A stretch of 45,540 nucleotides of DNA, taken from contig NJBH01000032.1 in NCBI GenBank assembly GCA_005223125.1, forward strand, positions 1-45,540, in the 5' to 3' direction. The position numbers were made by a program, and so were the translations under genes. This DNA comes from Promethearchaeota archaeon Loki_b32. GTDB taxonomy: Archaea > Asgardarchaeota > Lokiarchaeia > Sigyniarchaeales > SOKP01. Below are positions 1-45,540 of this stretch, piece by piece (within the stretch, counting starts at the first letter, position 1; the number at the start of each line of letters is the position of its first letter). The notes beneath the pieces were generated by a model, which saw nothing but the letters and a program-made list of their open reading frames with translations, did not search any database and was not told where the DNA came from.

Positions 1-113
1 ATGGTATCGACAACGATGGAGACGGGTTGATAGATGAGATCGAGCCCAATAAGCCTGAATTGAAGATTCCCGGGCGGATACCCAACAAAAATTACCGCAT
101 CTTCAGTCGATAG
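1..113 (+). CDS. Partial CDS (3' end) with a DGIDNDGDGLIDE acidic, putative Ca-binding repeat
   Basis: Frame starting at nt 3 reads (D)GIDNDGDGLIDEIEPNKPELKIPGRIPNKNYRIFSR* (TAG 111-113). DGxDNDxDGxxDE is a typical surface-protein Ca-binding repeat. Local GC is visibly higher than in the rest of the window. Confidence 0.4.
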   Translation, partial: GIDNDGDGLIDEIEPNKPELKIPGRIPNKNYRIFSR

Positions 114-225
114 CACACAGATTTATTCTTCAAACGACATAAATGGGTTCAGAAGACATAAAGAGATAGCGGCCATAAACGTTGATGGAACAAATTATAA
201 CGTTACGGGGGTCTATTCTCCCCCG

Positions 226-564
226 ATGTTATTTTCTTCTGCTAATTTTAATATTGGAGACATTTCTGCAATGTTCCATAAGTTATATGGATCAGAAGAT
301 GGAAATTATTTTGAGCTTGGATTTGGAAAAGAGTATCCAATTAATGATAGATTTAGGTTTTCAACTTCAATGGGTCTTGCATATAACGACAGGGCATTCA
401 GAGAAGAATCTGGAGTAAGTCATTCTGAAAGCAAACTTGGTATGTCATTAGATCTTACAGATAATGTTAACTTTAGTTCAAATGTAGGATTTGTAAATCC
501 TTGGACAGAAGATATGGAAGGCGGAACTAATTTTACAACCAGTGTTAGTTATAATTTAAGATGA
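226..564 (+). CDS. Fragment resembling the C-terminal strands of a beta-barrel (TorF-like) membrane protein
   Basis: Alternating polar/hydrophobic strands (YFELGFGKEY, FSTSMGLAY, LGMSLDL, FSSNVGF, FTTSVSYNL). The frame is open upstream to nt 64, so the true start is uncertain. Confidence 0.35.
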   Translation: MLFSSANFNIGDISAMFHKLYGSEDGNYFELGFGKEYPINDRFRFSTSMGLAYNDRAFREESGVSHSESKLGMSLDLTDNVNFSSNVGFVNPWTEDMEGGTNFTTSVSYNLR

Positions 565-653
565 AAAATTTAAAAAGGGACATTAGTAAGTCGTTAAAAT
601 ACTTAAGCAAAATAACCGCCGAAAGGTTAAAGATATTAGTTATTATCTTATAA

Positions 654-1019
654 CTAACCTTGAAATGAGGAAAATTGATTAAAAATTGCCTTAGCATCAC
701 CCTCAATCCTTGCAAAGATATTGACTGGGCTAGCAGCAACAGGCTTATCACCCGAACTTGCGGGTGTTGGTCCCCAAAAAATACAGAATCCTTGGCCACT
801 TATCCAATATCCTACATCTCCAACTTCACATTCGGTTTGAGAGTCTTCTTCGGGAATAGAAACTGGACAATCACCATATAGCTCTTCACCCCATCTCGAT
901 AAATTCACATCAAATGGTAGAGCTTCCCCGATTGCTTGGCATGTTTTTGGATTTTTATCTATTAACAGTTTCGCTTTTACTTCTCCAATTTTTTCATTTT
1001 CAATTATTATGGATTTCAT
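654..1019 (-). CDS. Cyclophilin-like fold protein (TM1367/DUF369-like)
   Basis: Motifs PKT...LP, RWGEELY, EVGDVGYW, FCIFWGPTP, AASPVN. The C-terminus may be slightly short. Confidence 0.85.
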   Translation of the reverse strand: MKSIIIENEKIGEVKAKLLIDKNPKTCQAIGEALPFDVNLSRWGEELYGDCPVSIPEEDSQTECEVGDVGYWISGQGFCIFWGPTPASSGDKPVAASPVNIFARIEGDAKAIFNQFSSFQG

Positions 1020-1175
1020 GGTACGATATTAAAAATTAGAGTTTTAACAAATATAATAATCATTTATATTTAAATAGAATAAATAGAACAATACAAATAA
1101 AACTAAAAACCAAATATAATTTTGTTAAACAATAATAATTATAAGTATTATAAAAAAGTAAAAGAGTTTTAGAAT

Positions 1176-1619
1176 ATGGACCAAAATAATGTTGAAAAAT
1201 TACCATCAAATCCAATTGAAGCTCAAGGTTTATTGATTAAAGCTGTGTATAAAAAGTTTGGAGTAGAAGTATTGCCTATTATAAAAGATGTTTGTAGGAA
1301 ACAAGGAAAGTCATTAGGCCTAAAAGTAAAAAAAAAACTTCCAAATAACAATTTAACTACTGTCGCTAAAGCATTTTCGAAAAGTTTTGATCAAAATTTC
1401 GTTAAAATAATTTCGATCTCGGATGAAAAATTCCAAATTCATGGTACCAAGTGTCCATTTGGTCTTGAAAATACCTCTAGAGAATTATGTGAAGCTGTTA
1501 TGGCTATTGACCATGAGTATTTTCGTGAAGCGGTTAGTGATAAGATCGAACTCAAGATTTTTAAAACTGTTGCAGCAGGAGACCCATATTGTGATATCGT
1601 TTACGAAATAAAGAGATAA
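1176..1619 (+). CDS. ATC-hydrolase/V4R-like small ligand-binding protein
   Basis: 147 aa with TKCP...LC...D and TVAAGDPYCD Cys pattern. Confidence 0.65.
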   Translation: MDQNNVEKLPSNPIEAQGLLIKAVYKKFGVEVLPIIKDVCRKQGKSLGLKVKKKLPNNNLTTVAKAFSKSFDQNFVKIISISDEKFQIHGTKCPFGLENTSRELCEAVMAIDHEYFREAVSDKIELKIFKTVAAGDPYCDIVYEIKR

Positions 1620-1645
1620 TCATATTCCTAGGAATATTATAAACT

Positions 1646-2458
1646 ATGATTATAGAAAAAACAGTAGAATTAATCAACCAAATTTATAAAACCCATAAGA
1701 TTATTCCTCCTAAAGTTACAAAAGTAGTAGTCGGGTTGGGTTATACCTGTGTGGAGGTTTCTGCTTATGCTTATGAACCCTTTTTAGGCTTAGCATCGAC
1801 CCTACAAAGTATTATTACTAAAACTGAATGTAGTAAAATCAATTTTGCTGGTGAACTTACTAATTTCTCTATAAATGAGCTTTTAAACTGGTCTTATGAA
1901 GCACCTAGTCTTAAAAAAATCATAGGGATCGCAACATTGAACGGCGTTTCTCAACATATACTAAAAATATTAAATCCTTATAAAAAATTTAAAGGTAATT
2001 TGGTAGATCTGCTTAATATCAATGAAAAAACTAATGTAACGTTTATAGGATTAATGAAACCTTTAATAAGAGAGATCAGTAAAGCATCACAACTGATTAC
2101 AATAGTAGAGGATTCACTCGTAATTTCTCCAGAACTTAAGAAATTTAAATTCAGGCATGATATTAATCAATTAGACGATAATGACCTTATAACAGATATC
2201 TTATTTTGTACAGGAACAACAATAATTAATAATACTCTTGAATTAATCTTAGAGAAATTTAAAAAAAAAGCTCAAAAAATAATAGTAATCGGTCCAACTG
2301 CGAGTATGATTCCGGATATTTTATTTGATTATGGGGTGAATATAGTTGGCGGTATGGAAATCTTCGATTCACAAGCAACGATACAAATTGTGCAAGAAGG
2401 AGGGGGTACTAAATTATTCAAAAAATATGGAAAAAAATATAACTTAATTAAGGAGTAA
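1646..2458 (+). CDS. DUF364-family Rossmann-like protein (putative metal-binding)
   Basis: Motifs VGLGYT, IGIATLN, TGTTIINNTL, VIGPTAS...LFDYGVNIVGG. Confidence 0.8.
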   Translation: MIIEKTVELINQIYKTHKIIPPKVTKVVVGLGYTCVEVSAYAYEPFLGLASTLQSIITKTECSKINFAGELTNFSINELLNWSYEAPSLKKIIGIATLNGVSQHILKILNPYKKFKGNLVDLLNINEKTNVTFIGLMKPLIREISKASQLITIVEDSLVISPELKKFKFRHDINQLDDNDLITDILFCTGTTIINNTLELILEKFKKKAQKIIVIGPTASMIPDILFDYGVNIVGGMEIFDSQATIQIVQEGGGTKLFKKYGKKYNLIKE

Positions 2459-2538
2459 TGTGAATTTTCTATTATATTAGAAAATTTTTTCTATTGTGTA
2501 AAAAATTTTAAATTATATGTCAGGGAGGTAAATAGAAT

Positions 2539-3069
2539 ATGTCTGAACAAATTTTCACTTTTAAAACGATAGTAATTGGTCCCGCGGCTGTAGGAAAGTC
2601 CAGTCTTATACGTAGATTTGTAGAAAATCAGTTCTCTTTACATTACAAGTTCACAATTGGTGTAGACTTTATGAGTAAGGTTGTAGATTATGAAATAGGG
2701 AAATCTGCTAAACTTACATTATGGGATATAGGAGGACAAGAACGTTTTAAAGTGCTACGTAGAAGTTTTTACGAAGGGACTAATGGGGCGATTGTTGTAT
2801 TTGACCTTTCAAGAGCAGGAACATTTTCGAAAATGAAGGAGTGGCTTTCAGATGTGCGTCAAGCAATTGAGATAGATTTTCCTGCTTTAATTGTAGGGAA
2901 CAAATCTGATTTAATTCCAGAAATTGGTATAGTAATTGATCGAAATGAAATTGAACAATATTCTAAAAAGGAAAACACCATCTATATTGAAACATCAGCC
3001 AAAACAGGCGATAATGTAGAAAAAGCCTTTCTTGAACTTACTCAAAGAATGGTACAAAGATGCATATAA
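2539..3069 (+). CDS. Rab-like small GTPase (copy 1)
   Basis: G1 GPAAVGKSS, G2 TIGVDF, G3 WDIGGQ, G4 NKSD, G5 TSAKTG. SD-like GGAGGT upstream. Confidence 0.95.
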   Translation: MSEQIFTFKTIVIGPAAVGKSSLIRRFVENQFSLHYKFTIGVDFMSKVVDYEIGKSAKLTLWDIGGQERFKVLRRSFYEGTNGAIVVFDLSRAGTFSKMKEWLSDVRQAIEIDFPALIVGNKSDLIPEIGIVIDRNEIEQYSKKENTIYIETSAKTGDNVEKAFLELTQRMVQRCI

Positions 3070-3273
3070 TTAACTGGCAAGATTAATTTAATTTTTTATT
3101 TAAATTTCTTCTATTTTTTGTGATCTTTTAAAAAATGATTTAGATTATTTAATTTAACGAATTATTAAGAACGTTCGAAGGACTAACAAATAAATCAATT
3201 TGATTATCGAATAACATGAATATAAATTAAAAAAGTTCTATTCAATTTTTATAAAACAAAATTTTACTCATTT

Positions 3274-3798
3274 ATGGCAGAATATTCATTTAAGATAATC
3301 ATTATTGGTCCTGCTGCAGTGGGAAAATCCAGCTTAATTCGACGATTTGTAGATAATAAATTCTCCTTACAATACAAATTTACCATAGGCGTTGATTTCA
3401 TGGCTAAAATTATCGAGTATGAGCCGAATAAATCCGCTAGACTTATGCTTTGGGATATAGGCGGGCAAGATCGATTTAAAATGTTACGTCGTAATTTTTT
3501 TGATGGAGCTAATGGAGCACTAGTAGTATTTGACCTTTCCCGAGCCCAAACCTTTTCTAAAATGAAAGAATGGATCTCAGATATGCATAAATTAATGAAA
3601 ATAGAAATACCTTTTGTCATCTTAGGAAACAAAGTCGATCTACTTACTGAAATAGGTGAAGTAATAGATCGAAATGAGCCCCTTCAATACTCTGAGAAAA
3701 ATGACAGTGTTTATATTGAATCCTCAGCTAAAACTGGTAATAATGTCGAAAAAGCCTTTGTAGAACTTACCCAAAGAATTGTACAAAAATTCTCCTAA
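3274..3798 (+). CDS. Rab-like small GTPase (copy 2)
   Basis: GPAAVGKSS, TIGVDF, WDIGGQ, NKVD, SSAKTG. Close paralogue of copy 1. Confidence 0.95.
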   Translation: MAEYSFKIIIIGPAAVGKSSLIRRFVDNKFSLQYKFTIGVDFMAKIIEYEPNKSARLMLWDIGGQDRFKMLRRNFFDGANGALVVFDLSRAQTFSKMKEWISDMHKLMKIEIPFVILGNKVDLLTEIGEVIDRNEPLQYSEKNDSVYIESSAKTGNNVEKAFVELTQRIVQKFS

Positions 3799-3864
3799 TT
3801 TTGCCGATATTCTAATAATATTACAACATAAAACGACTTTTTTAATCTTTTTAAATTCACCGAT

Positions 3865-3884
3865 TTAGAAAATTTTTAAATATA
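3865..3884 (+). promoter_or_regulatory. Putative archaeal BRE-TATA promoter of GTPase copy 3
   Basis: TTAGAAAA-TTTTTAAATA begins 57 nt upstream of the ATG. The same 13-mer TTAGAAAATTTTT begins 62 nt upstream of copy 1 (2477-2489). Confidence 0.4.
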
Positions 3885-3921
3885 AAATTTAGATTATTTA
3901 ATAAAACAAATTTTATGCATT

Positions 3922-4458
3922 ATGTCACTTTATGTATTTAAGGTCATAATAATAGGACCTGGAGCTGTCGGAAAGACTTCTCTCTTATACAGATTTGTAG
4001 AAAACAAGTTCTCTTTTCGATATAAGATGACTATAGGTGCGGATTTCCTTTCAAAAACTATTCAAGATCATCCTAAAGCAGGAACAACAGTAAAATTGCA
4101 AATCTGGGATATTGGGGGTCAAGATCGATATAAATTCTTAAGATCCAGCTTTTTTGATGGTGCTAACGGTGCCTTTATTGTTTTTGATCTATCACGTTGG
4201 CATACTTTTGAAGAAATTGAAGACTGGTTATCAGATTTGCATGAATTTGCAGGTGAAAACATCCCTTTTGCATTGATTGGAAATAAGGTTGACTTAATTG
4301 ACAAAAAGGATGAACTCTATGAACGAGAAAGTGCTCAAGTATTTGCTAAAAAAGAACAAACTTATTATATCGAAACCTCCGCAAAAACAGGGGAAAAAGT
4401 GGAAGATGCTTTCTTGAATTTAACGGAAAGAATGTTAAAAAACGTAAGTTATAAATAA
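3922..4458 (+). CDS. Rab-like small GTPase (copy 3)
   Basis: GPGAVGKTS, TIGADF, WDIGGQ, NKVD, TSAKTG. Confidence 0.95.
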   Translation: MSLYVFKVIIIGPGAVGKTSLLYRFVENKFSFRYKMTIGADFLSKTIQDHPKAGTTVKLQIWDIGGQDRYKFLRSSFFDGANGAFIVFDLSRWHTFEEIEDWLSDLHEFAGENIPFALIGNKVDLIDKKDELYERESAQVFAKKEQTYYIETSAKTGEKVEDAFLNLTERMLKNVSYK

Positions 4459-4467
4459 GATTTTCTG

Positions 4468-7400
4468 TTAATCTACAATTTTTAGTAATGAAAATGATAA
4501 GAGATTCGTAAAAAATTTTGCTAAATTCCTTCTATTCATTTCGTTTTTTAAATCTTCATTTTCAAATACGAGATTATCTAATTTCTTCTCTATTAACTGT
4601 AAATCTCTCTTAATAAACTTAATATCTTCTTCTACTTTTTTAAGTTTATTTAATCGTTCTTGCTTCTTTATTAAATCTGTCATTTTTTCTATATTTTGAA
4701 GTTGTCGCGGTGTTAATCTTTTATTTTTATTTCGCTCTAATGTTTGATTTAATGATTCAATTTTAAAATTCAAAGTTCTTTTCCTATGCGAGAAAATCTT
4801 TTCTTTTTTCTTTCTTTCTTGATTAAAAATAGTATTATTTAGAGTTTTAATTTCTCTTTTCCAGATTGATGTTTTTGATTTAACGATTTTTTTTGCTTCT
4901 TGTTGAAGTTTACTAATAATATAATAATCAATATTTAATTTCTCTAGAGCATCTTTAACCAGAAATAATTCATTAAAGTTTTCGATATTTAAAATTGTAT
5001 CCGCAAAATTCTTAATTTCATTACCAAATTCATCAACAACAATTGCTATGATTTGATTTTCATTAATGTAGCCTTGAAATTTAACTGAAAATATAAAAAG
5101 ATATAGTTCTTCTTTATATATTGATTCGAAATCATAAAATCTTTCTAATACTTTTCTATTTAAATTCAAGACGCTTAAATTTCCTTTAAATTCATCACTT
5201 ATGCAATAATCCAATATATTATTGATTAAAGGATGTCCTAAAGCAAAAAAATCAATTTCTTCTTTTTTTCTCGCGAGTTCTAAATTAAATGTTCCTTGAT
5301 ATTCGCTTAATAGGTTATAATTAGGATTTTTTAATAAAATATCTTTAATTTTTATTTCTGATTGAAATTCAAAATCATCTTTAACTCTTTCGTATATATT
5401 TGGAATGTCTTCTAAAGATCCATATACCTGATTATCAAGTTTTAAAAATTGTTTTATTAACAAATACAATTCATTATGAGTAAGTTTTACATCTATGCAT
5501 GATGCTAATGAACTGATTAGCCCTTCCATCTGAAAGGATCTTTTATCAATCATTAGATCATCCAATTGCATCTCAATTTCTTTTGCTTTTCTTATTTCAT
5601 CATCTAAAGTTCTATAAAATTCATTTAATTTCTTCCGTTTTTTCCCATCCTCTTCAGCAAAAATCACACCTTTAAAATCTTTTTCAATTCTTCCAATTAT
5701 TGGCTCTAAGATTCCGATAGATTCTTCAAAGAGTGTGATTCTTTTTATAATAGCATGTATTATATCAGTTTCCACTGTTCCTTCCATGAAGATATTGTAA
5801 ATATAAATTTCTTTTGATTTCTGGCCAATTCTATCAAGTCTACCAATCCTTTGTTCAAGTTTCATAGGATTCCATGGTAAATCATAATTTATTAAAACAC
5901 GACAGAATTGAAAATTACGTCCTTCACCACCGATTTCTGTGGAAATTAAGATTGAAAATTTATGATTTGATCTAAATCTTTCAACTGCTTCATCTTTTTG
6001 TGTTTTATCTAAGCCTCCATAAAATAATTCAACTTCAAAATCATGATTACGATTCTCAATCAAAGTTTTTAAAAATTTCAAGGTATCAACAAACTGTGTA
6101 AAAATAATTATCTTTTCTTTATGATTTTGCGAATAGATTTGGTCTAATAATTCCATTAGTTTATCTGATTTTGAATCATAAGGTAAAGTTTTTAATCTCT
6201 CATAAAATTCTTTTAATATTTTCTCTTGATTTAGAAGATCTGTTGCTTCTTCTTCTTTTTTCTTTGATTCTTTATTATTAAATACTTCGTTTAGTTCCGT
6301 ATCGAGAAATTGGTCCTCTAATTCTGATTCATAATATTCAGGATCTCCTTCTTTAATAATATTGGTATCAAGAAAAATATCTTTATATCTATTAATTTGA
6401 TCGAGTCGTCTTTCCAAGCTCTTTAAAAAGGCATATTTTGAACTAGTTAGTAGTTTTTGAAGAGTAGTTATAATAAATCCAATCCCTGCATTTTCTTTAC
6501 TTAGAGAAGAATTATAAATTTTCGCGAGATATAGTCGAATTTCGTTATAAATATCTAACTCTTGTTGAGCAGGATATACCATAATCGTATTTACTATTCT
6601 TTTGCTCAATAACTCTTCAGTAAATACATTTTTCTTTCGGTTTCTGATTAAAAATTTAGATAAAGTATGATCTTCTTCAATTTTTCTCAGTAAATTCAGT
6701 TTATATGAATCCTCTTGAATTTGGGAAAGAACTTGTTTAATCTCTTTATTTTTATCTATGTATTTGAGATCTTTTAGAAGTTTTATTGTATTTTTTACTT
6801 CAAAATTATTCAATTTATCAAGATTATTCAAGTTTGAAGTCAATAAGTTGATAAAAGGGTAGTTCTTTCTAAAATGTTCAAAATCACTAAAATTTTCAAA
6901 TACTTCTGGATGAATAAGCTCAATTAGAGAAAATAAATCAAAAGAATGAAGTTGTAAAGGTGTAGCAGTTAATAAGAGCATACCTTCAGAAGTTATACCT
7001 AAATTTTTTGCTAATTCATAATTAAGAGTTTCTCGGTAATTACCTGTAATTGAATTTATTAGATATCTTCTTAAATGATGTGCTTCATCAAAAACTACTA
7101 TATCCCATGAGATACTCGATAAGAGCTCAATATATTTTCTGTTTCGAGCAAATTGAAGCGAACAGATAATTAAATTATTGTAATAGAAAGGATTCTGGAG
7201 AATTTCTGGATGTTTATAGCTTCCTTTACGTTTTAATTCTTTTACTTTTTTACCGTCATATACAGTAAAAGTGATATTAAATTTATTTTGCATTTCAAAC
7301 TGCCATTGTTTAACTAATGACGCGGGAACTATTATTAAGATGCGTTCTGCTAAGTCTCTTGCCATCATCTCCTTAATATAAATACCTGCTTCAATTGTTT

Positions 7401-8076
7401 TTCCAAGTCCAACTTCATCTGCTAAAATAATTCTTGGGAAGTGTTCTTCAGAGAGACGATGGGTCACATTTATCTGGTGAGGCATTAATGATAATCTTGA
7501 ATTTGTAATACACTTGATTTGATATGATTTATAATAAGAATAGAATAAATTTGCCCAATATTTGATTAAGAAATTTTCAGGAGGATCAAATTTTTGTTTT
7601 GAAATAAGAGTTTTTATAGGCCTTTCATACTTAGAATAGATTTCACTCTCGTAAATTTGAGATTTTTTGCCATTCTCCTTTAGAAATTCATAGGAAATTA
7701 TTCCATTCTTAATTAGGAAATCTTTTTTATTTATATAGCCTATTCCTTGTTTTGTAACGATTTGATCCTCTTCTTGAAAAATATAATGGATAAGATCAAT
7801 CGGATGGATTATTTTAATTATGTTGTTTCTAAACGAGACTTTAAATTTAGTAATAAAATAAGTATCATCCTCATCTAAAGACTTTGAGGTGGGGATTTCT
7901 AACCTTTTTATAATTCGTCCAATCCCTAAATTTGGATTTAACCTATAAATAACTAGATTACCTACATTAAACTTTTGTCCTTGACAATAAATGTTAAAAC
8001 ATTTTGAAAATCTTGATTCTAATTCTTTTCCGCAGAAGGGGCAACTATACTTAAGAGGATTTATCTTTAAAACCAT
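4468..8076 (-). CDS. SNF2-family helicase/ATPase, RapA(HepA)-like, with N-terminal Zn ribbon
   Basis: LMPHQ, ILADEVGLGKT, DEAHH, LTATP, STEIGGEGRNFQ, YDLPWNPMKLEQRIGRLDRIGQ. N-terminal CPFC..C...C, C-terminal FFALGHPL motif and coiled coil. Confidence 0.9.
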   Translation of the reverse strand: MVLKINPLKYSCPFCGKELESRFSKCFNIYCQGQKFNVGNLVIYRLNPNLGIGRIIKRLEIPTSKSLDEDDTYFITKFKVSFRNNIIKIIHPIDLIHYIFQEEDQIVTKQGIGYINKKDFLIKNGIISYEFLKENGKKSQIYESEIYSKYERPIKTLISKQKFDPPENFLIKYWANLFYSYYKSYQIKCITNSRLSLMPHQINVTHRLSEEHFPRIILADEVGLGKTIEAGIYIKEMMARDLAERILIIVPASLVKQWQFEMQNKFNITFTVYDGKKVKELKRKGSYKHPEILQNPFYYNNLIICSLQFARNRKYIELLSSISWDIVVFDEAHHLRRYLINSITGNYRETLNYELAKNLGITSEGMLLLTATPLQLHSFDLFSLIELIHPEVFENFSDFEHFRKNYPFINLLTSNLNNLDKLNNFEVKNTIKLLKDLKYIDKNKEIKQVLSQIQEDSYKLNLLRKIEEDHTLSKFLIRNRKKNVFTEELLSKRIVNTIMVYPAQQELDIYNEIRLYLAKIYNSSLSKENAGIGFIITTLQKLLTSSKYAFLKSLERRLDQINRYKDIFLDTNIIKEGDPEYYESELEDQFLDTELNEVFNNKESKKKEEEATDLLNQEKILKEFYERLKTLPYDSKSDKLMELLDQIYSQNHKEKIIIFTQFVDTLKFLKTLIENRNHDFEVELFYGGLDKTQKDEAVERFRSNHKFSILISTEIGGEGRNFQFCRVLINYDLPWNPMKLEQRIGRLDRIGQKSKEIYIYNIFMEGTVETDIIHAIIKRITLFEESIGILEPIIGRIEKDFKGVIFAEEDGKKRKKLNEFYRTLDDEIRKAKEIEMQLDDLMIDKRSFQMEGLISSLASCIDVKLTHNELYLLIKQFLKLDNQVYGSLEDIPNIYERVKDDFEFQSEIKIKDILLKNPNYNLLSEYQGTFNLELARKKEEIDFFALGHPLINNILDYCISDEFKGNLSVLNLNRKVLERFYDFESIYKEELYLFIFSVKFQGYINENQIIAIVVDEFGNEIKNFADTILNIENFNELFLVKDALEKLNIDYYIISKLQQEAKKIVKSKTSIWKREIKTLNNTIFNQERKKKEKIFSHRKRTLNFKIESLNQTLERNKNKRLTPRQLQNIEKMTDLIKKQERLNKLKKVEEDIKFIKRDLQLIEKKLDNLVFENEDLKNEMNRRNLAKFFTNLLSFSLLKIVD

Positions 8077-8145
8077 TATCTTTATATTGTATTTAATATA
8101 AAACCAAGTAAAAATTTTAGTATTTTAAAATAGAACTGAAATAAA

Positions 8146-9003
8146 ATGTCAGATGCCGGAATTGAACCAACATATATAGGAAAAAATGAGGATTTAATCT
8201 TTATAATTCCTCAAGAATTATTTAATATGAACTTAGGTCCAGCAGAAGTGTTAGACCGTGAAAATGCAAAATTATATAGTACATATATAAGAGGCACCTT
8301 TAAAGGATTTCAGTGTGCAAGAAAAACTAAGTATGGAAATGAGAATAACACTAAAACAAAGATTCCACCCGATTTTTGGGAAAAATTTGAAAATAAGGCA
8401 AAAGAACTTGATATAGATTTCATAGGATATACTCCTGTTAATGAAAATTTTGTTTTTAAAGGTCTAAAAGTATATGGAAAAAATGCTATAATTCTCGGGA
8501 TGGAAATGAAATGGGACAAAATCAAAACAGCTCCCAGCGGAATATGTCAAATTGAAGTTTTTCGCGTATATAAAGTATTGGGAGATATTACGATTGAATT
8601 AACGGAATATCTAAAAGGTCAAGGGTATAAAAGCGAAGCACACCATCCTTTTGGAGGAAAACTTTTAGATGGACCTCACGTTGTAGCTGCAAATTTAGGA
8701 ATAATGGGTAGAAATGGGCTTATTATAACTCCTGAATTCGGACCACGACAAAGATGGAGCATGATTTCTACTGATGCTGAGATACCTAAAACTTTAAAAA
8801 GAGATTTCAATGAATTGGAAGAATTTTGCAAAGGATGTGGAGCTTGTGTAAAAAATTGCAAAGGTGGATCAGTATATGAAGAACCAATAAAAAAACCATC
8901 TGGTATAATTACTCATATTGATCGATCTAAATGCATTGAAAGTTTATTGAAAAATAATTATTGTAGTTATTGTCTTAAAATTTGCCGTCCGAGAATATCA
9001 TAA
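8146..9003 (+). CDS. Reductive dehalogenase/QueG-like cobalamin and 4Fe-4S protein
   Basis: AANLGIMGRNGLIITPEFGPRQR motif, then FCxxCxxCxxxC and C...CxxCxxxC clusters. No Tat signal; no rdhB neighbour. Confidence 0.8.
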   Translation: MSDAGIEPTYIGKNEDLIFIIPQELFNMNLGPAEVLDRENAKLYSTYIRGTFKGFQCARKTKYGNENNTKTKIPPDFWEKFENKAKELDIDFIGYTPVNENFVFKGLKVYGKNAIILGMEMKWDKIKTAPSGICQIEVFRVYKVLGDITIELTEYLKGQGYKSEAHHPFGGKLLDGPHVVAANLGIMGRNGLIITPEFGPRQRWSMISTDAEIPKTLKRDFNELEEFCKGCGACVKNCKGGSVYEEPIKKPSGIITHIDRSKCIESLLKNNYCSYCLKICRPRIS

Positions 9004-9153
9004 TTCCATTTGCCTAAGAAGTCATCTTAAAAATATAGTTATGTATCAAAAGGAGTTATATAAATTTTTAATAATAGAAATATAATAGTTATATTCAAAT
9101 TTAAACAACATTTTTTTAAATAAACTACAAATAACCTATTTTTAGGATATAAA

Positions 9154-11916
9154 ATGACTGAATCAGATGATAAAGTAGCAGATGATAAAATCAAAGGAAC
9201 AGCTTCTATAGAAAAGCTTAGAAAGGTAAATGCTGCTGCTAATTATTGCTATGAATGTAATCGTTGTGTAAATGTGTGTCCAGTAGCATTTTTAGATATT
9301 TTTAATCCCCGAGAGTTAATTACAGATTTAACGTTTCTGACACCAGAAGAAGCTTTAAAGAATAATGATATATGGAAATGCTTAACATGTGGGCTATGTT
9401 CAATTTACTGTCCAATGACTAAAGATAAAACCGGAGTAAATTTCACTGAAATTATTAAGGATCTCCGCTCTCTTACTTCAGAATACAAACCATTACAAGA
9501 TACATTAATAAATTGTAATCACGAAAGAGTATATTCAAGTTTACCAAAATTAATGGCAGAAGATAAAGTTGAATTTACTAATAAAATAGGATTTTTAGAG
9601 GGAACTGGGTTAAAAACAACTAATAAAGGAGAAATTGGCTACTTTATGGGGTGTATTCCATTCTTAACAGGTGCTGCTCCTTGTGTCGTTGGATGCCCTG
9701 CTGGGGTTGACGTTCAAGGTTATGTATCACTTATTGCAGAAGGTAAATTTCAAGAGTCTATCGATCTAATAAGAGAAACAAATCCATTACCATACTTATG
9801 TGGACGGATTTGTACTGCTCAATGTGCATTAAATTGTAATCGTGAACATTTTGATGATCCAGTTGCTATCCGTGAACTTAAGCGATTTGTTTCCGACTGG
9901 GAAACTGAGCATCCTAATCAAAGTAAAATAAAACCTGTTCCACAGAATAAAGAAAAAGTTGCTATTATTGGGGCAGGGCCTGGGGGGTTATCAGCAGCAT
10001 ACTTTCTTGCGAGAATGGGATATAAACCAACCATATTCGAGAAAGGAGATAAAACCGGTGGAGTCGTAAGATACGGTGTTCCACAATATAGACTTTCTGA
10101 TGAAGCTCTTGACCATGATGTAGATTTTATAAAAAGTATGGGAGTAGAAATTGTTTTAAATAAAGAATTTGGCCCAAATTTCACAATAGAAGATATTTGG
10201 AAGCAAGGTTATAGAACAATCTTTATTGCTGTCGGCTTGTATGTACCAAAAACGCTTAGACTTGAAGGTGAAGATTTACCTAACGTGCATGTAGCAATAG
10301 ACTTTCTTTTAGAGCGAAAATATAAATGTGCGGAAAATCCAGAAGAGTTTAAAGGCAAAACTTTTGGAATTATCGGAGGTGGAGCAGTAGCCGTTGATGC
10401 GGGTGAAACAGCTCTTCGGCTCGGAGCAACCAAGGCTGATCTTGTCGATATTTTGACAGAAGAAGCTTTAAAGAATGTACTTAAGGACTTACATGAAGCT
10501 GAGAGAGAAGTAATGGAATACCATTTTGAGACATCAACAACGAAAATCACTCAAGAACCAGATGGAAAATTAGCATTAAATTGTTATAAAATTGAATGGG
10601 GGGATCCCGATCCTGAAACTGGAAGAAGACCTTTAAATAAAATAGAAGGATCAGATTATAAAATTGTGGTGGATCATATTGTTATAGCGATCGGTCAGGG
10701 ACTTGATCCAGAACCAATTAATGCTGCTACAGATAATCAAATAAAAATTGAAAGAGGTAAAATTGTAGTAGATGATTTAACTTATGAAACAGGTATTCCA
10801 GGGGTTTTTGCGGGTGGTGACATAATTTATAATTCGTTAATGTGTGCTGTCGATGCTATTGGAGATGGGAGAGAAGCCGCATTTACAATTGATCGCTATC
10901 TCAGAGGTCTTGATCTAAAAGAAGGGAGAAGAAGAAAAAACGACTTAAAGCGCTCAACAATCCCGAAAAAATACATTCAAATAAACTCATGCCAAGAAAT
11001 GAATTTCATGCCTGGCAATGAAAGACTTGTATGCTTCGATGAGATGGAATTAGGCTATACTGAGGAACAAGCAAAAAAAGAAGCTAACAGATGTCTAAAT
11101 TGTAATTGTTGCTGTAATTCTGATCAGATTCCAGAAGATTTCGAAAACGCGCTTAATGATTCTGGAATTATGATATGCGATTATGGGAGCCAAGATATTT
11201 GGCCTTCAATAAATGCACCTAATTATTATGAGATCCCCAAAAGTGTAATTGGAATTTTAAATCAAAATGACATAACTCCAGTTGTTTTACCAGAAGAAAA
11301 ATGCTGCGGACATGATAGTCTTTGGCGAGGAGATGTTGACACATTTAAGAAATTAGCGGAATATAATGTAAAATTATTTAAAGATGCAGGAGTCAAAACT
11401 CTAATCTTTAGCTGCGCTGAAGGATATTATACCTGGAAAACTGAATATAAAAAGCTATTTGAAGGCAGTGATGAATTCGATTTTGATATTTATCACATAA
11501 CTGAATATATACTAAAAGAAAACCTATTTGATAGCATAACTTTTTCAAACTTTGATAAAATTAAGGTAACTTATCACGATCCTTGCAGACTTGGGAGAAT
11601 GAGTGATGTTTTTGATGCTCCAAGGGAAGTATTAAAACAAATACCATATTTAGAATTAATTGAAATGGAAGACACTATGCAAGATGCAGAATGTTGTGGA
11701 GTTTCAGCATATGTATCATGCAATCAGGATTCAAAAAAATTACAAGAAAAGAAAATAAATCAGGCTATTGAAACTGGTGCAGAATACTTAATTACAGCAT
11801 GTCCTAAGTGTATAGCTCATCTGAATTGCTATTTAAATGAAAATAAAGAAATAAAAGATAAAATAAAAATAGTTGATCTAGTAAGTTTTCTAGGAAAACT
11901 ACTTTTTTTAGTGTAA
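9154..11916 (+). CDS. HdrD-like (HdrC-type Fe-S plus 2x CCG) protein with an inserted GltD/NfnB-type FAD/NAD(P)H module
   Basis: N-terminal CYECNRCVNVCP and CLTCGLCSIYCP, then GYFMGC. GltD motifs follow (APC...CP, CGRIC...C...CNR, IGAGPGGL, YGVPQYRL, GGGAVAVD, GVFAGGD, EANRCLNC). C-terminal CCG motifs are EKCCG/FSCAEG and YHDPC/ECCG/ACPKC. Confidence 0.85.
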   Translation: MTESDDKVADDKIKGTASIEKLRKVNAAANYCYECNRCVNVCPVAFLDIFNPRELITDLTFLTPEEALKNNDIWKCLTCGLCSIYCPMTKDKTGVNFTEIIKDLRSLTSEYKPLQDTLINCNHERVYSSLPKLMAEDKVEFTNKIGFLEGTGLKTTNKGEIGYFMGCIPFLTGAAPCVVGCPAGVDVQGYVSLIAEGKFQESIDLIRETNPLPYLCGRICTAQCALNCNREHFDDPVAIRELKRFVSDWETEHPNQSKIKPVPQNKEKVAIIGAGPGGLSAAYFLARMGYKPTIFEKGDKTGGVVRYGVPQYRLSDEALDHDVDFIKSMGVEIVLNKEFGPNFTIEDIWKQGYRTIFIAVGLYVPKTLRLEGEDLPNVHVAIDFLLERKYKCAENPEEFKGKTFGIIGGGAVAVDAGETALRLGATKADLVDILTEEALKNVLKDLHEAEREVMEYHFETSTTKITQEPDGKLALNCYKIEWGDPDPETGRRPLNKIEGSDYKIVVDHIVIAIGQGLDPEPINAATDNQIKIERGKIVVDDLTYETGIPGVFAGGDIIYNSLMCAVDAIGDGREAAFTIDRYLRGLDLKEGRRRKNDLKRSTIPKKYIQINSCQEMNFMPGNERLVCFDEMELGYTEEQAKKEANRCLNCNCCCNSDQIPEDFENALNDSGIMICDYGSQDIWPSINAPNYYEIPKSVIGILNQNDITPVVLPEEKCCGHDSLWRGDVDTFKKLAEYNVKLFKDAGVKTLIFSCAEGYYTWKTEYKKLFEGSDEFDFDIYHITEYILKENLFDSITFSNFDKIKVTYHDPCRLGRMSDVFDAPREVLKQIPYLELIEMEDTMQDAECCGVSAYVSCNQDSKKLQEKKINQAIETGAEYLITACPKCIAHLNCYLNENKEIKDKIKIVDLVSFLGKLLFLV

Positions 11917-12084
11917 TTTAGTTTTATTTTCTTTATTTGTAATTTTTTTATTGTTATCATTCTTTATTATAAATCACTTTAATAGCCGTATAATTCTCTG
12001 TAATTAATGTATAACCTTAAAAAGAATAATAACTTACAGAAAAGTTAATGGGTAAATTTCAAATAAACATGAAATTTGATAATT

Positions 12085-13869
12085 ATGAGTGAAAAAGAAA
12101 TAGCGTGGGATTTAAGTAAGATTTTTTCAAGTTGTGATGATCCTAAAATTACGGAAACTATAAATGCTCTTTTGGAAGATGCAGATGATATTATCAAAGA
12201 ATACAAGGGAAAAATTAATATAACCAATTTTACTGCCCAAAATTTACATGATCTTTTAGAAAAACAAGAAAAAATTCTTGCAGATGTAGAAGAAATAAAA
12301 ATATTTTCAGAAAATAAATTCTATGCAAATATGACGCTTCTCGAAACCAAAGCTCTTTATAATAAATTTAAGGATTTTCATAGTTCTATTTTAAAAAAAT
12401 TAGCATTTCTTGAAATAAATATTGGAAAACTTATCGATGAAAATCCACGGTTAATAGATGATGAAACTATTAGTAATTACAAAAATTATCTTGTAAAAAT
12501 TAGGAGGAAATTTCCTTTTAAACTATCAGAGTCAGAAGAAAAGTTAATTCTAGAAAAAGATCAGTATGGTGCAAACGCATGGCAGCAGTTAAAGGAATCT
12601 TGGTTAAGTTCTAGAAAGTTTAAAGTTACTGTGGAAGGGAAAGAGAAAATGGTATCGCTTAGTGAATCAAACTCTCTAAGGTGGCATCCTGATAGAGAAA
12701 CGAGGATATCTGCTACTAAATCAGTTTTTGGTTCAATTGAAAAAGAGATAGAAATATATGCTTCTGCATTACGAAATATTTGCGGTGACTGGGTGAAAAT
12801 TACGAATCATAGAGGTTACAAAAATCCAATTCACCATAGCCTCATTAAAAATGAAATAACTCATGTTATTATAGATAATTTAATGAAGATAGTAGAAGAA
12901 AATGTAAGTATCTATCACAGATTCTTAAAAATAAAAGCTAAACTCTTAAATCTACCAAAATTAAACGGTGTTGATACTTGGGCATACCTCCCTTCTGAGA
13001 AAAAATATACATGGGATGAAACCAAAAAACTTATCCTTCAAATATATGATAACTTTGATAAATCATTTGGGGACATTGTAAGTGATCTTTTCAATAAAAA
13101 TCATATAGATGCTAGTACAAGAGAAGGTAAACTTGGTGCTGGTTACTGTTTTCCTTGGTACAATGGAAAATCTGCTCATATTCTAATATCTTTTAAAGGG
13201 TTATTAAGTGATATTCATACTCTTGCTCATGAATTTGGGCATGCAGCTCATTACTATTTGTCTTCTCAAGAACAGACATTCTTTAATTATATGCCAGGAT
13301 TGGTTATAGATGAGATAGGCGGAATTTTTGGAGAATTATTAATGTATGATGCATTACTTGAAACCATTGATTCTACTAATGAAAAAATAATATTATTAAC
13401 TAATCGATTAAGTACGGAAGGTGGTGCGATTTTTCTCGTAAGTGCTAGTATGTGGTTTGAACAAAATCTTTACGATGCTATTGAAAAGGGGGAATATTTA
13501 GATGGTAACACTATCTCCAAATATTGGTGTGCTGCTAGAGATAAAATATTTGGAGATTCAGTCGAATGGTTTGATGAGATGAAATGGAATTGGGTGGTTG
13601 TACCACATTTCTATTTTCCTCATGATCGCTTCTATAATTACCCCTATGCTTATGCTCAACTTTTTGTTTACGCTTTATATCAAACCTATAAAAAAGAAGG
13701 TGAAAGTTTCGTTCCAAAATTTAAGAAGCTTTTAAGCGCGGGTAGCAACCTATCTCCAGAAGAACTTGGTAAGATCGTAGGTTTGGATATAACTAAACCA
13801 GATTTTTGGAAGCTTGGAATGAAACAATATGAGGAATTCATAGATGAGTTAGAAAAACTCACAAAATAA
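12085..13869 (+). CDS. pepF: Oligoendopeptidase F (peptidase M3B)
   Basis: N-terminal WDLSKIF, HEFGH zinc motif, PHFY..FYNYPYAYAQ. I prefer ATG 12085 over TTG 12076 as start. Confidence 0.9.
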   Translation: MSEKEIAWDLSKIFSSCDDPKITETINALLEDADDIIKEYKGKINITNFTAQNLHDLLEKQEKILADVEEIKIFSENKFYANMTLLETKALYNKFKDFHSSILKKLAFLEINIGKLIDENPRLIDDETISNYKNYLVKIRRKFPFKLSESEEKLILEKDQYGANAWQQLKESWLSSRKFKVTVEGKEKMVSLSESNSLRWHPDRETRISATKSVFGSIEKEIEIYASALRNICGDWVKITNHRGYKNPIHHSLIKNEITHVIIDNLMKIVEENVSIYHRFLKIKAKLLNLPKLNGVDTWAYLPSEKKYTWDETKKLILQIYDNFDKSFGDIVSDLFNKNHIDASTREGKLGAGYCFPWYNGKSAHILISFKGLLSDIHTLAHEFGHAAHYYLSSQEQTFFNYMPGLVIDEIGGIFGELLMYDALLETIDSTNEKIILLTNRLSTEGGAIFLVSASMWFEQNLYDAIEKGEYLDGNTISKYWCAARDKIFGDSVEWFDEMKWNWVVVPHFYFPHDRFYNYPYAYAQLFVYALYQTYKKEGESFVPKFKKLLSAGSNLSPEELGKIVGLDITKPDFWKLGMKQYEEFIDELEKLTK

Positions 13870-14080
13870 CTGTGTTTTAGAATTTTATTTCTTAAAATTA
13901 ATTATTTACAGATTTGTAAGTTTGTCAACATCCATCTACTATTCATTTTCATTAGTATGAGTTCACTTATTTTAAAGAGAGACATTTTTGGAATTAAGAA
14001 GAAACCTAATAAATATTGATACTTTATTTTTTCATAATTATTTTCTATCAAAAAATAACTCTTAAATAATAGTGAAAAAC

Positions 14081-16006
14081 ATGAGTAAAACTAAGGAAAT
14101 ACCTGTTCCTGATAAAATTTTGGGTTTTACACAAGTTAGACTTGATGTAGATCTAACAGATGGAAAGATTAGTAAGTCTAAACTATCTAATGAATTCTGT
14201 CGCGATTGGATTGGTGGTTATGGTTTTGGTGCCAAAGTATTATGGGATGAATGCCCAGCTGGAGTTGATCCCTTAAGCCCAGAGAACGTGTTTGTATATG
14301 CACATGGTCCATTTCCAGGAACTATTCTTCCTACAAGTTCTAAATATGGTGTATTTGCTAAATCTCCATTAACTGGCCAGTTTGGAATGGCCATTTCTTC
14401 TGGATCTGTTGGTGCTCAAGCTCGACGTGCTGGCATCAATATGATAGTATTCAAAGGTAAAGCCCCAGAACCTGTTTATATGGTTGTTGATGACGACGAT
14501 TATTATTTATTTCCATGTAAAGATTCCGTATGGGGTAAAAGTTGTTGGGAAACAGAAGAAATCTTGAGGGAAGAATTTCAAGATCAACGTCTAGGGATAA
14601 TGACTATAGGCCCAGGCGGAGAACGTATGAGTCGTATGGGATGTATCACAAATGATCGCAACAGGCAAGCAGGAAGGACAGGTATGGGGGCTGTAATGGG
14701 ATCAAAAAACCTTAAAGCCGTATGCTTTAGAGGTACTAAGGGAATTAGTGTAGCCCAACCTGTAGAGTTCTTTAAATTAGCGAAAAAATTAATAAAAGTC
14801 GCTAACGGACCTGCTACAGCTAAATATCGCGATTTAGGTACGCCTGCAGGTATAACAAGCTACAACAAGCTTGGAATGATGCCTATTTTTAACCATCGCG
14901 AAGGAACTTGGGATAAAATTGATGATGGGACATTTACAGGTGATATACTCAATCAAGATTGGGTTATAAAGAAAGTTGCATGTTCACAATGCTCAATAGG
15001 GTGTGATCACATTACTAAGGTACCTAAAGATCATCCAAATTGGCCCAATCTATATTCAAGTATAGACCAAGAACTTTGTTATAGTTTTGGAACCGCGTGC
15101 GGTAATTATGATTGGCCATCCGTATTTAAATGCGTATCATTAACAGATGATCTTGGTATTGATGCTATTAGTGGAGGCGCAACTGCTGCTATGGCTTGCG
15201 AATGTTTCGAGGAAGGTATTATCACCAAAGAGGATTTAGGTTATGAATTACCTTTTGGGTCTACAGTTAATCTTGTGAGATTTACCGAAGAAATGATTCT
15301 TGGTAAAGGTTTCGCAGGTAAGATTTTTGGAGATGGAACAAGAGAAGCTGGAAAACGATTAGAGGAAATGGGTAGAAAAAATGCAAGTTATTATGCTATG
15401 CATGTTAAGGGGTTAGAATTACCTGCTTTTGATGTACATGGAATGAGTTCATTTGCCGTTGGAATGAGTGTTTCTATTCGTGGAGCATGTCATTTACGTA
15501 ATGGAGCATATGGATTAGATGCAAAAGGGAAATTTGACCGCTTCGGTTATGATAAACCAGTTGAACGAGGTAAAGCAATTAAAGATTTAGAAGATATCTA
15601 TGCTATAATCGATTCATATATCGTGTGTAAATTTACTCGAGGAATTTATGAAAATGATGCTGAAATGGCAAAAGTCTTTGAGCTTGTGACAGGAATCCCT
15701 GTGACTGATAAATTTATACAACATAGAGGAGAAGCTATATTGAACCTTTCAAAATGTTTTAACATTCGAGAAGGATGGACACGAGATGATGATAAGCCAC
15801 CTGAAAGGTTCTTCAAACAACCACATACAAGAGGGCCTGCTAAAGGTATTGTTTTGAAAGAAGAAGGGTATCAGAAAGTATTAAGTGGTTATTTTGAAGC
15901 TCGAGGCTGGGATACTAAGACAGGAATTCCTACAGATGAAACGTTAAAGTCTCTTGGATTAGATTTTGTAATTGGCAAATTATCACCTGCAGGAGGTAAG
16001 AAATAA
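14081..16006 (+). CDS. aor: Tungsten/molybdenum aldehyde:ferredoxin oxidoreductase
   Basis: KSPLTG, GRTGMGAVMGSKNLKA, CSQCSIGC, DDLGIDAIS, HVKGLELPAFD, RGACHLR, DSYIVCKF, YFEARGWD..GIP. Confidence 0.92.
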   Translation: MSKTKEIPVPDKILGFTQVRLDVDLTDGKISKSKLSNEFCRDWIGGYGFGAKVLWDECPAGVDPLSPENVFVYAHGPFPGTILPTSSKYGVFAKSPLTGQFGMAISSGSVGAQARRAGINMIVFKGKAPEPVYMVVDDDDYYLFPCKDSVWGKSCWETEEILREEFQDQRLGIMTIGPGGERMSRMGCITNDRNRQAGRTGMGAVMGSKNLKAVCFRGTKGISVAQPVEFFKLAKKLIKVANGPATAKYRDLGTPAGITSYNKLGMMPIFNHREGTWDKIDDGTFTGDILNQDWVIKKVACSQCSIGCDHITKVPKDHPNWPNLYSSIDQELCYSFGTACGNYDWPSVFKCVSLTDDLGIDAISGGATAAMACECFEEGIITKEDLGYELPFGSTVNLVRFTEEMILGKGFAGKIFGDGTREAGKRLEEMGRKNASYYAMHVKGLELPAFDVHGMSSFAVGMSVSIRGACHLRNGAYGLDAKGKFDRFGYDKPVERGKAIKDLEDIYAIIDSYIVCKFTRGIYENDAEMAKVFELVTGIPVTDKFIQHRGEAILNLSKCFNIREGWTRDDDKPPERFFKQPHTRGPAKGIVLKEEGYQKVLSGYFEARGWDTKTGIPTDETLKSLGLDFVIGKLSPAGGKK

Positions 16007-16564
16007 ATGTCAAAAGTTGGAACTAAAAAAAGAGGAGGAGTAGTACACCAGTTTATTATCGTTGACCCAAATCTATGTTCGGGATGCGAGACATGTGAAT
16101 CTGTTTGTTCATTCGTCCATGATGGCGAATTTAACCCAATTAATACGCGAATCCATAGAGTAAGAATTGAACCCATTTTGAATGTTGCACTAGCTTGCCA
16201 AAAATGTGATGACGCACCCTGCGTGCGTGCATGTCCAGAAAAAGCTCTTGAACAGAATAAAGAAACAGGTTCAATTATCGTAGATGATGATAAGTGCAAT
16301 GGATGTGCCTTTTGTATACGTGCATGTGACTTTGGAGTTTTAGGTTTACATATACAATCTCAAAAAGCTCTTATTTGCGATTTATGCGAAACAATGAAAG
16401 AAGACTATATCGATCCAGAAAGAGGGGAACCATATCCTGCGTGTATCGATGTATGCCCAAAAGAAGCTATATCGTTGAAAGATGTTGAACAAATTGGTGA
16501 AGAAAAAAGGATTGATGCTGTAAAAAGGCTATTTGGCGAAATCTTAAAAGAAACTGAAGGTTAA
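16007..16564 (+). CDS. Multi-[4Fe-4S] ferredoxin subunit partnering AOR (DmsB/CooF-like)
   Basis: CSGCETCESVC, CQKCDDAPCVRACP, CNGCAFCIRAC, CDLC...PACIDVCP. Starts immediately after the aor stop (TAAATG). Confidence 0.9.
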   Translation: MSKVGTKKRGGVVHQFIIVDPNLCSGCETCESVCSFVHDGEFNPINTRIHRVRIEPILNVALACQKCDDAPCVRACPEKALEQNKETGSIIVDDDKCNGCAFCIRACDFGVLGLHIQSQKALICDLCETMKEDYIDPERGEPYPACIDVCPKEAISLKDVEQIGEEKRIDAVKRLFGEILKETEG

Positions 16565-16758
16565 TTCAATTTTATTATAATTATTTTATTTTAATATTTT
16601 CTTTTTTTGTACTCTGTATAATGAGACCTTTAGATTAATTCATAATTTTCATCTGAGTTTTATTTCATAAATTCATGTGAAAATATCGTATTTTCCTACA
16701 AAAATTTCATAATAATTTAATTTTAATAATATTGACAATTTACAATCACATAATACAT

Positions 16759-16779
16759 TTCTTAGAAATACTCTAAGAA
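16759..16779. promoter_or_regulatory. Palindrome upstream of hdrA (possible operator)
   Basis: TTCTTAGA-AATAC-TCTAAGAA is a perfect 8-bp inverted repeat ending 63 nt before the hdrA start. Confidence 0.3.
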
Positions 16780-16842
16780 GTAAGAGCAAAAATGGTTAAT
16801 TTTTAAGAATTAGGAGGTTAGTATTAACAAAGGTGAACAAAT

Positions 16843-18819
16843 TTGTCTGAAAAACAGACCAATAAAAATGAAAACGAAGATCAACCAAGAATAGGTGTGT
16901 TCGTGTGCCACTGAGGTATTAATATCGCAGGAATCTTAGATATTCCAAAGATAGTCGAAGAGATAGATAAATTAGACAATGTTTGGGCTTATCCATACAT
17001 CTCTCTATGAACTGAAGGTGGATCCACTGAAATCAAAGAGAAACATGAAGAATTTAAGTTTGATAGAGTTGTTGTAGCAGCTTGTACTCCAAAAACACAT
17101 CAGCCTGTTTTCCATGCTATTTTAACAGAGATGGGCTTACCACCACGTTATTTGGAGTTCGTAAACATTCGCGAGCATTGTTCATTTGTACATCAAGCTC
17201 CGGAGGTGCGTGAAAGAGCAACACTGAAAGCCATAGAATTAATCAAAGCGGGGATTTCTAGATCAAGACTATTAGAGGATGTACCAACAAAAACAGTACC
17301 AGTAAAACCAGCGGCTTTAGTTGTTGGTGGAGGAATCGCAGGATTATCAGCAGCAATCGATTTAGGAGATGCGGGTTATAAAGTATATTTAGTGGAGAAG
17401 AATACGACGATTGGTGGTCGTATGTCCCAACTCGATAGAACTTTCCCAACAGACGATTGTTCGATATGAATATTGGGACCAAAAATGCTTGAAGCCAATC
17501 GCCATCCAAACGTAGAAATATTAACCTACAGTGAAGTCATAGAAATAGATGGGTACATCGGTAACTTTAAAGCTAAATTAAGAAGAAAAGCACGCTTTGT
17601 TGATGAGACAAAATGTATTGGTTGTGGTTCTTGTACAGATATATGTCCTGTTTACACGAGTAATTACTTTGATGAACATTTATCTGCGAGAAAAGCTATA
17701 GATATTGCTTTTGCCCAAGCAGTTCCGGCAGTTTCACAACTTAACCGAGACGTTTGTGTTGAATGTTTTGCGTGTGTTGATGCATGTGAACAAGAAGCCA
17801 TAGATTTCAGCCAACGAGATAAAATTATAGAACTTGATATTGGAACGATAATAGTTGCTACTGGTTGGGACCTCTATAAAGGTGATGATTATGGTTATGG
17901 TATTTATGATAACGTAATCAACCAAATAGAATTAGAGAGGATCCTAGCACCTAATGGACCAACTTATGGTCATTTGAAGCGTCCCTCTGACGGTAAACGC
18001 CCTACTAAAGTATTATTTATTAATTGCGTTGGATCCAGAGATATAAATAAAAATGCTCATTGCAGTGTTATCTGTTGTAATCTTTCTCTAAAAAACTCTA
18101 AATTAATCAAGTCAGAATACCCTGATTCGCAAATTGTTTGTTGTTATATTGATATGCGATGTGCTGGGAAAGATTACGAAGAATATTATAGAAGATCTCG
18201 AGATGCGGGAATTATTTTTGTTAAGGGATTGGTCGGAAAAATAGAACAAGATCCGTTAACGAAAAATCTGAAAGTACAATTTGAACCAGTTGGTACTGAT
18301 AGTATAGTTTCTATGGAATTTCACATGGTGGTTACTTCACCAGCATCATTACCATCTCAAGGAACTAACGAAATTGCCAGAGTTCTGAAAATGGAAAAAA
18401 GCCCTGATGGGTTCTTAAAAGAATATCATGCACGACTCGATCCAATTAGTACAAAAGTCCCGGGAATTTATATCTGTGGTTCTGCCCAAGGTCAAAAAGA
18501 GATTGATAAGACAGTAAGCCAAGCTAGAGGAGCAGCATCAGTAGCAGGCATTCCAATGGGAAAAGGTGAATATACTATGGAATTAATCCGAGCTAAACCC
18601 TCAGATGAACGTTGTGCTAAATGCTATAGATGTATAGAGGCCTGTCCATATACAGCAATTTCAGTAAATCCTGAAGGAAATCTTGTTGTTGACCTCATAA
18701 ATTGTCGAGGTTGTGGAGCTTGTGCATCATTATGTCCTTCAAAAGCAATTGAATTAACATACTTTAGAGATGACCAGTATATGGCATTAATAGATGAATT
18801 ATTACCAATTGAGGAATAA
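16843..18819 (+). CDS. hdrA: Heterodisulfide reductase subunit A, selenoprotein with 3 Sec (U24, U56, U209), 658 aa
   Basis: TTG start 6 nt after AGGTGA. One continuous frame reads RIGVFVCH-TGA(16912)-GINIAG, YISL-TGA(17008)-TEGG, VVAACTP, NIREHCSFVH, VGGGIAG, TFPTDDCSI-TGA(17467)-ILGPKM, CVGSRD, CSVICC, then C-terminal ferredoxin motifs. It joins ORF-track pieces 17131-17469 and 17473-18819 to normal HdrA length. Confidence 0.95.
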
Positions 18820-18835
18820 AGAGGTCGAGAAAAAA

Positions 18836-19294
18836 ATGGCAGAAGATAATGATTTAAAAATTATTGTATATGCTTGTTGGAAATGAGGGTATGGTTCAGC
18901 GGATATGGCAGGTACAATTCGTGCACAATACCCGGATTCCATTAGAAATGTCTTAGTACCTTGCGCGGGACGTGTAGGATGTGATCTAATAATGCGGGCA
19001 TTTGGTAGAGGTGCTGATGGCGTAGTAATTAATGCTTGATATCCTAAAGAGTGTGATTATGAAACTGGAAATTACTATGCATATCGTCAAGTCGAATACG
19101 TTAAGGAAATATTAAAAGTTATTGGCATGAGTCCAGAAAGAATCAAAATGATATATTGCACAGCAGCTGAGGGTCAAAAATTTCAAAAGGAAGCTATAGA
19201 AATCGATAAAACTATACGTAAATTGGGACCTAGTCCCTTACGTACAAAAGGCGGCACACCTAAAGAAAAAGCTAAAGCGAAAGCAAAGGCTTAA
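18836..19294 (+). CDS. mvhD: MvhD/VhuD [2Fe-2S] subunit, selenoprotein with 2 Sec (U17, U68), 152 aa; absent from ORF track
   Basis: GAGGT SD, ATG at 18836. Reads MAEDNDLKIIVYACWK-TGA(18884)-GYGSADMAGTIRAQYP...VPCAGRV...GADGVVINA-TGA(19037)-YPKECDYETGN...PERI...AAEG..F...LGPSP. Both TGAs are at MvhD Cys positions. Confidence 0.95.
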
Positions 19295-19300
19295 AAAATA

Positions 19301-19373
19301 ATGTGTTTACTGATGAAACTGAGTTAAAAAAATGAGAACTCAGTTGAGGAAATGGGAGCACCATATAACACAT
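19301..19373 (+). promoter_or_regulatory. Eukaryote-type SECIS element
   Basis: Basal helix ATGTGTT (19301-07)/AACACAT (19367-73). Core ATGA (19313-16) opposite GA (19346-47). Perfect 9-bp helix AACTGAGTT (19317-25)/AACTCAGTT (19337-45) with A-rich apical loop AAAAAAATGAG. Begins 6 nt after the mvhD stop. Confidence 0.9.
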
Positions 19374-19483
19374 AAAAAAAATTTTCAGATGGTTTAATCA
19401 AAATTATTGTAAAATATTTCAAAAAATTTGGGAAATTAAGAAAAAAATAAATAAGTTAAATATAATAATTGAGTTGGAATTAC

Positions 19484-20623
19484 ATGGATGCAATAGATGA
19501 GTATCTGATAAAGATAGAAGATTTTTCAAAGATTTTAGCAGCATTGTTAAAAGAGAAAGTAGTAGATAAAATCATTGGCGCTCAATTGAGGGTTGATAAG
19601 AAATCAGGTAATATTGATAGATTTACTGTTCAACCTAAATTAGCAGAAAAAGAAGAGGATGTAAAAGATTTTCCTTTAACTCCTCTAATTGCATTTGGAT
19701 ATGCAAGAACAGATTCAGCTTCTAAATTTTTACATAAATCTGTCGCAGGTGCGATGAATGAAAAAGTTGGGCTAATTGTACGTCCTTGCGATACAAGAGC
19801 ATTAATAGAACTCGCAAAAATCAAGCAAGTAAATCTCGATAACCTCTTTATAATCGGTATTGAAGATAGAGGTATGATGCCTAAAGCAGGGCGAGAGATG
19901 AGATCGAATAAAGATGTTGATCCAACGAAAATCGTAAAAGAAAAAGTAGGAGATAAGGGTCTTATCGTTAAGATGGAAGACGGAAGCACAAAAGAGCTTA
20001 ATCTTACTGTTGCTGAGAATTGTTTGAGATGTTATCGTAAAATTCCGGTAATCGCTGATTTAACAGTTAGTGATCTTGGTATTCCAATTGATTCAGATGA
20101 GATTATCTTAAAAGTATATTCAGATAAAGGAAGTGAAATTTTAGATAAATCAGGAATCAAGAAAAAAACACTACCGGATAAGGAGAAAAAGGCTCATTCA
20201 ACCAAATTTAATGAAATCATTGAAAAAGCTAAAGAAAAACGAGCAAAGGATTTAGAAGAATGGGAAAAACTTTCACAAGAAGATAAAATTGCGGAATTAC
20301 TTAAGTGTACAGCATGCGGGATCTGCATTCGTGGATGTCCTGTTTGCTATTGTGTAGATTGCATTCTAACAAAGAAAAAGAAAGATAAAAACATTGATAA
20401 TGTAACTTATCATTTAACACGAATAGCTCATGACGCAGATCGTTGTATTGAGTGCGGGAATTGCTCAAATAATTGTCCACAGAATTTGCCACTATCATTA
20501 TATTTTCAATCGTTAAATGAAGCCTTTAAAGAGAAATTCGATTATGAACCGGGTATATCTCTTGAAGACATTCCATTTCGATCTGGAAAAGCAATTTCCC
20601 AGATGGAATTAGAAAAAACATAA
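19484..20623 (+). CDS. FdhB/FrhB-family (F420-binding type) Fe-S flavoprotein subunit
   Basis: RPCDTRALIELAKIKQVNLDNLFIIG, NCLRC..KIP..ADL, CTACGICIRGCPVCYCVDC, CIECGNCSNNCP. I prefer ATG 19484; TTG 19469 is the alternative start. Confidence 0.85.
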   Translation: MDAIDEYLIKIEDFSKILAALLKEKVVDKIIGAQLRVDKKSGNIDRFTVQPKLAEKEEDVKDFPLTPLIAFGYARTDSASKFLHKSVAGAMNEKVGLIVRPCDTRALIELAKIKQVNLDNLFIIGIEDRGMMPKAGREMRSNKDVDPTKIVKEKVGDKGLIVKMEDGSTKELNLTVAENCLRCYRKIPVIADLTVSDLGIPIDSDEIILKVYSDKGSEILDKSGIKKKTLPDKEKKAHSTKFNEIIEKAKEKRAKDLEEWEKLSQEDKIAELLKCTACGICIRGCPVCYCVDCILTKKKKDKNIDNVTYHLTRIAHDADRCIECGNCSNNCPQNLPLSLYFQSLNEAFKEKFDYEPGISLEDIPFRSGKAISQMELEKT

Positions 20624-20746
20624 ACCTAATTTTTTTAAATTCTTTATTTTATTATTTTATTTATTTAGTTATTTTAATTAAAAGTCTCAAGTAAAATTAA
20701 ATAGGAATAATTCAAAAGTTAAATTAAAGAGAAATTCTACAATATT

Positions 20747-22132
20747 TTGAATAAGTCCATGTCGACTAATATTATCGAAAGTAAACCAATTAATAACAAT
20801 ATTTTTTTTGTTATCCCAAGCTGGGGAAATCTTCTCGGATATCCAACTTTAGGTAAATATGCTCATCATAATATATCAAAAATATCTCAAGATCCTGTTA
20901 TCTTCTTGGGAGGAACTGAATGTGCGATTTCAACAGATAAAGGAACGTTGTATTATTTGTTTGGTTTAGGATATTATTATCTTAAGTTTGAACTACAATC
21001 TGGAAGATATATTACCGACAACCGTCAATTAACAGGTTTAATTCTATCTGATTTTGTATATGACCATTTAGCGACATCTAAAAATATAACACTAGAAAAT
21101 GAAAAAGACGTGATTGTTAGTGAAAATTTGTTTAAATTACCAATTGACCTTTCATATAAAACAGAAAGTAAAAAAACATTCATTCAAGGAACTCTTATGC
21201 GGAATTTATTCATACCTTATAAAGATGTTTTTTTGGAATTTATGGAGTCAATTCAGAATCTACAATCTCTCCTTATTGAAAGAAATAAGCATATGTTACT
21301 AAGTACTCACTGGGATTTTTACAATCAGATCTTAATATCTAAGGAAAAAGAATTAAAAACTAATTACTTACAAGCTACAGCGGGTTTAGATAATATTACT
21401 ACCGGAGTAAATATTCTTTTAAATCAACACTTTAATTCTTCTCAATTACAGGAAATAAACAACACTATTAAACATTTTAAAGAGGTTTTTTCTTCAATAG
21501 AATACGATCCAATGTACTTATTTTCTATAATAGAGAATAGTGCCAAATTTTTAAGAGGAGGAACACCGATCCCTTCATTGGAAAAAGAAATCTCAAAAAA
21601 AATGCCTAAAGAATCAATATTGATTTCTGCTGAGTCTGCTATGGAATCTTTTAGAGAGTGGCCTGATATTTTTAGAAGACAATCTAAGGAACAATTGGAA
21701 AAATCTTTTATACCAGAGGAAACCGTTAAATATCAACCTAAAGAATCTATAGGTCTACAAAAGCCAGCAGTAGGGAAATTTAAAAAGAAAGATATAGATT
21801 TTGAACTTAGAACTGTGAAACGTCCATTTGTAGGATTTAAACCTCTCCCAACTATACCTATAGATAATCTATTAGATATTCTCGCTACTTTAAGAAAAGT
21901 AGTTGAAGAAGATTTCGATATTAAGTCGATAGGTAAGACCCTTGAAATTGCTCGAGATAATATTAAAAGAGAAGTTTTACACGCTAATTTTCTTTGGGAT
22001 ATGAGTAAATATTCCAATGATTACCAACGAATAGAACCCAATATTGGATTAGGTTTTAATGAAAAAGAAGATTTATTAAGAGAAATAGATTATTGGATAA
22101 AAATATCTCAGAAACATTATGCCAAATTTTAA
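20747..22132 (+). CDS. Hypothetical protein with C-terminal helical bundle
   Basis: 461-aa ORF with no recognised catalytic motif. Overlaps the profilin start by 14 nt. Start may be ATG 20759. Confidence 0.75.
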   Translation: MNKSMSTNIIESKPINNNIFFVIPSWGNLLGYPTLGKYAHHNISKISQDPVIFLGGTECAISTDKGTLYYLFGLGYYYLKFELQSGRYITDNRQLTGLILSDFVYDHLATSKNITLENEKDVIVSENLFKLPIDLSYKTESKKTFIQGTLMRNLFIPYKDVFLEFMESIQNLQSLLIERNKHMLLSTHWDFYNQILISKEKELKTNYLQATAGLDNITTGVNILLNQHFNSSQLQEINNTIKHFKEVFSSIEYDPMYLFSIIENSAKFLRGGTPIPSLEKEISKKMPKESILISAESAMESFREWPDIFRRQSKEQLEKSFIPEETVKYQPKESIGLQKPAVGKFKKKDIDFELRTVKRPFVGFKPLPTIPIDNLLDILATLRKVVEEDFDIKSIGKTLEIARDNIKREVLHANFLWDMSKYSNDYQRIEPNIGLGFNEKEDLLREIDYWIKISQKHYAKF

Positions 22133-22784
22133 GTCTGTGGTTAAAAAATTTCAAAAACACTATCCTGATGCTTCCGATGTAGCAATTGTCAGCAATAAAG
22201 GAAAAATACTTTATTCTACAAGTAAATGGAACCTTAAAAAAGATATTGATGGTGTTTTAAATAGTTGGATAAATGGTAATGCACAATTTGTTACCTTAGA
22301 TGGAATAAAATATTCTGTTCTTCAAATGGAACCTGAACGTTTCATAGGTACTAATCGTCAAAAGAAGGGGCATTTAATTGGGGCATCAACTCCAGATAAA
22401 AATAATTATATATTTGCTCATATTAAACCAAAAGCAAAAGTTTGGTTTCATATGGCATATCCGGCTTTAGCAAGAGCAGTAGCGATGCTAAAGAAAGGCT
22501 CAGAATCAGAATTTATTAAGTCTAAAGTTGAACTACCAGATGAAACTAAAGAAGAAATTTCGTATGAGAGCTCAACAGGTCAAGCAATAGTGCATCAAGT
22601 TGCTCCAACTTCACCTACTATTGATCCTTATCTAAAAGCGGAAATCGAAGGTTTCTTACAGTGGCTTAATAACCCCCAAGGACTAGCAGGATATATAACC
22701 AGTATTTTACAACAAAATGATCAACACCGAATTTCTAAACTTGCTGAACTTTGTAATGAGCTATATAGCTTGTTTTATGATTAA
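22119..22784 (+). CDS. Asgard (Loki-type) profilin with ~95-aa C-terminal extension
   Basis: VAIVSNKGKILYSTSKWN...LDGIKYSVLQMEPERFIGTNRQKKGHLI matches the Loki profilin pattern (AI...G.I...T..WN...GIKY......ER.IGTN...KGH) as I recall it. Confidence 0.85.
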   Translation: MPNFKSVVKKFQKHYPDASDVAIVSNKGKILYSTSKWNLKKDIDGVLNSWINGNAQFVTLDGIKYSVLQMEPERFIGTNRQKKGHLIGASTPDKNNYIFAHIKPKAKVWFHMAYPALARAVAMLKKGSESEFIKSKVELPDETKEEISYESSTGQAIVHQVAPTSPTIDPYLKAEIEGFLQWLNNPQGLAGYITSILQQNDQHRISKLAELCNELYSLFYD

Positions 22785-22794
22785 CAGAATGTAT

Positions 22795-23532
22795 TTACTC
22801 TTTTAATTTAAAACCGCATTCTTTACAAAAGTTATCCCAATGATCTTGAGCCTTAGCTCCACACTTTGGGCAAAATATTGTCTCTTTCTGCGGTACCTTT
22901 TCAGGATGTTTTGCTTCATATTTTAACTTCATTCTTTCTACTATTCTCGTGGCTACTCTAACTGAATGCGGTTCTTTTTTTTTCCAAGTAATTATTCCAA
23001 AAATAATAATCCCAATAATAATAATGGGTAATAAAACAATGAGAATACCTAAACCAAAATTCTCTGCATGAAATATCATTGCCCTGAAAGTAAAATATAA
23101 TGTCCCATTTCCTAATGTCGAAGAGTTCGCCCATAGACTGTAGCTTCTAATAGACGATGAATTTACATCAATAGTATTTTCAATAGTACCGTTTAAATAA
23201 TCTTTCCATATTGTTGCGTTATTCTGGTCATTTATCCATATTGAACAATTATTTTCAGAGAAGTTAGCTTTTACATATAAACTTTCAATAATTTGCCCTC
23301 CAAAGATATTACCAGGTGGAACAGACTCCTCCGAAATTAGGGTTGGAACACCATATTCTAACTCAACTTCATGGTCATAGTCTAATTGTGCTTGTTGAAT
23401 ATCATTAGATATTAGTGCATGTACGTAGATATCATTCCAGACTAAGAAGATTCCTAAAATTGATAAAATTGCGATAAAAATAGGCAAATTATTTTTAAAA
23501 AATTTCTTCAATTTAGAAAAATATAATCGCAT
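22795..23532 (-). CDS. Membrane protein with two TM helices and C-terminal zinc ribbon
   Basis: N-terminal TM, Asn-rich external domain with NxS/T sequons, second TM, then CPKCG...CKECG. Confidence 0.8.
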   Translation of the reverse strand: MRLYFSKLKKFFKNNLPIFIAILSILGIFLVWNDIYVHALISNDIQQAQLDYDHEVELEYGVPTLISEESVPPGNIFGGQIIESLYVKANFSENNCSIWINDQNNATIWKDYLNGTIENTIDVNSSSIRSYSLWANSSTLGNGTLYFTFRAMIFHAENFGLGILIVLLPIIIIGIIIFGIITWKKKEPHSVRVATRIVERMKLKYEAKHPEKVPQKETIFCPKCGAKAQDHWDNFCKECGFKLKE

Positions 23533-23703
23533 ATTGAGTTTCGCTAACCTTGTTGAATTATTAGAGATAAAGAAAGTCTTATATAAATATATTCTTAATT
23601 CAAGAAAATATCAATTCTAATAAGGTAGCGTTAATTGAAACTTTTATTATCTTATATGAATTATAAATAATTAATTTAAAATTCAAAAGGAATAAGAGAG
23701 AAA

Positions 23704-24474
23704 ATGTCATTACCCTCTAAGAAGGCCATTCAAGTTGATGAGAATACTGTAAGTTATGAATATAAGATGTTGAACCATGTTATGTCGCTCGTTTACCATG
23801 AAGATAAATGTATTGAGTGTGGATTTTGCCATCGTGTTTGTCCTGTTACTGTTTCAATTTATGATGAACCCTTAAAACGAACTGCTATTGGAACCCCTAA
23901 AGAAATGAAAATGGAATCAGATAAAAAAATAGTAGTTGATACTGAAAAATGTGTTTGGTGCGGTAGTTGTACTTGGATTTGTCCCGGTTATACATTAGAG
24001 CTTTTTATTAACGGTGAAAAGAAATTAAATTTAGTAGAAAATGGCTCTTTACCTGAATTTGAGGAAGAAGTACGAACTCTAGACAATGGACAAAAAGTCA
24101 GAAAAGTAGTAGAAGGTTCTATAACTATTACTAGTACGGATAAAGATGCAAAAGTAATAGATGCATTTTGCGACGAGTGTGCCGTTTCTGCAATGGAGAG
24201 AAAAGATAAAGAGATTGAAGTTGATAGGGATAAATGTATTTTATGTTTCAAATGTTCTGAAGCAGCTCAGAATTATGACAACATAAGCGTTGAAATTCAC
24301 CGTGATAGATTTAAGAATATAAAGGGAGATCCGTCTTCTGTATGGGATGGCATCATGTTGCGGGTTCTTGGAAAAGAAGGTAAAATTAAAGGAATTTTAA
24401 GTCGAAGTCAGAATAAACTTGCTGATGCAGTTATTAGATTACTTGGTAGAGAGGAAACAGAAGAAGAAACTTAA
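23704..24474 (+). CDS. 4Fe-4S polyferredoxin-like protein (FwdF-like)
   Basis: CIECGFCHRVCP, CVWCGSCTWICP, partial CDEC and CILCFKC motifs. Confidence 0.8.
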   Translation: MSLPSKKAIQVDENTVSYEYKMLNHVMSLVYHEDKCIECGFCHRVCPVTVSIYDEPLKRTAIGTPKEMKMESDKKIVVDTEKCVWCGSCTWICPGYTLELFINGEKKLNLVENGSLPEFEEEVRTLDNGQKVRKVVEGSITITSTDKDAKVIDAFCDECAVSAMERKDKEIEVDRDKCILCFKCSEAAQNYDNISVEIHRDRFKNIKGDPSSVWDGIMLRVLGKEGKIKGILSRSQNKLADAVIRLLGREETEEET

Positions 24475-24556
24475 TTTTCCTTAGTTTTATATTTATTTTT
24501 TTATTTTAGTGCTTGTTTTTGTTTTAATTGTATCATTAAGAATTAAATGAGAAAAA

Positions 24557-25069
24557 ATGGAAGATTCATTAAAGCATTGGTTAACAGACCATAATATTCA
24601 TTATGTATTACACACTCACCCCGCAGTATTCACAGTACCTGAGGCAAAAATACACTGTGGGCATATCCCAGGAACCCATTGTAAAAATTTATTCTTGAAG
24701 AATAAGAAAACAGAGCAACTATATTTAGTAACCATACCTCATGAAAAGCGTCTGGATCTAAATCAATTCCGTAGAATGATTGGTGCCCCAAAAATTCGCT
24801 TTGCTGAGCCTGAAGTTCTCGCAGAAGTATTAGGTATTACACCTGGTGCAGTTTCTCCGATTGGACTAGTTAATGATACAAGTAACAGAGTTTTTTTCAT
24901 TATAGATGAAATTGTATGGAATGCTGAAGAGGTTTGCTGCCATCCAAACATTAATACCGAAACATTACAAATTCCAAAAGCCGATTTCCATAAATTGATT
25001 AAATCTACTAGAACTACATTAGAAATAAAGAATCTTCCATATTTAGAGCCTGCGAATCATGAAAATTAA
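24557..25069 (+). CDS. YbaK/ProXp-ala (PrdX) aminoacyl-tRNA editing protein
   Basis: HPAVFTV, HCKNLFLK, LGITPGAVSP, CHPNINT. Confidence 0.9.
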   Translation: MEDSLKHWLTDHNIHYVLHTHPAVFTVPEAKIHCGHIPGTHCKNLFLKNKKTEQLYLVTIPHEKRLDLNQFRRMIGAPKIRFAEPEVLAEVLGITPGAVSPIGLVNDTSNRVFFIIDEIVWNAEEVCCHPNINTETLQIPKADFHKLIKSTRTTLEIKNLPYLEPANHEN

Positions 25070-25213
25070 TATAAATTTATTTTTTTTTTCAATTAAAAGT
25101 TTCCTATATCATTCTTAGATGTGGAAAAATATAAAACTATAAAATTAAAAAACTATATACCACATATTTAGTTTGAACAAAACTAAAATTAAAAATATAT
25201 AAAGTGAAAACAA

Positions 25214-26224
25214 ATGGCAAAAAGAGTCGCGATAAATGGTTTCGGGCGTATTGGACGGAACTTCTTTAGAGCCCTGTCTGAAAAGTATCCTAATGATATC
25301 GATGTCGTCTCAATTAATGACTTATTTGAACCAAAATACTTAGCTTATGTCTTAAAATATGATACTGTTTTTGGTAAGTTTAAAGGTACTATAGAGGCTA
25401 GAGAAAAATCCTTAATTATAAATGGAAAGGAAATTCCAATCACTGCAGAACGAGACCCAGCAAACTTGCCGCATGCGGGTAATAATATTGACGTTGCTCT
25501 CGAGTCCACTGGATTCTTTACGAAAAGAGAGGGCGCCGCAAAGCATTTAGAGGCAGGAGCTAAGAAAGTGTTGATTAGTGCACCTGCGGTAAATCCTGAT
25601 TTTACCGTTGTAATAGGTTGTAATGACGATAAATTAACTAACGAGCATAAAATCATTTCCATGGCATCTTGCACAACGAATTGTCTTGGACCAATAGTAA
25701 AAGTATTAATGAACAATTATGGAATTGTTAACGGAATGATGACTACAGTTCATTCATATACAGGCGATCAACGACCGGTTGATACAGCAAGAACAGCAGA
25801 TCCCATAAAAATGATTCGTGGTCGAGCTTGTGCAGCAAACATCGTTCCAACATCCACTGGTGCAGCTAAAGCGATTGGTGTCGTGTTTCCAGAATTAAAC
25901 GGTAAAATGGATGGTATCGCAATGCGTATTCCAACCCCAAACGGGAGCGTTGTTGATTTAAAAGTAAATCTAGGGAAATCTACAACAGTAGAAGATGTTA
26001 ACGCTAAAATGAAAGAAGCTGCATCGGGTTATCTAAAAGGAATTTTAGAATATACCGAGGATGCAATAGTAACTACCGATATTGTAGGCAATCCCGCAAG
26101 TTCTATTTTCTCTAGCTTGTGGACCAAGGTAATCGGTGGTACTTTCTGTGGTGTCGTTAGCTGGTATGATAATGAATGGGGTTATTCCAACCGTTTAGCT
26201 GACTTAATCGTTCAAAATTTATAG
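25214..26224 (+). CDS. gap: Class I glyceraldehyde-3-phosphate dehydrogenase
   Basis: INGFGRIGR, INDL, ESTGFF, ISAP, ASCTTNCL, TTVHSYT, PTSTGAAKA, SWYDNEWGYS. Confidence 0.97.
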   Translation: MAKRVAINGFGRIGRNFFRALSEKYPNDIDVVSINDLFEPKYLAYVLKYDTVFGKFKGTIEAREKSLIINGKEIPITAERDPANLPHAGNNIDVALESTGFFTKREGAAKHLEAGAKKVLISAPAVNPDFTVVIGCNDDKLTNEHKIISMASCTTNCLGPIVKVLMNNYGIVNGMMTTVHSYTGDQRPVDTARTADPIKMIRGRACAANIVPTSTGAAKAIGVVFPELNGKMDGIAMRIPTPNGSVVDLKVNLGKSTTVEDVNAKMKEAASGYLKGILEYTEDAIVTTDIVGNPASSIFSSLWTKVIGGTFCGVVSWYDNEWGYSNRLADLIVQNL

Positions 26225-26266
26225 ATATTAACCTAAATATTATTTATTTTTTTTATTTTTCTTTTA

Positions 26267-26932
26267 CTAAATTAATTCTTTTTTTACAAAATTCAATTGA
26301 TATACAAACCAATTTCCAAATTGTTCATCTAAATCAAAGCCAGCTTCTTCTGCCCATTTTTTTTCAGTTTTCCGTCTAGGATAATCCGGGTCAGGAAGCA
26401 TTTCACTTAATGATATCATCCCATCAGGTTTTAAAACTCTTTTTAATTCTTTGAGAACTCTAATAGGATCAGGGATTTCAGGGAGAGAGGCAATCATTAA
26501 AACGCGATCAACACTCTCATCTTCAAATGAAAGATTATAAGCATCATCAATTTTAAGAATTATATTCGTAATCCCTTCCTTTTCAATTCTTTTTTTTAAC
26601 CGGTTAATTATAGATTGTTGAATATCGATCGCATATACTTTTCCATCTGGTAAAATACTCTTAGCAAGCGCTTTTGTATAACTTCCTTTTCCTGGACCAA
26701 TTTCAATAATTATCATCCCAGGCTTGAGGTGCATCCGTTCTGCAACCGTTTCAGGCTTTTGTATGAATTTCCTTCTAATAGGATTATCAATTAATCGGGT
26801 CATAAAACCAGGAATAGGAAATTTATGATATCTTCGGATAATTCTTAGGATTACAAATAATATAAAGAAGAAAGAGCCTAGAATTATTAGAAATATTAGG
26901 AAAATAATTCTTAAAATGAACCAAAAATCCAT
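26267..26932 (-). CDS. Class I SAM-dependent methyltransferase with N-terminal membrane anchor
   Basis: Hydrophobic N-terminus, EIGPGKG motif I, AID, LSFEDESVD, RVLKPDG. Confidence 0.88.
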   Translation of the reverse strand: MDFWFILRIIFLIFLIILGSFFFILFVILRIIRRYHKFPIPGFMTRLIDNPIRRKFIQKPETVAERMHLKPGMIIIEIGPGKGSYTKALAKSILPDGKVYAIDIQQSIINRLKKRIEKEGITNIILKIDDAYNLSFEDESVDRVLMIASLPEIPDPIRVLKELKRVLKPDGMISLSEMLPDPDYPRRKTEKKWAEEAGFDLDEQFGNWFVYQLNFVKKELI

Positions 26933-27073
26933 AATTAGTTGAGAGTCTCATTATATAAAAAAGTTTAATCTTGTATAAGATTGTACCTGTACTTTTTAAT
27001 TGAGAAAAAGTAAAATTTTTTATTTGTCCCAATAAAATATATTTAATTGAATGGACATTAGAATTATTATAAA

Positions 27074-27493
27074 ATGAAAATTGAAGAAATAAAGAAGGCA
27101 TTCACAGAAATTTTAGCAGAAAGAAACGAGATAATTGCTTCTTATCTTTATGGTTCTGTATTATACAGTGATTTTTATGAAGATATCGATGTTGGATTAT
27201 TAATTAGCGATAGTTTTAAACCTAAGCTTATGTATGAAGCAAAAGTAGCAGGTAAATTAGAAAAAAAACTTAGAAATAATTTTGGAGAGATTAAACCAGT
27301 AGATGTTAGAATTTTAAATGATAAACCTTTAAGATTTCTTTTTTCAATGCTTAAAAATTCTAAAATTATTTACTCGAGTGATGAGATTAAAAGAGTTCAA
27401 TTTGAAGCAAAAATTATGAAAGAATATTTAGATATTAAGCCACATTTCGAAATTTACGATAAGATGAGAGAGTTGAGATATGCAAATAGATAA
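27074..27493 (+). CDS. mntA: Minimal nucleotidyltransferase antitoxin (MntA-like)
   Basis: YLYGS...DIDVG, VDVRILN, and C-terminal EYLD motifs. Overlaps the HEPN gene. Confidence 0.85.
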   Translation: MKIEEIKKAFTEILAERNEIIASYLYGSVLYSDFYEDIDVGLLISDSFKPKLMYEAKVAGKLEKKLRNNFGEIKPVDVRILNDKPLRFLFSMLKNSKIIYSSDEIKRVQFEAKIMKEYLDIKPHFEIYDKMRELRYANR

Positions 27494-27902
27494 GGAATTA
27501 ATTCATGGTAAAATAGATATCATTGAACGAAATATAACCTTTTTAAGAGAATATAAAGAAAAAAGAGAGGATGAAGTTCTAAGTAGCTATAAAGACATTC
27601 AAGCTATTAAATATTCTCTATTTGAAATAGTTGAAGCTTGTATTGATATTGCTTCACATATAATTTCTGCTAAAGGGTTTCAAAGAGCAGAAAGTTATGC
27701 TGAAATGTTTGAGATTCTTGGAAAAAAGGGAATTATAAAAACTCAATTATGTAAAGAATTATCCAATATGGCAAGATTCAGAAATGTTCTTGTCCATGGA
27801 TATGCTAAAATTGATAATTCTAAAGTTCTTGTTTTTACAAAAGAAAAACTAATTGATGTAGAAAATTTTATTAAAGCAATAATAGATTTAATAAAAGAAT
27901 AA
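27480..27902 (+). CDS. hepT: HEPN (DUF86/HepT-like) RNase toxin
   Basis: EACIDIASHII and RNVLVHGY (RX4H followed by Tyr). Confidence 0.9.
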   Translation: MQIDKELIHGKIDIIERNITFLREYKEKREDEVLSSYKDIQAIKYSLFEIVEACIDIASHIISAKGFQRAESYAEMFEILGKKGIIKTQLCKELSNMARFRNVLVHGYAKIDNSKVLVFTKEKLIDVENFIKAIIDLIKE

Positions 27903-27933
27903 TACTTTTAAAGTTCTTTAAATAAAATAATCC

Positions 27934-28863
27934 ATGGATCTTAGCACGGGAAAACCTATTGAAATAACAGATAAAAAACTATTTGATGAATATTTCCATA
28001 AATATCCACCAGAGACTTCTGAATTTACATTTACAAACCTCTTCATGTGGAGAAATTATTATAATTTCTTATTCATGGAATTTAAGGCGCATTTAATCTT
28101 ATTTTCTAATGGTTATTTGAAAAAGAGAAAAAAACCAATTAATTCTGACTCTAAAGATTATCTTTACTTCTTTCCTCCGATTGGTTCTTCTCCTGACAAA
28201 ATCATTATTGAATTATTTGAAAATCTAGGAAATATAGAAGTTCATAGGGTTCCAGAGGATATCTGTGAAAAACTAACTGAAAACGAGAAATTTAATAATT
28301 TAAATCTAGTTTGCCTTGAAGATCGGAATAATTGGGATTATGTCTATAATAAAGATGAAATTCTTAATTTAGCGGGAAACAAGTACAGGCAAAATAGAAG
28401 ATGGTTACAAAAATTCTTAAGCAATTATAATTATGATTTTAAATTATTAAAGGAAAACGTTATTGAAAAATGCAAAGAACTTCAGCTTGAATGGTGTTTA
28501 TTGAAGGCATGCACTGAAGACGAAAGTTTAGAAGCGGAACAAGAAGCAATATATGAAGCATTGAACAATTTTAGCACACTTGGCTTTAGCGGAGGGTTAC
28601 TATGCGTGGACGATAAATGTGCTGCTTATACATTTGGTGAAATGTTAAATGAATCAACTTTAATAATTCATATTGAGAAAGCTCATGCGGAATATGAGGG
28701 TTCGTATCAAGCAATCAACAATTTTTTCTTAAAAAACTGCTGTGTAGACACTCTTTATGTTAATAGAGAACAAGATTTAGGAATAGAAGGATTAAGAAGA
28801 GCAAAAGAATCCTATAAACCTCTCAATATGGTAAAGAAAAGTATAATCTATAAAAAAGTGTAA
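27934..28863 (+). CDS. DUF2156 / aminoacyl-phosphatidylglycerol synthase C-terminal-like (GNAT) protein
   Basis: SEFTFTNLFMW, DYVY...L.G.K, HIEKA, YVNREQDLG.EGLRRAKESYKP. Confidence 0.85.
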   Translation: MDLSTGKPIEITDKKLFDEYFHKYPPETSEFTFTNLFMWRNYYNFLFMEFKAHLILFSNGYLKKRKKPINSDSKDYLYFFPPIGSSPDKIIIELFENLGNIEVHRVPEDICEKLTENEKFNNLNLVCLEDRNNWDYVYNKDEILNLAGNKYRQNRRWLQKFLSNYNYDFKLLKENVIEKCKELQLEWCLLKACTEDESLEAEQEAIYEALNNFSTLGFSGGLLCVDDKCAAYTFGEMLNESTLIIHIEKAHAEYEGSYQAINNFFLKNCCVDTLYVNREQDLGIEGLRRAKESYKPLNMVKKSIIYKKV

Positions 28864-28871
28864 TTTAGTTA

Positions 28872-29678
28872 TTATTTACCTCTCAAACTTCTTTTTTTAA
28901 AAGTATATAAGGCTTTTAGGGGCAAGTTTGCCATAAATGCTACATATTCGCGTTCCTTCACTTCAGGATCGTTATTTTGTGCTGTTAATAATTCAATATT
29001 CTTTTTAACAAAATCACGCTGAGCTTTCTGATATTGCTCATAATATTTTTCACTGAAATAGGTATAACCAAAAAAAGGTGCCAATTTTGAATCAATGCTA
29101 AAATATTTGTCATATATTTTTTTTGCATTTGGGAGATCATCAAGGTATAATTCAAAACTATTTAATAATGGATTTAATAAGTCTAGTAGAATTTTAAAAC
29201 TGTGAATGGCGACTCTACAAAAATTAATTTCTCTTTTGTAGAATTCAACTTTTTTTTTTGGATCTGCTGGTGGTTTTGGATTAATCGGACTATATTCAAG
29301 TACTTGTAGTAATTTTTTATTTAATTGATATAATTTTGCAGGGATTTTTCCTTTTTGATGCTTATCAGCTTTTCGTGAAATAATCATACCGTCTTCTTCC
29401 ATACTTTTAAGATGTCTAGCTACTGTAGATTTACTTTGTTCAACCATATGGCTAATTTGGGTTATATTCAATTCATCAAATACTAATAAAATGTTAAAAA
29501 GATCAAATCGTATATTATGTTTACCAAGTAGATGAAAATAGTTTTCAATTGTTTCTATTTCTTTATCATTCAATTTTATTATAATTTCTTCTCCATTTGG
29601 TAAGGTTATAGTGAATTTTTGTTCCTTATCCACTTTTAGCTTATCCGGTACAACTTCACGGTGTTCTTTTTTAGACAT
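28872..29678 (-). CDS. ArsR-like winged-helix transcriptional regulator
   Basis: IRFDLFNIL...ELNITQIS..VEQSKSTVARHLKSMEEDGMI. Confidence 0.8.
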   Translation of the reverse strand: MSKKEHREVVPDKLKVDKEQKFTITLPNGEEIIIKLNDKEIETIENYFHLLGKHNIRFDLFNILLVFDELNITQISHMVEQSKSTVARHLKSMEEDGMIISRKADKHQKGKIPAKLYQLNKKLLQVLEYSPINPKPPADPKKKVEFYKREINFCRVAIHSFKILLDLLNPLLNSFELYLDDLPNAKKIYDKYFSIDSKLAPFFGYTYFSEKYYEQYQKAQRDFVKKNIELLTAQNNDPEVKEREYVAFMANLPLKALYTFKKRSLRGK

Positions 29679-29970
29679 TTTTTAATATCATCTCTCTAAA
29701 ATTCATTATTTTTTTTCATATGTGCTAGTTTCAGTTTTTTTCTTTAATAATAATATAGCGTACTATTTTTTAATTTTTTGGTTTGATAAACCGTTTCATT
29801 AATTTGTGTATTCTAACGTTTAAAATGATTTTATCTTCATTGTAATGATCTTTCTCGATATCATATCCGTGATAAGATTTAAATATGAACCGTCCCAGTA
29901 ATATAATGATATATCGAAAATTAATTTAAAAATAAAAAAAAAGTTGATAAAAAAAATAAATAAGGTGAAA

Positions 29971-30606
29971 ATGGTAGTGAAAAAGAAATTAAAAGTGACT
30001 AGAGCATTGCTAGCTACCTCATTTTTAATAGGTATCATCGCAATTGTGACACCAGTGATCGGTTGTGGCACTAATGGCATTTTAATCATTGCGAAAGGGG
30101 ATGACGGAGATATTGCTGGAGCTACTACTTCAATCATAGCAATGATTGAATTCGATAAAGCTAGCGGCCTCCCTTCAGTGGCACAAGTAAAATTCCAAAC
30201 AAAAATCTATGATGAATCAGGTGAGAAAATTTATTCGATGAAGGGAAAGCTTAAAGATGGTTTAGTTATAAGCGACAGCTTTCAATTTTATTGCGCAGTA
30301 AGAGAAGTCACGTGGATTAATCTTTTGCTTGTTATGGGCGAAGGAGTGATTAAAACAACAGATGCAGATTTGGAGATAGAATATCGAGGGGAAACAATAA
30401 CCTTGCCAAATACGGAAGGTCAATATCTCCCATTTTCCATTTGGATGATGGTAAACCCTAAAGGTGAATACGTTTTAGGTGAAGATCCCGAAGTTTTTAT
30501 TTGGCCACAAGGAGGATGGGCTACTGCTATAATTGTGATTGGTGGAATTCCGACCGTCGGTGTGGTAACCTATTTGACAAAATATATGGAAAAAATGATC
30601 CCATAA
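29971..30606 (+). CDS. Putative secreted protein or lipoprotein
   Basis: AGGTGA before ATG 29971. Basic n-region, hydrophobic h-region and lipobox-like VIGC. Confidence 0.7.
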   Translation: MVVKKKLKVTRALLATSFLIGIIAIVTPVIGCGTNGILIIAKGDDGDIAGATTSIIAMIEFDKASGLPSVAQVKFQTKIYDESGEKIYSMKGKLKDGLVISDSFQFYCAVREVTWINLLLVMGEGVIKTTDADLEIEYRGETITLPNTEGQYLPFSIWMMVNPKGEYVLGEDPEVFIWPQGGWATAIIVIGGIPTVGVVTYLTKYMEKMIP

Positions 30607-30678
30607 CGCTACATCAAGCGTAACAGATAAGAAATAATCATGAGGGTGAATAAGGAAAATTTTAATTTTAAATCAGGA

Positions 30679-30769
30679 TATAGAAAATGGAGGAGTTGGG
30701 TTAGAAAAAATACTTCTAGATGAAGCTACTACTAAACCAATATTCCTCCATTCTATACTTCTTTTTTTT
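30679..30769 (+). terminator. Long imperfect hairpin followed by a T-tract (terminator or structured element)
   Basis: TATAGAAAATGGAGGAGTTGGGTTAG (30679-30704) pairs imperfectly with CTAAACCAATATTCCTCCATTCTATA (30732-30757), followed by CTTCTTTTTTTT. Confidence 0.5.
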
Positions 30770-30855
30770 ATATTTAAAGCTTGATATGTAATCCGAGAAA
30801 AAAAAACACACAGAAAAAATGTAATTTTCTAAAATTAAAAAAAGTGAAAAAACTT

Positions 30856-31389
30856 ATGGAACAAAAAGTAATGAAGGGAGAAATTGATAAAAAGTTTGAT
30901 GAAGCACTTAAACAATTTGAAGAGATATTTCCTAAACTAAATCCTATGGAAGGAGGTTGTGCGGAAGCAACATTGACAGGTATTTTAAATATACTAGGAA
31001 TCCAAGATGGATTAATCAATAACATTACGATTCCTTTATCTGGTGGACTAGGTGGTTATAAGTCTGAAAAAGACTGGTGTGGTCCATGTGGGGCGGTAAT
31101 TGGAGGGTGTGCTGCAGTAGGGGCAATTTTAGGAGGAAAAGGAAGAGAAAAGATGTCGAATGATTTAATTCCCGTTGCTTATATGAAATCGGCACAATTT
31201 GCGAAAGAATTTGAGAAGGAGTTTGGTTCAGTAGTTTGCCCAGATTTATCTGGGTATGATTTCAGTGATCCAAATGCAATGATGAAATACGTTGAAGACG
31301 GTACTTGGGGAAAAAAGTGTTATAAGTACGCTCTATGGGCGATCGACAACATAAGAAAATTAATGCAGGAGGAATTAGTAAAATTTTAG
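30856..31389 (+). CDS. C_GCAxxG_C_C family putative redox protein
   Basis: CAEA, GGLG, CGAVIGG, FEKEFGSVVC, KKC. I prefer ATG 30856 as start. Confidence 0.85.
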   Translation: MEQKVMKGEIDKKFDEALKQFEEIFPKLNPMEGGCAEATLTGILNILGIQDGLINNITIPLSGGLGGYKSEKDWCGPCGAVIGGCAAVGAILGGKGREKMSNDLIPVAYMKSAQFAKEFEKEFGSVVCPDLSGYDFSDPNAMMKYVEDGTWGKKCYKYALWAIDNIRKLMQEELVKF

Positions 31390-31607
31390 TGATAAATTTT
31401 TAAGAACATAAAATCAATAGTGGATTTTTAAATCCAAAAGAAAAAATCAAACTAAATTCTTTTTTTTTTATTTTCTTATTTTAAATTGTTAATTATAATC
31501 TGTAATAATAAAAGCTAAAGATTCGCAACTTTGTTAAAAATTCGCTTAGATTTATATTTTTAAAATTTCTAAGATCATTATAACTTATATTAATTTACGT
31601 GGTATTA

Positions 31608-33266
31608 ATGTCAGAAGAAAGTACACAAGAAGAAAAACCTGTAGGTAGATTAACGGGTAAGACAACTACTCATACGGTTACAGTTGTATTTGAGGGTGCT
31701 CCAGTTGAAAGAAATAATTATTTAACTATTTATGGAGAGAGAGATGAAGAAGGAAATAAAGAATATTTTGTGCTTTACATTACTGATATGTGGACCGAGG
31801 ATAAGGGGCGCATGGCTAAATTAGCGATATTAGGTGAAAGACCAAAAAGACCATTTGAAATCGGCCTAGATGTCTTTATGGCAAAAGAGGAACAGATAGC
31901 AAAAATTTTAGGAATATTTAATCCCCCTGAGGAATCAGTTTCTCTTGGAAATTTAATTGGATATCCTTATGAAGTATATTTATTAATTAAAAATTTTGGC
32001 AGGATTTTCATTACTGGGAAATCTGGTTCTGGTAAATCTTATACAATGGGAGTATTATGCGAGGAATTTCTTAAGAAGGGAATTCCTCTTGTAATTTTAG
32101 ATAGACACGGAGAATATGGTAGTTTAAAGGTTGCTGGCGAAGATTTACCAGAAGGTGAAAGTGAGTTTGTAGATAGAATTGTTGAATTTTCTGATTTAAA
32201 GAAAAATAAAGGTGGAGATGTTGATATTGAGTACTTATTTTCATTAAAACCTTCGGATATTGTTGCACCTAATTTATGTACCGTAGTTAATCTAAATGGT
32301 TTAGCTTTAGAAGTTCAAGAAGCTGTAGCAGGTAAATTACTAAAGAAATTATATGATGCAAGCACAACAAGAGGAATACCTCCTTTCTACTTGTTTTTAG
32401 ACGAAGCTCACTTATTTGCTGGAAAGAAACAGACAGAAACGTGTGAGATCGTAAAGTTATTTGCTCAAGAAGGGAGGAAGTTCGGGGCTAATATAGTTAT
32501 CGGGACTCAGCGTCCTCAGTTATTAGATACAACCATTCGAGCTCAAGCAGGAACTTGGGTTGTTCACAACTTATCAGATATAAGAGATATTGGAATTACT
32601 ATATCAAGCGCAGAAGATTTAAGCAATGAAAACAAATCAGATATTTCAGGGCTAGATAAAGGACAAGCTATAGTCTGTGGAGAAGCTGTGAAAGGTATTC
32701 CTCTCTTTGTTAAAATAAGAGCACGTCGAACCAAGCATGGGGGGGTTAGCTTTAATCCTTTAGATTTCCTTTCAGGAAACACCGTAGAAGAGCTTCAAAA
32801 ACGTAAGGAGAGACTTTTAGGGGGAAAATCCGCTGATGAGTTAGAAACGGGAAAATCTATGTTTGAAGAAATGCTGGGACCTAAAAAAGCTGGAGATTAT
32901 TTAAATGAAATTGCCTCGTTAAAAGTGAGAATTAAAGAATTAGAAGATGAAGTATCTCGTTTGAAGCTGAAAGTAGCTGATGTTAAAGAGGGAAAAGAAA
33001 TTCCACTCATAGCTACGGATGAAACTATAGAAGAATTACAAACTCAAATTAACGTATGGAAGGAAAAATACAATTTCTTGAAAGAAATGGCTGAAAAAGG
33101 CGGAGATGACATGATTCCTTTAGATGAAGGTAGTGAACAGGTATTAGATTTGAACAATAAAATTATCGAGCTTGAAGCACAGGTCAGAAAATACAAATCC
33201 AGATCTGATGATGCATTGATATTAGCTGAAAAGACAATAGCTGAACTTAAGAAGAGAAAAAAATAA
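31608..33266 (+). CDS. HerA/FtsK-superfamily ATPase with C-terminal coiled coil
   Basis: N-terminal HAS-barrel-like region, GKSGSGKS, DRHGEY, LDEAH, EGRKFG, TQRP. GTG 31599 is an alternative start. Confidence 0.85.
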   Translation: MSEESTQEEKPVGRLTGKTTTHTVTVVFEGAPVERNNYLTIYGERDEEGNKEYFVLYITDMWTEDKGRMAKLAILGERPKRPFEIGLDVFMAKEEQIAKILGIFNPPEESVSLGNLIGYPYEVYLLIKNFGRIFITGKSGSGKSYTMGVLCEEFLKKGIPLVILDRHGEYGSLKVAGEDLPEGESEFVDRIVEFSDLKKNKGGDVDIEYLFSLKPSDIVAPNLCTVVNLNGLALEVQEAVAGKLLKKLYDASTTRGIPPFYLFLDEAHLFAGKKQTETCEIVKLFAQEGRKFGANIVIGTQRPQLLDTTIRAQAGTWVVHNLSDIRDIGITISSAEDLSNENKSDISGLDKGQAIVCGEAVKGIPLFVKIRARRTKHGGVSFNPLDFLSGNTVEELQKRKERLLGGKSADELETGKSMFEEMLGPKKAGDYLNEIASLKVRIKELEDEVSRLKLKVADVKEGKEIPLIATDETIEELQTQINVWKEKYNFLKEMAEKGGDDMIPLDEGSEQVLDLNNKIIELEAQVRKYKSRSDDALILAEKTIAELKKRKK

Positions 33267-33395
33267 TTTATATCTACCATTGTTTTTTAAAATTGGATTT
33301 TTTCTATATTTTTTTAGTTATATCAATAATTTGATTAACTAATTTTAATTATCTCAAATTATTTAATTAGATAATAACGTTGTATAATTTTAATC

Positions 33396-34475
33396 ATGAA
33401 TAGTAAAGCATTAAATATTGAAAGTATTAAGGAATTGCAGAAAAAATTATCAACATTACTTGGCGTTTCTGGACATGAAGGGGAAGTGAGTGCTTTTATC
33501 CTTGAAGAGATTGAAAAAAGAGATTTAGCTGATAAGTCGTGGATAGATCCGCTCGGAAATGTTTTAGCCATAAAAGAAGGGAGTGTTGGAGATAACAGGA
33601 TTTTATTAGACGCTCACATAGACGAAATAGGCTTTATGATCTCTCATATTGATAAAAAAGGTTTCTTACATTTTGTTTCAATAGGTGGTTGGGATAACAG
33701 AATCCTTTTAGGACAGTCTATTATTTTGGAATCAGGAGAGGGTAAGATTTTTCATGGTATTATAGGATCAAAGCCGCCTCATCTTTCTACTATGGAAGAA
33801 AGAAAAAAAGTTGTCGATATTCCTAACATGTATATTGATATTGGAATGAGTTCTGATGAAGAAGTACTCGGTAATAGTATTAATATAGGTTCCATAGGCA
33901 CTTTAACGAGTCCTTATGTTGAGTTTCCTAATGGGATGGTTCGTGGCAAGGCTTTTGATGATCGAACAGGATGTAATGTTTTACTCCACACAATGATGCT
34001 TTTAAAAGAAAGAGAATATTCTAACACTGTTGTGTTTAATTTCGCAGCACAAGAAGAAGTGGGAGGATATGGTGCAATGACTGGTGCATATAGCCTTAAA
34101 CCTACAATGGCTCTTGCAATAGAAAATACAACGGCAGGAGATGTACCAGGTATAAGAGATTCTGAAATTCCGGTATATATAGGAAGAGGACCAGCAATTA
34201 CAGTTGCAGATAAGTCAATTATCACAAACCCTAAAATAAATAGAAGATTGATAAAGAATGCGGAATTAGAAGATGTTAAGTATCAATATAAAAAACCACG
34301 ATATGGAGGAACTGATGCTGGTAAAATCCAATTTATACGTAGTGGTGTTCCAAGCTCGGTTGTTTCTGTTCCGTGTAGATATATTCATTCTCCAACATCC
34401 TTATTAAAACTTGAAGATATTGTTGAAACCGTAAAATTACTTGAAGTATTTATACGAAATCCAGCTAACCTCTAG
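33396..34475 (+). CDS. M42-family (TET) aminopeptidase
   Basis: GVSGHE, AHIDE, KAFDDR, QEEVG, GGTDAG, RYIHSP. Confidence 0.92.
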   Translation: MNSKALNIESIKELQKKLSTLLGVSGHEGEVSAFILEEIEKRDLADKSWIDPLGNVLAIKEGSVGDNRILLDAHIDEIGFMISHIDKKGFLHFVSIGGWDNRILLGQSIILESGEGKIFHGIIGSKPPHLSTMEERKKVVDIPNMYIDIGMSSDEEVLGNSINIGSIGTLTSPYVEFPNGMVRGKAFDDRTGCNVLLHTMMLLKEREYSNTVVFNFAAQEEVGGYGAMTGAYSLKPTMALAIENTTAGDVPGIRDSEIPVYIGRGPAITVADKSIITNPKINRRLIKNAELEDVKYQYKKPRYGGTDAGKIQFIRSGVPSSVVSVPCRYIHSPTSLLKLEDIVETVKLLEVFIRNPANL

Positions 34476-34611
34476 TTATTTAACCAAGTTTCTAAATTTA
34501 ATTTATATTTTTGACAATTGTTTCTAAGATCTTAAAAAAGTTAATAAATTCTAACATCAAATTATCTTTAATTTAAGTTTCTAATAAAAACTAAAATGCA
34601 GTGAATTCTTT

Positions 34612-36297
34612 ATGACACGAGTAGATATTACAAAGAAGAGAATTATATTAATATCAATATTTCTCTTGACGTTTATCATAGGTACAATATTAATCTTTAT
34701 CACACCAATTGGAATAAAATCTACTTATGGTAAGACGGTAACAACATCAGATGGGGTTATGATTTCATTTAATGTATTTGAACCAAAAAATGGTGGAACA
34801 AATAAGAAAGCAGTTATTTTGGGCCATGGTGTAATGTCAAATAAAGAGATGTTAAAAGATTTTGCAATAGAATTTGCTGCGGCTGGTTTTGTCGCTGTTC
34901 CTTTTGACTTTAGAGGTCATGGACAGAGCACTGGAGAGCACAGAGGGGGTTCATTAACAAATGACATACAAGCGATAGTCTCATATCTCAATACAAGACT
35001 AGATATTGACACATCTAATCTTGCGTATTTAGGATATTCGATGGGTGGAGTAGGGATACAGGTAGTAAATGAATCAACTGATTTCAAATGTTTCATAGGG
35101 GCAGGAACTAGATTACCTACAGATGTAAGAAAAGGAAATTCTACAGCACCCTTAAATATATTAATGATTCTTGGAAGATATGATGAGTTAATTTCACCTG
35201 AAGATCTAAAAGTTGGATTATACGATTATACGGGTATACCTGCCACTGATCTCGACGTAAATCAATTATATGGAAGCTTTCAAGAAGGTAATGCTTCTAT
35301 GATTTATCTGGATGATTTAACTAATCATGTTTTAGGAAATTGGGATCCAGATTTCATCAGAGAAGCAAGAAATTTTCTAGGAAATGTGTTTCCTGATGTG
35401 AGGCCTGTAGATGAGAATTATATTATGAATACTAGATTATTAATCCTTTCTCTGCAACTTTTCGGAGGTTTAGGATTTTTCGTTCTGATAATTGATCCTC
35501 TCTCTCAGCTTATTCTAAAATCAAAAGAAGAAGAACTATTCAAACTTGAATTAGAAGATGGAAATATTATTAGTATCGGAAGTAAAACATTTGCATATTC
35601 ATTGATACTTGGACTACCAGGAATTTTTATTTTTATACCAATTTTACTCTTGTTATTTTTAGCAGTTGCAGGATTTGTTTCAGCCTTATTATTTGGACAA
35701 GCCTTTGGAATTCTAATACTACTTTGGAGAATTGGAAAGAAAAGAGATATACGTTTAATTGAAACAATCAAAAAACCATTTAAAACTTCAAGAAGTAATA
35801 TAATAAGACAATTTTTATTAGGAATACTTCTAGCTTTTATTTTAACTTTAATAATCTACCTTTCGGGAGGGTTAAATTATATAGGAATGATTCCTTCGGT
35901 TATTAAAATTGTCTGGGTACCATTATTTTTATTTATAAATTTTATAATTTTTATGGTATATGGGCTAGTGTTTCATGGAATTCTACAAAACAAATTCGGA
36001 GAGGATACTAAGTCTCTTATAAAAGTCTCAGTTATGATTTTCGGAACTCTCTTTCTATATTGGTTTACATACTTATTTATCGTTGCCTTAGTTATGGGGA
36101 GCTTTTTTTATTTTGGATCTTTCATTCCTTTTGCGATACCACTTTTCTTACTAAATGCGTTTACCTCTGCCCTAATCTACAAGAAGAGTGGAAATATAAT
36201 TGCTGGAGCTATTGTTAATACATTGTTTTTTACATTAATGATTTGTACAATATCACCATATCAAAGTGGATTAAGTTTCATAATGGGATTTATCTAA
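34612..36297 (+). CDS. Membrane-bound alpha/beta hydrolase with multi-TM C-terminal domain
   Basis: N-terminal TM, HG, DFRGHGQS, GYSMG nucleophile motif, multiple hydrophobic helices in the C-terminal half. Confidence 0.85.
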   Translation: MTRVDITKKRIILISIFLLTFIIGTILIFITPIGIKSTYGKTVTTSDGVMISFNVFEPKNGGTNKKAVILGHGVMSNKEMLKDFAIEFAAAGFVAVPFDFRGHGQSTGEHRGGSLTNDIQAIVSYLNTRLDIDTSNLAYLGYSMGGVGIQVVNESTDFKCFIGAGTRLPTDVRKGNSTAPLNILMILGRYDELISPEDLKVGLYDYTGIPATDLDVNQLYGSFQEGNASMIYLDDLTNHVLGNWDPDFIREARNFLGNVFPDVRPVDENYIMNTRLLILSLQLFGGLGFFVLIIDPLSQLILKSKEEELFKLELEDGNIISIGSKTFAYSLILGLPGIFIFIPILLLLFLAVAGFVSALLFGQAFGILILLWRIGKKRDIRLIETIKKPFKTSRSNIIRQFLLGILLAFILTLIIYLSGGLNYIGMIPSVIKIVWVPLFLFINFIIFMVYGLVFHGILQNKFGEDTKSLIKVSVMIFGTLFLYWFTYLFIVALVMGSFFYFGSFIPFAIPLFLLNAFTSALIYKKSGNIIAGAIVNTLFFTLMICTISPYQSGLSFIMGFI

Positions 36298-36403
36298 GTA
36301 CATTTAAATTTCCTTTTTTTTAGATTTTATAATATAATAAAACAGAGTTCAACAAAATCATAATTAAAAATTTTAAATTAGAATAAGTCTTATTTTTGTA
36401 GTG

Positions 36404-37441
36404 ATGAGTCAAAACCAGATATTGTGTATTACGTATTTTGATCAAGTTATTGGACCTAGTACTTTTTATTCCAGTGAGCTGTTAACCATATCCACTGATA
36501 CTCCTGATATAAACAGAATCCTTGAATTCAATGAAGAAGAGGGAACTTTCATTTTTGCTTATAGAAAGTTTCAAACAGTTAATCATATCTTTTTTATAGA
36601 TTCCGATTTAGCACGAGGAGGCAAAGAGTTAATGATGATTACTTATATGATCAAAACGGCGATTTTTAAAGATGAGATTGTAGATGTTTTCAGGTATTTA
36701 GATTCAAAAGGTCCTGTTTTAGAGGATTTTGCTTCCGATATTAAGAGATTAAATGAGTTAACACCATTTTTACACGTAAAGAAGAGTGGTTTAAATAGTG
36801 ATTATGCGTTAGAATTAGCTAATGAAGAATTAAAACACAGCTTTTTGAACATTTTCAATAAATATTTTAAGAAATTAGCCCCTAAATACCGATTAGAAAC
36901 CCCGATAAAAGACAAACGTCTGATAAAAAAAATCTTTATAATTGGAGGTCCAAGAGTTGGTAAAACTACATTTTTGAAAAATATTGAATTAATTCAATTC
37001 TTAAATATTAAAAGAAATGATTTACCAAGTAGAATTTTTGAAGTAGTTATTGAAAACCTCGAAATCTTGAAATATGATAAAAATTTAAGTCAATTTGAAT
37101 GCAAGGAATTTGAAAATTTGGAAAATTGTGTAAGTTTCTCTCAGGGTTTTATTCTTCTATTTAATTTGTCAGACAAAGATTCAGCTCTGAAAACAAAAGA
37201 AATTTTTCAAATCGTTGATAACACTCGACTAGAATTAGAAGCTGATTTGACTCCAATATTAATAATTGGAAATAAATTTTATGATAAGGAAGAATTGGAG
37301 CCAGAATTTATTTATAAAACTTTTGAAATAAAAGAATTAAGAGAATTAGGAGTTAAAATCAAGTATTTTCCAATAAATATTCTCAAAGAAGATGAAAAAA
37401 CTATGGATGCACTAAGATGGCTAATAAAAACCATAGTTTAG
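36404..37441 (+). CDS. uDENN/longin-like domain fused to a degenerate small-GTPase domain
   Basis: N-terminal ILCITYFDQVIGP hairpin and ARGGKELMMI. C-terminal IFIIGGPRVGKTT, GFILLFNL, ILIIGNKFYD. No DxxG seen. Confidence 0.7.
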   Translation: MSQNQILCITYFDQVIGPSTFYSSELLTISTDTPDINRILEFNEEEGTFIFAYRKFQTVNHIFFIDSDLARGGKELMMITYMIKTAIFKDEIVDVFRYLDSKGPVLEDFASDIKRLNELTPFLHVKKSGLNSDYALELANEELKHSFLNIFNKYFKKLAPKYRLETPIKDKRLIKKIFIIGGPRVGKTTFLKNIELIQFLNIKRNDLPSRIFEVVIENLEILKYDKNLSQFECKEFENLENCVSFSQGFILLFNLSDKDSALKTKEIFQIVDNTRLELEADLTPILIIGNKFYDKEELEPEFIYKTFEIKELRELGVKIKYFPINILKEDEKTMDALRWLIKTIV

Positions 37442-37581
37442 CTTCAAATTCAAAATTAAAGCATGTCATAAGATTTCTTACCATTCAATTGAGCATCCAG
37501 CAAATCTTATAAATCATTATAAATATAATAAATAAAAACAGTAAAGCATTCAATCTAAAATAACATTCTAAAGCAGAAAAA

Positions 37582-37938
37582 ATGGCATTTAAGGGTATTG
37601 GTTGGGGAATCATATTTGTAATTACTGCGGTAATATATTCTGCAATTCCCACTTACCTAATAATTAGGTTTTGGGTATGGTTAAACAGTTTTCCAGTATA
37701 TACTTTATCATTGTTTATGCTATTTTTATGGATTGTTGCAATCATCATTGTTTTGATTTATATTGTAGCTATGATAAGAGCCTTTATACAAAGAAATAAT
37801 AAAGAGGGTCTAGGTATCCCAAAAGGAGTTAAAGGTTTTGGGTTAGTTTCCAGTATAATAGTTGTATCGTTTATGTTAATATGGTATTTTATATTCAACC
37901 AAATCGCTTTTTTCTCTATGATTCCACCTCCACCTTAA
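37582..37938 (+). CDS. Small membrane protein (3 TM)
   Basis: 118 aa, three hydrophobic segments. 3' end overlaps the convergent GGR gene by 23 nt. Confidence 0.75.
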   Translation: MAFKGIGWGIIFVITAVIYSAIPTYLIIRFWVWLNSFPVYTLSLFMLFLWIVAIIIVLIYIVAMIRAFIQRNNKEGLGIPKGVKGFGLVSSIIVVSFMLIWYFIFNQIAFFSMIPPPP

Positions 37939-39139
37939 AAAATATCAAAAGCAGCAACCTGACAAGTAATTCTGGATTCTTCATAAGAAATTTAAAGAAA
38001 AAAGAAATAACAAAAGGAAGCTTTAGTAATTGAAATAATAAAGCTTTTGGAAAATCCATATCACCATATAGTGAAAAGTGATTTTCAATTTTTGTGGTTT
38101 TTATTATTTGGAACAATTTTTCGAAGTCTTTTTCAGAAAATCTTTCCAAAAATAACCTAATTAAATAATGAGTTTTCAATTCTCTTCCAATAATAGATCT
38201 ACATGGAATTTCATAATATTTTTTGATTGTTTTCTTTGAGAAATTCTTTTGTTTAAAACATGTTTTAATACAGTTTGCAGCATATTTTGCTGCTATCAAT
38301 AGCATTATAATTCCACCTCCGGTAGTTGCTTTAACTTGACACGCAGAATCCCCTAGTAATAAAATATTTTCAAAAGCAAGCTTATTCATCAAACCAAAGG
38401 GTATAAGTCCTCCTTGTTGATCAATTTTCTGTTTCATGTTAAGGTTAATTCTATTTAAAAAAACACGAAAGTTATTTACGATATTTTTTGAACTTGCTAT
38501 GCCAATACGATAAATTCTTTTTCCTTCTGGAACAATCCACCCAAATAATTCTTTCCATCGTTTATCAAAAAACATTGCCGCTTCGTTTTCATCAAATTGC
38601 CCTTTAATCCGAATTTGAGTAGCATATAAATTCTTATTTTTTATTCCTAATGATTTTGCTACTGATGATAAAGGTCCATCGCACCCAACCAACATTTTAG
38701 CTTTTAGTTTTCTTTTTGAAGTTTCAATTAATACAAGTTTTTGATGATTATCCCTCACATATTTAAAGCTTTTAAATCTTTCTCCAAAAATATATGTGAT
38801 ATTTTCATTTAGTTTAATTTTATTAAAAAATAAACGATCCAGACCAATCCTATCAATTATATATGGTTCTTCCTTTCCAGATAATTTAATATATACTCCT
38901 GATGGCCCAACAATCTTAGCTGTTTTTACACGATTTAATATAATTTCCTTGGGTAAATCAATTAACCTACTTAATTTTTGAGAAACAATACCAGCACATT
39001 GAAAAGGTAGACCTACTTGTTCATGTTCTTCTATAACTATAATTTTCAAATTAGTGTTAGATAATAAATAACATAAATAGTTCCCAGAAATACTTCCTCC
39101 AACGATACAAACATCAAAACTAGCTAAATTTCCATCCAT
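37916..39139 (-). CDS. Geranylgeranyl reductase family flavoprotein
   Basis: DVCIVGG, QCAG, VGCDG, FGWIVP, LLGDSACQVKATTGGGI. Confidence 0.88.
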   Translation of the reverse strand: MDGNLASFDVCIVGGSISGNYLCYLLSNTNLKIIVIEEHEQVGLPFQCAGIVSQKLSRLIDLPKEIILNRVKTAKIVGPSGVYIKLSGKEEPYIIDRIGLDRLFFNKIKLNENITYIFGERFKSFKYVRDNHQKLVLIETSKRKLKAKMLVGCDGPLSSVAKSLGIKNKNLYATQIRIKGQFDENEAAMFFDKRWKELFGWIVPEGKRIYRIGIASSKNIVNNFRVFLNRINLNMKQKIDQQGGLIPFGLMNKLAFENILLLGDSACQVKATTGGGIIMLLIAAKYAANCIKTCFKQKNFSKKTIKKYYEIPCRSIIGRELKTHYLIRLFLERFSEKDFEKLFQIIKTTKIENHFSLYGDMDFPKALLFQLLKLPFVISFFFKFLMKNPELLVRLLLLIFFKVEVES

Positions 39140-39197
39140 TATAAAATCTTATGATAATAATCAATTAGAAGTTTATGGAAGGAATGTCAAAAATTTC

Positions 39198-40220
39198 TTA
39201 TTTTATATATTTCATTTCTTCTTTAGGAATTGAGCGAAGTCCCAAAGATATCATCATTCCATATACAATAGCTAATGTTACACTCTTGAAAACAGGATTA
39301 CGGTCAACAGATAAATCAGTTCTTGGAAATAAAATTGGAAAAACCTTCTTAACAATATATTTTGTTTCTGGCTTCTCATCATGATATTTAATAATTAAAG
39401 ATTTAAATAACTCCATAAAAGATTCATGTTCTAAAAGAATTTCTCGAACATTTTTTTTTCCATTTATCACTCCAAAATGGCCAAAACCAGCCATTAAAGG
39501 ATTTAATTGTTTTAGATTTACCAGAGTTCTCATATACTCTTCATGGTTGTAATAGATTGGCATAGATGTTGGCATTGTTAACAATTTTGAGTCGTGATAT
39601 ATTGTACCATTAGCTTCTCCTAGAAAAATAAAATCTATTAAATTATCTTTAATTAAAACAGGAGTTTGGTGATCTGGGGTGTGTCCGGGGGTTTTTAATA
39701 TAGCTAATTTTACCTCTGATCCTTTGGCAGTAAACGTCTCAATCACATCTAATCGATTAGGGTTGGAACTAAAACATGTGCTTGGTTCAATTATTTTAAA
39801 AGCTTGTTCTTCAATAAGCTTCATTTCACCGACCAGATTGCCATATGTACTTCGTCCTCGATTTAAATGATTTTCATAATCATTTAAAAGCGTCTTAGTC
39901 AATTTGTTTGTGAGAATTTTAACGTTTGGATTATGCTGTTTTATTTCCTCATATAATTTCCACATTCCACCATTATGATCAAAATGATGGTGAGATGTTA
40001 TAAGATATTTGAATGTTGATAAAGGAATTTGATTTTTTTTGATATTTCTTAATAATTTTTTAATTTCTAATGATGACCCACAATCAAACAAGATTGAGCA
40101 ATCATCAAATTCCCCAAGGAAAGCAGAAAGCATTCTTGCCTTGCCGTATGCCTTTAAATCAATATGGTGGATATAATCGTTGATCTTTCCTGATTTAAGA
40201 GTTATAACATCTTTAACCAT
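39198..40220 (-). CDS. Metallo-beta-lactamase-fold hydrolase
   Basis: FDCG, SHHHFDHNGG, TPGHTPDH, FGHFG. Confidence 0.88.
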   Translation of the reverse strand: MVKDVITLKSGKINDYIHHIDLKAYGKARMLSAFLGEFDDCSILFDCGSSLEIKKLLRNIKKNQIPLSTFKYLITSHHHFDHNGGMWKLYEEIKQHNPNVKILTNKLTKTLLNDYENHLNRGRSTYGNLVGEMKLIEEQAFKIIEPSTCFSSNPNRLDVIETFTAKGSEVKLAILKTPGHTPDHQTPVLIKDNLIDFIFLGEANGTIYHDSKLLTMPTSMPIYYNHEEYMRTLVNLKQLNPLMAGFGHFGVINGKKNVREILLEHESFMELFKSLIIKYHDEKPETKYIVKKVFPILFPRTDLSVDRNPVFKSVTLAIVYGMMISLGLRSIPKEEMKYIK

Positions 40221-40319
40221 ATAAAAAGAAATTAAAAATACAATAAGAAGTATTTTATTACAAAAAATCTGTAGTTTCAGATTATTCTCTTTAAAAATTT
40301 GACAAAAAAAAGGATTCTC

Positions 40320-42503
40320 TTAAAGGTTTAATTTTTGTTTCCATATTTTCATGGATAATTTTAATTCCTCTCTTTCTGCGCGGCTTAAAATTTCAGGATT
40401 CCCTTTAAGTTCAGAACTAGTATTATGGATATTTTTTAATATGCTATTATATCCCTCCATTTTCACATATTCATTTTGAAATTTCTCTAATGCTAATGAA
40501 ATCTCCGTTCCTGTCATATTTTCCAAATTATTGACAATCCCATCAAATTGGCTTGAAATTACTGGTTTAGCGGTTTCAACAGCTTCTTTTTCTTCTGAAA
40601 CTTCTTCTTCAGGTGGAATTGTTATTACCGGCTCATGAACAAAAGGTTCTTCTCTTAAAGGTTTTTCTAGTACAGATTTTTTTATCATTCGCATTATCTC
40701 TTTCCTTGCAGACACCCAAGCATCCTCCAGCACGGGCACGAAGATTTTGATATGTTCTTCAATTATACTCCCAATCCCTGCAATTTCTGTCACATCTTCT
40801 CCCCTAAATTCGGTTTTAGACAGTACACATAGGATTACTTCTTCATAATCTTTATTAATCCCCCAAAGATTTTGTAAAGCTCTATTTCTATAATCTACGT
40901 TATCCATTTTATCCATTTCTCTCATAATTGCTTCATGTTCAGGTATGGTTGGATCAATATACGTAGCAATTCTGAAATTTATACGGGAAGGTCGGGCTTT
41001 TATCGCCTCAATCTCAATATCTGATAGATTAGGAGCAACGATTAAAACTCTCATTTTAGCCTTCGAAATCTCTTCATTAATATGAGCTCTAGCTGCTTCT
41101 GGAGAGCGAATAAACCAGATATCTTTCATAGTAATGCCTCGTTTACCCTTAGCTTGGTTCCAAAATTCTCTAGTAGTAATTTCGCTCACTTCTAACCTTC
41201 TTAGAATATCTGAAAGTGTGTTATCTAAAGTATCAACAATTCCTTTCGAAAAAATATCTTTAATATTACCAAATGATTGAAAAATCCCTCCAGAAAGGCC
41301 ATCAATTCTTTCTTCTGCTAATTTTACCGCTTTATTAAAATTTTCTGAGATTCCTGAAAAAATCTTGTCTTTATCATCTCCTGATTTTGAAGCAAGTGTT
41401 TCGATGCTTTTTACAGCATCTTGAAGTGAATCTTTTAATTTTGAAACGATTTCAGTATTTATACCTTGTGTTGCTTTTTTCAATTCATCTGCAAATACAG
41501 TTTGACTCACACTTAGTTGTACATTTAAATTGTCAGTAATGTCTTTTAGACGGCTAGCAATGACCTTATCAATTACATCACCAACAGCTTGTTGAATTAC
41601 TCCTAAACGTAATTTCTGTAAATTTTCTGTAATTGTCTTTTTGATGTCACCAAATTGAGATCTTAAATCTTCTACTTGATTTTTAATTATTTGAGATGTT
41701 TTAACGTTAAGATTTTCAAATTGTTTTGTTAGGCTACCAATTTGATCATCGGAAAGAGTTTTAGAAAGATCTCCTATATTTGAGATATCTTCTGTTATTG
41801 TTCTAATCTGATCAATTGCTGAAAGTGTCTCATCAAATTCTTGTTTTTGAGCATGGATTTGAGAAAGCATTTTTTCCTTCAAATCTCCCATCACTTCGCT
41901 TGAATCTTTTAGCTTTTCCATATCTTGTGCCTCTGTTTCAAGCTGAGAGAAAGATTTTTCTAGTTGTTTAGGAATTCTTGATTTTATATCAGAGATATAT
42001 GTATAGAAAGTCTTCAATTGAGCAATTAGGGCAGCATAAGGAGGTAACGCTTGATAGTGAGGTGTTGCGCCTACAATTTCTTTAAATAAGCCTTTTTCAA
42101 CAAATTTATCTGCAATTTCTTTACATTTTTCTTTTGGTTTGTCAATTAAAATTGACATTTCACCAATAGATACTGCTTCGCGTCCTGTAGTTCTAAAATA
42201 TAGGTCTATTTCCTCATCTGATAAGTCTATTTCACTCAATACCTGTTTTGTTAATTCTTTCGAATAAGAAACATCTTTTTCTTTTTCAATAACGTCCTTA
42301 ATTTCAAAATTCTCAACTTCTAGATACTGGTTAATGAAAACAATTAATTTATGAGCAGGTTCACCATGAATATCTTCTTTTTTCATTGGAAACTTTTTAA
42401 TTTCTTTATATTCATCAGCAGAAATCGGAAATTTAACCTCTTTTAAGCACATCTTACACGTTATTGGAACCTCAACTATATCTTTATCTTTAAATAGATA
42501 CAT
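40320..42503 (-). CDS. Multidomain TrmB-like protein: Zn-binding domain, wHTH, long coiled coil, PLD-like effector domain, helical C-terminal domain
   Basis: CKMC...HGEPAH; LSDEEIDLY...SIGEMS...KFVEKGLF...YQALPP; ~280-aa heptad-rich region; IWFIRS......I...I..AKMRVLIVAP. Confidence 0.65.
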   Translation of the reverse strand: MYLFKDKDIVEVPITCKMCLKEVKFPISADEYKEIKKFPMKKEDIHGEPAHKLIVFINQYLEVENFEIKDVIEKEKDVSYSKELTKQVLSEIDLSDEEIDLYFRTTGREAVSIGEMSILIDKPKEKCKEIADKFVEKGLFKEIVGATPHYQALPPYAALIAQLKTFYTYISDIKSRIPKQLEKSFSQLETEAQDMEKLKDSSEVMGDLKEKMLSQIHAQKQEFDETLSAIDQIRTITEDISNIGDLSKTLSDDQIGSLTKQFENLNVKTSQIIKNQVEDLRSQFGDIKKTITENLQKLRLGVIQQAVGDVIDKVIASRLKDITDNLNVQLSVSQTVFADELKKATQGINTEIVSKLKDSLQDAVKSIETLASKSGDDKDKIFSGISENFNKAVKLAEERIDGLSGGIFQSFGNIKDIFSKGIVDTLDNTLSDILRRLEVSEITTREFWNQAKGKRGITMKDIWFIRSPEAARAHINEEISKAKMRVLIVAPNLSDIEIEAIKARPSRINFRIATYIDPTIPEHEAIMREMDKMDNVDYRNRALQNLWGINKDYEEVILCVLSKTEFRGEDVTEIAGIGSIIEEHIKIFVPVLEDAWVSARKEIMRMIKKSVLEKPLREEPFVHEPVITIPPEEEVSEEKEAVETAKPVISSQFDGIVNNLENMTGTEISLALEKFQNEYVKMEGYNSILKNIHNTSSELKGNPEILSRAEREELKLSMKIWKQKLNL

Positions 42504-42537
42504 ATCTAATAATCATCTCTTTTCTATATTTTAAATC

Positions 42538-43791
42538 CTAAAATTTTACTTTTTCGGGATATGTTATTTCTAATAAACTAAGTGCTTTTTTTGCAATTTC
42601 ATGAGTGATTGCTGCATCAGAGTCTTGATTTTTATAAGCGGCTCTAATTTTCGGAAGTAAAAATTCTGGAAAAACTATCAATGGTTTTATGTCGGTTAAT
42701 AGACATATCCATTTTCGATCATTTTCATCGGTAACTTCCGTAATAATATTTAAATTCTTTAAATCTTCTAATAGAATTTCAGTTACAGCGAATTCTGAAA
42801 ATATTTTCGGAATTTTATCCATTGGATAATGATTATGCCTCATTAATACAAAAAAATCGTAAACATCTGGATTCAGAAGAATTGATGCCAATTTTCTTGT
42901 TTCTTCAATTGCTTGTGTATATGGATCATAATTCGCAAAAAAATCAATAACGTTTTGTCTATAAAGAGGTAGCAACTCATTATTTGTTTCTTTAAAGTGG
43001 TTTAATAAATTTTCATTAGGGAAGCGAGCCAACATTATATCTTTAACAAGAAATAAATATTCTCCTTGATGTGTAATTTCCCCTGTTTTTTTATCTTTCT
43101 CACCTTTTATCCAATCACGGCGAATTAAATTTAATTCTAAAAATGGTTGAAGTAGGATGTCTACATTTATAGTTGCAGTCATTTTTTCTAATATATTCTT
43201 CATTTCCTTTTTTGAAATGGGATATTCTCGTAAAATTTCCAAGATTTTCAAGCGTTCTTCACTATTATAGATTAATGCTACTTTCTGAAGTTTATCTAAA
43301 TTGGATAATCTGTCAATTTGAAAAATAGTGAATTTAATTTCATTTTTTAGTCTTATATTTATATTTTCAATTAATGAAAGTTGTTTTGAATTTCTGGCTC
43401 TTGTTAATTTATCAATAATAGTATCTAATCTACTTCCCATATGTCTTATTAGATCCTCAAATATCTCAATTTCATCATCTAATTCAAATATTGAAATTGC
43501 CAAGTATTGCGTTCCGTCAGCAACTTGTTTAAAATAAGATATCACTTGATAAGGTGTTTCTTTTAATCTTCCTTCGTAAAAATTGCTATAACTATATTTA
43601 ACTCCAGAAAGTCCAGTAGTATGCTGATAAAAAATAGCAAAAATGTCGTTTTCAGCAATCAATCCTGAAAATTCATCTTCATCAAATTTTTCCTCACGAA
43701 ATATTAATTGAATTGGTTCAAATTCCGGTTCTATCTCGCCCGACTCTTTTTGATTAATTTTAAACTGAAATGTCAAAATACTTTGGATCAA
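42538..43791 (-). CDS. Hypothetical protein, probable longin-like N-domain plus two winged-helix domains
   Basis: N-terminal beta/alpha pattern (YQVISYF, YLAISIFELDD, long helix). wHTH-like segments RLKILEILREYPISKKEM...LQPFLELNLIRRDW and VYDFFVLMR...LEDLKNLNIITEV. Confidence 0.6.
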   Translation of the reverse strand: MIQSILTFQFKINQKESGEIEPEFEPIQLIFREEKFDEDEFSGLIAENDIFAIFYQHTTGLSGVKYSYSNFYEGRLKETPYQVISYFKQVADGTQYLAISIFELDDEIEIFEDLIRHMGSRLDTIIDKLTRARNSKQLSLIENINIRLKNEIKFTIFQIDRLSNLDKLQKVALIYNSEERLKILEILREYPISKKEMKNILEKMTATINVDILLQPFLELNLIRRDWIKGEKDKKTGEITHQGEYLFLVKDIMLARFPNENLLNHFKETNNELLPLYRQNVIDFFANYDPYTQAIEETRKLASILLNPDVYDFFVLMRHNHYPMDKIPKIFSEFAVTEILLEDLKNLNIITEVTDENDRKWICLLTDIKPLIVFPEFLLPKIRAAYKNQDSDAAITHEIAKKALSLLEITYPEKVKF

Positions 43792-43937
43792 CTATATCAC
43801 TGATATATAAGTTTTTTAAATTAAAATAATATAATTATTTCTTAAGTATTATTTATTATTATTATTTAATTAAATTTTATTCAAATTAAAATAAATTAGA
43901 AATTTAGAAATTCCAAATAATTGGTGAAATGTGTTAA

Positions 43938-45540
43938 ATGAAAGCTAAGAACAGTCTTAAAATAATTATTTCTTTTATGTTTGTTATCCTAATTATATCT
44001 TCATTAAGTTTGTTTATAGGAAAAAGTACTTTAAACAAAATTTATATAGACACAAAAGCGTTTGAAGGACTTAAAACATCTCGAACTACATCCCATAACA
44101 ATATTTCATGGGTAGTTAATCCAACTTTTGAAGATCCAGTAGATCCATGGTTTTCATCTATTGACGGAGATATTTCTGATGCTATTACATCAACAAGCCC
44201 AAATCAAGCAAATTTTGCTATTATTGGAAATTCAGGAAAATACAATTTTACTGAAATCCCCGATGAGACATGGCAAGTTAGTTCTAATCCTGAATGGGGT
44301 CCTTTGCCTGATTTAGCATATTATAATAATAATTATAGTACTGATAATTATGGGGCTTTTCTTACTTATACATGGGATGAAAATGGTGCAGGAGGTCAAC
44401 TTGGGCAATTACCTAGTGTACAGTGGAAAAAAATAATTCCCAACGTCCCAGTTGACATGTCAGATTATATTATCACCTCTGCATCGCTTAAAGTAATATT
44501 TAATGCAACAGTTCAAGCCACTGACCATACCAATGGGGGTATAGATTGCCCTGGTGATACCGTTGGTCAATTTTTTAATGGTGATTTTGTAAGATTTTAT
44601 GTTAAGCTTTCCGATCCAAACAATATTACCAGATTTTCCCAAGCATATAATCAATCTCGTTATTTAGGTCAAGATGCTCGAGCTGATGGGTTTGGAAAAG
44701 ATCATTTTCCAAATAGCATATTATCTCCTTCAGAAAGTCGCTTAATTGGAGATTTGGAAAGTTTATTCAAATTGAATCACACCAGTCTTACAATTCTTAT
44801 AGGAATTAATATTTTCTGTGAAGATAATAATGCTGCTTTTGATCATGATTATTGGGAGAAATTAAGAATTAAATATGTTAACCTAACATTCACATATGAG
44901 AAAAAAATTGATGAACATACTTCATTATCATGGAATCAAGAGTTAAATGCAATTAATGGCTCAAATGTTCAAATTACTGATGCTATTCTTAGATTTAAGT
45001 TTAAAATCGATCAAAATTGGACCGAATCCTCCCAAAATTCCCATATCCGAATTTTCATTGATGATAGAAAATATCAGCAAACTATAAGTCTAATCGACTA
45101 TGTGTTTTCATCTTCTTTTCAAGAAGCAAACACAGATGGTTATGATATCAGTTCGAAAATATTACCATATGAAAACTTCACTTTAACAATTCAAGTTTAT
45201 ATAGCTGATGAGTTTGGATTAGCTGAGGATATTACTATTTCTATAACAGATGTCAATTTATACATTTCTTATACAGAAACATTTCCCGATCCGCCTAGTA
45301 TTATTTCTGAACCTTGGTTTTTTTCAGCATTATTAGCCATAGTAAGTGTAGCAACCGTGTGTTTAGGTGGTTATTTCATCGCGTATCAGAGGGTTCTAAA
45401 ATATCCTAGACCTGTTAGAAAAGTGAGAAAATTCAAGAGAACTCTTAATAAAAGTTCTGCACCAGATGTACCAATAATGCCTAGGGAGATAGCTTTTAAA
45501 AAATCTTATAATAAAGAATTAAGTGGTACATCTAAATCTC
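43938..45540 (+). CDS. Cell-surface glycoprotein-like single-pass membrane protein (3'-truncated; absent from ORF track)
   Basis: GGTGA upstream of ATG 43938, frame open for 534 codons to the window end. Signal peptide MKAKNSLKIIISFMFVILIISSLSLF, many NxS/T sequons, TM PWFFSALLAIVSVATVCLGGYFIA, basic tail YQRVLKYPRPVRKVRKFKR. Confidence 0.88.
   Translation, partial: MKAKNSLKIIISFMFVILIISSLSLFIGKSTLNKIYIDTKAFEGLKTSRTTSHNNISWVVNPTFEDPVDPWFSSIDGDISDAITSTSPNQANFAIIGNSGKYNFTEIPDETWQVSSNPEWGPLPDLAYYNNNYSTDNYGAFLTYTWDENGAGGQLGQLPSVQWKKIIPNVPVDMSDYIITSASLKVIFNATVQATDHTNGGIDCPGDTVGQFFNGDFVRFYVKLSDPNNITRFSQAYNQSRYLGQDARADGFGKDHFPNSILSPSESRLIGDLESLFKLNHTSLTILIGINIFCEDNNAAFDHDYWEKLRIKYVNLTFTYEKKIDEHTSLSWNQELNAINGSNVQITDAILRFKFKIDQNWTESSQNSHIRIFIDDRKYQQTISLIDYVFSSSFQEANTDGYDISSKILPYENFTLTIQVYIADEFGLAEDITISITDVNLYISYTETFPDPPSIISEPWFFSALLAIVSVATVCLGGYFIAYQRVLKYPRPVRKVRKFKRTLNKSSAPDVPIMPREIAFKKSYNKELSGTSKS

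Follow-up and report, generated by a model that had tools for sequence, protein, structure and literature searches.

Within the window, a 45,540-nucleotide stretch of DNA from a Lokiarchaeal genome, two adjacent genes and the structured RNA element behind them form the locus considered here. Its features are as follows.

16812-16836, + strand: two Shine-Dalgarno-like motifs upstream of the hdrA TTG, GGAGGT at a distance of about 30 nt and GGTGA at about 6 nt
16843-18819, + strand: hdrA, HdrA-like flavoprotein (heterodisulfide reductase subunit A), 658 aa, TTG start, TAA stop
16912-16914, + strand: TGA, predicted Sec24 in a CxU motif, Cys-aligned (structure alignment and orthologues)
17008-17010, + strand: TGA, predicted Sec56, labile (structure alignment, orthologues and RNA-library contigs)
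17467-17469, + strand: TGA, predicted Sec209 in a CxxU motif, the canonical archaeal HdrA Sec (structure alignment and orthologues)
18820-18835, + strand: hdrA-mvhD spacer, 16 nt, with the Shine-Dalgarno motif GAGGT right after the hdrA stop
18836-19294, + strand: mvhD (VhuD/FrhD), 152 aa, ATG start, TAA stop; PF02662, E 4e-40
18884 and 19037, + strand: TGAs of mvhD, predicted U17 and U68, Cys-aligned in solved MvhD/VhuD chains
19301-19373, + strand: lokiSECIS, type I (fold, pattern and covariance models)
19301-19307/19367-19373, + strand: basal helix of the SECIS
19313-19316, + strand: AUGA core of the SECIS, 18 nt past the mvhD stop
19317-19325/19337-19345, + strand: upper helix of the SECIS, perfect 9 bp
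between the two strands of the upper helix, + strand: apical loop, 11 nt, A-rich, ending in AG; the GA of the core follows at 19346-19347
19352-19364, + strand: third (3'-side) helix of the SECIS, 4 bp capped by a 5-nt loop with GCA at its end, forming a three-way junction
19484-20623, + strand: gene for an FdhB/FrhB-like Fe-S subunit, without Sec, a conserved neighbour

When TGA is read as selenocysteine, the hdrA frame holds U24, U56 and U209. Its product matches solved HdrA chains at E 2e-202, and the top NCBIfam models are likewise HdrA, with scores below their cut-offs; the mvhD product matches solved MvhD/VhuD chains at E 3e-33. We take HdrA to be an electron-bifurcating flavoprotein and MvhD to be its [2Fe-2S] adaptor, as is usual for these families. 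The fdhB-like gene follows mvhD in 19 of the 20 orthologous loci, the 20th locus stopping at a contig edge, and the nearest relatives of this neighbouring gene are 83-92% identical and belong mostly to Promethearchaeota, i.e. Lokiarchaeia.

Several lines of evidence indicate that the five UGAs almost certainly encode selenocysteine, incorporation itself being deduced from sequence. In the solved homologues a Cys stands opposite U24, U56 and U209 of HdrA and opposite U17 and U68 of MvhD; at the U209 column one chain, 9sfi_A, carries an X. That column of 9sfi_A corresponds to Sec197 of Methanococcus maripaludis, for which cryo-EM suggests a Cys-Sec bridge between FAD and cluster A3 (PMC13518236). 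Were codons hit at random, all five TGAs would fall on Cys-type positions (38 of 810) with a chance of about 2e-7. TGA is present at hdrA positions 24 and 209 and at both mvhD sites in 18 of 18 complete orthologous loci from other genomes, and among the 40 relatives searched for mvhD homologues nearly all close ones have the same two TGAs. Position 209 is Sec in 39 of 39 complete loci. Position 24 is Sec in all complete loci of the same genus, and three loci from a different family have Cys there, whereas position 56 is Sec in three and Cys in 16 of the 19 complete orthologous loci; position 81 is Sec in three of these 19, not the ones with Sec56. Such an exchange of Sec and Cys at positions 24, 56 and 81 among relatives is the pattern expected of selenoproteins.

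Could the TGAs nevertheless be genuine stops, left by pseudogenization or assembly errors, or reflect a reassignment of the codon throughout the genome? Standard gene calling does split both hdrA and mvhD into fragments, as this explanation would predict. Against it, identical TGAs recur across dozens of genomes and in Cys columns only, the open frames are intact, and TGA is the normal stop for 14% of genes: it closes 13.7% of long frames in this genome and 20% of those genes that have another close behind them. It is about as frequent as TAG and an ordinary stop, so that there is no global code change. Assembled RNA-library contigs from one study cover four of the five TGA codons and alter none of them. 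A contig of this separate study (X8 record 20) leaves 17008 and 17467 unchanged, its eight differences all lying elsewhere, and another (X9 record 31) leaves 18884 and 19037 unchanged with no difference at all; the TGT or TGC that reads might have revealed at these sites is thus not found at the four codons covered. The genome furthermore possesses a dedicated tRNA-Sec together with the associated machinery. We regard true stops and genome-wide reassignment as already refuted. The sequence-only reading, which had proposed Sec at five Cys-aligned TGAs, is borne out here by the intact frames, by Cys at all five positions in solved homologues and by the Sec/Cys exchange, and its positions for the five TGAs and its 16-nt gap between the cistrons are exact.

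All components that it had named for the Sec machinery were found in the genome, which is 95.5% complete: two copies of SelD with one TGA in each, SepSecS, SelB, and a PSTK homologue (E 6e-40, below the family cut-off). The tRNA-Sec gene lies at C57:28655-28503, immediately upstream of SepSecS, and was located by an anticodon-stem search; ARAGORN run on the genome gave no tRNA-Sec with default settings and noise only with relaxed ones. Two inserts (introns) interrupt the gene, 30 nt in the D arm and 29 nt in the T loop. The sequence without them measures 94 nt and has a 9-bp acceptor stem, a 9/4 fold, a 7-bp D stem, the anticodon UCA and a G discriminator, and ARAGORN labels it tRNA-SeC. A top-scoring tRNA-Sec match on C29 was rejected, its UCC anticodon and T-loop intron marking it as another tRNA.

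The hairpin that had been noticed after mvhD is a real SECIS by several measures. The element at 19301-19373 agrees with the lokiSECIS definition in six of six criteria without a mismatch, with five of five leading adenines, and its fold has a z of -4.1 relative to shuffles. The strict lokiSECIS pattern matches once on the contig; genome-wide it selects selenoprotein genes, and reversed or complemented controls yield no perfect match. A first covariance model, built from 20 other SECIS elements, none of the same clade, gives 19301-19373 the highest score in the window (17.4 bits, E 0.016), the best score inside hdrA being a non-significant 8.2 bits (E 7.6). A joint MAFFT alignment of all SECIS elements misaligned their 3' halves, so two alignments were made instead, each with its own model. 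Between SECIS families, both the upper and the basal helix covary, with two-sided changes in 15 of 17 pairs, which none of 500 shuffles equalled. The core of the element lies 2401, 2305, 1846, 429 and 276 nt from the five UGAs.

Is this element the only one? The published loose eSECIS/eaSECIS patterns match nowhere in 16565-19470 except at position 19313, and the same interval holds no archaeal SECIS of the GAA/A type (GAA/A bulge, G-C-rich upper stem). The search for further elements in or 5' of hdrA that had been called for, made here with two covariance models and the loose patterns, yielded none. Exactly one SECIS, located 3' of mvhD, was found in 20 of 20 orthologous loci, and a single one at the same place in 17 paralogous or more distant loci; in all of these a second SECIS in or before hdrA is absent at E below 1. 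Neither covariance model finds a SECIS match in four distant loci (L094-L097), which means that the models can miss divergent elements and bounds the negative result accordingly. The same genome also carries, on C36, a solo Sec-hdrA with no mvhD after it, and this gene has its own SECIS 11 nt past its stop; a SECIS is thus present and detectable where no mvhD follows. Two inserts with the shape of introns interrupt the C36 hdrA, which is one gene, and its interpretation as a third cistron or as a frameshift was rejected for this reason.

The stop codons of hdrA bear on the same question by an argument that originates with Mariotti 2016 (PMC4989117): a gene that depends on a downstream SECIS should not end in TGA. 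Among 40 loci hdrA ends in TAA in 18, in TAG in 22 and in TGA in none; on a 40-gene tree, TAA and TAG were exchanged at least 11 times, five of them forced by starred branches, a count that rests on a quick tree. A third group of loci has TAA or TAG in eight of eight. TGA is the stop of one Cys-only hdrA, and in 4 of 40 loci it is also the stop of mvhD, which adjoins the SECIS. The test is weak, because the loci are kin and because the fdhB-like neighbour, too, is never ended by TGA (0 of 19).

Alternatively, hdrA might possess a recoding signal of its own and of a different shape, in its coding sequence or 5' leader, with the 3' SECIS serving only or mainly mvhD. A precedent exists in the methanococcal SECIS, which is of another type and has also been tested in 5' leaders (PMC11881835), and the four distant loci in which the models detect no element could be read in the same way. 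Upstream of hdrA there are, moreover, a conserved purine-rich motif at 30 nt and a hairpin at about 16757-16781. Yet neither an eSECIS-like nor a GAA/A-type element occurs in 16565-19300, nor in 36 related loci, and the RNAz screen of coding sequences by Mariotti found nothing else (PMC4989117). The solo Sec-hdrA makes use of an ordinary lokiSECIS, and the avoidance of TGA at the hdrA stop fits a downstream signal. We therefore hold a separate hdrA signal to be very improbable. The two Shine-Dalgarno-like motifs before hdrA, including the purine-rich GGAGGT, are both kept in orthologues and have a matching anti-Shine-Dalgarno sequence at the 3' end of 16S rRNA.

Taken together, the data make it highly probable that one eukaryote-like SECIS serves both cistrons and directs Sec to five sites by looping or local concentration, with mvhD starting from its own Shine-Dalgarno site. 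As the sequence-only reading had supposed, a single such element is the best explanation of the locus: the machinery is complete, no TGT or TGC appears at the four TGA sites that the contigs cover, and the covariance models and loose patterns give no extra SECIS. We infer that hdrA and mvhD lie on one mRNA and that the SECIS acts at long range, over 2.4 kb and two cistrons. The hdrA-mvhD junction is bridged by two assembled RNA-library contigs, which is in keeping with one transcript but is weak evidence, since assembled contigs cannot prove it; the contigs of this one study extend neither to the SECIS nor to the fdhB-like gene. A scan for sigma-70 promoters and terminators returned counts at chance level, from models that are not suited to an archaeon.

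Elsewhere in the genome, on C32, two genes with a UU motif, members of an unlisted family, lie 16 nt apart and have one SECIS behind the second gene. This second candidate pair is a single case; a pair of the same UU-motif family on C24 has one SECIS per gene.

How might one element serve two cistrons? We envision a scenario whereby hdrA and mvhD are transcribed as one mRNA with the SECIS in its 3' untranslated part, where the core would fold as an AUGA/GA motif of the kink-turn type, as the match to the published element suggests. The folded element would bind a putative adaptor protein and so keep SelB-GTP-Sec-tRNA(Sec) on the mRNA. Any ribosome that pauses at a UGA far enough upstream might then be served, in either cistron, with the signal being conveyed by RNA looping or by a high local concentration, as in eukaryotes. 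Such a signal need not cross the hdrA TAA together with a ribosome. Termination of hdrA would be normal, because UAA and UAG are not recoded, and mvhD would initiate at the Shine-Dalgarno site in the spacer, whether partly coupled or not. This would yield an HdrA with three Sec and an MvhD with two. In the methanococcal system the limits on distance are loose, up to about 680 nt (PMC9622424).

The sequence-only reading had the element act across the intervening stop and a re-initiation event. Re-initiation can be dispensed with: ribosomes read hdrA before mvhD, and the spacer offers a Shine-Dalgarno motif of its own, which is kept in 35 of 40 loci and complements the 16S tail. A related possibility is that sharing depends on translational coupling, such that the SECIS complex is handed on with re-initiating ribosomes and a short spacer is required. 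The spacer indeed measures 11-16 nt in nearly all measurable loci, and the second candidate pair on C32 shares the 16-nt gap and likewise has a single SECIS. However, translation begins with hdrA, whose UGAs therefore need the SECIS ahead of any re-initiation, and the length of the spacer is what a Shine-Dalgarno site with its spacing takes up. Short spacers are also common between subunits of one complex, with Sec or without. In tested species coupling is already much weakened at 13-16 nt, and in Haloferax it falls by 40-60% at 13-14 nt (PMC10666635). Sharing that depends on coupling thus appears unlikely, and service of both cistrons by looping or local concentration remains the reading that we prefer.

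The SECIS has one further property, its third helix. This helix turns 45 of 46 elements (those of this pair, of paralogues, of PrxL and of other genes) into three-way junctions, and visual inspection shows it in the two SelD elements and in VhuU. Its stem sequence varies between SECIS families, and its loop retains a GNRA-like or GCA signature. In the 20 orthologues the helix is invariant, and covariation among them is uninformative, because the pairs never vary. Across a diverse set of SECIS elements its three core pairs are 94% paired with one two-sided change only; with so little covariation within the set, the evidence for the helix lies in the stem sequences that differ between families. 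The texts of Mariotti 2016 and Huang 2024 do not mention a third helix, their figures may differ, and we found no description of a three-way junction in Asgard SECIS elements in the literature. We tentatively propose, at rather less than even confidence, that Loki-type SECIS elements form three-way junctions, whose undescribed third helix with its GNRA-like loop would be conserved in nearly all elements of the lineage, those of hdrA-mvhD, PrxL, VhuU, SelD and the UU family, and may be part of the site for a putative archaeal SECIS-binding factor. One such element may also license any closely linked upstream cistron, as the C32 pair suggests.

What is the relation of this locus to known systems? 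The arrangement and its interpretation are already published (PMC4989117, PMC11227280), in 2016 and 2024, respectively. The sequence-only reading had left open whether it was new; Mariotti 2016 describes exactly this operon, with Lokiarchaeota HdrA and VhuD sharing a single lokiSECIS 3' of VhuD, most likely on one polycistronic mRNA, the element serving as many as six UGAs within about 2 kb (PMC4989117). That pair and ours have in common the gene order, a very short spacer, a multi-Sec HdrA that includes the canonical site, a two-Sec VhuD and a UAA or UAG stop of hdrA, as well as the AUGA, the 9-bp stem, the 11-nt A-rich loop ending in AG and the GA of the SECIS. The two differ in that there are five UGAs over 2.4 kb here and up to six over about 2 kb there, and in the tRNA-Sec, which has two introns here and one there (PMC4989117). 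In Asgard genomes hdrA and frhD are neighbours that almost all have one common eSECIS-like structure (PMC11227280). The element at 19301-19373 fits the type I eSECIS-like model of Huang 2024, which is limited to the core, the upper stem and the loop and for which no conserved flanking nucleotides were reported (PMC11227280); hdrA and frhD, there said to be 'always together', find an exception in our solo Sec-hdrA with its own SECIS.

A comparison with eukaryotic type I SECIS elements shows the same location in the 3' UTR, the same AUGA/GA core and apical adenines and the same, here predicted, action at a distance, and SELENOP mRNA also has many UGAs (PMC4989117). In contrast to these, the lokiSECIS here has a shorter upper helix (9 bp), the extra 3' helix and a polycistronic context. 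No SBP2-like protein was found in the 95.5% complete genome, where the L7Ae family is represented by just two short frames of 125 and 129 aa, and an Rfam scan of the window returned no family at gathering score. The element appears to work like a eukaryotic SECIS but, by these two tests, is not a member of that family. HdrA and VhuD of Methanococcales and Methanopyrus are homologous to the proteins encoded here and agree in the canonical Sec (U209 corresponding to Sec197), in the two-Sec VhuD and in gene order, whereas their HdrA has one Sec and their SECIS is of the archaeal GAA/A type. In M. maripaludis, a lokiSECIS showed no activity (PMC11881835).

Since every testable defining feature is present, we assign the locus to the published Lokiarchaeal HdrA-VhuD system with a shared lokiSECIS. 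First published in 2016, that system was surveyed in 2024 across more than 400 genomes of Asgard archaea, which makes the locus one more example of it. Its description puts right the annotation of two genes that look broken. A corollary of the comparison is a supply of natural variants for the design of tests, with three to seven UGAs per SECIS and with solo as well as paired genes, and the third SECIS helix is worth including in constructs and models.

Two features of the window concern the surroundings of the main hdrA-mvhD selenoprotein pair:

Window ~16757-16781: 10-bp hairpin or palindrome
Window 14072-20623: neighbourhood of the hdrA-mvhD pair

A second, stronger Shine-Dalgarno-like motif lies ~30 nt 5' of the hdrA start (window 16757-16822 region) and is kept in orthologues, and no start codon stands at the usual distance from this far motif. 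The pair itself is flanked by genes for aldehyde ferredoxin oxidoreductase and ferredoxin on one side and by an FdhB/FrhB-like gene on the other. Neither hdrB, hdrC nor a hydrogenase was found alongside it within window 14072-20623; homologues of hdrC are located on other contigs of the genome (G000).

Further hdrA genes are found on contig C36:

L022:7008-4971 (G000 C36 about 79000-76970), minus strand: paralogous four-Sec hdrA
L023:4900-6936 (G000 C36:16899-18935), plus strand: solo two-Sec hdrA

The four-Sec gene contains one insert of 30 nt and one of 35 nt, both missing from seven orthologues, and a 632-aa frame is recovered once they are taken out. Each has the shape of a bulge-helix-bulge intron, with a perfect 4-bp central helix and 3-nt bulges, and the first ends immediately 5' of a Sec codon. 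Together with its mvhD, this gene contains six UGAs and has one SECIS, the mvhD stop falling within the AUGA of that element. The solo gene has no mvhD behind it and carries its own SECIS, with an AUGA/AA core, 11 nt past the stop; it is an exception to the published claim that hdrA and its partner gene are always together (Huang 2024, PMC11227280).

Inserts were also found in tRNA genes:

L012 about 2880-3033 (C57:28655-28503), minus strand: tRNA-Sec, adjoining SepSecS on the 5' side
L001:1500-1601 (C29), minus strand: tRNA with UCC anticodon (Gly)

The UCC tRNA has a T-loop insert and is not called by ARAGORN. Asgard tRNA introns are reportedly the subject of a 2026 preprint (10.64898/2026.10.13.758758). 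In tRNA-Sec there are two introns, of 30 nt in the D arm and 29 nt in the T loop, whereas Mariotti 2016 (PMC4989117) described a single one, in the T loop.

Elsewhere in the genome, the following loci bear on selenoproteins:

L025:1369-1680 (C11:35368-35679): small frame with TGA and SECIS, 103 aa
L026:1426-1671 (C70:14425-14670): small frame with TGA and SECIS, 81 aa
L109:1501-1571 (C22:33644-33574), minus strand: SECIS-like element, 43 bits
L027 (C16:9975-12367), L098, L099, L111: other selenoprotein genes

Both small frames encode a hydrophobic stretch, have one in-frame TGA each and are followed immediately 3' by a strong SECIS, and it is possible that they represent unlisted selenoproteins. 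No selenoprotein frame is evident directly 5' of the 43-bit element. The other genes, all of known families, include two selD in tandem with a UxxK motif and type II SECIS elements, three Prx-like genes (UxxC in two, UxxU in one) and vhuU, for which the UGA in the SECIS core serves as stop codon.

Might hdrA-mvhD have a counterpart in sharing a SECIS? A candidate comes from the UU family:

L024:2529-3704 (G000 C24): UU-family genes
L110:550-1504 (G000 C32): UU-family genes
L110:550-1568 (G000 C32:56526-57544): candidate shared-SECIS UU pair

These ~160-aa proteins, encoded with adjacent UGA-UGA codons as C-U-U or D-U-U, have no Pfam match, and their genes usually have a SECIS ~8 nt past the stop. 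Of 53 genomes from the genus, 47 carry the family, which is not one of the seven that Huang 2024 (PMC11227280) gives for Asgard archaea. On C32, two of its genes are separated by 16 nt and followed by a single SECIS, 3' of the second, which probably starts at an ATT 3' of a Shine-Dalgarno motif. This pair, a single case, is a candidate for a second shared-SECIS operon besides hdrA-mvhD.
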